53,974 nucleotides of DNA from Candidatus Tectimicrobiota bacterium (GTDB lineage: Bacteria; JACPUC01): contig JACPUC010000029.1 of assembly GCA_016192455.1 (NCBI GenBank), positions 186,001-239,974 of the forward strand, read 5' to 3'. Positions 1 through 53,974 of the stretch are shown here, piece by piece. The notes below the pieces were generated by a model, which did no database searches, had not been told where the DNA came from, and saw nothing but the letters and a program-made list of their open reading frames with translations. How positions within the stretch are numbered: the first letter of the stretch is position 1; each line of letters starts with the position of its first letter. The position numbers and the translations under genes are program-made.

Positions 1-205
1 TCTCATCGCTGCTTCACCGCGCAGGGTGAAGCGAGGGGGAAGAAACCTCAGCGCGCAAGGGAATCCCACAGACCGGCGGCGGCGCTCCTCCCTGCCGCGC
101 GCGGCCGCGCGCGGCGGTTGATGCCTGCACGCCAGCAGCCTCTGATGCAACCTGACCGGCTCCTCGTCAAATCCCGCCCAGGCTGCCCCCGCCCAGGCTA
201 CCTGC

Positions 206-862
206 TCAGCTTGTGCGGGGCGCCGGCAAGCCCAGGCGTTCATTCAGCTCGCGCATCGCGTCGACCGAGAGTTTCTGCTGCAAGGCGGAGATGTCCCGCA
301 AGCGCTGCTGAACCTCCGGTGTGGTGGCGTACTTCTCCAGGATGGCGCGCCCGAACTCGTGGTGCTCCTCTTCGTCTTCAATCTGGGGAGCGGCGATGTC
401 CCGCAGATGGGGATCGGCGCCGTTCGCCGCCAGCTTGAAGAAGAGCACGGCCTTCGGCTCGCCGCCGTAGTTCTCCGCGGCAATTTTCTCCAGCGCCGTG
501 GGGGCATTCTCCTGGTTATCGAAGTAGCGCTTCCAGGAGGGGACCGGCGTGTAGGCCGCGGGGTCGAAGTCCACCCCCAACTCCAGGAGCTTGCGCCGCT
601 CGATCTCGTAGTGGCTCGCCTCCTCATGGCATTGCTCGGCCAGCCCCAGCTTCAGGTCCCACTGCTGCATGGGCGTGTTGAGGAAGTGCTTGGCGTTGTG
701 CAGGCAGCTCCGCCACTCCGCGTAGGCGTAATGCTTCAGCACCTCGATGAGCTGCTGGCGCGGCCACACCTTGTTGGCCCAGGCTTCGCTCAATGGACGC
801 GCCGCCTCGAGCAAGGCCGCCACCTTCTCCTCCATCTCCGACGCAAACTCGTTGCCAGTCAT
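206..862 (-). CDS. Ferritin-like (diiron carboxylate) four-helix-bundle protein
   Basis: Two E...ExxH modules: AYAE...EEASH and GGE...DEEEH. 218 aa with GC-typical codon usage. Confidence 0.75.
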   Translation of the reverse strand: MTGNEFASEMEEKVAALLEAARPLSEAWANKVWPRQQLIEVLKHYAYAEWRSCLHNAKHFLNTPMQQWDLKLGLAEQCHEEASHYEIERRKLLELGVDFDPAAYTPVPSWKRYFDNQENAPTALEKIAAENYGGEPKAVLFFKLAANGADPHLRDIAAPQIEDEEEHHEFGRAILEKYATTPEVQQRLRDISALQQKLSVDAMRELNERLGLPAPRTS

Positions 863-1026
863 GCTGGACCCCCCATGAACGTGTCACGAGCAGAGGCGAG
901 CGCCTGCGGCTGGCGTGCCCGCTCAAGGAGGCTCGGAGTGCCAGCCATTGGCGCCCCCCCGGCTCCTCGCGGCGCCGGCTCGCAGGCATGGCTTAACGCG
1001 AGAAGCAAGGACCGGCCTGCATCTCC

Positions 1027-3390
1027 TCACGCCGCTTCCGCCAGGTTCTCCCTCGCCTCCTTGATTGCCCGCAGGATGCCCTCCGGCGTCAGAGGAGAGG
1101 AGCGCAGGCGGACGCCGAAGGGTGCCAGGGCATCCTCCACGGCCCCGAGGATGGCGCCGCACGCCCCGATCGTGCCTCCCTCCCCCGCCCCCTTCACCCC
1201 AAGCGGGCTGAGCGGCGACGGGGTCTCTTGGTGCAGGATGGCGACCGAGGGCACCTCGCACGCCGAGGGCATGGTGAAGTCCATCAGGCTGGCGGAGAGA
1301 TATTGCCCCTGTTCGTCGTAGACCATGCGCTCGTAGAGCGTCTCGCCGATGCCGTGCGCGATGCCCCCCATGACTTGCCCCTCGACGATCATCGGGTTCA
1401 GCATCACGCCGCAGTCGTGGACGGCGGCGTAGCGCAGCACGCGCACCTCCCCGCTTCCGGCATCAACCTCCACCACCGCCGCCTGCGCGCCGCTCGCCCA
1501 CGCCTCGTCCTGCGGCTCGTAGAAGGCTGTCTCCTCAAGCCCCGCCTGGGCGCGCACCAGACTCTCGATGCTCACCGAGCGCTGCGGGCTGCCGCGCACC
1601 CTGAAGCGCCGCTCGGTGAAGCGCTCCCGGGGGCGCGGATGCCTGGCGACGCCGTCCTCCTGGATCAGCTCCAGGTCCTCCGGGCGCGCCTCGAGCTGCG
1701 CCGCCGCCAGCTCGCCCAGCCGTCGCATAAGCTGCCGGCAGGCGAAGCTCGTGGCCGTGGCGGCGACGGTTGCAATACGGCTGGCGTAGGCGCCGGCCCC
1801 CTTGCTGATCATCGCCGTATCCCCGGCGACCACCGTGACGTCCTCGAACGGCATGTCGAGTTCGGCCGCGCAGACCTGGGCGAGGGTGGTGAGGGAACCC
1901 TGCCCCTGCGTCGCCGCGCCGGTGAAGACCGTGGCCTTGCCGGCGCTGTCGAGGACGAGGCGGGCGCCCTCATACGGGCCCATGCCGGTGGCTTCGACGC
2001 TGAGCGAGAAACCGATGCCCCGGAAGCGGCCGGCCCGGCGCAGCCGCTCCCGCTCCCCGCGAAACGCCTCGTGGTCAATGGCGGCGGCGACCTTCTCGAG
2101 GAGCCCCGGGTAGTCGCCGCTGTCGTAGCGGATCGGGTACCCGCTCTCGTTCTGCAGCCCAGGAGCGTAAGGGAAGTCGGCGGGCTGGAGTAGGTTGCGA
2201 CGGCGCACCTCGAGCGCATCGCAGCCGACCTCGCGAGCGATGCGGTTGAGGACGAGCTCCATCACCGCAACCGCCGGGGGGCGGCCCGCGCCGCGCACCG
2301 GGGCGACCGGCACGCGATTGCTGTAGGCGACCGTGAGCTCCGCCGCATAGGCCGGGATGCGGTACGGCCCCGGCAGCGTGCAGAGGGTCAGCAGCGGCAC
2401 GATGACACCCTTCGGCACGTAGGCGCCGGTGTCGGCCAGGATGCGGTCGCGCAGGGCCACGATGCGGCCGTCGCGCCGCACGCCGACCTCCAGTTCGTGG
2501 ACCTGCTCATGCTCCTGGTGGGCGCACATGAGCGACTCGCGGCGATCCTCGATCCAGCGCACCGGCCGCTGCAGCCGCAGCGCCAGGGAGGCGATGAGCA
2601 CATCCTCGACGTACCCCGACCCCTTCGATCCGAAGCCGCCTCCCACATCCGGCGCCACGACGCGGATGCGCTCCTCGGGGAGGGCCAGCATCTCGGCCAG
2701 GATGCTGCGCAGGAAATGCGGCTGCTGCGTCGAGGACCAGACGGTGAGCAGTGAGGTCGCCGCGTCGAAGGCGGCCAGCACGCCGCGGGTCTCGATGGAT
2801 TGCCCGCCGCTGCGGTGGATGCGCAGACGCTCCCTGATGACGAGGTCGGCGCCGGCGAGGGCCGCCGCAACGTCGCCGTAGCCATCGCGCACGTTGGCGG
2901 CGATGTTGTCGCCGAGCCGAAAATCGGCATCATCGTGCACGACCGGCGCCCCAGGCCGCACTGCCTGCTCCACATCGGTGACGGGCGCCAGCGGCTCATA
3001 GTCGACGCGCACCGCCTCGGCGGCGTCCTCCGCGGCATAGCGACTGGCGGCGACCACCACGGCAACGGCCTCGCCGACGTACTTCACCTTGCGGCGCGCC
3101 AGCGGCGCCGCCGTGCAGGAGAGCAAGGCTGGATGCGGGCGCGTTTGCGGCAGCGACCTGGAAAGGGGTCCCAGGTCGGCGGCGCGATAGACCCCCCCCA
3201 CCTCGGGCATGGCGGCGGCAGAGCTCTCAATGGCGCGGATGCGCGCATGCGCGTGCGGGCTGCGGACGATGGCGGCATGCAGCATGTCCGCCAAGCGCAG
3301 GTCGGCAACGTAGCAGCCTTCGCCGCGCAGCAGCCGCGGGTCCTCCTTGCGCAGCAGCCGTTGACCGATTGCGCTGCCGGTCTCGCGCAT
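1027..3390 (-). CDS. Xanthine dehydrogenase/CoxL-family molybdopterin-binding large subunit
   Basis: IGQRLLRKEDPRLLRG, RSPHAHARI, VGGGFGSK, RGAGRP, GQVMGGIAHGIG and GVKGAGEGG motifs. Start moved to ATG 3390 (MRETGS), which has a purine-rich RBS. Confidence 0.92.
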   Translation of the reverse strand: MRETGSAIGQRLLRKEDPRLLRGEGCYVADLRLADMLHAAIVRSPHAHARIRAIESSAAAMPEVGGVYRAADLGPLSRSLPQTRPHPALLSCTAAPLARRKVKYVGEAVAVVVAASRYAAEDAAEAVRVDYEPLAPVTDVEQAVRPGAPVVHDDADFRLGDNIAANVRDGYGDVAAALAGADLVIRERLRIHRSGGQSIETRGVLAAFDAATSLLTVWSSTQQPHFLRSILAEMLALPEERIRVVAPDVGGGFGSKGSGYVEDVLIASLALRLQRPVRWIEDRRESLMCAHQEHEQVHELEVGVRRDGRIVALRDRILADTGAYVPKGVIVPLLTLCTLPGPYRIPAYAAELTVAYSNRVPVAPVRGAGRPPAVAVMELVLNRIAREVGCDALEVRRRNLLQPADFPYAPGLQNESGYPIRYDSGDYPGLLEKVAAAIDHEAFRGERERLRRAGRFRGIGFSLSVEATGMGPYEGARLVLDSAGKATVFTGAATQGQGSLTTLAQVCAAELDMPFEDVTVVAGDTAMISKGAGAYASRIATVAATATSFACRQLMRRLGELAAAQLEARPEDLELIQEDGVARHPRPRERFTERRFRVRGSPQRSVSIESLVRAQAGLEETAFYEPQDEAWASGAQAAVVEVDAGSGEVRVLRYAAVHDCGVMLNPMIVEGQVMGGIAHGIGETLYERMVYDEQGQYLSASLMDFTMPSACEVPSVAILHQETPSPLSPLGVKGAGEGGTIGACGAILGAVEDALAPFGVRLRSSPLTPEGILRAIKEARENLAEAA

Positions 3391-3444
3391 GCCTCTCTCC
3401 CTGGCTGGAGCCTGCCATTCACAGGCTGACGTATTGTCCAGGCA

Positions 3445-3467
3445 TTGCACCATTTTCGCAAGTGCAA
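3445..3467. promoter_or_regulatory. Possible operator palindrome upstream of the Mo-subunit gene
   Basis: TTGCAC-N11-GTGCAA overlapping a weak minus-strand TTGCGA-17-GACAAT promoter candidate. Confidence 0.3.
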
Positions 3468-3684
3468 AGTGTGGCGACGCGGAATACCCAACGGCATCTC
3501 GCGGCGGCAGGTGAGGCGGGAGCGGTGGAAGCGCCGCGGGCTGCGGGGCTCTGGGCGGGGCTCGATCCTCCACTTGCCCGCGCGGGCTTGCCGCACCCCT
3601 CTGCGCGCAGCGGGCGGGGAGGAGCCCGGCGCGGGAAAGAACGCAGGCAGACGCCGGAGCCGCGAGGATGGCGGAGAATAAAGG

Positions 3685-5721
3685 TTAGAAGCGCGCGGTG
3701 ATGCTGACGATGAAGAGGTGCCCGCGGTAATCATCGGTTCCGGTTGGTTCGGAAAAGTCGAAGTAGGAGTAGCGTCCGTCCAGGTGGTAGCGCTTACTCA
3801 GCTCGTAGCCGGTCTCCAGGTTCAAGGTGCGGTAGTTATTGTGCACGGCGTTGCGGGCGATGCTCTCGGTCCAGCTCAGGTTTGCCGTCAAGCGGTCGAT
3901 GGGGGTGACGCGCAGCCCTAGGGCATAGGTGACCGCCGACTGCTCGAAGCTGACGGGGGCGAAGGAGGCGGCAATCGGCGGCAGCGCCTCGTCGATATCC
4001 CCGTCATCCACCAGCACGTCGAGGTAGCCGTAAGCAGAGAGCCTGGGATGGAGCTGGCTGTCCAGGTTCAGCGTCAAGTGCTGGGTGCGCTGCGAGGTGT
4101 CGGCATCGGGCGCGGTGTCCAGCTCGTAGCGGCTGTCCAGGTAGCGGTATTCGGTCACCACGGTGAGCTGCCGCAGCGGCTGCAGCGAGACGCCGAACTT
4201 CAGCTCATCGGCGACGCGGTTGGAGTCATCGAGCTGGAAGAAGTTGAGGGCGCGGGAGAAGTCCTTGTCCGCCTCGTGCCAGCGGCGCGCGTAGCCGCCC
4301 AACAGCCGCAGCCTGCGGATGGGGCGATAGGCCGCCTTCACGTAGGCGCGGCGTTCCGTCTGCTCCACGTCCTCGAACCGCTCGCCGCTGAGGCGGGCCA
4401 CCGGCAGGAGGGTGCGGACGAGATCGAAGTCCTCGTTGCTCTCCTCGTTCTCGAACCCCGCCCGCACGGTCGTCTTGGGGATGCCGAAGAAGGCCGCCTC
4501 GATGCTCTCCGCGTGGCTGAAGCGATCCCGCTCCGTATCGTTGACGGTGGTGGCGGTGACGGCGGCGGGCCCGCTGAGGTCGGTGCGCACCTCGCGCTCG
4601 ATGGCGAAGCCCTCCTCATCCTGCTTGGCCACCAGGGCCTTGGCGCGCAGCGACAGGCTGGGGAACGGCGCGTAGACGACACCGAGATTCTGGCTGTGCC
4701 GCCGTTTCGAGACCTCGCCCTCCTCGAGGAAGCGCAGGAAGTCGAAGAAGCGGGTGTTCGCAAAGAGGCGGCTGGCGCCGGGCTCCGCGTCGGCATCGAG
4801 GTAGGAGCCGCTGAGCGCCACGAAGAGCTTCCGGTGCAGGTAGCTGGAGACGGTCGCCGAGGTGGTGACGATAGCGGCGCGGTTGTGGTCATCCACCTGC
4901 ACGGTCGTCTCGACATCGCGGCTGCCGAACTGCCGCTCGGTGATGCGCTCGGTGTTGCCCACCTGCTCGTAGGACCCCTGCCACTCGACGTTGACGCGCC
5001 CGAAACGTTGATCGGCCTCCAGGAAGTAGCGCTGGGAGAGGGTGTCCTGATCCATCGTGGTGGGGTAGAGGCGGAGCTCGGGGCGCCCGCCCACCGGGCT
5101 TCCCTTCAAGAGCATCACGTTGCCGCGCTCGGCCCGCCGCTCGTAGCCGCCGCGCAGGTGGGGCCCCTGCGGCAGGCGCAGCTCGAGCTCAAGGCCGAGG
5201 TTGCGGCGGGTGGTGAAGATATTCTGTCCGAGGTCGAAGATGCCGGGGAACTCGCGGTAGGGTTCGCCGCGGGAGTCGTCGTAGTACTTGCGGGACTGCT
5301 CGTAGTTGCCGCGCAGGGCGAAGACCCCCCGCCGTCCCAGGACGAAGTTCACGAAGCCGTCGCGGCGCAGGGCGCCGAGGCCCGCATCGAAGTTCAGGTA
5401 GTAGCCGTCGGCGGTGGCGTTGCGCAGGCTGAGGGAATCGAGCGTGCCGGTCAGGTCTTGTTCGAACAGTCCCTGATCTTCGCGGAGATTGGCCTTGTCC
5501 TTCGCCACGTCGAGCACCGAGAGGCTCGTCGTGATGCTGCCGGCGAAGCCTTCCTGGCGCTGGAACAGGCCCGTGATGCCGGTCGCCGCGGCGTCGTCAC
5601 CCTGGGCGCGGGCGGCGATGCTCCAGCACGCCAGCACGGCAAGCAGCGCGCCGAGCAGGCCGTACGCCATGCCGCATCGTCCGCCGCTCCTCCACGCACC
5701 CCGCTTCGTCGCTGCTGTCAT
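3685..5721 (-). CDS. MtrB/PioB-like outer-membrane beta-barrel of a porin-cytochrome conduit
   Basis: Signal peptide, alternating amphipathic strands, C-terminal Phe (VSITARF). Begins 8 bp downstream of a decaheme cytochrome gene. Confidence 0.8.
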   Translation of the reverse strand: MTAATKRGAWRSGGRCGMAYGLLGALLAVLACWSIAARAQGDDAAATGITGLFQRQEGFAGSITTSLSVLDVAKDKANLREDQGLFEQDLTGTLDSLSLRNATADGYYLNFDAGLGALRRDGFVNFVLGRRGVFALRGNYEQSRKYYDDSRGEPYREFPGIFDLGQNIFTTRRNLGLELELRLPQGPHLRGGYERRAERGNVMLLKGSPVGGRPELRLYPTTMDQDTLSQRYFLEADQRFGRVNVEWQGSYEQVGNTERITERQFGSRDVETTVQVDDHNRAAIVTTSATVSSYLHRKLFVALSGSYLDADAEPGASRLFANTRFFDFLRFLEEGEVSKRRHSQNLGVVYAPFPSLSLRAKALVAKQDEEGFAIEREVRTDLSGPAAVTATTVNDTERDRFSHAESIEAAFFGIPKTTVRAGFENEESNEDFDLVRTLLPVARLSGERFEDVEQTERRAYVKAAYRPIRRLRLLGGYARRWHEADKDFSRALNFFQLDDSNRVADELKFGVSLQPLRQLTVVTEYRYLDSRYELDTAPDADTSQRTQHLTLNLDSQLHPRLSAYGYLDVLVDDGDIDEALPPIAASFAPVSFEQSAVTYALGLRVTPIDRLTANLSWTESIARNAVHNNYRTLNLETGYELSKRYHLDGRYSYFDFSEPTGTDDYRGHLFIVSITARF

Positions 5722-5729
5722 CGCGGCAC

Positions 5730-6818
5730 TCAGAATGTCGGGTTGAAGGATCGATTGGTGTTCGAGCCGTGGACCTGGATGTGACAGTCAAGGCATTGCG
5801 CGCGGCCGCTCAGAAGGAACTGGTGGTTGAGCCGCCCGACCCTGGGGAACGTGCTCTCGAAGTGGCAGCGCAGACAGAGGAAGTTGCTCGGTCTGCTGAG
5901 CAGCCGCTTATTGACGGACCCGTGCGGCGTGTGGCAGGCGAGGCAGCCGTCATCCATCGCCTGATGCTCCCACACGAACGGGCCCCGCTGCCGCGCATGA
6001 CACTTGAGACAGACCTCGCGGTCGGCGCCCCAGAAGCCGGTCGTGGCGGGCTTGCCGTGGGGGGAGTGACAGTCCTGACAGCCGACGCGGCCCTCGAAGA
6101 GGGGATGGTGGAACTGCCGACGGAACTCGGCTTCCTTCTCGGTATGGCAGGTGAGACATCTGCCGGACAGTCCCAGATTCCGGTGCCGGGCCGAGATCTG
6201 CGTGGGGACGTCCTGCGGGCGGCGGGCGCTCTTGGCGGCGGGGCCGTCGCCCTTCCCTCCCTCCTCGTCGCCTGCCTTCGCTTCCTTGGCGCTGTGCGGG
6301 AAGGGGAAGGCCTCGACATGGCAGTCGGAACAGTTGATGCCGGCGCGCGCGTGCTCGCTGGTCGGCCAGAAGGGGCGCTGGGATTCGTGACAGCTCAGGC
6401 AGAGGCCGGCGCGCTGCTCCGCCGAGAGCCGCCGCATGTCTTGTGGATTGACGATGTCCGCCGCATCGTTGGACTCAACGTGCTTGCCGCCGGGGCCGTG
6501 GCAGTTCTCGCAGCCCGCCGCTTGCGCATCCTTGGCGCGCAGGAGCCGTCCGTGGGGGCTGCCCATCAGGCGCCCGAGGTCGTCCGCGGCGTGGCACTCG
6601 AGACAGGCCGCCGAGCCGACGCGCTTGGCCTCCTTGACCTTGCTCGTGACGATCTCCGGCACGGCGTTCGAGGTGCTGCGGAGCTGCACGCAGCCAACCA
6701 GGAGCAGCAGCGCCAGGGGCAGCAGCCCCCACAGCAAGGTCACGCTCCGAAGGCGCTCCGGGAGAGGCCAACCAGCGCTCGTCATGGCGCGGTTCCGCGT
6801 CGTGGAATCATGCTGCAT
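5730..6818 (-). CDS. MtrA/DmsE-family decaheme cytochrome c (probable lipoprotein)
   Basis: 10 CXXCH motifs, GPFVWEH, CHTPHGS, terminal CHxxVHGSN, and an LLVGC lipobox-like segment. Confidence 0.9.
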   Translation of the reverse strand: MQHDSTTRNRAMTSAGWPLPERLRSVTLLWGLLPLALLLLVGCVQLRSTSNAVPEIVTSKVKEAKRVGSAACLECHAADDLGRLMGSPHGRLLRAKDAQAAGCENCHGPGGKHVESNDAADIVNPQDMRRLSAEQRAGLCLSCHESQRPFWPTSEHARAGINCSDCHVEAFPFPHSAKEAKAGDEEGGKGDGPAAKSARRPQDVPTQISARHRNLGLSGRCLTCHTEKEAEFRRQFHHPLFEGRVGCQDCHSPHGKPATTGFWGADREVCLKCHARQRGPFVWEHQAMDDGCLACHTPHGSVNKRLLSRPSNFLCLRCHFESTFPRVGRLNHQFLLSGRAQCLDCHIQVHGSNTNRSFNPTF

Positions 6819-7054
6819 AGGCTAGGATCATCCGCTGTCGGCACGTGGTAAGACCGCACGCCCCCCGGCAGTGCGGGGATGGCGATGGGGGGGCGACGGC
6901 GCCTTGGCGCCCTTGCCTTGTCGCTTGCCCGTGGAACCCGGCCAGGTGGCGCCGACCTCGCGCGCGCCAGGATGTCAATCCTTCTATCACATCCGCGCGC
7001 GCTTGGGAAGGCGCAATGTGCCGGGCGAACGGCGGGCGCCCCCCCCTCCCCTCC

Positions 7055-7334
7055 TAGTGGTGCGTCCCATAAGGTCGCTTACCTAGTTGCGGCGTTGCTC
7101 GCTGGATTGGCCAGGAGCTTATGAGGGACCCATGCTCCCCCATAGCCCCATCCCGTAGGGGCGGTTCGCGAACCGCCCCTACCAGGCGGGGTGCGCGAGG
7201 GGACAAGGTTCCCTCGCAGACGTAAGCGCCGGGCGGGGCAAGCCCCGCCCCTACGATCCGCTCCTTCGGAGTGCGCGGAGGAGACAAGGCCCCCTGTCAG
7301 AATTAGGTGTTGGAACTTATGGGACACGATACTA
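7055..7334. mobile_element. MITE/REPIN-like non-autonomous element
   Basis: Imperfect 22-bp terminal inverted repeats (TAGTGGTGCGTCCCATAAGGTC at 7055; GAACTTATGGGACACGATACTA at 7313-7334; 17/22 match) enclosing GTAG-type REP palindromes. Confidence 0.5.
7155..7254. repeat. GTAG-family REP palindromes
   Basis: Perfect palindrome GTAGGGGCGGTTCGCGAACCGCCCCTAC (7155-7182) and GGGCGGGGCAAGCCCCGCCCCTAC (7231-7254). Confidence 0.7.
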
Positions 7335-8699
7335 ACGCCCCAGTCGCTCGTTGAGGGCGCCGGCCTGATCGCTCACGTACTCCAGGAGCGCGGTCGCGTA
7401 AGGCATGTTGTGCATGCCGACGGCGTGCTTCACGAAGTTGACATTGAACTCGAGATCAGCCAGCAGCCGGGTGGTGCGTTCCCTCTCGTCGGCTCGCTGG
7501 GCGGCGCCGGCCACTGCCTTGCGCGCCTCTCCCAGGGCCTCGCTGGCCTTCTCCTCGGCTTCGCGCAGCTCCTCCTTCCAGTCCGCGACCATGGCGCCGT
7601 AGTCCTCGCCGTGGCACTTGTTGCACGCCTCCGGCTTGGCCTTGCGGATGATGCTGTGGCGGAATCCGTCGCGGCCGTTGGGTGGGCTGAGGTGGCAGGC
7701 GACGCAATCAACCTGCGCCAGGTACATGACGCTCGGCGAATCCTTGATGCCGCGCCCGCCGGTGCCGCGGTACATATCGTACGGTCCTAGGTGATTGCGC
7801 TGGTGGCACTCGCCGCAGAGCATCACCGGCAGCGGCGCCGCCGCAGTCTTGCGGTGCTGGATTTCGATGTGGCACTCGAAGCACTCCACCTTGCGCAGTT
7901 CCACGTGGTGCTTGTGGATGAACTCGGTGGCCTGGTAGCGCTCCAGCCTCTCCTTCTCGCCGTGGCACTTCAGGCACATCTGCTTCGGCACCTCCCCGGT
8001 GCCGACGATCGTTTCGAGGTGGCAGTCGGTGCAGCGCGCCCCATACTGCAAGACGCCGGCGTGCGAGTACGACAGCCCCGGGGCGAGGGCGATCTCCTTC
8101 TGCGGCGGCTCATGGCAGACCTGGCAGCGCGCCGTGGGCACATCGTGCGAGCGCCCGAGCTCGTCGCGCGCCCCCTTGAAGTGGCAGAGGAAGCAGGTAT
8201 CCTCGGTGACGCTGATGTGCTGCCCCTGGACGATCTGCGAGTGACAGGTGGCGCACTGCAACTTCTTGCCGCGGCGCAGGTCTCCAAGATGCGGCTGGTG
8301 GTCGAAGATGATGCCCTTCTTGAACGTGACCTTACCCGCGAGCAGTCGCTGCTCGTGGCAGCCGGACCGCAGGCAGCTCGCATCCGTGACCTCGGCCGCG
8401 GGCTTCGTGCCATAGGTGCGCAGGACGTAGTTCACCACGCGGGAGAGCGACTGGAACTTACCCCAGAGCTTGGCCTGGGCTTCCGGGGGGAGATGGCACT
8501 CAAGGCAACCGACCTCGCTGTGGGTCGATTCCTGCCAGGAGGTGTAGAAGGGGGTCATGATATGGCAGGAGCCGCAAAACTGCGGCGTATTGCTGTAGGC
8601 GACCAGGCCCACCCCCCCACCGATGATGACGAGCACCACCACGCCGATGAGTATCTGGGTCTTCACTGTGCCCCTCGAGTTGGTTCTCTTCTGTTGCAT
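7332..8699 (-). CDS. Membrane-anchored 12-heme cytochrome c with NapC/NirT-like N-terminal domain
   Basis: N-terminal TM helix, TPQFCGSCHIM...W..STH (NapC/NrfH-like), 11 CXXCH plus one CX4CH, C-terminal coiled coil with GMHN. Start uncertain. Confidence 0.85.
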   Translation of the reverse strand: MQQKRTNSRGTVKTQILIGVVVLVIIGGGVGLVAYSNTPQFCGSCHIMTPFYTSWQESTHSEVGCLECHLPPEAQAKLWGKFQSLSRVVNYVLRTYGTKPAAEVTDASCLRSGCHEQRLLAGKVTFKKGIIFDHQPHLGDLRRGKKLQCATCHSQIVQGQHISVTEDTCFLCHFKGARDELGRSHDVPTARCQVCHEPPQKEIALAPGLSYSHAGVLQYGARCTDCHLETIVGTGEVPKQMCLKCHGEKERLERYQATEFIHKHHVELRKVECFECHIEIQHRKTAAAPLPVMLCGECHQRNHLGPYDMYRGTGGRGIKDSPSVMYLAQVDCVACHLSPPNGRDGFRHSIIRKAKPEACNKCHGEDYGAMVADWKEELREAEEKASEALGEARKAVAGAAQRADERERTTRLLADLEFNVNFVKHAVGMHNMPYATALLEYVSDQAGALNERLGR

Positions 8700-9097
8700 C
8701 CCCCTGCCGACCCGTGCTAGAAGGGCGCGCAAGCATCCTCCTTCGCGCCCCGGACCTCAGAGGAGCTGGGTCTCCGCGCTCACCACGGGCAGACTTGGCG
8801 GTGCGAAGAGAACGTCGTCAGGGAGAAGCGTTCCGGCGGGCCTGGGTGAGACCTCCGCTCGTGGTCGCTGCCGCGCCTCGGTGCGTCGACCCATGGTAGC
8901 GCCGCCTCAGGGGCCAGGACACGCCCAGCGTGGTGGCGGCGCAGCGCGGACGTGCTGTCAGTCCCCCGCTGGGTTTGAACCGCGGGCCCGCAACGAGCAG
9001 GTTCGCCCGCGCCCGGCAAGGCGGAACCCGCTGCTGACGGGGGAGCGCTCCACCGACGCTGGGGAGCACGCACGACTGGACCGAGTGCCTGTCGGAG

Positions 9098-11224
9098 GTG
9101 GTTGCCGTGCTCCGTTCAGCTCCCCGCGCCGGCAGGTTCCAGGGTGTGGTTCCGCGCCTCGCCCACCCGCTGCTGCACGCGGGCCCCAAGCCCCTCCTCA
9201 GCCTCCTGCTCGTCGCCGCCTCGTTCCTGTTCGCCGGCGCCGCCTCGGCCCGCGCCCAGGAGGCCGCGCCGACGAATGAGCAGTGCCTGGAGTGCCATGC
9301 CGACGCCGGCCTGACCGCGGAGCGAGATGGCCGTCAGGTCTCCCTCTTCGTCGAGGCGACGAAGTTCGCCGCCTCCGTGCACGAAAGCCTGCGCTGCGTC
9401 GACTGCCATGCGGGCCTGAAGGAGCTGCCGCACGCCGAGAAGCTAGCGCCCGTCGCCTGCGGGAACTGCCACGAGAAGGTCCAGCAACAGTACGCCGCCA
9501 GCGTCCACGCCATGCGCGCCGGCTTCAAGGAGAACCAGGGAGCCACCTGCCGCCACTGTCACGGCTCCCCCCACGCCATCCTGCCGCGGCAGGATGCGGC
9601 GTCGCCCATCGCTCCCGACAACCTGCCGAACACCTGCGGAGCCTGCCACAGCGCCACCGGCGCCCTGCGCGAACATACCCTGCAGATTCCGAAGACCTTC
9701 AAGGAGTACGCGGCGACGATCCACGGCCAGGGGCTGCTGCGCGCCGGCGTGCTCTACGCCGCTTCCTGCAAGGACTGCCACGCCAGCCACCTCGTGGTCC
9801 CAGCCGGTGACCTGCGTTCGCCGATCCACCGCGCCAACGTGGTGAACACCTGCGGACGCTGCCACACGGGGGTGCGGCAGCAGTTCCTCGGCAGCATCCA
9901 TGGCAGCAAGCTGCAGGCGGGGGACACGGCGGTGCCGGTCTGCACCCAGTGCCATCGGGGACACCAGATCACCGAGCCGGCGCGGGATGAGTTCCAGCTC
10001 AAGACCGTGGCCGAGTGCGGCACCTGCCACGACAAGCTCCTCGCCAGCTATCGCCAGACATACCACGGCAAGGTCACCGCGCTGGGGTACGCCGGCGTTG
10101 CCGCCTGTTCGAGCTGCCACACAGCGCATAATGTGCACCCCCCCGGCGACTCCGCCTCCTCCATTGCGCCGGCCAACATCACCAGCACCTGCCGCCAATG
10201 CCACCCCACGGCAACCGCACAGTTTGCCGGCTTCATTGTCCATCCCGACTACGGCGATCGTGGGCGCTACCCGCTCCTTTACTGGGTCTACCACCTCATG
10301 CTGGCGATCCTGACGGCCACGATGATCGCCTTCGGGGCGCACACGGTCCTCTGGTACCACCGCGCCTGGAGGGAGCGCCGCACGGGCGGGCCGAAGCCAG
10401 CGGGGATGAGCGGCGAGGCGTTCCTGCGCCTGAGCCCCTTCAACCGCCTCCTGCACATGCTGGTGATGAGCAGCTTCATCCTCCTCGTCATCACCGGCAT
10501 TCCGCTCGCTTTCAGCCACACCCGCTGGGCCGCCGCCGTCTTCCGCTCCCTCGGCGGCTACCAGGTGGCGGCGCTCCTGCACCGCTTCGGCGCCCTCATC
10601 ACCTTCCTCTACGTGGCGCTGCACCTGGCCTTCATCGTCTGGCAGGGCCTCATCAAACGGAAACGCGGCTTCTTCCGGGGGCCGGCGTCGATGGTGGTGC
10701 GGCTGCAGGACGTGCGCGACTTCTTCGCGCACCTCGCGTGGTTCTTTGGGCGCGGGCCACGGCCCCGCTTCGATCGCTGGACGTACTGGGAGAAGTTCGA
10801 CTACTACGCGGACCTGTGGGGCGTGCTGGTCTTTGGCGGCACGGGGCTGCTCATGTGGTTTCCCACTTTCTTCACGCGTTTCCTGCCCGGGGTGGCGCTC
10901 AACGTCTCACTCATCATGCACGGCATCGAGGCGCTGCTGGCGATCAGCTTCATCTTCACGATCCACTTCTTCAACGCTCACTTGCGGCCTGGGAAGTTCC
11001 CCATGGACCCGGTGATCGTGACGGGACGGATAAGTCGAGAAGAATTTGAGGAGGAGCGGCCGAAGGAGCTGGCGCGCCACCTGCGCGACGGCACCCTGGA
11101 CCTCATCCGCACCACGCCCGCGCCGCCCTGGCTGTTGCGCTACGCGCAGGTGATCGGCTTCGTCGCCCTGGCCTTCGGGTTGTCGCTCATCGCCTTGATC
11201 GTGGCCTCGTTGCTGTTAGGCTAG
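9098..11224 (+). CDS. CbcL-like inner-membrane protein: 11-heme cytochrome c fused to an FdnI/HydC-type cytochrome b
   Basis: 11 CXXCH followed by a multi-TM domain with RLLH, LLHR, RWTYWEKFDY, IMHG and IHFFNAHLRP. Confidence 0.85.
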   Translation: MVAVLRSAPRAGRFQGVVPRLAHPLLHAGPKPLLSLLLVAASFLFAGAASARAQEAAPTNEQCLECHADAGLTAERDGRQVSLFVEATKFAASVHESLRCVDCHAGLKELPHAEKLAPVACGNCHEKVQQQYAASVHAMRAGFKENQGATCRHCHGSPHAILPRQDAASPIAPDNLPNTCGACHSATGALREHTLQIPKTFKEYAATIHGQGLLRAGVLYAASCKDCHASHLVVPAGDLRSPIHRANVVNTCGRCHTGVRQQFLGSIHGSKLQAGDTAVPVCTQCHRGHQITEPARDEFQLKTVAECGTCHDKLLASYRQTYHGKVTALGYAGVAACSSCHTAHNVHPPGDSASSIAPANITSTCRQCHPTATAQFAGFIVHPDYGDRGRYPLLYWVYHLMLAILTATMIAFGAHTVLWYHRAWRERRTGGPKPAGMSGEAFLRLSPFNRLLHMLVMSSFILLVITGIPLAFSHTRWAAAVFRSLGGYQVAALLHRFGALITFLYVALHLAFIVWQGLIKRKRGFFRGPASMVVRLQDVRDFFAHLAWFFGRGPRPRFDRWTYWEKFDYYADLWGVLVFGGTGLLMWFPTFFTRFLPGVALNVSLIMHGIEALLAISFIFTIHFFNAHLRPGKFPMDPVIVTGRISREEFEEERPKELARHLRDGTLDLIRTTPAPPWLLRYAQVIGFVALAFGLSLIALIVASLLLG

Positions 11225-11450
11225 GGCGATGCGCCGAGGCGGAGCGCTCCCCCCTTGGGGGCGACAGGCGGGGCTGCTCCCATCGGGGGATCGCCCTCTT
11301 TGCGCTGCCGGACCGAGCCCCGGCGCGCGCGCCGCGCACCTGGCCGCGCTGGCCTCCCCGAGGTCTCCCCCGCGCCGGCGAGCGAACCCACCTCCGCCTC
11401 CCCGGGCCCCCCGCCCGCGCCACGCCGGTCCTCTGGTACGAGGAGCGGCG

Positions 11451-12962
11451 CTAGGGTTGCTTCTCTTTCCGCTCCGACTCCGACTTGGGTGCGCGCAGCC
11501 GCAAGCCGATGCCCGCCAGCATGAGGATGATGCCGAGCAGGGGCCAGAGCGCCCAGAGCTTGCGGTACCGCGCTTCAGCAATGGCGGTCCGACCCACCTT
11601 CTGTCCTTGGCGCGCCACCTGGAGGCCCCCCGCGATGACGTCGTTGAACGCCTTCGGGTTGATCTCGTGCATGACGTTGCGCGACTGGATGAGCGCCACG
11701 TTGGCGGCGCGGAACTCATAGAGGGCCTGGCTCACCTCAATCCCAGCGTTGGTGGCGCCGGCGAGGAGCTGTTTGCCCTTCTCCATCTCCGCTTTCAAGG
11801 ACTCAATGCCGGCGCGCATCGCCCTGGCGACGTCGAATCCCTGGCTGCCGCTCTCGTGGCAACGCGCGCAGATCGCCCCCTGCTCGACGCCCAGCATCGC
11901 GTCCGAGGTAAGCTGGATGCTGTGGTTGCCGTGGCAGGTCGCGCACTCGTGGTGCCCCTCCTTGTCGAAGCCGACCTTGTGCGGGCTCTTGACGAACATG
12001 TCCCGGTTAATCACGTGGCACTGCCCGCAGACATCGGCGATTGACGTCACCTCAGGCGGGAACGCGCCATGGTTGCCGTGACAGTCGTTGCACACCGGCG
12101 CGCCAAGGTCGGACTTCTCGTAGAGCAGCTTGCCATGCACACTGGTGCGGTACTGCGTCACCTGGTCCGTGGGAATCTTGTACTGCGCCATGTACTGCGG
12201 GTTGCTATGGCAGCGCCCGCAGGTTTTCGGCACGTTGAGGGCATAGACCGGGGAGTTGACGTTCGCGGAGCGCAGAATGCCGTGCACACCGTGACAGTCG
12301 ATGCAGGTGGCGACCTTCTTGTCTCCCTCTTCGAGACGCCGGCCGTGGATGCTGGTCAGGTAACGGTCGTACTGATCCGTCCGTATGCTCGGATTCCTTT
12401 GCCGCATGAAGTTCGGATCGGCATGGCAGGCGGCGCAGAATTTCGGGATATCGGCGCGGGCGGGCTTGCCGCGGAAGCCGGTGCTCTTCTCCATGGAGCT
12501 TTCCTGCGGATCGCGCTTATTGCCGCCATGGCAATCCGCGCAGGACAAGCCCTTCTCCCGGTGGATGTCGGCCGACCAGTTCTTCACGGCTTCGTCGCGC
12601 AGCTCGTCGACGTGGCAGCTCACACAGCTATCGCCCGTGTCTGCGGCAACCTCCTTCTTCTCCGCCGCGGCCGGCGCCGCGGCTTTTTCAGCCTTCTCTT
12701 CCTCCTTCCCTTTGCCGTTCTCTTTTTTCTCCTGGGCGAGCGCGAGGCGCAGACCGCTGTCGGCCCCAGCGGGCGAAGCCGGAGCTTCACGGTGGCGCTG
12801 GGAGAAGGCCGGGGAGGCTGTCGCCGCCGGCGCTTGGGGCTGCGCCGCAGCGCGGCTGACCAGCGCCACGAGCGTGACGAGGGCGAGAATGACGACGAAC
12901 ACCGCGTTCCAGAGAGATCTCTTGATCATGGTCTTGATCTTCTCGAAGGTTTCCATTGCCAT
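11451..12962 (-). CDS. Nonaheme cytochrome c with C-terminal membrane anchor (c1-position partner of the bc complex)
   Basis: Signal peptide, 9 CXXCH, C-terminal TM helix. Directly downstream of cytochrome b. Confidence 0.88.
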   Translation of the reverse strand: MAMETFEKIKTMIKRSLWNAVFVVILALVTLVALVSRAAAQPQAPAATASPAFSQRHREAPASPAGADSGLRLALAQEKKENGKGKEEEKAEKAAAPAAAEKKEVAADTGDSCVSCHVDELRDEAVKNWSADIHREKGLSCADCHGGNKRDPQESSMEKSTGFRGKPARADIPKFCAACHADPNFMRQRNPSIRTDQYDRYLTSIHGRRLEEGDKKVATCIDCHGVHGILRSANVNSPVYALNVPKTCGRCHSNPQYMAQYKIPTDQVTQYRTSVHGKLLYEKSDLGAPVCNDCHGNHGAFPPEVTSIADVCGQCHVINRDMFVKSPHKVGFDKEGHHECATCHGNHSIQLTSDAMLGVEQGAICARCHESGSQGFDVARAMRAGIESLKAEMEKGKQLLAGATNAGIEVSQALYEFRAANVALIQSRNVMHEINPKAFNDVIAGGLQVARQGQKVGRTAIAEARYRKLWALWPLLGIILMLAGIGLRLRAPKSESERKEKQP

Positions 12963-12981
12963 CCCCAGCAGGCGCCTCGCG

Positions 12982-14061
12982 TCACCCCACGGTATAGGCC
13001 AGGATGATCATCACTACCATGAAGAGAATGATGCAGACGCCGATGATCGTGAAGATCGGGTTCGGCTTGCCGCGCGCGGCGCCACGATCGAGGAGGGGAA
13101 CGAGGAGGAGGTAGAGTCCACCGAGCATGAAGCCGACGATGCCGACGGTCTCCCCTTCCCAGAGGAGGATGCGCCCCGGCAAGTATTTCAGGGCCTGCGA
13201 CATGTAGGTGAAGTACCATTCCGGCTTGATGCCTGCCGGAGCCGAGGCGAAGGGGTCGGCCTTGGTGCCCAGCTCCCAGGGGGAGAGGATGGAGAGGGCC
13301 AGCAGGACCGCCATGATGCCGAGCCAAACCATGGCCTCCCGCAGGAAAAAGTGCGGGAAGAACGGGATGGCCTCCTCCTGGCTGCTGTGGTGCTGCTGGG
13401 AGATCGGCTCGCTCATCCCTTGGCGCTGAATGAGGGCCAGGTGGAGAAGGAGGACGAGCACCGCGATCAACGGCAGCAAGGCGACGTGGATGCCGAAGAA
13501 GCGCGACAGCGTCAGCCCCGTCACCATCTCTCCCCCTTTCAGGGTCTCGCCGATGTAGCCGCCCAGCAGAGGAACGGTGCTGACGATGGAGGTGCCCACT
13601 CTGGTGGCGAAGAAGGCGAGCTCGTTCCAGGGCAAGAGATAGCCGGAGAAGCCAAACCCCAGCGCCAGCCCAAGGAGGAGGAAGCCGGTCAGCCAGGTGA
13701 TCTCGCGCGGCTTGCGGTAGGCGCGCATGAAGTAGGCGCTGAACATGTGGCAGAAACAGGCGAGGACGAAGAGGTTTGCGGCCCAGCTATGGGTGTTGCG
13801 GATGAGCCAGCCGAAGGGAACCTCGCCCACCAGGAAGCGCACGCTCTCGTAGGCGGCCTCCGGCGTGGGGGTGTAGTACATGAGAAGGAGGATGCCGGTG
13901 AAGACCTGCACGCCGAACAGAAACAGGACGACACCCCCGAAGTAGTACCAGGCGGTATAGCGGTGCCGCGGCACGGTCTTGTGGGAGAGGAAGCGCACGA
14001 TCTCGCTGATGCGCAGGCGCTCTTCGAACCACTGCCAAACCTTTGAATTCTGTGTTTTCAT
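12982..14061 (-). CDS. petB: Cytochrome b of a Rieske/cytochrome b complex (N- and C-terminal domains in one polypeptide)
   Basis: WYYFGG, four heme-b His (RNTHSW, CHMF, GIHVA, LLHLA), GYLLPW and the Qo motif IKPEWYF. Confidence 0.93.
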   Translation of the reverse strand: MKTQNSKVWQWFEERLRISEIVRFLSHKTVPRHRYTAWYYFGGVVLFLFGVQVFTGILLLMYYTPTPEAAYESVRFLVGEVPFGWLIRNTHSWAANLFVLACFCHMFSAYFMRAYRKPREITWLTGFLLLGLALGFGFSGYLLPWNELAFFATRVGTSIVSTVPLLGGYIGETLKGGEMVTGLTLSRFFGIHVALLPLIAVLVLLLHLALIQRQGMSEPISQQHHSSQEEAIPFFPHFFLREAMVWLGIMAVLLALSILSPWELGTKADPFASAPAGIKPEWYFTYMSQALKYLPGRILLWEGETVGIVGFMLGGLYLLLVPLLDRGAARGKPNPIFTIIGVCIILFMVVMIILAYTVG

Positions 14062-14064
14062 AGC

Positions 14065-14502
14065 TCAGGCTCGCTTCGAGATGAAAAATTCGTTGCCCCG
14101 TGTGACCACCTGCAGTTCCTCGAGGGGCCGCGGAGGGGGGCCTGAAACATTGCGCCCGAAGAGGTCGAAGTGGCCATTATGACAGGCGCACCAGATGTGG
14201 GCGAGATCGTCGCGATACTGGACGGTGCAGGCGAGGTGCGTGCAGATCGCCAGGAAAGCCCGCACCTCGCCGCCGGGCGGCCGCACGATGATCGCCGGCG
14301 AGCTGCCGTAGCGCACAATCTTGCCGCTGTTGGGCGGCAGCTCGGTCGTCTTCGCCGCCAAGACGGAGAGGCTTCCCACCTGCCCGCTGGCAGGCGGGAT
14401 GACGTAGCGAAAGATCGCCTGGAGAATCGTTCCAAGCCAGATCAGCAATCCCCCGCCGACCAGGAGGTTGGAAAACATTCTGCGGCTGAGTCTTCGTTCC
14501 AC
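14065..14502 (-). CDS. petC: Rieske 2Fe-2S subunit of bc complex
   Basis: CTHLAC and CACHNG boxes, GPPPRPL, Tat-like SRRMF anchor. GTG start at 14502 with AGGAG RBS. Confidence 0.9.
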   Translation of the reverse strand: MERRLSRRMFSNLLVGGGLLIWLGTILQAIFRYVIPPASGQVGSLSVLAAKTTELPPNSGKIVRYGSSPAIIVRPPGGEVRAFLAICTHLACTVQYRDDLAHIWCACHNGHFDLFGRNVSGPPPRPLEELQVVTRGNEFFISKRA

Positions 14503-14877
14503 CCTTGCACTCCTTGCGCTTGGCACCTGGCGCGGCGCGGCGCCACCTCCTGCGCTGGCAGGTGGCTGGCGCTGCCGCGTAACCTTACTCTCCGGCGGCC
14601 GCCGGGCGAATCCCAACCACGGGAGCGAAGCTCACACCTCCTCGCGCCGCCGCGGCGCTCATAAGTCAAGCAGCCTCGACCACGGAAAAAGCGCGGCCCT
14701 CCTTCCTCATCGGCTGGGCCGCTGCCGCAGCCTTCTCACCGCCGGCCCGCCGCAGGGTTCCAGTGCGAGTCTCGCTCCCTTACCGCTTACGATAGCCCCC
14801 GCCGGCGTTCGCCACCACTTTGGGCGTTACCTCACCCCTCGCCGCGTCCTCCCCGACGAGCGGGATTCCTACAAGGC

Positions 14878-14965
14878 TAGCTGCCCCTGCGCGCGGAGCA
14901 CACTCGAATCCGCAGATTTCGCAGATGACACAGATTGATAGCTGCCTCGCGCGCGGAGCACACTC
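14878..14965. repeat. ~28-bp direct repeat pair enclosing a short (G/A)CAGAT tandem tract
   Basis: TAGCTGCCCCTGCGCGCGGAGCACACTC (14878-14905) and TAGCTGCCTCGCGCGCGGAGCACACTC (14939-14965) flank GAATCCGCAGATTTCGCAGATGACACAGATTGA. Confidence 0.6.
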
Positions 14966-15158
14966 CTTACGCGCGAGGTTCCTCGAACCTTGGGAGAAGC
15001 GCGGGCCGCCTGGCGCAAGCGCCGCGCCGCCAGGCTGGCAGGGCGCGCTTCCGCCGGGCGCCAAGGGACCCGCCTTCAATCAACAGCCCATTCCTCTTGC
15101 AAGCCCACGGGAAGGGTGAGCGAGGCGCCCGGGGGGCTCCGAAAACGCCGCGGGCCCA

Positions 15159-16571
15159 CTACCGCGCCATGGCGGTGGACTCCTTCCCCAACGCATGGAT
15201 ACCCTGGACGTTCAGCGCCGCCCATTCCTTGTCACGATCAGCGTGGCAGGAGAGGCAGGCGAACTCGAGGGTAATGGCGTTGTTGGCCTGCAATCCATCC
15301 GCGGTGAACATCTGCGCCGTGACCTCCGGGTTGATGCGGACCAGATGCGACTGCACGTCGCCCACGTAGTCCTTCACCTTGATGGCGCTCTTCATTGCCT
15401 TCGGCATATGGCAATTCTGACACCTCACCCCGAGGCGCTGCATGGCACTGCCGGTAAAGTCTTGCGCTTGCTGGCTGTGGCAGCTCTCGCAGGTGCGGGT
15501 GATGGAGAAGACCGCCTTCTTGTGCGGGTCGTGACAGGTGACGCACTGCAGCCCCGCGTTCGCGTGCGGGCTCGCCTGAAACTCGTTGTTCTGCTCCTGG
15601 TGGCGGATGAAGCCGCCGCTCGCCGGGATGCTATCCGCCGCGCCGCGGGTATGGCAGCGGCCGCAGAGTGTCGCACTGCTGTCCTTCGTGATCGCCGTGG
15701 GATCACCACTGGCGGCGTGGCGGCTGCCGGCGCCGTGGCAGTTCTCGCAGGTGATACCGCCGCTCACCCAGGTCCCTTTGATGCCTGGCCGACCATCCTG
15801 GTTGAGGATCTCCGAGAAGCCGGTGGTGTGGCAGGAGCCGCAGTCATACGGTTTCTGCACACCCGGCTCGTAATCGCTCCAGGTGTTGTTCTCCAGGTTG
15901 TACTGGTTCTTCCCCGGAACGTCGCGGTCCGCCCCGGTGCGGGTGATGATGAACCCATCGAGGCCCATGAAGCGCGCCTTCCACTTGTAGCCGCCGATAA
16001 CGTAGGAGATGTCGTCCCAGGTGAAGCCCGCCGGCAGCGGGATGGGGCGATTGCGGGCTTCACGGGCGGGCATCAGCTTGTAGGGGTGGCCGGAGACGCG
16101 CCAGTCGTTCACCTTCTGCTCATGGCAGCGGGCGCAGGCTTCCGCTCCGACGAACCGCGGGAGGTCAGCGGGGAAGGAGAAGGAGACTTCATTCGACGGC
16201 GGGCTGGCTTCCCCGGCTGAAGTGACAGCCGCGATGCTGAAGCGAAAGCCGCCTCCGAGCGTGGGCGGGGGAACGTAGGAGAAGCTCGTCCTCTTGCCGA
16301 CGTCCAACAAGCCCGACGCCGCGCCGCTGAAGTTGAGCTGGTAGGAGGCCACATCCGCTTCGGGAGACGCCTCCCAGGAAAAGACCACGAAGCCGCCCTC
16401 GATCGTCACGGCGAAGTTCGCCGGGGCCGAGGGCGGCGCGGCAAGGAGTGAAGCGGGGAATCCCAGGCCGACGAGCAAGGCCACCAAGAGGATGACGCGC
16501 AGCCTACCCCATGGCATGGTCGAGCGAGCAGGTTGCGGATTCACTGGCCGAATCATCGTCGTTCTCGACAT
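15159..16571 (-). CDS. Secreted octaheme cytochrome c with N-terminal fibronectin-III-like domain
   Basis: Signal peptide, PPSAPANF...FSWEAS...Y...IAAV..AGEAS.PSNEV (FN3), then 8 CXXCH starting with a c554-like FVGAEACARCH. ATG 16571 has a GGAGG RBS. Confidence 0.85.
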   Translation of the reverse strand: MSRTTMIRPVNPQPARSTMPWGRLRVILLVALLVGLGFPASLLAAPPSAPANFAVTIEGGFVVFSWEASPEADVASYQLNFSGAASGLLDVGKRTSFSYVPPPTLGGGFRFSIAAVTSAGEASPPSNEVSFSFPADLPRFVGAEACARCHEQKVNDWRVSGHPYKLMPAREARNRPIPLPAGFTWDDISYVIGGYKWKARFMGLDGFIITRTGADRDVPGKNQYNLENNTWSDYEPGVQKPYDCGSCHTTGFSEILNQDGRPGIKGTWVSGGITCENCHGAGSRHAASGDPTAITKDSSATLCGRCHTRGAADSIPASGGFIRHQEQNNEFQASPHANAGLQCVTCHDPHKKAVFSITRTCESCHSQQAQDFTGSAMQRLGVRCQNCHMPKAMKSAIKVKDYVGDVQSHLVRINPEVTAQMFTADGLQANNAITLEFACLSCHADRDKEWAALNVQGIHALGKESTAMAR

Positions 16572-16809
16572 GGCAGTTCCTCCCTGCTTGGAATTGCCCC
16601 CCGCCTTGCTCTGCTGTGATTCTCCTCGCACCTCCCTTCCGAGGCGGGCTTGTTTGCCCCCACACCTGCGCACGATCGTCAGAGCCGAGCCGTTGCGGCG
16701 CCAACGTCGTGGCGCCAGCCTTCCAGGAGCCACCAGAATCGCCGCCGGGCGGGGTTGGCAAGCTCTGGCAGCCCTGCATCAGCGTCAACCTTTCAGGCTC
16801 GGTCCAAGC

Positions 16810-17403
16810 TCACTGCTTCTCTTTCCAATGCTTGATTTGCGCTTTGCGCTCGGCGAACTTGAACTCTTTGTAGAAAGGGCTGTCGCTATTATGGCACTGC
16901 TTGCACTGCTCTTCCGTCGGCGGCATGATCATGCCGGCCTCCACCGCCTTCGCCCGCATCCCCTTCGCATCTTCCTGCCATTTCTTCTTGCTCATGATGG
17001 TGGTTTTGCGATACTCGCTGCCCGGCCCATGGCAGGCTTCGCACTGCACGTTCAAGAGATCGGCCTTGGCCTCGGCTGGCTTTCCCCAGCCGGTGGTATG
17101 GCACTTCAGGCATTTCTCGTCTTTCGTGTAGTCCTTCTGCGGATCAACCTTCGCGGCCTTCTTGGCCTCCACGGCAACGCCGGGCTTCAGGAGCTCCATG
17201 ACCTTGGCGTGCTTTGACTTTTCCCAGATGGGGTACTCTTCGCCCCCCAGATTCGCGCGCGAGTGGCAGCGCTTGCACTTCTCAACCCCAGCGTACTCGG
17301 GGCTCTTTGCGTTGGCGCTGCTGACCAGCACCAGAGCCAGGAAAACGAAGCCAGCGGCCACCACGCAGAGACTCCCGAGCCTAGCACCCACTCTACTCCT
17401 CAT
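16810..17403 (-). CDS. Cytochrome c554-like tetraheme cytochrome
   Basis: Signal peptide, 4 CXXCH, W.KSKHA..ELLKPG...DPQKDYTKDEKC and CEACHGPG, resembling Nitrosomonas c554. ATG 17403 has a GGAGG RBS. Confidence 0.88.
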   Translation of the reverse strand: MRSRVGARLGSLCVVAAGFVFLALVLVSSANAKSPEYAGVEKCKRCHSRANLGGEEYPIWEKSKHAKVMELLKPGVAVEAKKAAKVDPQKDYTKDEKCLKCHTTGWGKPAEAKADLLNVQCEACHGPGSEYRKTTIMSKKKWQEDAKGMRAKAVEAGMIMPPTEEQCKQCHNSDSPFYKEFKFAERKAQIKHWKEKQ

Positions 17404-17889
17404 CGTGCACCTCCCCTCATCCAGTCTTCGAGTCACAATCTCCAGCGGCAACCAGTCTACCAGAAAATCTCGCAGAAAAGGGGCCCCTTCGTGGAGCGCC
17501 AGGCAGCCCACCCTCTCCGTCTGGTTGTCACCTTGCGCCTCCCGCCGTGGCTCCCTCTCGGCGTGCAAGCCTGGAGCCCCCTCGGGAGGCCGGTTTCGAC
17601 GCCTCGCCTTTCTCCCCTCCGCAAGCAGCGCTCCTCTGCCGCTCGCCGTGGGATGATGGCCTGGCGCGCGGCCCTCACGTGCAGAAACGACCCGTCACAC
17701 CTCTCCCTCCGACCGAGCCCGAACGTCAGCCGGTCGCCGCTTCTCATCCGGGTCCTGGCTGGCTATTGCTCCAGGCAACCTGTGGCGTTTGAGCGCGGGG
17801 CGTCGACAGCCGTCCACGCCGCGCGCCACCCCGGGTACCGCGACCCGAGGTGGCGCGCGCTTCAGCACAAAGGCTACAGGACCTTCCCG

Positions 17890-20223
17890 CTACTGGTCGG
17901 CCGTCATGGTCTCTACATGCGCCGCAACGCTCGTCGAGTCATGGCACGAGGTGCAGGCCCGGCGAGACGGCTCCGTGTAGGCCAAGCTGGCGCCGTGGCA
18001 GGCCGTGCAGTTGCGCACGCCGCCCGGCATCCACGGGAACTCCACCTTCGAGAAGTCGTGCACGCTGTCCCCGAAGCCGATGATGATGGGTGGATCGTTG
18101 ACTTCGGCGCCGTAGTGGATGCGATGGATCATGCGGCGGAAGTCCGTCGTTTCCCCAGGAGTCGCCTTCTCCGGATCGGCGTTGATGCGGTCCTCCGCGC
18201 CCCCGGTATGGCACATGACGCAGACGTTCGTCGTCTTGCGCAGGCGGCCGTGCAGCGCCAGGTCGCCATGGCAGCGGTTGCAGTTGTCGGTATTGACGGC
18301 GGCACGCGCCACCAGCGGCCCCGGCGTGCCGAAGCGCACATCCTGGGTGACGGGATCAGCCTCGCGTTCACCCGTGTCGCCGATGTTCACCTGGGCGTAG
18401 AAGGCGACGGTGTACGTGCCAGGCTCCAGCGGCTGGCCGGTCCTCTCGCCGGCACGCGGGCCAAACGCCAGCGAGTCGTTATTCGGCGGCAGATAGGTCG
18501 CCGGGATGGCCGGGAAGGCGTAGGTGAGCGCTCCGTCGGCGCCGCTCACCACCGTGGCGAGGTCAAACTGGTGCTCGGCGATCACCCGCTGGTAGTTGCC
18601 CGTGGGGCCGGAGAACATGCCGCGCAGGGCGCGCAACGAGGCCGGAGCAATGTCCGCCCCGCTGTTGTCCTTGATCGTGAAGGTGACCGTGGGCCGGTCG
18701 CCGACCTGGAAGACACCCTCCGCGCCACTGCCGCCGCCCACGGCGAGGAGCTCGACATTGACTCCCGCGAAGAGCGCCGGGTTCTTTTGTGGCGGCAGGT
18801 GGACCGCGGCGATGGCCGCCAGGCCGCCGGTGTCGGGCGGATGGCAGGTGGCGCAGGCGCTGTCGTTCGCCTGGGGTCCGCCCGGATGGTTCTCGCCGCT
18901 GGCGAAGTTCACATCATCGTGGCAGGCGCCGCAGGCCTTGCGGCTGGGGTTCTCCTTCCACTCATTGCCGGCGTGACAGACCTCGCAGTTGCGCACCCCC
19001 CCCGGCATGTACGGGAACTCCACGTTCGAGAAGTCGTGCACGCTGTCCCCGAAGCCGATGATCTGGAGGGGCTTCTCGTGGAGCTCGGCGCCGTAATGAA
19101 TCTTGTGGATCATCGACTTGAACTCGATCGTGCGCCCTGGCGTTTGCTTCGCGGGGTCGGTGTTGATGCGGTCCTCGGCGCCGGCGGCGTGGCAGAGGAC
19201 GCAGAGCCGCACGCTCTTGCGCAGGCCGCCGTGGAGCTGCAGGTCGTTATGACAGCGGTTGCAGTTCTCCTGGGCGATCACCCGGCGCGGCTGCAGCTCG
19301 GTGGCGCCGCCGAAGAGCACGTCCACCACCGCATTCCCGGCCTCGCGCACCACCTCCCCCTTGATCGTCTGCTGGGCGCCGCCGTACATGCCGATGCTGT
19401 ACGTGCCGGGCAGCAGGGCCTCGCCGGTGAGCTCGCCATTCTCCGGGCCCAGAGCCGTGGAGTCGTTGAGGGGCGCCAGGTAGGTCGCCGGGATGGCGTT
19501 CGTGAACGTGTACGTCCACGAGCCATCAGCGTTCTGCGTGGACCCCTGTCTGACAGTATTCTCCACCGCCAGGACGCGCTGGTAGTTCGAGGCGGGGCCG
19601 GACATCAGGAGGTTCAGGGACGACAGCGAGGTGACCGGGACGGCCTGACCCGCGTTGTTCTTCACCGTGTAGGTCACCGCGGGCCGATCGCCGACCTGGA
19701 AGGTCCCGTCGCTGCCGCTCGCCCCCCCTACATTGGTGATCTCGACGTTCACCCCTGGGAAGAGCACCGCGTCAAGCTGCGGTGGAAGGTGCACGGTGGC
19801 CACGGCGAACTCATGGTTCGGCCCGTGGCAGACGCGGCAGGCTTCGGTTTGCGGCGAAAAGGCGCCGTAGTAGATGCCGAAGTTGCCCGTGAACTCGAAC
19901 CTCCCGGCGGGGAGAACGAAGGCGAAATCAGCCCAGTAGTGATCCGGCTGCCCTGCCACGGTGATGTTGTTGATCCGGATGCCGCCAGGAATGAACTCGA
20001 ACGTCGCTTCGCTGAAGTCCTGGGCGAGCACGCCCGCAGGAACAGCAGCGACGAGCAGCGCCGCCAGGCAGAGGCAGGCGAGACCTCCTTGCAGGGCACG
20101 CTGCCCGCGGCTCCGCGTGGTGAACACTCCCCGGATGCGCGCCGACAATTGCGGCCACGCCCCGGCGCCCCTCGGCTCCTGCGCATTCCCTAGAGATCGC
20201 ATCGGCAAGCCCTTCTCTGGCAT
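17890..20223 (-). CDS. OmcA/MtrC-family decaheme cytochrome c
   Basis: 10 CXXCH in two repeated modules with RRVI..ENCNRCH..L.LHGG.R, MIHKIH.G and PSRKACGACH signatures. Start uncertain (about 20127-20361). Confidence 0.87.
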   Translation of the reverse strand: MPEKGLPMRSLGNAQEPRGAGAWPQLSARIRGVFTTRSRGQRALQGGLACLCLAALLVAAVPAGVLAQDFSEATFEFIPGGIRINNITVAGQPDHYWADFAFVLPAGRFEFTGNFGIYYGAFSPQTEACRVCHGPNHEFAVATVHLPPQLDAVLFPGVNVEITNVGGASGSDGTFQVGDRPAVTYTVKNNAGQAVPVTSLSSLNLLMSGPASNYQRVLAVENTVRQGSTQNADGSWTYTFTNAIPATYLAPLNDSTALGPENGELTGEALLPGTYSIGMYGGAQQTIKGEVVREAGNAVVDVLFGGATELQPRRVIAQENCNRCHNDLQLHGGLRKSVRLCVLCHAAGAEDRINTDPAKQTPGRTIEFKSMIHKIHYGAELHEKPLQIIGFGDSVHDFSNVEFPYMPGGVRNCEVCHAGNEWKENPSRKACGACHDDVNFASGENHPGGPQANDSACATCHPPDTGGLAAIAAVHLPPQKNPALFAGVNVELLAVGGGSGAEGVFQVGDRPTVTFTIKDNSGADIAPASLRALRGMFSGPTGNYQRVIAEHQFDLATVVSGADGALTYAFPAIPATYLPPNNDSLAFGPRAGERTGQPLEPGTYTVAFYAQVNIGDTGEREADPVTQDVRFGTPGPLVARAAVNTDNCNRCHGDLALHGRLRKTTNVCVMCHTGGAEDRINADPEKATPGETTDFRRMIHRIHYGAEVNDPPIIIGFGDSVHDFSKVEFPWMPGGVRNCTACHGASLAYTEPSRRACTSCHDSTSVAAHVETMTADQ

Positions 20224-20607
20224 CTTGGCCCCTGCGTTGACAACGCACAAACGCCCCTCTCTCCTTGCCCCCCGGGGAGAATGGAGCGCTACGCTGTCAG
20301 ACCCAACCCTCTCGCGCGACGCATTCCCCTCCCTATTCAGACAGGCGTGCCCGGCGACCACGCATCACCTCTGACTCCAGGGGTGATCTCCTCAGCCGCG
20401 CCCACCTGAAACTGCCACACGTGCCGGACTGGTGCGAACGCTGCGCAACTCACCCATGGGGGAACTCGGTCCCGGCGCCGACAAGCCACACCCCTGGAGT
20501 GACCACGGCGCCGCCGCTCTCCCCCCGTCCCTTCCCCGGACAGGCTGGTCCACCAATTCGCCAGGTTTGCAAACTGAGGGTAATATACGCCCCCTGTTGA
20601 GAGGAGA

Positions 20608-20627
20608 AACATGACGCGGGTCATGTT
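20608..20627 (-). promoter_or_regulatory. CRP/FNR-like palindromic operator upstream of the cytochrome genes
   Basis: AACATGAC-GCGG-GTCATGTT, centred about -42 relative to a minus-strand TATATT -10 candidate (20582-20587). Confidence 0.45.
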
Positions 20628-21270
20628 CTACGCAAAAAAGTTTACTCTGTGCGAGGCTTTGCTTGGCAGACCAGGTACCGTTCCGAGACGGAATTCGCCT
20701 CGGCGCCCGCCCACACACCGTTGGGCGGAGCCCATGGCGGAAGCCGAGGCTGCAAGTGCGCCGCAACCTCGCCGCCGGCCGGCTTCAAGCTGGTGGAGCG
20801 CGGCGCAAGGAGATGGGGAGGGCTCGCCGTCCGTGCGCCGCGGAGGGTCTGAGGAGATGCCTGATACGCCTCGGAAGTCAATGGGAAAGAGCCGCGAGCG
20901 CCCTCCTGGCAACTTTCTCTCCAGGCGACCATACTTCATGGTAGCCTGGCGCCGTGGCAGAGGAGACGGGCGACAGGAGTTGGATGGGCTTGGGTCAGCC
21001 GCGCCAGGGGGTGCCGGGAAGGCGGCCGCGCGCCGCTCCTCGCCAGCGGTGCGGCGCCGGCGTGGAGGCGGCGCGATCCGGCAAGCGGAAAAGATTGCGC
21101 CCGGCACGGACTCGGCGCTGCCGCGGCGACCTCGCGGTGTCTGGTCACCAGGGAGGGCTGCGGGGTGGCGACGGCGGCGAGCTTGCGGCAGCTAGCGCAG
21201 CCGAGCCTGCACTCCTCTGTCTGGGGGTTCAAAGCCTGCGCTCCAGGTGGTAGAGGTGTGACGCTCCGGC

Positions 21271-21951
21271 ATGATCCCGCTCAAAGGAAGTGTTCGAATC
21301 AAGCGCTACCCCTGGGTGACGGTGGCGATCCTCACCCTCAACGTGGCGGTGTACGTCTACGGGCTCTTCCTTGACCCGCAGGCCCAAAGCATCCTCTTCC
21401 TGCGCGCCGGCGCCATTCCCCTCGAGCTCACCCAGAATCGGGATTTCGGCCCGTTCGCCAACCTCGTGCCGGTCCCTTTCACGATCTTCACCTCTCTGTT
21501 CCTTCACGCGGGGTTCATGCATGTCGCCGGCAACATGCTCTACCTCTGGATCTTCGCCCAGGCCATCGAAGATGCCATGGGCCGGGTTCGGTTCTTCTTC
21601 TTCTACCTGGTGAGCGGCGTCCTCGCCACCTCCCTGCACGTGCTCATGAACCCCTCCTCGCAGGTGCCGATCGTGGGCGCCAGCGGCGCCATCGCCGGCA
21701 TCCTGGGCGCCTACATGATGCTCTACCCGTCCGCCCGCGTCCGCACCCTGATTTTCTTCTTCATCTTCATCCGCGTCATTGAGCTTCCCGCCGCCGTCAT
21801 GCTCGGCTACTGGTTCCTCCTGCAGCTTCTGGGACTGAGCTCCGGAGGAGGCGTGGCCTGGTACGCCCACATCGGCGGCTTCGTCGCCGGCCTCATTCTG
21901 GTGCGCGTCTTCCTGCCGGTGCAACGCCCCAGCCGCGGCTGGTTTGGCTGA
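21271..21951 (+). CDS. Rhomboid family intramembrane serine protease
   Basis: FLHAGFMHVAGNMLYLWIF, GASGAIAG (catalytic Ser) and AHIGGF (catalytic His). Confidence 0.95.
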   Translation: MIPLKGSVRIKRYPWVTVAILTLNVAVYVYGLFLDPQAQSILFLRAGAIPLELTQNRDFGPFANLVPVPFTIFTSLFLHAGFMHVAGNMLYLWIFAQAIEDAMGRVRFFFFYLVSGVLATSLHVLMNPSSQVPIVGASGAIAGILGAYMMLYPSARVRTLIFFFIFIRVIELPAAVMLGYWFLLQLLGLSSGGGVAWYAHIGGFVAGLILVRVFLPVQRPSRGWFG

Positions 21952-22012
21952 GAGGAGCTTCGCCCCCGGCCAGCAAGGAGAGCCTCCGCGCGAGTGTTTC
22001 CAGGCGGGTGAG

Positions 22013-23887
22013 TTAGCGAACCGAGAAGGAGGCGCTGGCGATCTCCCCGAGCACGCCCTCGGTGAGGGGATTGGCGCCCGTGCGGGTGAAGGCAGCGAAG
22101 AACTGGTAGGAGCCCCGGGGTTCGGCGCCGCTGAACTGGAAGGAGAAGAGCCGCTCGCTGCCGCTGCTGACGAGCAGCGCCCGCCGCAACGGCGAGGGGC
22201 TGGGGCCGATGGACTCTCCCAGGAAGAGGAGGGCGTTGTTCGGCAGCAGCACGGCGAGGTAGAGGTCCGCCGCCTCCGGCGAGCCGGGGCTGGTTCGGCC
22301 GGTGACCTGCAGCGTGGCGCCGGAGGTGAACGAGGGTTGGTTCAGCTCGAGGGCGATTTCGGGAGGCGCTGCAGGCGCCGGGGCGGGCGGCTCGGTCGGA
22401 TTATCGAACTCCGGCGCGCCGCTCACCTCCAGGGCATTGACAGCGACTGCCACATCCGCGCCGTTGGAGGCAATGACGTTACGACCCCCCGGCGGCATGG
22501 CGGCGGGGAATCGCACAGTCACCGCCACCCCGCCCCCGAACTGATTGAAGAAGGAGGCGAACCCCTGTGTCTCGTTCGGCGCGGGGGAGACGGCGATGCC
22601 GGGGTCGCTGGTGCTGACCCTCGTGCCGCCGCTGATGCCGGGCCCCATGACGCTGAGGATGAGCTCGCTGCCCGGCTCCACCGGCACCACGCTCGCCGAG
22701 CGGATCGAGGTGCGGATGCTCGTGCCGCTGCGGACAATCGTGATGACCCCAAGCTGCCCGATGTTCAAGCCGGGCGCGCGCCCCACCTCGACCTCGAGGT
22801 TGACGGTCTGCGTCTGCCGGGCCTGGACGCTGATGGGAGTCGGCGCCTCGGCTCCCCCCAGGAAGAGGGTGGGGAACTCGCTCGTCGTCGCCCCGAAGCT
22901 GGCGAACTCGGTGAAGAAGTTGAGGAAGTTCTCGCTCGTCACCGGCCCATCGAGCGGCTCGACGAACAGCGTATAGCTCCCCGGGAAGAGCGCCTGCAGG
23001 GTGAAGTTGCCGTCCGGCAGCGACAAGGCGTTGGTGAGTGAGCGCCCGAACGCGTCCACCGCCACCACGTTGGCCCCAAAGACGGCCTCGCCCGCGCGGC
23101 TCGTGATGCGCCCCGTGATGCCGCCGCGGCGCGGCGCGATATTCGCCGCCCCGGTCCCCGGGTAGAGGGTGGAGACCGCGAAGACATCGTCGAAATCGAG
23201 GCTGCGCAGGTAGACCGAGCCCTCCGGCGTGAAGGGGAGCATGGTGGCTGTCAACAGGGTGGTGTGGTCGAGACCCAGGAGGTGACCGATCTCATGGGTG
23301 GCGACGCTTTGCAGATCGTTGGCGCCCGCCGAACCCAGGGTGGAGAAGAGCTGCGTGCGGTTGAAGATGATGTCCCCGTCGAGGATCTCGCCGGGAAAGG
23401 CATCGGGAATAAAGCCGCCACCCGGCAGCGCCACATTCCCCCCCTCCGGGGCGGTCACCGTGATCGTCAGGCCGAGCACGCCAGGGCCAAGATCGTTTTG
23501 CGAATCGACCATGCTCACCAGGTTCACTTGATCGAAGGCGGGGCTTTCAAGATCGGTGAAGCCGTCATCGACGAAGGCGATGGAGGTGGTGGGCACTCCC
23601 TGCCAGGCCGCGAAGGCGGCGCGCAGCGCCCCCACCGCATCGCTGCCGGCCTCGACGTTCGGCAGCGCCTCGCGGGTGCGGCGATTGATGACGAAATGGA
23701 TCGGCTGGCTGCGCGCTCCCCAGATGCGGTAGACGGGCGTGCCGTCGGTCTGGACCACATCGGGGGAGCGCACGTAGGCCGGCGCCGCCGCGCTCCACGC
23801 CAGGCCCCAGCCCAGAACGAGGAAGAGCATCGCCCCCCAGGCGAGGCGGCGGCTGAGGCGACGGCGCGGGGGGGGCGAGATGCGCAT
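22013..23887 (-). CDS. Secreted matrixin/metzincin metalloprotease with carboxypeptidase-regulatory-like and C-terminal beta domains
   Basis: HEIGHLLGLDH zinc motif, Met-turn ATMLP, GITGRIT...GANVVA domain, signal peptide. Confidence 0.85.
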   Translation of the reverse strand: MRISPPPRRRLSRRLAWGAMLFLVLGWGLAWSAAAPAYVRSPDVVQTDGTPVYRIWGARSQPIHFVINRRTREALPNVEAGSDAVGALRAAFAAWQGVPTTSIAFVDDGFTDLESPAFDQVNLVSMVDSQNDLGPGVLGLTITVTAPEGGNVALPGGGFIPDAFPGEILDGDIIFNRTQLFSTLGSAGANDLQSVATHEIGHLLGLDHTTLLTATMLPFTPEGSVYLRSLDFDDVFAVSTLYPGTGAANIAPRRGGITGRITSRAGEAVFGANVVAVDAFGRSLTNALSLPDGNFTLQALFPGSYTLFVEPLDGPVTSENFLNFFTEFASFGATTSEFPTLFLGGAEAPTPISVQARQTQTVNLEVEVGRAPGLNIGQLGVITIVRSGTSIRTSIRSASVVPVEPGSELILSVMGPGISGGTRVSTSDPGIAVSPAPNETQGFASFFNQFGGGVAVTVRFPAAMPPGGRNVIASNGADVAVAVNALEVSGAPEFDNPTEPPAPAPAAPPEIALELNQPSFTSGATLQVTGRTSPGSPEAADLYLAVLLPNNALLFLGESIGPSPSPLRRALLVSSGSERLFSFQFSGAEPRGSYQFFAAFTRTGANPLTEGVLGEIASASFSVR

Positions 23888-24127
23888 ACACCCTCTCCAG
23901 AACGGGAGCCGCGGCCTCCAGAGGCTCGCGAACGATGCAGCCGGCAAGGGGAAGCGCCTCGACCGAGCGACCCGCGCGCCGGCGGTCGGTTCCTGCTTCT
24001 CTAGGCTAGGTGGTGGGCAAAGTCAAGGTGCGCGGGAGAAGGAGGCGGCTGTGGCGCCGTCGGTGTCGAGCCTCGCGCCCCACGCCCAGGGGCGGCTGGC
24101 GAGGGCCGGCCCTGGAGCAGGCCGGCC

Positions 24128-25180
24128 TTACGGCGGCGCAACCTCCCCAGGCAGGGGAGGAACGCCCCGCGCCGCACCCCCAGGCAGCGCCGCCCGCAGG
24201 CGTTCCTGGCTGGCCCGATAGTTCGGCTGGGCATAGCAGTAGAGGCAGGTATTGACGCAGGTCTCGTACGTGCCGATGTCCACCGAGCGCGTGCAGAGGC
24301 AATCGGGGTAGCGCTGGCCGCGGTCGCGCGCCAGGCTGCACGGCTCGCCATCCGGATGGACCTCGCTCAGCACCCGGCCATCGACGCAGCCGCGCCGCGT
24401 CCCCTCCCCCACGTAGTCCTTCGGCGAGACGCAGACGCGCAGGTCGCCGCCGTGGCGGCGGCAGCGCTGCTCGAGTTCGGCGATGACGGCGTGCACCTGC
24501 CGGCGGCCGTGGCGCACGTAGGCAACGCCGACATCGCGGGCCCGCGACGCGACGCGCCGGTAGCCGGCTTCCACGTAGGCGGTGCTGAACTTGGTCACCC
24601 CCAGCGCGCGGCAGCGCTCGATGATCGGCTCGAAGAGGGCCGCCTGCATGTTGCCGAGGCGCTCGCCCGTCGGGGTCTCGACCTCCAGGAGCGGATCAAA
24701 GCGCACTTCCACGGCAGCCGGCCGCAGGAGACCTTCACCGAAGAGCCGCCGCAGATCAGCGAGGATTTCTTGCGTCGGTTGCGTGTCGAGCTCCAGCGCC
24801 GTGCCCTGGAGCATCGTCAGGCTGAGCTGCAGGTAGAGCTGCCCGCCGTGCTCGAGGAGCTGCCGCGCGGCGCCGCGCACCTCGGCGTGGCGCGTGAGGT
24901 TGCGCAGCGAGCGTTTCACCCAGAGAACAAGCGAGTGGATCGAGGAGAGGCACTCGCCGCGCTCCTCGTAGCCTGCCCCGGCGATGCGCGCCCCGACGAG
25001 CGGATCGGTGCGCAAACGGGCGACCAGCTTCGCCGGCCGGCCGAGCAGCTCCTCGCGGCGCGAGGCGCTGACCACCGTGCGCAGGCGCCGCGCTTCGACC
25101 AGCGTTGACCCAGCGCCGTCCTCGTCCGCGAGCCGACACCCTCCAGGGCCGCGATCGGGAAGAAGCGGCGGTTGTTTCAT
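24128..25180 (-). CDS. DUF1848-family protein (spore photoproduct lyase-like, C-terminal Cys cluster)
   Basis: VVSASRR at the N-terminus, RFDP, and [26 protein letters not shown] at the C-terminus. Start uncertain. Confidence 0.8.
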
Positions 25181-25291
25181 GGTCCTACCCGGGCAGGCAT
25201 CGCGCCAGCCCCCTGCTGCCCCTTGCCACGTTCGCCTCCAACGACAGGACGAGCATAGAACGAGGCTCTCCGTCGCACAAGAGTTGCCTCG

Positions 25292-25308
25292 CTGGCTCAA
25301 CCCTTGCA
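25292..25308 (+). promoter_or_regulatory. Possible sigma54 -24/-12 promoter
   Basis: CTGGCTCAACCCTTGCA (GG-N10-GC) upstream of the PxxKW gene. Confidence 0.35.
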
Positions 25309-25500
25309 AAAAGCTCTTGCGAAAGCCGAATTGAAGGCCTATATACAAGCGCGTTTTGCCGCTTGCCGAGGAGCAGGCGGCACTTCTTTGCTGCAACGCG
25401 GCGCGTCGCCGCGGCGAGCGCCGGCGCCGGCTCACCCCATCCCCAACCCCCGATGAGGCACCCCCCTGGGGACCCAGGGGGAGCTTGGAGGACCCAACCC

Positions 25501-25779
25501 TTGGAATGCGTAACCATCAAGCAGGGTAGTAACTGTCAGTTCATGGTGAAGACCGGTTGCTGCTTCAACGGCGGCCAGTGTCACCCCATCGTCGAGAAGT
25601 GCGAAGGCTGCGCCCACATTCAGGACCTTCCCTCCGGCCGGTACTGCGATACCTACGCCCATCCTGCCATTAAATGGATGTATGGCGCCTGCAACTTCGC
25701 CACCCACATCCAGCCCGAGCAGAAGCAGGAAGCCAAGAAGCTGAACCCCCTGAAAGCTTCGAAACGGGGCATCCGCTAA
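25501..25779 (+). CDS. PxxKW-family cysteine-rich small protein
   Basis: TTG start after GGAGG. C-rich pattern with PAIKW...CNFATH...[11 protein letters not shown]. Confidence 0.85.
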
Positions 25780-26005
25780 GCTCCCGGAACGCGCGGCAAG
25801 CGTCACGAAGCCCGGGTTGCCACGCTCCCGCAGGCAAACCATGGCGGGGAGGGGTGTGCCCGCGGCCGCAGTCAGACGCCGAGCCTCTCCGGGCGGCGCA
25901 GCAGCTCGCGCGGCCACGGAAGAGCCCCGGCCCGCGCCAGGAACGTTTCCTCCCGATCCCACCAGCCAGGACGCGCATTCCAACCTCAACCCCGATGAGG
26001 CGGCG

Positions 26006-27133
26006 CTACGAGCCTTCTTCCCAGACCTGTCGCGCCGTCTGCGCCACCAGGCGCAGCTTCTCCTCCTGGTCCCGCGGCGAGAGGCGGTTGCCAAGCACCG
26101 AGCTGGCGAAGCCACACTGCGGACTCAGCGCCAGGCGCTCCAAGGGGATGTAGCGGCTCGCCGCGCGGATGCGCGCCGTCAGCTCCTCGGTGGTTTCCCG
26201 CCGCGGCGACTTCGTCGTCACCAGCCCCAGCACCACCACCTTCCCCTCCGGCACGTGGCGCAAGGGCTCGAACGATCCCGAGCGCTCGTCATCGTACTCG
26301 AGAAGCAGGCGCTCGGCGCGGATGCCGCGAAAGATCGGCTCGGCGATCGGCTCGTAGCCGCCCGAGGCCAGCCACCGGCTGGCCTGGTTGCCGCGTCAAA
26401 GGTGGAAGCCGAAGGTGACCCCCGCGGCCGCTTCGAGCACCGCGTTGTCCAGCTCGATCCCCTGGCGCAGCCAGCGCTCCACGCTCCAGCCCCGCCCTTC
26501 ATAAAAGGGACGGGTGCGTGGATCGAGGAGCAAGGGGTAGTGCGGCGCGTCGAGTTGCAGGTAGCGCGCGCCGAGCTGCGCCAGCTCCGCCACCTCCTGG
26601 CGCAGCATGTCCACCACGTCGGCAAGAAAGCCCTCCAGCGTGGGGTAAACCCAGGTGGAGCGCTCCGGCGACCAGAAGTTCGCCCACAGGCTGGGGCTGG
26701 GCAGGGTGATCTTCGGCACCAGCGCGGTGCCGGCAAGGCACTCCCGAAAGGAGAGAAACTCTCCCGCCGACAGGGAGCGCCGGCGCCGCAGCCGACCGAC
26801 CACCCCCAGCCCCGCCGGCCGCGGCGCGCGCCAGGACCCCACCTCGTTGCTCCCCTGCCAGTCACCCCAGACGAACGCCTCCAGGCCGACCGGGCCGAAC
26901 CCCTCGACGGCCTCCGTCATCTGGCTCTGGAAGGAGAGGCGGCGCATCTCGCCATCGGTGACGATCTCCAGCCCCGCCTCCTGCTGCAGGCGGATCGCCG
27001 CCTCGACGGCGCGGTCCTCCTCCGCCCGCAGCATCTCCGCGCTCAGCGTGCCGGCGGCGAAGGCTTGCCGCGCTTCTAGCAGCTCCGGGGGGCGCAGCAG
27101 GCTCCCCACCGTCTCCGCATGGGCGCTGATCAT
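26006..27133 (-). CDS. Cobalamin-independent methionine synthase II-family (MetE C-terminal-like) Zn enzyme; predicted selenoprotein (in-frame UGA at codon 246)
   Basis: AETVGSLLRP, TDGEMRR, LQLDAP, FHL-UGA-RGN, LLEYDDERSG, VLGLVTTK and LSPQCGFAS are all in one frame (375 aa with readthrough). Confidence 0.85.
26365..26398 (-). promoter_or_regulatory. In-frame UGA plus bacterial SECIS-like hairpin
   Basis: mRNA reads UGA CGCGGCAACC AGGCCAGCC GGU GGCUGGCCU: a 9-bp perfect stem with a G-initiated loop, starting 11 nt after the UGA. Confidence 0.7.
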
Positions 27134-27342
27134 GGCACCCTCCGAAGTTCCGGTCGCGTCGCCTGGGCATCGTGCCGCCCAGGCTTGTTTCTTTCGCGCC
27201 TCTGCGGCACGATAGACGCGGCCAGCACCTGCCACTCGAGCGCGCTTCCATGTGCTGACGTGACGGCCACCTCCTCCATGGGGTCGCCGGGTGAGGGGAG
27301 TATCTTGTACGACGCCCAAGGACATTCGCAAGGAGACGCACC

Positions 27343-28173
27343 ATGACGAAGAGCTACAAGACAGTCCTCGTGGAAATCAAGGACGGCATCGGCAAGGTGA
27401 GCTTCAACCGGCCCGAGAAGAAGAACGCCATGAGCCCACAGCTCCACCGCGACAGGGCCGCGGCGCTGCAGGACCTGAAGTACAACGACGAGGCCCGCGT
27501 CGTTGTCCTCACCGGGGTGGGGGAGAGCTGGTCGGCGGGGATGGACCTGAAGGAGTACTTCTACGAGCTGCGCGACAAGCCGAAGGAGTGGGAGCAGGTC
27601 CGGCTGATCGCCAATAGCTGGATGACCGACGCCTTGCAGAACTACCCCAAACCAACCATCGCCGCCGTCAACGGCTGGGTCTTCGGCGGCGCCTTCGTGC
27701 CCCTCATCTCGTGCGATCTGGCGATCGCGCTTGCCGACGCGAAGTTCGGACTCTCCGAGATCAACTTCGGCCTCATCCCGGGTGGCACCGTGACGCGCAT
27801 GCTCATCGACATGCTGCGCCCGCGCGACGCCCTCTACTACATCCTCACGGGACGCTCCTTCGACGGCCGCAAGGCAACCGAGATCGGCCTGGTGAACTAC
27901 TGCGTCGACACCCTGGACGATCTGTGGGCCGAGATCAACGACCTCGGCAAGGAGCTCTGCGGCAAGCACCCCGTGGCCCTGCAGCTCGCCAAGGAGCTCT
28001 ACCGCAACAGCCGCCGTATGGACTACCAGCAAGCCTACGACTACTCCATCGCCAAGGTGGCGCAGCTCACCGAACTCGAAAAGGGTGAGTGGTACGACCA
28101 GGGGATCGTGCGCTTCAAGAAGGGCGAGTTCCGGCCCGGCATGGGGCACTACGACCGCGGCAAGAACGTGTAG
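27343..28173 (+). CDS. p-Hydroxycinnamoyl/feruloyl-CoA hydratase-lyase (crotonase family)
   Basis: NRPEKKNAMSP, WSAGMDLKEYF, VNGWVFGGAF, FGLSEINFG, ALYYILTG and C-terminal GEFRPG. Confidence 0.85.
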   Translation: MTKSYKTVLVEIKDGIGKVSFNRPEKKNAMSPQLHRDRAAALQDLKYNDEARVVVLTGVGESWSAGMDLKEYFYELRDKPKEWEQVRLIANSWMTDALQNYPKPTIAAVNGWVFGGAFVPLISCDLAIALADAKFGLSEINFGLIPGGTVTRMLIDMLRPRDALYYILTGRSFDGRKATEIGLVNYCVDTLDDLWAEINDLGKELCGKHPVALQLAKELYRNSRRMDYQQAYDYSIAKVAQLTELEKGEWYDQGIVRFKKGEFRPGMGHYDRGKNV

Positions 28174-28235
28174 CAAGGTGGGGGCGCCCGTTTCTCACCC
28201 GATGAGGCGGGGGAACTCCGGCGGCGGCAGGGGGG

Positions 28236-29932
28236 TTACCCGCGTTTCTGCTCTGCCAGCGACCCGGCGCGGCGCGCCCACGGCAGACCAGCTTCGAGGA
28301 AGGCCCGCCGCACGGCGACGGCGAGGCGTTTCCCCACCGTCTCCTCCTCATCGACGACGACCTGGGCGCCGGCCAGCGTGAACTCCTGCGTAAACTCATG
28401 GTAGCGCGCCCGCACCACCACCGGCACGTGCGGCGCCAGGCTCTTTGCCGCGTACAGCACCTGCAAGGCGCTGCGGTGGTCGGGCACCGTGCAGACCACG
28501 GCGTGCGCCGTCTCGACCTGGGCGTGGCGCAGCACCTCCACCTGGGCGGCATCGCCGAGCTGCGCCGGCAGGCCCTGTTGCCGCGCCAGCGCGACGTTGC
28601 GGGGTTGCAGGTCGATGATGAGGAGCGGCAGGCCCCAGGCGCTCAACACGTCAGCGAGCCGCTGCCCGGCCGGCCCGAAGCCGATCACCACCACGTGCCC
28701 CTCGAGGGAGGTACGCCGCCCGCCCTCGGCGTCGCGCGGCACCCCGGCGGACCGGGGGCGCAGCCGCCGCTCCACCCACCGTCCCACGCTCGGCGCCACC
28801 GCCACCTCATACGGCGTGAGGAAGAGCGTCACCACGGGACCGACACGAAGAGGAGGAAGGTGTCGTCGGCGATCACCCCTCTCTCCACCGCTTCCTCGGC
28901 CATGACGAAGGAGAATTCCCCTACCTGCGCTAGGCAGAGGCCCATAGCCATCGCATGCCGCAGCGGGTAACGGAGGAGCACGGCCACCCCCGCCGCCAGC
29001 AGCGCCTTGCCCACCACGATCGCCCCCGCCAGCCCCGCCACCAGCCGCCAGTGCTCCAGCAGCCAGCCGGGGTGCGCCACCATGCCGAGCGAGGCGAAGA
29101 AGAGGGTGGCGAAGAGGGTGCGCAGCGCCCCCACGTCGGCGCGAATTTGCAGCGCAAACGGCGACTCCGCCAGGAGAACGCCGGCGAAGAACGCTCCCAC
29201 CGCCGGTGACAGCCCCAGCCGGTGCGCCGCCCATGCCGAGCCGAGCGCCAGGATCGCCGCCAGCAGGATCAACAGCTCGCGATTGCGCGACAGCACCGTG
29301 GTGCCGAAGAGCCGCGGCAGGAGGTAGGTGCTCGTCAGGTAGAACGCCCCCGCCAGGCCCACGATGAGGAGGAGGGCGCGCCCGACGACCGCCGGCACGC
29401 CCGCGGCCGACGTGGCTCCCCCCAGGATGGAGATGAGGAGGACCAGCGGCACCACCGCCACATCCTGCAGCAGCAGGATGCCGAGCGCCCCCCGACCGTG
29501 GACGCTGTCAATTTCGGCCCGATCGAGGAGAACGCGCAGGACGCACGCCGTGCTGCTCAGGGAGACCATGGCGGCGACGGCGATGGTCGGGGTGGGGGCC
29601 ATGCCCACTGCCCAGCCTACGGCGGCGGCCGCCCCACCGGTAAGGAGGAGCTGCAACGTCCCGCCGCCCAGGCCGATGCGCCCCAGCCGCAGCAGGCGGC
29701 GCAGCGAAAACTCCAGGCCGATGGCGAAGAGGAGCAGGGCGACACCGAGCTCGGCCAGGCCGCGCACCACCTCCTCGCCATGCACGAGGTTCAGCGCCCG
29801 CGGCCCCAGGAGCATCCCCGCCAGCAGGTAGCCGAGGATGGCGTTCTGCCGCAGGCGCTCGAAGACTACCCCGAGGAGGAGCGCCGCGGCGAGCACGACG
29901 AGGTAATCGGTGAGGTAGGTCCAGATGCTCAT
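28236..29932 (-). pseudogene. CPA2/KefB-type cation:proton antiporter with TrkA-N domain, frameshifted
   Basis: LAELGVALLLFAIGLEFS and GILLLQD lie in one frame (to 28829); VVTLFLTP...HVVVIGFGPAG...GDA lies in another. One base appears to be missing near 28838. Confidence 0.8.
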
Positions 29933-30073
29933 GGCCTGGAAAGCAGGTGGCGCAACGGGCCGCTTTGTGGTGTGCGGACGCCGCGAGGACGGCGATCCCG
30001 GCATGGCTGACGGGGCGGCCGCGCCCTCCACTCGGACCGGGAGCCATCCTGTCGGCGCCTCCCCGCCCGCGTC

Positions 30074-31690
30074 TCAACGCAGCTTCAGACCCAGGAGCCG
30101 GCAGCCCTCCTGGCGCAGCTCCTGCTTGCGCACCTTGCCTGAAGCCGTGAGGGGGAACTGATCGGTGAAGTGGACGTAGCGCGGAATCTTGTAGCCGGCG
30201 ATGCGGCCCTTGCAATACGCCTTCAGGCTCTCAGCCGTAAGGTCGGCGCCGGGACGCAGCTCCACGAACGCCATGCCGACTTCGCCGTAGAGATCGTCCG
30301 GCACGCCCACCAGCCATACCTGCTCGATGTCGGGGTGGCGGTGCAGGAAGTTCTCCACCTCCGCCGGGTAGACGTTGCTGCCGCCCCGGATGTACATCTC
30401 CTTCAGGCGGCCGGTCATGCGCAGGTGGCTATCCGGCTCCTGCGCGAAGAGGTCGCCGGTGCGCAGCCAGCCGTCCGGCGTGATGGCGCGCGCTGTCTCC
30501 TCGGGAAGGTTGTAGTAGCCGCGCGTGACATTGAGGCCGCGCAGCCAGAGCTCCCCGGAGACGCCGGGCGGCACGTCCTCGCCGGTCTGCGGCTCCACGA
30601 TGCGCCCCTCGAGGTAGTCGTGCAGCACCCCCAGGGTGGTGGCGAGCTGTTCGGGGGTATCCCCCGGAAGGGCCGCCGACGCCCCCATCGTCTCCGACAT
30701 GCCGAAGCCGGTGGAGACCCGCGCGCCGGGGAACTGCCGCATGATCTCCTCGATCAGAGCCGGGGTGGCGGGGGCGCCGCCGAAGTACACCACCCGCAGT
30801 GTCGAGCGGTCGCGCCGCGCGAACTCGGGGCGCGCCATCATCATCTGGTACATCGTCGGGGTGCCGGAGACCATGGTGACGCCCTCCCGCTCGATGATCT
30901 CCAGGGCGCGCTGCGCATTGAACGTCGCCAGCACCACGGTGGCGGCGCCGGCGTGCAGGGGCCCGTTCACCCCGTACGAGAAGCCCATGATGTGGAAGTA
31001 GGGACCGAGGACGAGGATGCGATCAGTGGGAGCGAGAGTGCGGGAGAGCCTCAGGGCGCTGAGCAGCACCTGCCCCTGATCGTGCATCGCCCCCTTCGCC
31101 ACGCCGGTGGTGCCGGAGGTGTAGATGATGAGGGCGAGGTCATCCGGCGTCACGGCGGCGCGCCGCGCCTCGAGGTGCGAGGCGCTGACGCCCTGCCCGG
31201 ACCCCTCGAAGGCCGCCAGCGTCATCCCCCCCGGGAACGGCTCGTGACCCAGGCTGACGACCTGCCGCAGCTTCGGCAGCGCCGCGTCGCCAACGCGGCT
31301 GATGATCTCGCCGAGCATGGCGTGGTAGTTGATGCCGACGAACTCCGGCATGGTGAAGAAGAGGACGCTGTCGGACTGCCGCAGGCAGTACGCCAGCTCC
31401 TCCACCTTGTAGCGCGTGTTCACCGGCACGAGCACGGCGCCGACCTGCATGACGGCAAGCTGCACGGCCAGCCACTCCGGGCAGTTCCGCAGCAGGGCCG
31501 CCACGTGCTCGCCGCGCCGCACCCCATGCGCCAGGAGGGCGCGCGCCAGGGACGTGCTGCGCTCGGAGAGATGGCGGTAGGTCCAGCGGTCTTCTCCATC
31601 AATCGCCGCGGGCGCCTCGGGGTCGCGCTGCACGACCTCGCAGAAATGCGGCCACACCGTTTGGGTCGGCCGGGTCATCACCGTGCTCAT
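30074..31690 (-). CDS. Acyl-CoA synthetase (AMP-binding ANL superfamily)
   Basis: IIYTSGTTGVAKG, GFGMSE, GWLRTGD, GRLKEM and FPLTASGKV. Confidence 0.93.
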   Translation of the reverse strand: MSTVMTRPTQTVWPHFCEVVQRDPEAPAAIDGEDRWTYRHLSERSTSLARALLAHGVRRGEHVAALLRNCPEWLAVQLAVMQVGAVLVPVNTRYKVEELAYCLRQSDSVLFFTMPEFVGINYHAMLGEIISRVGDAALPKLRQVVSLGHEPFPGGMTLAAFEGSGQGVSASHLEARRAAVTPDDLALIIYTSGTTGVAKGAMHDQGQVLLSALRLSRTLAPTDRILVLGPYFHIMGFSYGVNGPLHAGAATVVLATFNAQRALEIIEREGVTMVSGTPTMYQMMMARPEFARRDRSTLRVVYFGGAPATPALIEEIMRQFPGARVSTGFGMSETMGASAALPGDTPEQLATTLGVLHDYLEGRIVEPQTGEDVPPGVSGELWLRGLNVTRGYYNLPEETARAITPDGWLRTGDLFAQEPDSHLRMTGRLKEMYIRGGSNVYPAEVENFLHRHPDIEQVWLVGVPDDLYGEVGMAFVELRPGADLTAESLKAYCKGRIAGYKIPRYVHFTDQFPLTASGKVRKQELRQEGCRLLGLKLR

Positions 31691-31916
31691 CCGTACTCCA
31701 AGCGAAACGGCGGCGGGCAGGCGCGCGCTGGGCACGCCGGGCACTGCCGGCGCCGCCAGCCTTGACGGCGCGTCGTCGAGGGATTCCCGGAGACCGCCGG
31801 CAGAAGGCGATCCCTCCTGGGCTGGAGCGGCCCCGCCGGCTATCATAGCGCGTCGGCGGGGCGGCGCAAGGTCTGCCACGCGAATGGCGCAGAGCAGCGG
31901 CAACTCTCCACGAAGG

Positions 31917-31956
31917 AAGCAAAAAGAGCAGGCGGGGCCGCCTGCTCTTTTTGCTT
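31917..31956. terminator. Intrinsic, likely bidirectional, terminator
   Basis: AAGCAAAAAGAGCAGGCGG-GG-CCGCCTGCTCTTTTTGCTT inverted repeat with A/U tracts, downstream of the 32044-32382 gene. Confidence 0.75.
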
Positions 31957-32043
31957 GCGTGGGGCTGGCTCGGCTCCCACCTCCCTCCGTAGGCTCAGCC
32001 GAAGCTGTGTCTGGCCTTGAGCGCCGCACTCCTCGCTGGACGC

Positions 32044-32382
32044 CTAGAAGTTCGCCGGCATTAAGAAGATCGCCTGCTCCTGGCGCAGGAGGTAGGAGTC
32101 GAGGCTGCTCTGCTCTGGGCTCGAAACCTGGGCCGCGGCCCTGCTGCCGTCACTCATCACCTTGTCGGCGCCGGGCTGCTTGGCAGAGGTCTCGGCAACA
32201 CGCACCGCCGAGCCGCGCATCGTGGCTGCCGCGGTGAGCTCGGCAGCCTCCAGCTTGAGCTGCTCCACGAACAGGATATCAGCGCTGGAGAAGTAATCAT
32301 CGGCGCGGGCGATGGTCCCGAACCCCACCATAAAGAGCAGCGCCGCCGCCATTGCCACACCCTTGAACATCTCCTTTCGCAT
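32044..32382 (-). CDS. Hypothetical secreted protein
   Basis: AAGGAGAG RBS, Sec-type signal peptide ending ARA-DD, followed by a terminator. Confidence 0.6.
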   Translation of the reverse strand: MRKEMFKGVAMAAALLFMVGFGTIARADDYFSSADILFVEQLKLEAAELTAAATMRGSAVRVAETSAKQPGADKVMSDGSRAAAQVSSPEQSSLDSYLLRQEQAIFLMPANF

Positions 32383-33241
32383 GGTCTCTCCTTCGGCTCG
32401 CGCGGAACGATCTTCGTCCGCAGGGAGCTCGCTAGGTACTTCGGGTTATCCTTAAAAGCTTCCGATGCTTTCCTGGGCTGAGAAGTTGGCCAACTCTCGT
32501 ACGCTCACTGTTGCCTCTGTAACATCGATCCCCGTGCAGATATTCCTCCGGGTCATGAAAAATTTGTTCACTGGTCTGCCGCGCTCCTCCTCATGGCCGC
32601 GCCGGTGCTCAGAAGAGTCGCGCACCAATGGAGGTGCGGCGCCAGCGGCGAGGAAGCTGCTCGGCTTTGCCGGCCTGAACGCCTGGCGAAGGGCCAGAAA
32701 GGCGCGCCAGGGCGACCATCCGCCCGGCGGCGCTCCGCCGCGAAGAAGGGAAAGAGCTTGCAGTGAATCCTTGCGATGCGGAAAGGAGGTTCTGACGGCA
32801 GGAAAATTTGCAACGCGGAGGTACCTTGCTGCAAAACTGAAAGTGAGAAATTCTTGACTTTACACGCGAGGTTCCACGGTAGTCAGAAGGGAGAGCATTG
32901 CGGAAACGGCGAGCTGCTCGTCTGATAAAAACGATGCAGGGCGTCGAAGTAGTGAGATGCTGTTAAACTTGCACCGAGGCAAGAAGTCGCAGTATTCCCC
33001 TGGGCAGGATCTTTTTTCTCCCCTTTTTGCCCTCGAGGACGCTCTCGAGAAGCTGGGTTCAACGGCGAGAACATGGTACGATGGCGGCAAGCGGCCCGCT
33101 GCGCCGCGCCAGGCGTCGGCGCGGCAGACCCGCCGCGACGCTGCTCGTGTCGGGACCTTGCGGGGCATGGCTGGCTTGGCGCCCGGGCCGCGGCGCGCTG
33201 GTCGGGAAGGCGCCCCGCCGCGGCATGACGAAAGGCCCCTC

Positions 33242-35065
33242 ATGTCGGGGATCATGGGCTACGTCGGGCATCGCGCAGCGCTGCCGGTCCTCCTCGAAGG
33301 CCTGAAGCGCCTCGAGTACCGCGGCTACGACTCGGTCGGCGTCGGCGTCATCGAGGCCGGCGCGCTGCACATCCAGAAGACGATCGGCACGGTGCAGCGG
33401 CTCGAGCGCCAGCTTCGCGGCCTCGACCTGCGCAGCACCGTCGGCATCGGCCACACGCGCTGGGCCACCCACGGCCAACCGACGCTCGAGAATGCTCACC
33501 CGCATGCCTCGGGCCGCATCGCCATCGTCCACAACGGCATCATCGCCAACTACCTGGAGCTGCGGCAGGAGCTCATCGCCGAGGGGGTGCGCTTCGCCTC
33601 GGATACCGACTCCGAGGTCATCGCCGCGCTCATCGACCGCGCCTACCGCGGCGACCTTGCGGCGGCCGTACTGGCCGCCCTGCCGCGCCTCTCGGGGACC
33701 TACGCCCTGGGGGTCATCTGCCGCGATGAACCGAACGTCCTCCTCTGCGCCCGGCAGGCGGTGCCCCTCGTCGTCGGCCTGGGAGTGCGCGAGGCGTTCC
33801 TCGCCTCCGACGTCACGCCCTTCGCGCCCTATACCCAGAACTGCTTCTTCCTCGATGACGGCGAGGTGGGCATCCTGAGCGGCGGCGGCGTGCAGATTCT
33901 TGACCTGCGGGGGCAGGTCGTGCCGAAGGAGATCGAGCACATCACCTGGAACCCCGTCCTGGCGGAGAAAGGGGGGTACCGCTTCTACATGCTGAAGGAG
34001 ATTTTCGAGACCCCCCAGGCCGTGCGCGAGACGCTGCGCGGCCGCCTCCTTCCCGGCGCGCCCTTCGTGCACTGGGCCGAGCGCGGCCCGGAGGCAGACC
34101 TGCTGCGGACCTGCCGGAAGGTCATCCTCCTGGGCTGCGGCAGCTCCTACCATGCCGCCCTCATCGGCAAGCTCTACCTCGAGGAGATCGCCGGGCTGGC
34201 GACGGAGGTGGAGCTCGGCTCCGAGTTCCGCTACCGCACCCCGCTGGTGGATCGCCGCACCATCGTCATCGGCATCAGCCAGTCGGGGGAGACCGCCGAT
34301 ACCCTCGCCGGCATGCGCGCGGCGCGGGCCAGCGGCGCCACCATCTACGCGCTGACGAACGCGCCCCTCAGCACCGCCGCCCGCGAGGCCGACGGCGTGC
34401 TGCGCCTGCACGCCGGGCCGGAGATCAGCGTCGCCTCGACGAAGACCTTCGTAGCCGAGCTGGCGGTGCTCTGCATGCTCGCCCTGCACGCCGCGCACCT
34501 GCGCCGGCGGCAGCCCGAGGCGCACCTGCGGGAGCTCGCCGCCGCCCTCGGCACGGCCCCCGCGGCCATCGAGGCGGCGCTCGCCGTTGAAGAGGAGGTG
34601 GAGGCGCTGGCGCGCCGCTACAGCCGCTTCGACCACTACATCGTGCTAGGACGCGGCGTCCACTACCCGGTGGCGCTCGAAGCCGCCCTGAAGATCAAGG
34701 AGCTCTCTTACGTGCACGCCGAAGGGTGCGCCGCCGGCGAGGTGAAGCAAGGGCTCATCGCCCTCGTCGATGAGCGCGTGCCGGTCCTCGTGCTGGCGCC
34801 CCAGGGGCGCGTCTACGAGAAGACCCTCGACAACCTCGAGGAGGTGAAGGCGCGCGGCGCCCGCATCGTCGCCATCGGCACCCAGGGCGACGTGGAGCTG
34901 CGCGCCCGCGCTCATGATCTCCTCGAACTGCCGAGGCTGCCGGAATTGCTGAGTCCGCTCTGCAGCTCCCCCCTCGTGCACCTCTTCGCCTACCACCTGG
35001 CGCTGCGCCGCCGCCGCGACGTCGATCACCCCCGCAACCTCGCCAAGAGCGTCACGGTGGAGTGA
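33242..35065 (+). CDS. glmS: GlmS paralogue with the catalytic Cys1 replaced by Ser
   Basis: MSGIMG...LEYRGYDS, GHTRWATHG, HNGII, SQSGETADT, VASTK and PRNLAKSVTVE. Confidence 0.9.
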   Translation: MSGIMGYVGHRAALPVLLEGLKRLEYRGYDSVGVGVIEAGALHIQKTIGTVQRLERQLRGLDLRSTVGIGHTRWATHGQPTLENAHPHASGRIAIVHNGIIANYLELRQELIAEGVRFASDTDSEVIAALIDRAYRGDLAAAVLAALPRLSGTYALGVICRDEPNVLLCARQAVPLVVGLGVREAFLASDVTPFAPYTQNCFFLDDGEVGILSGGGVQILDLRGQVVPKEIEHITWNPVLAEKGGYRFYMLKEIFETPQAVRETLRGRLLPGAPFVHWAERGPEADLLRTCRKVILLGCGSSYHAALIGKLYLEEIAGLATEVELGSEFRYRTPLVDRRTIVIGISQSGETADTLAGMRAARASGATIYALTNAPLSTAAREADGVLRLHAGPEISVASTKTFVAELAVLCMLALHAAHLRRRQPEAHLRELAAALGTAPAAIEAALAVEEEVEALARRYSRFDHYIVLGRGVHYPVALEAALKIKELSYVHAEGCAAGEVKQGLIALVDERVPVLVLAPQGRVYEKTLDNLEEVKARGARIVAIGTQGDVELRARAHDLLELPRLPELLSPLCSSPLVHLFAYHLALRRRRDVDHPRNLAKSVTVE

Positions 35066-35786
35066 GGCCAGAGGACGCGCGCGCGCTCCTCCATGGAAGG
35101 TGAAGCGGCCGCACATCTCCTCAACCGCTGTGGTTGTGATTGCGCCGCGCTTCGGTATCACAACGCGTGAGAGCATATGAGAAAGCCCGGCAATGAGTGA
35201 TCTGGAATTTGAAAAGAGCAGCGGCAATGTTTTTGCCGACATTGGGTTGGATCATGCAGACGATCGTGCCGCCAAGGCAAAACTCGCCTCTTGCATCAAC
35301 CGCATCATCACGAGCAAGCGGCTCAGCCAGAGCGAGGCGGCTCGCCTGCTTGGGATCGACCAGCCCAAGGTGTCCGCCTTGAAACGAGGCCGGTTATCCG
35401 GGTTCTCCCTGGAGCGCCTGTGCAAGTTCCTCGTGAAGCTGGGACACGATGTAGAAATTAGAGTGCAGCCGAAGCCTGAAGGAAAGGCGGCGTCGACCCT
35501 CGAGGCGACTGTCTTTGAAGACCATCCCTGAATCTAAAGTGAGCGATATGCCCCAAGTTTGCACTTCACCCTTTGGCTTACGCGTAGCGACCCGAGGCGG
35601 TGGTGCAACTTCGACAGTTGCAACATGTTGACTCAGAGGGTTGTTTTCTCGAGGCGGAAATCGGTCAGCTAAATGCCCTGAGCTTGCTCCCGGAAGCACC
35701 CAGAATCGCTCCTGCATCGCGTCGTATTCTTCCTCTGGAGCAGGCATCCTTTCTCTTTGCCAAGAGCGTTACGGTGGAGTGAGGCC
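35042..35786. mobile_element. Small integrated-element remnant flanked by a duplicated glmS 3' end
   Basis: GCCAAGAGCGT(C/T)ACGGTGGAGTGAGGCC at 35042-35069 and 35759-35786 (28 bp, 1 mismatch). The interior is lower in GC. Confidence 0.65.
35193..35531 (+). CDS. XRE-family HTH protein (HigA-like antitoxin)
   Basis: SSGNVFADIGL, SQSEAARLLGIDQPKVSAL, GRLSGFSLERL, LGHDVEI. Confidence 0.88.
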   Translation: MSDLEFEKSSGNVFADIGLDHADDRAAKAKLASCINRIITSKRLSQSEAARLLGIDQPKVSALKRGRLSGFSLERLCKFLVKLGHDVEIRVQPKPEGKAASTLEATVFEDHP

Positions 35787-35931
35787 GGAGCGCCGGGCAC
35801 TTCCCAGCAAAGCAAGCGGGGGGATCAAACGACCGCCCACACCCCCCGTCCCCGCGAGCTGCGCGAGGGGGCGAGGTCCCCTCGCACATCTCCACGATGG
35901 AACATGGTGGGACGTTGGAGGGACCGCACGC

Positions 35932-37170
35932 CTAGAACTTGTAGGTCAGCTCGACGGCGACGCTGTCGCGGTTGTCGCGGGCGCGCAGGCCGCCGCGCTC
36001 GAGGTAGGTGTCGCGCGACGACCAGTCGTGGCGGTACTCGAGGAGGCCGCCGAGGTTGTCGGTGATCTTGAAGGTGGGGGCGAAGGTGAAGCTCTTCAGT
36101 TCCTGCCCGCCGGCGTCGCTGAGGAGTGGCGCGCCGAACGCCGCCACGCGGGCGCCGTCCTCGTCGTTGAAGTAGTCGAAGCGCCAGGTGAAGCCGAGCC
36201 AAGAGAGGAGGTCGTAGTGCACGGTGATGAGGACGCCGAACCAGTCGGCGTCCGCGGTCCGGCCCGCCGCCAGCACGAACGGCTCGTCCTCCTCGCGGCC
36301 GTAATTGAACTCGCCGCCGACGAGGAGCTTCTCGGTCGGCTTGATGGTGTAGTCGAGGTCGAGGACGACGCGGTTGTTCCTCGTGTCATCATCCTGCTCC
36401 GCACCCGTGATGGCCGAGAGGCCCACGTTCAGCCACTTGCGCGGCGTGAAGCCGAAGCGCCCGCCGACGGTCTTGGTGTCGTTGTTGTCGTGATTGGTAT
36501 CCCAGCCGTTAACGAGGTAAACCTGCCAGTCGAACCATCCGACCGGCTGCTGCAACAGCCGCACGCCGGTCGCGAGGCTGGGAATGCCGAGATTGAAGAC
36601 GTTGGAGTGCGAGAACTGGTACAGATCGGGTGCGTCGAGCAGCTCCCAGCCGATGGGAACATTGAACTTGCCGAAATCGGCCATGACGCCCCGCCCCAGC
36701 TTCACCGACATGATGGCTTGCTCGACATCCACGCTGAAGCCGCCGGCGGCGTCGCGGTTGTAGTCGAGATCAACCCGGAAGCCGGCCCGATTCCCCACGG
36801 GTTTGATGATGTCGAGCTCAACGCTGTCAATCTGAAAGCTGCTGCGCGCGTTGCCGTCGCCCACGTCCTCGCGGTTCGAGGCGGTGAAGCTGCCATCCAC
36901 GAAACCGTGCAGCTCGATGCCCGGCGAGGTCTTCAGGGGAGCCAGGGCCTCCTTCTCGGGCTCCGCCTTGGCGGGCGGCGCGGGTTGGGGGAGCTGGGCT
37001 TGCAGCCGTTGAATCTCTGCCGCCTGCTGCTGGATGGTTGCCTGCATCTGCTGCAGCGTCGCCTCGAGCTGCTTGAGCCGCGCCGCCACGTCATGGTTAT
37101 CGGCGAACGACAAGCCGGGGGCACCCGCAAGCGCAACGAGCGCAAACAGGATGACGTAACACCAGCGCAT
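35932..37170 (-). CDS. Outer-membrane beta-barrel porin (OmpL-like/BBP2 type) with N-terminal coiled coil
   Basis: Signal peptide, coiled coil, GKFNVPIGWE..D...Y.FSHS..F, NGWD, LEYRHD and C-terminal YKF. Alternative start at 37209. Confidence 0.82.
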   Translation of the reverse strand: MRWCYVILFALVALAGAPGLSFADNHDVAARLKQLEATLQQMQATIQQQAAEIQRLQAQLPQPAPPAKAEPEKEALAPLKTSPGIELHGFVDGSFTASNREDVGDGNARSSFQIDSVELDIIKPVGNRAGFRVDLDYNRDAAGGFSVDVEQAIMSVKLGRGVMADFGKFNVPIGWELLDAPDLYQFSHSNVFNLGIPSLATGVRLLQQPVGWFDWQVYLVNGWDTNHDNNDTKTVGGRFGFTPRKWLNVGLSAITGAEQDDDTRNNRVVLDLDYTIKPTEKLLVGGEFNYGREEDEPFVLAAGRTADADWFGVLITVHYDLLSWLGFTWRFDYFNDEDGARVAAFGAPLLSDAGGQELKSFTFAPTFKITDNLGGLLEYRHDWSSRDTYLERGGLRARDNRDSVAVELTYKF

Positions 37171-37336
37171 CGTGACGCTGCGGTCTGGGAGGTAGGGGGA
37201 AGCGTTCATGGGGCCTCTTTTCCGAGATGATGCCAGGACGCGCGCTCCACACTCCGAGGGTCATCGGCGCCAGAGCGGTCTCCACCCCCGCAGGAGGAAT
37301 CCGCCGCGCAGTCCGGGTAATATCCCCAACGCCTCA

Positions 37337-37520
37337 GGCAACGAGCGTGCCGGCCAGGACGAGCTGCCCGGCCAATCCCTCGTGGTTTGGTTAACCTCTG
37401 TGTTTTCAATATATTAGGTAGTGTTCTTGCGAATCGACGGGGCACGGGCGAGCGAGCTTGAGATGCCCGTCAGCATCCTTGCAGTGCACTACGGAGAATC
37501 TAGTGCACAGTTCTTGTGCA
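37337..37520 (-). promoter_or_regulatory. sigma54 promoter with IHF site and NtrC-like enhancer for the porin
   Basis: Minus-strand CCGGCACGCTCGTTGCC (37337-37353); TTTCAATATATTA IHF-like site (37404-37416); TGCAC-N7-GTGCA (37504-37520). Confidence 0.65.
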
Positions 37521-37872
37521 GGGAAGGGGGTTCACGCCGCAACGATGCGGCAATGGTGCAGGCGCAGTTCTAGGGCTGGTGCTGCCTCTTTATTTTTCAC
37601 TGTGGGGTTTCGCGAGGCGCTCTCCATTCCATCGACGCGTTCCTGGCATGGAACCTCGGCCCCTTCGCTCCTTCTCTCTTGATGCATCTGCTGCGGGCTT
37701 GGGCTGGGGTAGCACAGGGTGGGGGAAGGAGCAATCCCCTCGGGCGGGCGCTGGAGAAAAAGCGTTTGCCGCCTTCTCATGCTTCTGCTACGCTGCCTCC
37801 ACGTATCTCCGAGGCGGCGCCGGCGCGCGGCGTGCCGGGCGCAAGGGGCCTCGAGGAAGGAGCGTGCGGTCC

Positions 37873-39087
37873 ATGAAGGCGATCATCCTCGCGGCCAGCC
37901 GGGGCGCCAGCCTCGATCCCTTCACGCGCACCCGTCCCAAACCGATGATCACGGTAAGCGGGCGGTACCTCCTGGAGAACAGCATCGATCTCCTGAAGGC
38001 CGCGGGGGTGACGGACTACCAGCTCATCGTCGGTCATCAGCGCGAGAAGATCATGTCGTTCTTCCAGCAGGGCGCCGAGCACGGGGTGAACATCAGCTAC
38101 ATTTTGCAGGAGGACCCGCACGGCATCGGGGCGGCGCTGGCGGAGGCCCGCAACACGGTGCTGCCGGGCGAGTACTTCCTGCTCGTCTATGGCGATATCC
38201 TGACGCGGGGCAATATTTTTATTCAGACCCTGCAGTCGTTCCACTCCTGCCGCGCGCCGGTCGCCGCCATCTGCCTGACGCCCTCCGCCGAGCTGTACGG
38301 CAACGTCTACCTCGATGAGCAGATGCGCATCACCCGCATCATCGAGAAACCCCAAACCGGGGGCCTCGGCAACTACGTGCTGGCCGGTGTCTTCGTGCTG
38401 CCCAGCCAGTTCTTCGAGATTCTCGACCGCGCCGGCAATGACATGGAGCAGGCCCTGGCGCTGCTGGTCAAGGACCCCGGCCTGTCGGCCTCGATCTGGG
38501 AGGATGACTGGATCGACATGGTGCATCCGTGGGACATCCTGCGGGGCAACCACATCATCATGGAGCCTTGGGATGCCGCCTTCATCTCCTGCGAGGCGCA
38601 GCTTCGCGGCGATGTGAAGATCGAAGGCCCGGTGTACGTCGCCCCCGGGGTGGTCATCGAGTCGGGGAGCGTGCTGCGGGGGCCGTGCTACGTGGGACCC
38701 AACACCTACGTCGGCAACAACGTCCTCATCCGCAAGTACACCTCGATCGGGCGCGACTGCGTCATCGGCTACGGGGTGGAGCTGAAGAACTGCGTCATGT
38801 TCGGCCACTCCCGCGTCGGGCGGCTGTCGTTCATCGGCGACAGCGTCATCGGCGAGCACGTGAACATCGGCTCCGGCACGATGACGGTGAACGCCAACCT
38901 GGAGGATAAGACCGTCCAGGTGCTGGTGGGGGGCGTATTGCAGGACAGCGGCTTCAAGAAGCTGGGCGCCTTTATCGGCGACCACGTGCAGATCGGCGCC
39001 AGCAACACCCTGCCGGCCGGCCTCTGCATCGAAGCCGGCGAGTACCTCCCCCACAACACCAGCATCTCGCTCCGGGGAGGGCGCTAG
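37873..39087 (+). CDS. Bifunctional sugar-1-phosphate nucleotidylyltransferase/acetyltransferase (archaeal GlmU-like)
   Basis: MKAIILAA...RPKPM, YGD, IIEKP, hexapeptide repeats, LSFIGDSVIG, KKLGAFIGD. Confidence 0.85.
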   Translation: MKAIILAASRGASLDPFTRTRPKPMITVSGRYLLENSIDLLKAAGVTDYQLIVGHQREKIMSFFQQGAEHGVNISYILQEDPHGIGAALAEARNTVLPGEYFLLVYGDILTRGNIFIQTLQSFHSCRAPVAAICLTPSAELYGNVYLDEQMRITRIIEKPQTGGLGNYVLAGVFVLPSQFFEILDRAGNDMEQALALLVKDPGLSASIWEDDWIDMVHPWDILRGNHIIMEPWDAAFISCEAQLRGDVKIEGPVYVAPGVVIESGSVLRGPCYVGPNTYVGNNVLIRKYTSIGRDCVIGYGVELKNCVMFGHSRVGRLSFIGDSVIGEHVNIGSGTMTVNANLEDKTVQVLVGGVLQDSGFKKLGAFIGDHVQIGASNTLPAGLCIEAGEYLPHNTSISLRGGR

Positions 39088-39090
39088 CCG

Positions 39091-40902
39091 ATGTGCGGCA
39101 TCAGCGGCGTTGCCGGCCTCACCGACGTGAGCCACATCCTCCTGGCGAGCATCAAGAGCCTCGAGTACCGCGGCTACGACTCGTGCGGCATGGCGATTCT
39201 GGCGCAGCGCCGCATCGAGATTCGCAAGGACGTCGGCACCGTCGACGAGGTGATCCAGCGCCAGCGGCTCTACGAGGTGCACGGCCTGCTCGGCATCGCG
39301 CACACGCGCTGGGCCACCCACGGGGGCGTCACGAGCGTCAACGCGCACCCGCACCGCAGCAGCGACGGCGCTTTCGCCGTCGTGCACAACGGCATCATCA
39401 GCAACTACCGGCAGCTCCGCGGCGAGCTCGAAGAGCTCGGCTACGTCTTCAGCTCCGAGACCGACTCCGAGGTCATTCCGCACCTGCTGCACTTTTACTA
39501 CCGCCGCGAGCAGGACGTGGAGCGCGCCCTGCAGTGCTGCCTGGCGCGGCTGGAGGGGAGCTATGCCTTCGCCCTGCTGACGACACACGAGCCCGAGCGC
39601 CTCTACTGCGCCAAGCTGCAGAGCCCGCTCATCCTCGGCATCGGCAGCAACCAGAACTTCATCGGCTCGGACTTCAACGCCTTCATTGCCTACACGCGCA
39701 GCGCCGTGGTCCTCGACGACCACGAGTACGCCGTGCTGACGAACGACAGCTATCGCATCATCAACGCCCTCACCAGTCTGCCGATCCGCAAGAACCTCAT
39801 GCACATCGCCTGGGACCCGGAGCAGGCGCAGAAGGGGGGCTACCCCCACTACATGCTGAAGGAGGTCTTCGAGCAGCCGCAGACCGTGAGCAAGGTCCTG
39901 GCCATCGAGCGGGGAGAACTGGAGAAACTGGCCCGCAGCCTCTTCGACGCCGGCCGCGCCTACTTCATCGGCGCCGGCACGACGTACTACGCGGCTCTTT
40001 TCGGCCAGTACCAGCTTGCCGAGCTGGCGCAGCTCTTCGTGCCGGCGATCAGCAGCGATGAGTTCAAGTTCGGCGCCCTGGTCGACGCCGAGACCCTCGT
40101 GGTGGCGATCTCGCAGTCGGGCGAGACCTACGACACCCTCGAGGCGCTGCGGTTCGCCCGCGAGCATGGGGCGCACACTGCGGCGATCGTCAACGTGCAA
40201 GGCTCGTCCATGACCCGCCTCGTCGATCAGGTGATCATGCAGGGCTCGGGGCCGGAAATCTGCGTCGTCAGCACGAAGTCGGCCCTGGCGCAGATGCTCA
40301 TCCTGACGCGCCTCGCCCTGGTGGCGGGGCTGCTGCGCGGCACCCTGAGCGCCGTCCAGTACGACGAGCGGGAAGCCGAGCTGCGCCTGCTGCCCGCCGT
40401 CATCCAGCGCATCCTCAATGAGAAGTCAGGGTTCATCAACACCATCGCCCGGCGCCACTGCCACGTGAACGACTGGCTCTACCTCGGGCGCGGCATTTAC
40501 TACGCCGTGGCCATGGAGAGCGCCCTGAAGATGAAGGAGGTGGCCTACCTGCACGCCGAGGGGATGCCGGGGGGGTTCTTGAAGCACGGCACCCTGGCGC
40601 TGATCGGCGAGGGGGTCAACACCATCGTCTTCACGCCGCCGCGGGCGCAGCGCGAGCTGCACGACCTCTCTCTCGGCAGCACCGAGGAGGTGAAGGCGCG
40701 CGGCGGCTACCTCATCGGCATCCACTTCGACGCCGAGCCGTCGCTCTACCAGGACCAGGTACAGCTCCCGGAGATGCCCGCCATCCTCGGGCCGTTCGCG
40801 CAGCTCGTCGTCGGCCAGCTCCTGGCCTACTTCGCGGCCACGGCGCTGAAGCGCAACGTCGATAAGCCGCGCTCCCTCGCCAAGTCGGTGACGGTGGCGT
40901 AA
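39091..40902 (+). CDS. glmS: Glutamine-fructose-6-phosphate transaminase (isomerizing)
   Basis: Intact MCG start, HTRWATHG, SQSGETYDT, LKHG and PRSLAKSVTV. Confidence 0.93.
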   Translation: MCGISGVAGLTDVSHILLASIKSLEYRGYDSCGMAILAQRRIEIRKDVGTVDEVIQRQRLYEVHGLLGIAHTRWATHGGVTSVNAHPHRSSDGAFAVVHNGIISNYRQLRGELEELGYVFSSETDSEVIPHLLHFYYRREQDVERALQCCLARLEGSYAFALLTTHEPERLYCAKLQSPLILGIGSNQNFIGSDFNAFIAYTRSAVVLDDHEYAVLTNDSYRIINALTSLPIRKNLMHIAWDPEQAQKGGYPHYMLKEVFEQPQTVSKVLAIERGELEKLARSLFDAGRAYFIGAGTTYYAALFGQYQLAELAQLFVPAISSDEFKFGALVDAETLVVAISQSGETYDTLEALRFAREHGAHTAAIVNVQGSSMTRLVDQVIMQGSGPEICVVSTKSALAQMLILTRLALVAGLLRGTLSAVQYDEREAELRLLPAVIQRILNEKSGFINTIARRHCHVNDWLYLGRGIYYAVAMESALKMKEVAYLHAEGMPGGFLKHGTLALIGEGVNTIVFTPPRAQRELHDLSLGSTEEVKARGGYLIGIHFDAEPSLYQDQVQLPEMPAILGPFAQLVVGQLLAYFAATALKRNVDKPRSLAKSVTVA

Positions 40903-40974
40903 GGGGCGGCAATGTAAGGCACACCGCCTGCAGTTCCACAACCCTCACAGAAAGCTTTCTTTCTCCTGCGAGGA

Positions 40975-41976
40975 ATGCGTAGAATGGAACGTAACCCCCT
41001 ACCCAGACTCGATAACAATCCCCATATTCGTGAAAGTCTCCTGCCTTTCTGTCGCTTGCGAGACGGGGAGATTTGGGAAGATCCAGAAGGAAAGCACAGA
41101 GTAGGCTGCCTCGATGCAGCTAATCCAGATAACGTATCACTACTTTTACATAACTTTTCTGCCCACTTGGCCATCAACGACCCCCCGTATAACTTGATTG
41201 CATTCGAAGAACGCAGTCTGATCGAATATATCGGCTGGTGTGAGAGATGGGTGCGAAATACTCTAGCGCACTTAGCCCAAGATGCCTCCTGTTATATATG
41301 GTTAGGAGCAGATCAGAATAATCAATTCCAACCTCTGCCTGACTTTATGATAATGATGAGAAACTTTCAAGAGCTTAAGCCACGTTCTTTTATTACTCTC
41401 CGTAATCAGCGAGGTTACGGAACACAGCAGAACTGGATGGCCATCCGACAGGAGCTCCTCTATTACACAAGGGGACATCCACCTTTTTACGTTCAATACA
41501 CGGAAATTCCCAAAATTCTTCGAGGATATTATAAGGAAGTTAATGGAGCGTTAACAGAAAATCTACAACGCAGCAAGGCCCTCACTATCCGCCCCGGGAA
41601 TGTTTGGGTTGATATTCAGCAGATCTTTTATCGCCTAGGGGAGAATGTCTCTGGTTGTTATGCGCAAAAGCCTTTGCGCGCAATAGGGCGAATCATTTCA
41701 GCAAGCTCAGATCAAGACAACGTTGTCCTCGATTTCTTTGCCCACGCAGGGACCACTCTACTTGCCTGTGAACGCTTAAGAAGACAGTGCTTCACAATGG
41801 ACATTGATCCTGTCTATTGCGAAATAACTATTCGAAGGTTGGAATTATTCAGGCGACATGGTCTGCTAGGCTGGCAAAATGGAGATCCTTTTGCTGGTTG
41901 TATTGAAGATATCCGAGCATCTTCAAAAGAGTCCGACCTTCTTACACCTAATCGCCAAGTAAGTCTTTTTGAGTAA
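40975..41976 (+). CDS. Site-specific DNA methyltransferase (N4C/N6A, beta-class motif order)
   Basis: NDPPY precedes QKP and LDFFAHAGTT. AT-rich codon usage. Confidence 0.88.
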   Translation: MRRMERNPLPRLDNNPHIRESLLPFCRLRDGEIWEDPEGKHRVGCLDAANPDNVSLLLHNFSAHLAINDPPYNLIAFEERSLIEYIGWCERWVRNTLAHLAQDASCYIWLGADQNNQFQPLPDFMIMMRNFQELKPRSFITLRNQRGYGTQQNWMAIRQELLYYTRGHPPFYVQYTEIPKILRGYYKEVNGALTENLQRSKALTIRPGNVWVDIQQIFYRLGENVSGCYAQKPLRAIGRIISASSDQDNVVLDFFAHAGTTLLACERLRRQCFTMDIDPVYCEITIRRLELFRRHGLLGWQNGDPFAGCIEDIRASSKESDLLTPNRQVSLFE

Positions 41977-41982
41977 AGAAAA

Positions 41983-42648
41983 ATGGACGAGCTAGAAAAG
42001 CAGCTATACGAACGTATAGCTGCTCTTGAAGATGAGGAATCCTTCCGAAGCAGATTAGAGGATTTAATCTCAGTTTATCCCTTCAATGAGTATGAGTTTA
42101 TTATTTCGACTCTTCTTGGCATGGACAAGCTTACTGTTGAGGAGTATTATGACCTAAGGGAAGAGTACATATCAAGAAACATGTTTTTATACATCTTTGA
42201 GATTAGTGCTCTCCGAGGTTTTGGTGGGACGTGGGCACATGGTCATTTGAAGGAACTACATCAGGAACTTGAAAAACCAACGAAGAAGAAAGATCAGAAC
42301 TATCGAGGCGAATACGATCTTCTTTTAGATAACGTTATAAAGATTGAGGTAAAAGCATCTAGAGCGGTTGAATTTGCTCGTGATGAGCCGCTGTATGTCA
42401 AGGCCCTTTCTTCGAGATTTACGCAACCATTTGACATGAACTTTCAACAGGTTAAACCAGCGTGTTGTCATGTCTTTGTCTGGATTGGTGTTTGGCGTGA
42501 TCTTATACGCTACTGGGTACTAGCCTCAAAAGAGGTGGAACAGAGCAGACATTTCTCCAAGGGACAACACAGGGGAAACATCGGAGAGGGTCAACAAAGT
42601 CGAGTATTCACTATCATGTGTCAATGCCGGCGTAGTAAGATACAGTAA
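41983..42648 (+). CDS. Putative PD-(D/E)xK type II restriction endonuclease (C-terminus possibly truncated)
   Basis: EYDLLL...IEVKASR and MNFQQVK motifs. 6 bp downstream of the MTase; AT-rich. Confidence 0.65.
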   Translation: MDELEKQLYERIAALEDEESFRSRLEDLISVYPFNEYEFIISTLLGMDKLTVEEYYDLREEYISRNMFLYIFEISALRGFGGTWAHGHLKELHQELEKPTKKKDQNYRGEYDLLLDNVIKIEVKASRAVEFARDEPLYVKALSSRFTQPFDMNFQQVKPACCHVFVWIGVWRDLIRYWVLASKEVEQSRHFSKGQHRGNIGEGQQSRVFTIMCQCRRSKIQ

Positions 42649-42765
42649 TCTTTATTACTTTGAGCCCAAATTCGTTGGAGGTGGTTACGCGGATGGATGA
42701 CCAGAGGAGATATATAATAGACATCTCGATCCGCCCAGGTCTCTCTTAACATCAGTTGAGATCCC

Positions 42766-43587
42766 ATGACTACCCTTCCCTCACTCGACGACTTCTTCGC
42801 CGACCTCGATCACTTTGCCCACGCGGAGCTCATCCGCGGCGCGGCGCCGATCTGGTCGGTCCTCGGGCGCATCGGCGGCTACCTCGACGACTACTTCGCG
42901 GCGCTGCGCCGGGCCGGCATCATGGCCGATCCGCCGGAGGGGCTGCGGCTGGAGCGGCAGCCCGACGCCGACGGCAAGTGGCTGCTGACGGCGGAACGCT
43001 GCACGCGCCTGGAGACGACCGTCGTCCTCCTCGACCAGCGCATCGCCCTCGGCGCCGGGGCCGTCATCGAGCCGGGGGTGGTGATCAAGGAGGGCTGCAT
43101 CGTCGGCGCCGGCTGCGAGCTGCGTCAGGGCGCCTACCTGCGGGGCAACGTCATCCTGGGCGACGAGGCGGTGGTCGGCCACGTCACCGAGGTGAAGAAC
43201 TCCATCTTCATGCAGCACGCCGAGGCGGGGCACTTCGCCTACGTCGGCGACAGCCTCCTGGGGGCGCACGTCAACCTCGGCGCCGGCACGAAGCTGGCGA
43301 ACCTGCCGCTGCGCACGGCGGAGCAGAAGGAGAGCGGTCGGCTGGCGCCCATCCGACTCACCCTGAACGGCAAGGAGCACGACACTGGCCTCGTGAAGCT
43401 CGGCGCCATCCTCGGCGACCAGGTGGAGATCGGCTGCAACACCGTCACCGCGCCTGGCTGCCTGGTGGGCAAGGAATGCTGGGTCTACCCCACGCTGACC
43501 GTGAAGAAGGGCTACTACCCGCCCCGTCACATCATCAAGACCAAGGCCGGCGAGCTCATCGCCGAGCCCATGCGCCGCAACCCATGA
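42766..43587 (+). CDS. Hexapeptide-repeat acetyltransferase (GlmU C-terminal LbH-like)
   Basis: LRQGAYLRGN, GHVTEVKNS, HFAYVGDS, VNLGAGTKLAN, KLGAILGD. Confidence 0.85.
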   Translation: MTTLPSLDDFFADLDHFAHAELIRGAAPIWSVLGRIGGYLDDYFAALRRAGIMADPPEGLRLERQPDADGKWLLTAERCTRLETTVVLLDQRIALGAGAVIEPGVVIKEGCIVGAGCELRQGAYLRGNVILGDEAVVGHVTEVKNSIFMQHAEAGHFAYVGDSLLGAHVNLGAGTKLANLPLRTAEQKESGRLAPIRLTLNGKEHDTGLVKLGAILGDQVEIGCNTVTAPGCLVGKECWVYPTLTVKKGYYPPRHIIKTKAGELIAEPMRRNP

Positions 43588-45899
43588 CCTCGCCGACCCC
43601 GCAAACAAAGTCTGCGCCGCCCCTCAACCCGCAGCAACGCGCCGCCGTCGAGCACACAGAGGGGCCGCTCCTCGTTTTCGCCGGCGCCGGCTCGGGGAAG
43701 ACGTTCGTCATCACCCAGCGCATCGCGCACCTCGTGCACCAGCGCGGCGTGGCGCCGCAGCAGATCATCGCGCTCACCTTCACGAACAAGGCCGCCGGGG
43801 AGATGCGCGAGCGCCTTGCCGCCGCCCTCGGGCCGCTCGCCCGGGGCATTTGGATCAGCACCTTCCACGCCGCCTGCACGCGCATCCTGCGCCGCCACCA
43901 CGAGCTCCTCGGCCTGCCGCAGCGCTTCGTCATCTACGACGCCGCCGATCAGAAACACCTCCTGAAGCAGGTGCTGCGGGACCTGAAGATCGACGCGACG
44001 CGCTTCCCGGAGGCGGCCTTCGCCAGCCGCATCAGCCGCCTGAAGAGCGACCCGCAGGCGCCGCCGCCGGAGCCGGCGGCAAAGCCGCGCTTCGGCATCG
44101 AGCAGCACCTCGCGGCGGTCGCCGCGGCCTATGACGAGGCCCTGCGCGCCAACGGCGCGGTCGATTTCGACGATCTCCTGCGCCTCACCGTGGAGCTGTG
44201 GGAGAGCTACCCGGCGGTCCTCGAGACCTACCGCGAGACGCTGCGCTACGTGCTCGTGGATGAGTACCAGGACACGAACGCCATGCAGTGGCGTCTCCTC
44301 GACCTCCTCTGCCGCACGCATCAGAACCTCTGCGTGGTCGGCGATGACGACCAGAGCATCTACCGCTGGCGCGGCGCCGACGTGGGGAACATCCTCGAGT
44401 TCGCGCGCCACTACCCGAAAGCGCGGGTCATCACCCTGGGGGAGAACTACCGCTCCTCGGAGACGATCCTGCATGCGGCCTCCGCCGTGGTGGCGCGCAA
44501 CAGGCGGCGGCAGCCGAAGGAGCTCTTCACCGGCCGCGGCCCGGGGGAGAAGATCATCCTCTTCGAGGCGTACGACGAAGAGGAAGAGGCGAGCTTCATC
44601 ACCGCGGGGGTGCGCCACCGCCGCGAGGCGGAGGGGACCGATTACCGCGACATCGCCGTCTTCTTCCGCACCAACGCCCAGTCGCGCGTCGTCGAGGATG
44701 GGCTGCGCCGCGCCGGCATCCCCTACCAGGTGGTCGGCGGCTTGAAGTTCTACGACCGCAAGGAGGTGAAGGACCTCCTAGCCTACGTGCGCCTTCTCGT
44801 CAACCCGCGGGACGACGTCAGCCTGCTGCGCATCATCAATGTGCCGCCGCGCGGCATCGGCGCCGCGACGCTGCAGCGCCTTACCGATTACGCCAAGCGC
44901 GCCCGCCTCCCCCTCCTGGAGGCCGTGCGTCACGCGGCGCACCCGCACCTGGCCCGCGCCGAGGATGCCGACCTCGGCGCCGCCGTCGCCGGCAAGGCGG
45001 CGCGCGGCCACCTGCAGCAATTCGTTCTCCTCCTCGACGAGCTGGGGAAGATGGTGGCCGAGGCGTCGGCCTCGGAGACCCTCACGGCGGTCTTGCGGCG
45101 CAGCGGCTACCTCGAGAGCCTGGCGAAGGAGGAGGACGCCCAGGCCGAGTCGCGGCGCGAGAACCTCAACGAGCTGATCAGCGCGGCGCAGGACTTCGAG
45201 CAAGAGAACGACGGCGAGGTGGACGTGGCGGCCTTCCTCGATCACGCGGCCCTGGTGGCGCACCAGGACGTGATGAGCGATGCGAGCGGCGTGGTCACGT
45301 TGATGACGCTGCACGCCTCGAAGGGGCTGGAATTCGACACCGTCTTCATGGCCGGCATGGAGGAGGGCCTCTTCCCGCATGAGCGCTCGCGGCACACCAC
45401 GGCGGAGCTGGAAGAGGAGCGCCGCCTGTGCTATGTTGGCATGACGCGCGCCAAGAACCGCCTCCTCATGAGCTGGGCGACCACCCGCCGGGTGGGGGGC
45501 CAGCGCCGCTCGTCTCTCCCCTCGCAGTTCCTGGCGGATCTCCCGCAGGAGGACCTCACGGAGGCGGCGGTCCCGCATCGCTTGGGGGGTCAGACTGCCG
45601 CACTCGACCGCGCGACGCTCGCCGACGGCATGCCGCGACGGAAGCCGCGGGCCTCCCGGGAGCGGCGTGAGTTAGCGTACGAGGTTGAACCGGCGGCTCA
45701 GTCCGGAGGAGAGGCGAGCACGAGCGATGGCTACCGGCGCGGCATGCGGGTGCGTCATGCCATCTTCGGGGTGGGTGTGGTGCGCGAGGTCTCCGGCAGC
45801 GGCGACACGCTGAAGCTGAGCGTTGAGTTCCCCGGCGCCGGCGTGAAGAAGCTGATGGTGAAGTACGCCGGCCTGGAGGTCGTCGAGCCTCGTCGCTGA
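43584..45899 (+). CDS. pcrA: ATP-dependent DNA helicase PcrA/UvrD
   Basis: AGAGSGKT, TFTNKAA, VDEYQDTN, VGDDDQSIY, NYRS, TLHASKGLEF, EERRLCYV and C-terminal Tudor-like domain. ATG overlaps the upstream stop. Confidence 0.95.
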   Translation: MTSPTPQTKSAPPLNPQQRAAVEHTEGPLLVFAGAGSGKTFVITQRIAHLVHQRGVAPQQIIALTFTNKAAGEMRERLAAALGPLARGIWISTFHAACTRILRRHHELLGLPQRFVIYDAADQKHLLKQVLRDLKIDATRFPEAAFASRISRLKSDPQAPPPEPAAKPRFGIEQHLAAVAAAYDEALRANGAVDFDDLLRLTVELWESYPAVLETYRETLRYVLVDEYQDTNAMQWRLLDLLCRTHQNLCVVGDDDQSIYRWRGADVGNILEFARHYPKARVITLGENYRSSETILHAASAVVARNRRRQPKELFTGRGPGEKIILFEAYDEEEEASFITAGVRHRREAEGTDYRDIAVFFRTNAQSRVVEDGLRRAGIPYQVVGGLKFYDRKEVKDLLAYVRLLVNPRDDVSLLRIINVPPRGIGAATLQRLTDYAKRARLPLLEAVRHAAHPHLARAEDADLGAAVAGKAARGHLQQFVLLLDELGKMVAEASASETLTAVLRRSGYLESLAKEEDAQAESRRENLNELISAAQDFEQENDGEVDVAAFLDHAALVAHQDVMSDASGVVTLMTLHASKGLEFDTVFMAGMEEGLFPHERSRHTTAELEEERRLCYVGMTRAKNRLLMSWATTRRVGGQRRSSLPSQFLADLPQEDLTEAAVPHRLGGQTAALDRATLADGMPRRKPRASRERRELAYEVEPAAQSGGEASTSDGYRRGMRVRHAIFGVGVVREVSGSGDTLKLSVEFPGAGVKKLMVKYAGLEVVEPRR

Positions 45900-45988
45900 G
45901 CCGCCGCGGGGCGCCGCTGGGCTGCCAGCCGAGCCGTGGCGGCGCGGTCGAGGCGGAAGCCGGCTTCTCCCCAAGCAGGACGCGCAGG

Positions 45989-46276
45989 ATGAAGATCACC
46001 GACGCCCAGGTGGAGTACGTGGCGCAGTTGGCGCGCCTCGAGCTGAGCCCCGAGGAGAAGGCGCGCCTGCGCGACCAGCTCAACTCCATCCTGGAGTATA
46101 TGGAGAAGCTCAACGAGCTGAACACCGACGAGGTGGAGCCGACGTCGCACGTGCTGCCGATCACGAATGTTATGAAAGAGGACCGGGTGGAGCCGAGCCT
46201 GAGCCGCGAGGCCAGCCTGGCGAATGCCCCGAACCATGAGGACGGGCACATCCGGGTGCCGAAAATCATCGAGTAG
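45989..46276 (+). CDS. gatC: Asp/Glu-tRNA amidotransferase subunit C
   Basis: VEYVAQLARLEL...L.ELNTDEVEPTSH...NAP...VPKII. Confidence 0.95.
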   Translation: MKITDAQVEYVAQLARLELSPEEKARLRDQLNSILEYMEKLNELNTDEVEPTSHVLPITNVMKEDRVEPSLSREASLANAPNHEDGHIRVPKIIE

Positions 46277-46352
46277 GGGAGCGCGCGGCCGCGGGCGCCG
46301 CGGGGGGAGAAGGCCCGGCGCCGGCCGCGTTCCCGGCAGTGGATGAACCACC

Positions 46353-47789
46353 ATGGAACTGGAAACCGTCATCGGGCTGGAGGTGCACGCGCAGCTCCTG
46401 ACGCGCTCGAAGATCTTCTGCACCTGCACCACCGAGTTCGGGCGCGCGCCGAATGAGTCGGCCTGCCCGATCTGCCTCGGCATGCCGGGGGTGCTGCCGG
46501 TGCTCAACCGCACCGTGGTCGAGTTCGCCATGAAGCTCGGCCTCGCCGTGCATGCCACCGTGGCGCGCTCCTGCCGCTTCGCCCGCAAGAACTACTTCTA
46601 CCCCGACCTGCCGAAGGGCTACCAGATTTCACAGTTCGAGCAGCCCCTCTGCGTCGGCGGCCACATCGACATCCAGCCGAACGGCGGTTCCAAACGCATC
46701 GGCCTGACGCGCATCCACATGGAGGAGGATGCCGGCAAGCTCATCCACGGCGAGAACCTCGGCGACCCCAACTCGAGCTACGTGGACCTCAACCGCGCCG
46801 GCATCCCCCTGGTCGAGATCGTCAGCGAGCCGGACCTCAGCTCGCCCGAGGAGGCGCGCGCCTACCTTCTGAAGCTGAAAAGCCTGCTGCAGTACCTCGA
46901 GGTGTGCGACGGCAACATGGAGGAGGGAAGCCTGCGCTGCGACGCCAACATCTCGCTGCGCCCCAAGGGGGCGACGGCGTTGGGGACGAAGACCGAGATC
47001 AAGAACATGAACTCCTTCCGCAACGTGCAGCGGGCGCTGGAGTACGAAATCGAGCGCCAGCGCGCCATCCTCTCGGGCGGCGGCACGATCCACCAGGAGA
47101 CCCGCCTGTGGGATGCCACCCAGGGCGTCACCCTGCCGATGCGCTCGAAGGAGCACGCCCACGATTACCGCTACTTCCCGGAGCCGGACCTCGTTCCCCT
47201 CGTGGTCGATGAGGCCTGGATCGTGGCGGTGCGCGCCACCATCCCCGAGCTGCCCGACGAGAAGCGCCAGCGTTTCGAGCGCGACTACGGTCTGCCCGCC
47301 TACGACGCCGAGGTGCTGACCACCAGCCGGCCCCTGGCGGACTACTTCGAGACGGCGGCGCGGCGCTACCCGAAGCCGAAGGTCGTCAGCAACTGGGTGA
47401 TGGGGGAGCTGCTCGGCGCCCTCAACCGCAGCGGCAAGGAGATCGGCGCCTGCCCGATCGCTCCAGAGAACCTGGCCGAACTCCTGCAGCTCATCGACGC
47501 CGGCACCATCAGCGGCAAGATCGCCAAGACGGTCTTCGAGGAGATGTTCGAGACCAGCGCCTCCCCCAGGGCCATCGTGGCCGAGAAGGGGCTGACCCAA
47601 ATCTCGGACAGCAGCGCCGTGGAGCGCGTCGTTGACGAGGTCATCGCCGCGAACCCGGAGCAGCTCATGCAGTACCGCGCCGGCAGGACGAAGCTCCTCG
47701 GCTTCTTCGTGGGGCAGGTGATGAAGGCGACGCACGGCAAGGCGAACCCGCAGCTCGTCAATGACCTGCTGCGCGAGAAGCTGCGGTAA
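46353..47789 (+). CDS. gatB: Asp/Glu-tRNA amidotransferase subunit B
   Basis: [44 protein letters not shown] and C-terminal Yqey domain. Confidence 0.97.
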
Positions 47790-47906
47790 TCGAACGCGCC
47801 GCCGCGGCTGCGGTCGTCCGCGAAAACCCGGCAAGGGGGTCGCCGGCGGGCCGCCGAGAACGCCGCTGCGGCAGGCCGTCTCCTCTTTCCTCTTCCCCAT
47901 CACGGT

Positions 47907-48170
47907 ATGGCACCACTGGCGCGGTTCACCTCGCACTCGCTCACCACGCTCCTCCATGCCTTTCAGTTCGGCAAGCTCACCGAACGCTCCTTCCTCATCG
48001 TCGCGGCTCTGATCATCGGCGTGCTGAGCGGCTTCGGCGCCGTGGTCTTCCGCCTCCTCATCCACGGCGTTCAGCAGTTCGTTTACGGCAGCCACGGCGG
48101 CTTCCGGGCGGTGCTGGCGCGGGCGCCGACGGCGGTCCATTGCCGCGCCACCTCCCGAGGCGGCGACTGA
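47907..48170 (+). pseudogene. Truncated N-terminal fragment of a ClC chloride-channel paralogue
   Basis: AALIIGVLSGFGAVVFRLLI..VQ....HGG aligns by eye with the first helices of the downstream ClC, then degenerates. Confidence 0.6.
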
Positions 48171-48188
48171 CCTTTCTCGCACCTGGAG

Positions 48189-50048
48189 ATGCTGACGGTG
48201 AGCGACTCCCCGCGGACGACTCCCGCCCATGACCCGTCCCTGAAGCCGCGCCTCTGGTTCAGCCGCGAGGACTTCCGCCGTTTCGCCACCTCGCAGCTCT
48301 CGGCCGAGAGCACCTACGTGATGGTGGCGGCGGGGATCATCGGCGTGCTCGCCGGTTTCGGCACCGTCGGTTTCATCAAGCTCATCGAGCTGGTGCAATG
48401 GCTCCTCTTCAAGCACGGCGGGGCCTTGCTCGTGGCCGTGGCGCAGATCCCCTGGTACTACGTCGTGCTCGGACCGGCGCTCGGCGGGCTCGTGGTGGGG
48501 CCGCTCATCCGTTACGGCGCCGCCGAGGCAAAGGGGCACGGAGTGCCGGAGGTCATCGAAGCCCTGGTGCTGCGCGGCGGAATCATCCGCCGCCGCGCCA
48601 CCGTCGTGAAGGCCCTGGCCTCCTCGATCACCATCGGCAGCGGCGGCTCGACGGGACCGGAGGGGCCGATCATGCAGATCGGCGCCGGCATCGGCAGCGC
48701 CGTCGGCCAGCTCCTCAAGGTCTCCACCGAGCGCCTCCGCCTCTTTGCCGCCTGCGGCGCCGCCGGCGGCCTGGCGGCGATCTTCAACGCCCCCATCGCC
48801 GGCGCCCTCTTCATCCTCGAGACGGTCCTGGGCGACTTCGGCTACGAGACCTTCAGCCCCATCGTCGTGGCCGCCGTCCTGGCCACCGCCATGAGCCGCT
48901 TCGTCCTCGGCGACTTCTCCGTCATCACCGTCCCCGCCTACGCCCTCGTCAGCCACTGGGAGTTCATCCCCTACCTCATCCTCGGCATCGCGGCGGGCTT
49001 CGCGGCGGTCTTCTTCATCCGCCTCCTCTACTACGTGGAAGACAGCTTCAACGGCCTGCGCCTGCCGGAGATTCTGAAGCCGGCGCTCGGCGGTCTCCTC
49101 GTCGGGCTGGCGGCGCTGGCGCTGCCGCACCTGATGGGGGAAGGCTACTTCACCATCGAGCAGGCCATCTCCGGCACCTTGAGCTGGCAGATTTTGGCGG
49201 CGCTCGTGCTCACCAAGATGCTCGCCACCAGCGTCAGCCTGGGAAGCGGCGGCTCGGGCGGCATCTTCGCGCCCTGCCTCTTCATGGGCGCGGTGCTCGG
49301 CGGCGCCTTGGGGAACCTCTTCCAAGCGGTCGCACCCAGCCTGGTGGCGGACTCGGGAGCCTACGCCATGGTGGGCATGGGCGCCATGGTGGCGGGCACC
49401 ACCCACGCCCCCCTCACCGCCATCGTCATCCTCTTCGAGCTGACGGGGGACTACACCACCATCCTGCCGGTGATGATCACCTGCACCGTCAGCACCCTGA
49501 TCTCGTCGGTCCTCACGAACCGCGAGTCGGTCTACGGGCTGAAGCTGCGGCGCAAAGGCATCCTCGTCCGCCGCGGCCGCGACCACCGGGTGATGGAGCG
49601 CCTGCGCGTGGCCGACGTCATGCACCCGGGGATCGAGACCCTGCCCGAGGAGATGCCGTTCCGCCAGCTTCTCGAGCGCCTCACCCAGGGAGTCTCGACG
49701 TATTACCCGATCGTCGACGCGCAGGGGCGGATGACCGGCATCCTCTCCCTGAAGGATGTGCGGCCCATCCTCCTCGAGCAGTCCCTGGCCGACCTCGTCG
49801 TCGCCAAGGATATCGCCACCCACAAGGTGATCAGCGTCCGGCCGAGCGACAGCCTGGCGGAGGCGATGGAGAAGTTCGCCCGCAAGGGCATCCCGTTCCT
49901 CCCCGTCGTCGCCGCCGACGAGCCGCGGCGGCTGCTCGGGCGGCTGCACCGGCGCGACGTCCTCGCCGCATACAATCAGGCCATTATCAGGAGCCGCCAG
50001 CCGACCCCCACCCAGGAGGAGCCCGGCGCGGCGGCGGGGGAGACGTAG
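48189..50048 (+). CDS. ClC-family chloride channel/transporter with CBS domains
   Basis: GHGVPE, GPEGP, FNAPIAG, GGIFAP and two C-terminal CBS domains. Confidence 0.93.
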   Translation: MLTVSDSPRTTPAHDPSLKPRLWFSREDFRRFATSQLSAESTYVMVAAGIIGVLAGFGTVGFIKLIELVQWLLFKHGGALLVAVAQIPWYYVVLGPALGGLVVGPLIRYGAAEAKGHGVPEVIEALVLRGGIIRRRATVVKALASSITIGSGGSTGPEGPIMQIGAGIGSAVGQLLKVSTERLRLFAACGAAGGLAAIFNAPIAGALFILETVLGDFGYETFSPIVVAAVLATAMSRFVLGDFSVITVPAYALVSHWEFIPYLILGIAAGFAAVFFIRLLYYVEDSFNGLRLPEILKPALGGLLVGLAALALPHLMGEGYFTIEQAISGTLSWQILAALVLTKMLATSVSLGSGGSGGIFAPCLFMGAVLGGALGNLFQAVAPSLVADSGAYAMVGMGAMVAGTTHAPLTAIVILFELTGDYTTILPVMITCTVSTLISSVLTNRESVYGLKLRRKGILVRRGRDHRVMERLRVADVMHPGIETLPEEMPFRQLLERLTQGVSTYYPIVDAQGRMTGILSLKDVRPILLEQSLADLVVAKDIATHKVISVRPSDSLAEAMEKFARKGIPFLPVVAADEPRRLLGRLHRRDVLAAYNQAIIRSRQPTPTQEEPGAAAGET

Positions 50049-50201
50049 AGGCGGCCCGCCAGGAGAGCACCGGCGAAGCCCGCCCCGCGCGGGATGGGAT
50101 CATGCTGCGGTCCCCCGCGTCAAGCACCCCGCGGGGGCCCCCCGCGCCCGGCGGCGTCCGCCACCATGGCCCCGCGGGAAAACACCGGAAGGAGCCCCCC
50201 C

Positions 50202-50537
50202 ATGCTCAGCATTGCCTTGCTCTGGTTGACCTCCGCCCTGACCATTTTCGTCCTGTCGCGCAGCTTGCCAGGCTTCCGCATCAAGAGCTTCGGCACCGCC
50301 CTCGTCGTCGCCGCTGTTTATGGCGTCCTGCACCTCCTCTTCTACCGCCTCCTCGTGATCATCGCCTTCCTTCCCTATGTCATCACCTTCGGCCTCTTCG
50401 GGCTGGTCATCAACGCCTTCCTCCTCTATATTGCCGACAAGCTCATCCGCGATTTCGAGATTGCGTCGCTCGGCAGGACGTTCCTGGCCGCGATTCTCCT
50501 GACGCTCTCCAACGTGGTCTTCCAGGCGCTCCTCTGA
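50202..50537 (+). CDS. YvlD/phage holin family 4-TM membrane protein
   Basis: LPGFRIKSFGTAL...ITFGLFGLVINAFLL; GGAG RBS. Confidence 0.85.
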   Translation: MLSIALLWLTSALTIFVLSRSLPGFRIKSFGTALVVAAVYGVLHLLFYRLLVIIAFLPYVITFGLFGLVINAFLLYIADKLIRDFEIASLGRTFLAAILLTLSNVVFQALL

Positions 50538-50617
50538 ACGCCGGCAGGAGAGGCGTGCGGAGGGTGGGAGGCGCGGCGAGGGCAAGCGCCTGCCCGCTTT
50601 CCGGACAGGTGGCACCC

Positions 50618-53296
50618 ATGGGCGGCCGCAAGAAGCTCTGCATCATCGACGGCTTCTCCTACGTCTTCCGCGCTTTCTTCGCCATCCGCCAGTACCTCTC
50701 GAACTCGCGCGGCCAACCCACCAACGCCATCTACGGCTTCCTCAGCATGCTGCAGCGGGTGATCAACGAGGAGCAGCCCGACTGCCTCGCCGTGGCCCTG
50801 GAGAGCAAGGAACCGACCTTCCGCCACGAGGCCTACGACGCCTACAAGGCGAACCGGCCCGAGATGCCCGCCGACCTCGCCCAGCAGCTCCCCTATATCT
50901 TCCGCCTCATCGAGGCGTTCAACATCCGCGGCCTGTCGGCGGCTCGCTACGAGGCGGACGACGTGATCGCCACCGTCGCCCGGCGCGCCGTCGAGGAGGG
51001 GTTCGACGTCACCATCATCAGCGGCGACAAGGACCTGCTGCAGCTCGTCGGCCCGCGCCTCCGCATGCTTGACACCATGACGAACAAGCTCTGGGACGAG
51101 GCGGCGGTGAAGGAGCGCTGGGGCGTGGCGCCGGAGCAGATCCAGGACCTCCTCGGCCTCATGGGCGACAGCGTCGATAACGTCCCCGGCGTGCCCGGCA
51201 TCGGCGAGAAGACCGCCGTCGCCCTTCTCCAGGAGTACGGCGACCTCGAGACGCTGCTGGCGAAGGCCGACACGGTGCAGCGCAAGAACGTGCGGGAGAA
51301 CCTGCGCACCTACGCCGAGCAGGCGCGGCTGAGCAAGGCGCTCGTGGGGCTGGAGCGCAACGTGCCGCTGGAGATCGCCTGGGAGGAGCTCGCCGCGCGT
51401 CCCGCCGACCGCGCCCGGCTCATCGAGCTCTACCGCGAGCTCGAGTTCGTCACCCACCTGCGCGACCTCACCGGGAGAGAACGCAGCGAGGCGGACGGCG
51501 GCGAGCCGGCGGCCGTGTGCATCGACACGCGGGAGACTCTGGCGGCCTGGATCGAAGAGCTGCGCCGCGCCGCGGCCGTGGGGCTTGCGCTGCTGGCGGA
51601 CGGCAACCCGCTGGCCGACGGCCGCCTGGTCGGCCTGGCGCTGGCGGCGGCGGACGGCGCCGCGGCGTACGTCCCCCTCGGCCAGGCCGGGGCAGGTGCC
51701 CAGCTCGAGGCCGCCGAGGTGCTGCCGCAGGTGGTTGCTCTGCTGGCGGGATATGACGGCCGCCTCGCCTGTCACGATGTGAAGCAGGCCCGCCACCTCC
51801 TCGGCGCCGCCGGGCACGCCCTCCCCGACGCCTGCTTCGACACCATGCTGGCCGCCTACCTGCTGGGCGTGTCGCGGGCGCCGTACCGCCTCGAGGACAT
51901 GGCGCTCGAGCTGCTGGCGGAGCGCATCGTCTCGGAGGAGGACGTGCGCGGCAAAGGGGCCAAGGCGCAACCCTTCGCCGGCCTGGCGGTCGAGCGCGCC
52001 GCGGCCCATGCCGTGAGCGCCGCGCGGGCCCTCGTGCGGCTCCGCCCCGTCCTTGAGGAACGCCTGCGCGCGGACGACCTCGAGGATCTCTTCACCACGG
52101 TGGAGGCGCCCCTGGCGGCGGTGCTCGCGGAGATGGAGGAGGCCGGCGTCAAGGTGGACGTGCAGCGCCTGCGCCAGTACTCGCAGCGCCTCAACGAGGA
52201 GATCGCCGCCAAGCTCGAGCGCATCTTCGTGCTGGCCAAAGGCGAGTTCAAGGTCGATTCCCCCAAGCAGCTCGCCGAGGTCCTCTTCGAGCGCCTGGGG
52301 CTGAAGCCGCTGCGCAAGACGAAGACCGGCTACTCGACCGATATGGCCGTGCTGGAGGAGTTGGCCCTGCAGCACCCCCTGCCCGCCGTGGTGCTCGAGT
52401 ACCGCCAGCTCGCGAAGCTGAAATCGACCTACCTCGACGCCCTGCCGAATCTCGTCAACCCGCGCACCGGGCGCATCCACACGAGCTTCAACCAGGCGGT
52501 GGCGGCGACGGGTCGGCTGAGCAGCAGCGACCCCAACCTGCAGAACATCCCCATCCGCGGCGACGGCCGGGAGATCCGCCGCGCCTTCGTCGCCGAGCCG
52601 GGCCACCTCCTCCTCTCGGCCGACTACTCGCAGATCGAGCTGCGCGTCCTGGCGCACCTGAGCGGCGACGAGCGCCTCCTCGATGCCTTCCAGCGCGGCG
52701 AGGACATCCACACCCGCACCGCCAGCGAGGTCTTCCTGGTGCCGCCGGAGCGGGTGAACGAGGAGATGCGCCGACGCGCCAAGACGGTGAACTTCGGCAT
52801 CATCTACGGCCTCAGCCCCTTTGGCCTGGCGCGCAGCCTCGGCATCGAGGTGGGCGACGCGCGGCGCTTCATCGACCTCTACTTCGCCCGCTACGAGGGG
52901 GTGAAGGGCTACCTTGACGGCATCGTCGCCACCGCCCACCGGCAGGGCTACGTCACCACCCTCCTGCGACGCCGGCGCTACCTCCCCGACCTGCAGAGCA
53001 AGAACCGCACCGCCCAGCAGGCGGCGGAGCGCACCGCCATCAACACGCCGATCCAGGGGTCCGCGGCGGACATCATCAAGCTCGCCATGCTCGCCGTTCA
53101 TCGCCGCCTGCGGCGGGACGGCCTGCGGGCGCGCATGCTCCTGCAGGTGCACGACGAGCTCCTCTTCGAGGTCCCGGAAGCCGAGCTGCCGGCCCTCACC
53201 AACCTGGTGCGTGCCGAGATGGAGGGCGCGACGCAGCTCGTCGTACCGCTGAAGGTGGAGCTCGGTCATGGCCCAAGCTGGTACGAGGCGCATTGA
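50618..53296 (+). CDS. polA: DNA polymerase I
   Basis: IIDG..FRAFFA, YKANR, EADD, GDSVDNVPGVPGIGEKTA, DYSQIELR, AKTVNFGIIYG, QVHDEL. Confidence 0.97.
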   Translation: MGGRKKLCIIDGFSYVFRAFFAIRQYLSNSRGQPTNAIYGFLSMLQRVINEEQPDCLAVALESKEPTFRHEAYDAYKANRPEMPADLAQQLPYIFRLIEAFNIRGLSAARYEADDVIATVARRAVEEGFDVTIISGDKDLLQLVGPRLRMLDTMTNKLWDEAAVKERWGVAPEQIQDLLGLMGDSVDNVPGVPGIGEKTAVALLQEYGDLETLLAKADTVQRKNVRENLRTYAEQARLSKALVGLERNVPLEIAWEELAARPADRARLIELYRELEFVTHLRDLTGRERSEADGGEPAAVCIDTRETLAAWIEELRRAAAVGLALLADGNPLADGRLVGLALAAADGAAAYVPLGQAGAGAQLEAAEVLPQVVALLAGYDGRLACHDVKQARHLLGAAGHALPDACFDTMLAAYLLGVSRAPYRLEDMALELLAERIVSEEDVRGKGAKAQPFAGLAVERAAAHAVSAARALVRLRPVLEERLRADDLEDLFTTVEAPLAAVLAEMEEAGVKVDVQRLRQYSQRLNEEIAAKLERIFVLAKGEFKVDSPKQLAEVLFERLGLKPLRKTKTGYSTDMAVLEELALQHPLPAVVLEYRQLAKLKSTYLDALPNLVNPRTGRIHTSFNQAVAATGRLSSSDPNLQNIPIRGDGREIRRAFVAEPGHLLLSADYSQIELRVLAHLSGDERLLDAFQRGEDIHTRTASEVFLVPPERVNEEMRRRAKTVNFGIIYGLSPFGLARSLGIEVGDARRFIDLYFARYEGVKGYLDGIVATAHRQGYVTTLLRRRRYLPDLQSKNRTAQQAAERTAINTPIQGSAADIIKLAMLAVHRRLRRDGLRARMLLQVHDELLFEVPEAELPALTNLVRAEMEGATQLVVPLKVELGHGPSWYEAH

Positions 53297-53370
53297 GGCG
53301 GGCGCGGCGGACGGCGGCACGAGGCGAGAAGCCGGGGGCGTGGCGCGACGACGGCGGCTGATCCCAGCCG

Positions 53371-53974
53371 TCACTGCGCGTTGGCGGCAGGAGCGCCGAG
53401 CGCTCGCTCGAAGAGGCGCTCGATGCTCTGGCGGTGCCGGGTGCTGAAGGACCCGCCGGCCTCGGTGGAAAGGGACGGGGGAGCGGGCGACAGCCCATCG
53501 CCGTGGCAGGCAGCGCAGTCGCTGACCATGAGGAGGCGATCAATCTCGTCGCGCTGGAAGGGGCGCGCCCCGGACGGCACGAGATCGAGGAGCTGCTTGC
53601 CCGTCTGGTCAACAAGCTTGTCGAGGGGCGGCAGGCGGAGCGGCGGGTCCGCCGGCGGTTGCTCGGAAGCCGGCGTGGGACTCGTCCCTGCAAGATAGAG
53701 GCTGCGATCGCCGTAGGCGCTCGGCCCCTGCGAGATGGGAGGAGGGACGCGGGCGCCCGGGGCAGCTTCCTGGTAGCCGTCGCCGAGACCGAGGGCCTTC
53801 CCTGAGCTGTGGCAGTCGGTGCAGTCGCGCGCCAGGCGGGTGATGCTGTGCGGCTGCACGGGTCGCATGGCGAGGCCGGGGAGGCCGGCGGCGGTCTTGA
53901 AGACCTGTCCGGAGGCCCGCGTCGCCCCCTGCCGGTCGCGGTGGCTGAAGAACGTCTGGTAGAGCGGCACGAAG
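53371..53974 (-). CDS. C-terminal part of a multiheme cytochrome c (runs off the window)
   Basis: PHSITRLARDCTDCH..KALGLG and CAACH. The frame is open to the window edge. Confidence 0.7.
   Translation of the reverse strand, partial: FVPLYQTFFSHRDRQGATRASGQVFKTAAGLPGLAMRPVQPHSITRLARDCTDCHSSGKALGLGDGYQEAAPGARVPPPISQGPSAYGDRSLYLAGTSPTPASEQPPADPPLRLPPLDKLVDQTGKQLLDLVPSGARPFQRDEIDRLLMVSDCAACHGDGLSPAPPSLSTEAGGSFSTRHRQSIERLFERALGAPAANAQ

Follow-up and report, generated by a model that had tools for sequence, protein, structure and literature searches.

Although it looks broken, a MetE-like gene of a Candidatus Tectimicrobiota bacterium is most probably an intact gene for a selenoprotein that had not been catalogued before. 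It lies in a stretch of 53,974 nucleotides that was analyzed as a whole (hereafter the window), and we consider it very likely that it encodes a full-length, 375-residue zinc-site enzyme of the MetE type in which UGA is recoded as selenocysteine (Sec). The initial annotation of this DNA had observed a single frame interrupted by TGA and followed by a hairpin, and had interpreted the TGA as a zinc-ligand Sec codon in a putative thiol-alkylating enzyme; the observation is confirmed, and the interpretation is supported, the refutation tests run here having all come out in its favor.

A MetE-like gene with a single in-frame TGA codon

Two open reading frames are called separately on the minus strand, at 26396–27331 and 26006–26263, and the frame reading shows, as had been claimed, that they are one. 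From the ATG at 27131–27133, which has GGAGGG just upstream, the frame extends over 375 residues, and its sole TGA is codon 246, in the context GFHL-U-RGN. The half downstream of the TGA is intact, as previously stated, with both the LLEYD and the SPQCGF motif in place. The features of the gene are:

26006–27133, minus strand: MetE-like (Meth_synt_2) coding sequence of the proposed selenoprotein, 375 residues in one frame, stop codon TAG included
26402–26404, minus strand: codon of His244, part of the HxU motif and predicted as the first zinc ligand; 1YPX and 3RPD have His at the aligned position, invariant (58/58 aligned sequences)
26396–26398, minus strand: in-frame TGA, taken as the codon for selenocysteine 246; its counterpart in the His-x-Cys zinc motif is the Cys
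26297–26299, minus strand: codon of Glu279 (LLEYD), predicted as the third zinc ligand; 3RPD has Glu at the aligned position, invariant, 3' of the TGA
26114–26116, minus strand: codon of Cys340 (SPQCGF), predicted as the fourth zinc ligand; 1YPX and 3RPD have Cys at the aligned position, invariant, 3' of the TGA

Fold and predicted zinc site

The protein scores 61.5 bits with Pfam family PF01717 (Meth_synt_2; cut-off 21). Its AF2 model has a pLDDT of 89.3, and the best Foldseek matches are MetE catalytic domains, 1YPX (rank 1), 1T7L and 3RPD, with TM values of 0.71–0.75. The closest solved structure, 1YPX, a [quoted passage not shown] from Listeria monocytogenes, aligns over residues 5–373 (E 1.1e-52) and shares the HxCRGN and SPQCGF motifs, but has Cys at the site. 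As proposed in the initial annotation, U246 falls opposite the zinc-motif Cys (HxC), both in 1YPX (HICRGN) and in 3RPD.

The zinc ligands of MetE are His641, Cys643, Glu665 and Cys726, and 3RPD is MesD with zinc and selenomethionine, according to Price et al. In the window protein, the predicted zinc ligands are His244, Sec246, Glu279, which ends strand 275–279 in the AF2 model, and Cys340; two of these four are encoded 3' of the TGA. The selenolate would substitute for one of the thiolates at the site where MetE activates the homocysteine sulfur for methyl transfer, and would form a Zn–Se bond.

The protein would be a “core” MetE-type zinc methyltransferase. With the core (folate-independent) methionine synthases MesA–MesD and the catalytic domain of MetE it shares a single (β/α)8 barrel of ~370 residues, the His-x-Cys ... 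Glu ... Cys zinc motif, and GS, DGE and D motifs that would correspond to homocysteine-binding residues; like the core enzymes it has no folate-binding N-terminal domain, and unlike all of them it carries Sec where they have the first zinc Cys. The GS11, DGE62 and D195 motifs are invariant and align with their counterparts in 3RPD, and would map, by inference rather than computation, to S433, E484 and D599 of E. coli MetE. Their conservation and their alignment with the amino-acid-binding part of MesD/MetE suggest that the substrate is most likely homocysteine or a close analogue, e.g. selenohomocysteine. “Methionine synthase” should be taken as a family resemblance, since the protein stays below the NCBIfam cut-offs of PRK06520 (249.7 against 313) and PRK06233 (206.3 against 576) and has no close match to the characterized MesD (3RPD; E 4e-8, 35.9 bits).

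Replacement of an active-site metal-ligand Cys by Sec has precedents in formate dehydrogenase (Mo/W) and [NiFeSe] hydrogenase (Ni), for which Cys homologues likewise exist (review). In contrast to these enzymes, the metal predicted here, zinc, is redox-inert, and the reaction would be an alkyl transfer, not redox chemistry.

Conservation of the TGA codon

The contigs of species-representative genomes were searched with a TGA-specific codon pattern of 20 fixed and 6 two-fold positions, for which ~0.02 chance matches are expected over 1.2e12 positions. The pattern matched 104 stretches, and since the same codon thus occurs at the same site in 104 stretches against ~0.02 expected, the TGA is conserved far beyond chance. 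In all 80 listed loci, the TGA sits at the aligned codon of a homologous gene, with open frames of ~241–262 or more codons 5' and 126–128 codons 3' of it, contig permitting. The independent homologues with TGA at this codon on which the earlier reading depended exist in at least 12 phyla, the Sec forms spanning 12 NCBI phyla. TGA is found in 15/15 orthologues from Poribacteria (121 genomes searched), 10/15 from Methylomirabilota and 8/17 from Chloroflexota. Among the matches listed, the aligned residue is Cys in 120 of the 120 full-length homologues, and at least 12 Sec/Cys switches are counted on the tree. Three loci flagged as containing one TGA (L283, L287 and L293) have TGC or TGT at the site and were rejected as Sec forms.

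Purifying selection is as strong downstream of the TGA as upstream of it: dN/dS is 0.112 before and 0.123 after the codon (805 pairs), and the window protein is 60.9% identical to other Sec forms before it and 65.8% after it.

Gene neighborhoods and possible function

In Poribacteria, Methylomirabilota and other phyla, the MetE-like gene stands in operon-like order with the selenoneine genes egtD, senA, selD and senB, an association that was not part of the initial annotation and that is absent from the window and from Dehalococcoidia. In several phyla the gene thus accompanies the selenoneine cluster senA-senB-senC (with egtD), either flanked by egtD and senA or followed by selD-senB. Of the ten Methylomirabilota Sec forms, nine show the order egtD, MetE-like gene, senA, with gaps of ~20–100 bp, as do Tectimicrobiota and others, and 16/17 Poribacteria loci show the order MetE-like gene, selD, senB. 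Within Poribacteria, SenA is present in 15/15 genomes that have the MetE-like gene, and the gene in 0/90 genomes without SenA, counts that overstate the case because the relatives are not independent.

This co-location with selenoneine/hercynine genes in many lineages suggests a role in that pathway, where the enzyme might either regenerate methionine for the three SAM-dependent methylations of EgtD or methylate a selenol. We regard it as possible, though less than an even chance, that the protein is a dedicated extra enzyme of selenoneine/hercynine metabolism with a catalytic zinc-selenolate, methylating a selenol (for instance to give Se-methylselenoneine) or recycling (seleno)homocysteine for EgtD. 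In Methylomirabilota, SenA-like genes occur in 63/201 genomes and SenB in only 2, and the operon of egtD, MetE-like gene and senA may represent a selenosugar-independent route.

One alternative is that the protein is a selenoprotein, but that instead of taking part in methionine synthesis it acts in the selenoneine pathway as a methyltransferase or demethylase specific to selenium, for example by making Se-methylselenoneine or by releasing selenide, for use by SelD, from selenium compounds that carry methyl groups. The gene orders and the Poribacteria counts are in keeping with it, and related zinc methyltransferases of the UroD superfamily are reported to be tied to the metabolism of methylated selenium. 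Against it, the invariant motifs at the amino-acid-binding residues of MesD/MetE point to a homocysteine-like substrate, the Poribacteria co-occurrence is inflated by relatedness, SenA is found in 0/8 genomes of Sec-form Chloroflexota (Dehalococcoidia), and in the window no sen gene adjoins the MetE-like gene, which has as neighbors genes for an enoyl-CoA hydratase and a DUF6811 protein. We view this alternative as a minority possibility. The window's genome does encode SenA (520.7 bits, cut-off 420), SenB (419.5, cut-off 300) and EgtD (372.9, cut-off 290.9). As to the placement of this genome, the 40 relatives listed share with it no rank below the domain, and its GlmS is 75% identical to one other protein and ~50–53% identical to proteins of NC10, Acidobacteria and Nitrospinae.

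Across the 93 Sec loci, a sen or egtD gene is present in just 29, and a search for a universal neighbor found no neighbor cluster in more than 17. Neither a gene for MesX or a corrinoid protein nor any other donor gene was found as a conserved neighbor, MesX being absent from the 25 commonest neighbor clusters. Genes for OpuAC-type transporters are found nearby at 6/93 loci (tblastn), in a neighbor cluster that spans 10 loci. They prompted glycine betaine as a candidate methyl donor, which was set aside because these genes follow senA in the operons where the MetE-like gene lies between egtD and senA, and because they presumably resemble EgtUV, a fused permease/binding-protein transporter of ergothioneine. 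A paper on glycine betaine and methionine synthesis deals with the cobalamin-dependent MtgBCD, another family (PMC12478193).

A covarying SECIS-type hairpin and the selenocysteine machinery

Exactly where the initial annotation had placed it, 10 nt after the UGA, the sequence forms the hairpin AGGCCAGCC-GGU-GGCUGGCCU with nine perfect pairs:

26365–26385, minus strand: bacterial SECIS-type hairpin, 9-bp stem, apical GGU loop, 19 nt from the UGA to the loop

Flanking CC/GG pairs lengthen the hairpin to 26361–26387. With its GGU loop, 9-bp stem, 19-nt spacing and folding energy of -17.1 kcal/mol for the hairpin alone, it satisfies the published bSECIS constraints (loop of 3–9 nt with G in its initial two positions, stem of 4–16 bp, spacing of 16–37 nt, -7.5 kcal/mol or lower). 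As in the fdhF-type bacterial SECIS consensus, it lies just 3' of the UGA, and the elements share a 3-nt loop starting G-G/U and an upper stem of 5–9 bp; the window element differs in that its sequence is unrelated to the Rfam families and in its loop, whose 3 nt are the lower limit of the bSECIS model. An Rfam scan of 26250–26500 with E up to 10 returned a chance miRNA match alone (12.9 bits) and no curated family.

By itself the hairpin proves nothing, because, in this GC-rich window, the 71-nt stretch does not fold unusually well compared with shuffles (z = -1.14); its significance derives from the comparison with homologues. The covarying hairpin that the earlier reading called for is present and specific to Sec forms: the apical 5 bp are paired in 106/106 distinct Sec sequences, among which the apical stem shows compensatory synonymous changes. 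The covariation score is 0.167 as compared with 0.143 for shuffled alignments (reached by 0/500 shuffles), and slid registers give at most 0.092. Pair 18–30 is CG in 97 Sec forms, GC in 4, UG in 3 and GU in 2, whereas it is formed in just 9 of the 16 Cys forms. The Arg codon of the loop is CGG in 76 and CGT in 29 of 105 Sec forms, and never CGC, the codon used by 12/16 Cys forms; in the same 105 Sec genes, the Arg codon immediately after the TGA is CGC in 57. Folding energy discriminates less sharply: the Cys forms can fold here too (13/16 at -7.5 kcal/mol or lower, the apical stem being part of the MFE fold in 5/16), and in 19/106 Sec forms the 27-nt segment falls short of -7.5 kcal/mol. The element is made of the codons for QGSRWL, and its stem is partly dictated by the conserved peptide NQGSRWL.

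The genome of the window contains selA (596 bits), selB (366 bits), selD (389 bits) and tRNA-Sec (75.5 bits; ARAGORN: tRNA-SeC, anticodon TCA), all above curated cut-offs, so that the machinery whose presence had been called for is in place; selD itself contains a TGA. In five of five other Sec-form genomes tested, selA is also above its cut-off. We infer that Sec is inserted into the MetE-like protein, with SelB and tRNA-Sec recoding the UGA of codon 246 under the direction of the hairpin beginning 11 nt downstream.

Could the UGA instead be read through without Sec, by a near-cognate Trp or Cys tRNA, with the hairpin slowing termination or being a by-product of the peptide? That the stem is partly set by NQGSRWL and is also found in some Cys forms would fit such a by-product, but selA is present in 6/6 Sec-form genomes tested (the window's included), the loop is G-[G/U]-U in 105/105 Sec forms as opposed to mostly GCU in Cys forms, and GGG faces CTC or CTT, and is paired, in Sec forms (6/6), but faces CTG in Cys forms (2/2). 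In addition, the usual hallmark of bacterial selenoproteins is that Sec replaces a Cys that binds a metal or is catalytic (review). Based on these observations, we judge non-Sec read-through very improbable.

It is somewhat less probable still that the TGA is a true stop, leaving a split gene, or the 245-residue N-terminal part alone, with the C-terminal part perhaps translated separately. In-frame open reading frames are called on either side of the TGA, and split MetE proteins occur in some archaea and bacteria, according to Price et al. However, the first in-frame start 3' of the TGA is TTG at 26263, codon 291, and a separate C-terminal product would therefore lack Glu279, while the N-terminal part alone would hold two of the four zinc ligands. 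The TGA is followed by a hairpin of SECIS form but by no conserved start or ribosome-binding site, and the homologues show Cys at this position, not a domain boundary.

Least probable, and close to refuted, is a pseudogene or a sequencing or assembly error that turned the Cys codon TGC or TGT into TGA, for although a single base separates these codons and annotation pipelines would give two fragments, the identical TGA recurs with intact frames in 104 stretches from many phyla, dN/dS after it is 0.123 and the Sec-specific hairpin covaries. The reads, too, had been named as a check: Logan contigs from four runs span the codon and read TGA, and none of the 40 differences listed (84 more exist) hits 26396–26398. 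The exact matches (X1 and X2) are not independent, because they may derive from the source sample, and the pieces from X5 and X6 represent relatives.

Implications

In agreement with the initial annotation, to which it was not known as a classical selenoprotein family, the family is missing from a 2026 catalog of 119 prokaryotic selenoprotein families, whose table has no methyltransferase with a Zn-ligand Sec; the supplementary family lists of deep-Sep and BSepDB and Supplementary Fig. 1 of the sen preprint (Kayrouz et al.) might already include the gene. No description of a catalytic zinc-selenolate site was found for any enzyme.

The finding adds a widespread selenoprotein family, present in at least 12 phyla and ~100 species-representative genomes. 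Because standard annotation splits the gene or calls it a pseudogene, selenoproteomes and methionine/methyl metabolism are mis-annotated in Poribacteria, Binatia, Dehalococcoidia, NC10 and others. If our reading is true, it places Sec in the zinc site of an alkyl-transfer enzyme, and the natural Sec/Cys pair, with its repeated switches, would provide a probe of how a selenolate affects zinc-activated thiol chemistry or resistance to oxidation. That the gene recurs in operon-like association with egtD, senA, selD and senB suggests an unrecognized accessory step in selenoneine biosynthesis.

Reading frame and conservation of the UGA codon

Traced from 27133 to 26006 on the minus strand of the window, the MetE-like gene (Meth_synt_2, PF01717) forms one frame interrupted by a TGA, as the initial annotation had proposed, with a hairpin closely following:

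26006-27133, minus strand: MetE-like frame of 375 codons with one internal stop (ORF reading)
26396-26398, minus strand: in-frame TGA, codon 246, context GFHL-TGA-RGN (ORF reading)
26365-26385, minus strand: hairpin AGGCCAGCC-GGU-GGCUGGCCU, nine perfect pairs, 3-nt loop, 10-nt spacer from the TGA (folding)

ORF calling cuts this frame into two (26396-27331 and 26006-26263, both minus strand). Two of the four zinc-ligand positions lie 3' of the TGA, and a split gene would have no working site, because the earliest in-frame start downstream, codon 291, lies past Glu279. The downstream half is indeed intact: it retains the LLEYD and SPQCGF motifs, and identity of the window protein with other Sec forms (homologues with TGA at the aligned codon) is 60.9% upstream of the TGA and 65.8% downstream. 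Relaxed selection was not seen, the median dN/dS being 0.112 upstream and 0.123 downstream of the TGA across 805 Sec-form pairs with unsaturated dS. As judged by sequence, the segment after the TGA is translated.

Independent homologues with TGA at this codon do exist. The codon pattern H-x-TGA-R-G-N-x-x-S-x-W-x3-G-G-Y (20 fixed and 6 two-fold positions), expected by arithmetic roughly 0.02 times over the 1.2e12 positions of genome_contigs, matched 104 stretches there. All 80 loci among the matches listed carry a homologue of the gene, with a frame open for ~241-262 or more codons upstream and 126-128 downstream, contig permitting. The fetched loci comprise 130 Sec instances in total, with 105 distinct 48-nt sequences 3' of the TGA, and the Sec forms span 12 phyla by NCBI names: Chloroflexota, Poribacteria, Binatota, Acidobacteriota, Methylomirabilota, Myxococcota, Thermodesulfobacteriota, Verrucomicrobiota, Nitrospinota, Latescibacterota, Pseudomonadota and Tectimicrobiota. 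TGA is carried by 15/15 orthologues in Poribacteria (121 genomes), 8/17 in Chloroflexota (301 genomes) and 10/15 in Methylomirabilota (201 genomes).

A TGH version of the pattern matched at least 119 stretches in metagenome contigs; the 80 loci among the matches listed have TGC (71), TGT (7) or TGA (2), the TGA being confined, among these matches, to the NQGSRWL-peptide subfamily. Cys occupies the position, in the context CRGNQ[GA]SRWL, in all 120 full-length protein-database homologues listed (64-70% identical). In a FastTree phylogeny of 111 Sec forms and 136 Cys forms (TGC or TGT at the codon), at least 12 Sec/Cys switches are needed, at least five of them forced by well-supported branches; the branch leading to the window protein is long (0.36), and the rows nearest to this protein are Cys forms. 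One Chloroflexota Cys form (L276, G299:C1:301513-302610, TGC) has the same 48 nt 3' of the codon as its Sec sisters and retains their hairpin, including the GUU loop; it seems to have exchanged Sec for Cys recently and to carry its SECIS still.

The proposed check of reads across 26396-26398, made here on metagenome contigs, was borne out in part. No difference at these positions appears among the 40 differences listed of 124 between the contigs and the window. Contigs of four groundwater runs are identical over 25900-26695 and 25900-26699, spanning the TGA, but these runs, all of one study, contain 99% of the words sampled and are possibly the source. Codon 246 is also spanned by contig pieces of relatives, found in one soil run and one further groundwater run. 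The metagenome contigs are weak support for the TGA, and dispensable because the TGA is conserved across homologues.

The hairpin as a probable SECIS element

The 9-bp stem and GGU loop ten nucleotides past the UGA, noticed in the initial annotation, are present, and the isolated hairpin folds at -17.1 kcal/mol. Because the GC-rich 71-nt window stretch is no better folded than its shuffles (z = -1.14; 26/200 shuffles equal it), homologue comparison was needed to judge the hairpin. In an alignment of 106 distinct Sec-form 3' sequences (A1), the apical five base pairs are kept in 106/106; pair 18-30 is CG in 97, GC in 4, UG in 3 and GU in 2, and pair 16-32 is kept in 105/106, pair 17-31 in only 38/106. 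The hairpins covary in homologues, as had been anticipated, with a score of 0.167 versus 0.143 when shuffled (reached by 0/500) and at most 0.092 in slid registers. Compensatory changes in the stem are synonymous: Gly GGG in Sec forms (n=6) stands opposite Leu CTC or CTT every time, whereas both Cys forms with GGG have CTG opposite and the pair is broken. The apical stem is in the minimum-energy fold of 93/106 Sec forms versus 5/16 Cys forms.

The legend of Fig. 2A in PMC13188914 defines the bacterial SECIS model by five features: the apical loop has 3-9 nt; its first positions contain G, with G or U mostly coming next; the upper stem has 4-16 bp; the UGA-to-loop distance is 16-37 nt; and the folding energy is at most -7.5 kcal/mol. 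The window element agrees with all five. It is nevertheless conceivable that the hairpin is a by-product of the conserved peptide, or that the UGA is read through other than as Sec: the stem is dictated in part by that peptide, -7.5 kcal/mol is also reached by 13/16 Cys forms, and 19/106 Sec forms are weaker. The Arg codon that forms the loop speaks against this explanation, which is very improbable: the codon is CGG in 76 and CGT in 29 of 105 Sec forms and never CGC or CGA, so that loops are GGU or GUU, whereas it is CGC in 12/16 Cys forms. For the Arg codon that directly follows the TGA, these Sec forms use CGC 57 times, CGG 24, CGA 14, CGT 9 and AGG once. The reading of the hairpin as behaving like a conserved SECIS of the bacterial type stands, judging from these comparisons.

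The window has GCC (Ala) at codon 251 (26381-26383), where most Sec forms have GGC (Gly). Pair 17-31, ordinarily a G·G mismatch, thereby becomes C-G, and the resulting hairpin, at -20.5 kcal/mol over 27 nt, is the most stable in the family. A single further Sec form, L131, shares the change.

Protein family and predicted zinc site

The read-through protein, P0001, scores 61.5 bits against Pfam Meth_synt_2 (cut-off 21) and falls under the curated NCBIfam cut-offs of PRK06520 (249.7 versus 313) and PRK06233 (206.3 versus 576). Its closest solved structure is 1YPX, a putative B12-independent methionine synthase family protein of Listeria (E 1.1e-52, residues 5-373), whose motif HICRGN has Cys at the exact position of the window TGA. 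Aligned to the MesD structure 3RPD, His244, residue 246, Glu279 (LLEYD) and Cys340 (SPQCGF) correspond to its His, Cys, Glu and Cys; in MetE the zinc ligands are His641, Cys643, Glu665 and Cys726, according to a passage of Price et al. 2021 (PMC7857596). Both alignments agree with the earlier placement of a predicted Sec at a zinc-ligand Cys. An AlphaFold2 model (pLDDT 89.3, pTM 0.90; input alignment of 58 sequences) matches 1YPX, T. maritima MetE and 3RPD best (TM 0.71-0.75), and places the four predicted ligand positions where strands 240-245, 275-279 and 334-338 end on their C-terminal side, or just past these points. Since the folate-binding N-terminal domain is absent, P0001 is a 'core' MetE-type enzyme; the MesD match is weak (E 4e-8), and for this reason we do not assign it to MesA-D.

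Selenocysteine machinery and a second candidate

The window's own genome, G000 (4.46 Mb, 88% complete), contains the Sec machinery for which a genome check had been proposed: selA (596 bits) adjoining selB (366 bits), selD (389 bits) and a tRNA-Sec (75.5 bits; ARAGORN tRNA-SeC, anticodon TCA). All five other Sec-form genomes tested have selA above cut-off. SelD and a further G000 gene carry in-frame TGA codons:

C3:190907-191827 (L010): SelD with one in-frame TGA (profile search)
C20:118495-119424 (L305:1495-2430): SenB, selenosugar synthase, 419.5 bits, cut-off 300 (profile search)
L305:1504-1506: senB TGA, codon 4 (sequence)

SelD presumably represents the Sec-containing selenophosphate synthetase already known; if so, the Sec system is in use. 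The senB start reads AGGAGG, 5 nt, ATG AAG ATC TGA CTC GTG, and its TGA aligns with the Cys of 'MKICL[IV]TPAP', which is Cys in 13/14 SenB N-termini elsewhere, the exception being a Latescibacterota Ser. At 23 nt past the UGA there is a stem-loop, its loop being GUCC, that folds no better than shuffles (z = 0.26); a TGA is lacking in SenB of two genomes from Methylomirabilota and one from Binatia. Sec-SenB is a candidate second uncatalogued selenoprotein.

G000 seems to come from a deep lineage without close named relatives. It shares only the rank of domain with the 40 relatives compared, and its GlmS (window 32957-35065, plus strand) is ~50-53% identical to the best named matches. G000 DNA is present in groundwater metagenome runs.

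Gene neighbourhood

The gene is isolated in the window, its flanking genes being an enoyl-CoA hydratase gene (27343-28173, plus strand) and a DUF6811 gene. Across 93 non-redundant complete Sec loci no universal neighbour was found; 29 contain at least one selenoneine-pathway gene. Neighbours were named by NCBIfam equivalogs: SenA (539.6 and 504.6 bits, cut-off 420), EgtD (374.8, cut-off 290.9), SenB (396.6, cut-off 300) and SelD (361.3). The order egtD - gene - senA, with short gaps, occurs in 5/5 Methylomirabilota loci and is shared by members of the Tectimicrobiota, Nitrospinota and Acidobacteriota; amidohydrolase - gene - selD - senB occurs in 16/17 Poribacteria loci. In the Methylomirabilota sample senA lies directly downstream of 9/10 Sec genes, the tenth being at a contig edge, and 2/5 Cys orthologues are 3.5-3.7 kb from senA. 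In the Poribacteria sample SenA occurs in 15/15 genomes with the gene, and the gene in 0/90 without SenA; we give no p-value because the relatives are not independent.

G000 encodes SenA, SenB and EgtD on contigs other than the window's, and one Binatia genome has senA-senB on a contig other than the gene's. Profile searches found SenA in 0/8 Sec-form Chloroflexota (Dehalococcoidia) genomes; only 5/301 Chloroflexota have it, two being Cys-form carriers. No sen or egtD gene was found in 26 Chloroflexota (19 named, 7 coded), 12 Binatota or 5 Myxococcota Sec loci; in these lineages the neighbour seen most often is a convergent TauE/SafE gene (17 loci). The link to selenoneine genes is repeated but not strict.

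Across the Methylomirabilota sample (G466-G665), SenA-like proteins exceed the NCBIfam cut-off in 63/201 genomes, a count that takes in G511 and G616, flagged unpublished, and SenB does so in 2/201 (G479 and G569, senB adjoining senA); a MetE-like orthologue was not found in either of these two. Most Methylomirabilota SenA genes are without a detected selenosugar synthase.

At a Methylomirabilis locus, an ABC-transporter ATPase gene (L035:7449-8000) follows senA of the egtD-gene-senA operon. OpuAC-type binding-protein/permease genes occur in 6/93 Sec loci (tblastn), and a Nitrospinaceae locus encodes a fused OpuAC-plus-permease protein near the gene (L105:1946-4183), an architecture like that of the ergothioneine transporter EgtUV. 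By analogy, the fused protein may be a selenoneine or hercynine transporter.

Novelty and proposed function

The earlier impression that the family is unlisted held: no Meth_synt_2 or methionine-synthase-like entry is present in a 2026 inventory of 119 prokaryotic selenoprotein families and subfamilies, called the most comprehensive by its authors. Term look-up in four further main texts (2008 GOS study, 2016 ISME J survey, deep-Sep, BSepDB) did not find the family either. Literature searches, covering main texts in open-access journals and judged mostly by title or abstract among the papers listed, found no Sec-containing MetE, Meth_synt_2, COG0620 or PF01717 protein, although an earlier mention elsewhere is possible; among the papers listed, none joined selenoneine with a methionine synthase or MetE-type enzyme. 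We conclude that the gene is most likely real and defines a new selenoprotein family, with a predicted Sec at the zinc-ligand position of a core MetE-like enzyme. The family belongs among the bacterial selenoproteins with Cys homologues.

The motifs GS11, DGE62 and D195 do not vary and line up with those that bind the amino acid in 3RPD, which argues for a homocysteine-like substrate; they would map to E. coli S433, E484 and D599. The enzyme is most likely a zinc-dependent methyltransferase, its substrate being, as predicted from these motifs, homocysteine or something closely similar. That the predicted metal is zinc, at a site of alkyl transfer, raises the interest of the family, as does its repeated tie to selenoneine biosynthesis genes. 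This tie suggests that in many lineages the enzyme was recruited to hercynine/selenoneine synthesis, where it might regenerate methionine for the three SAM-dependent EgtD methylations or, alternatively, might methylate a selenol.
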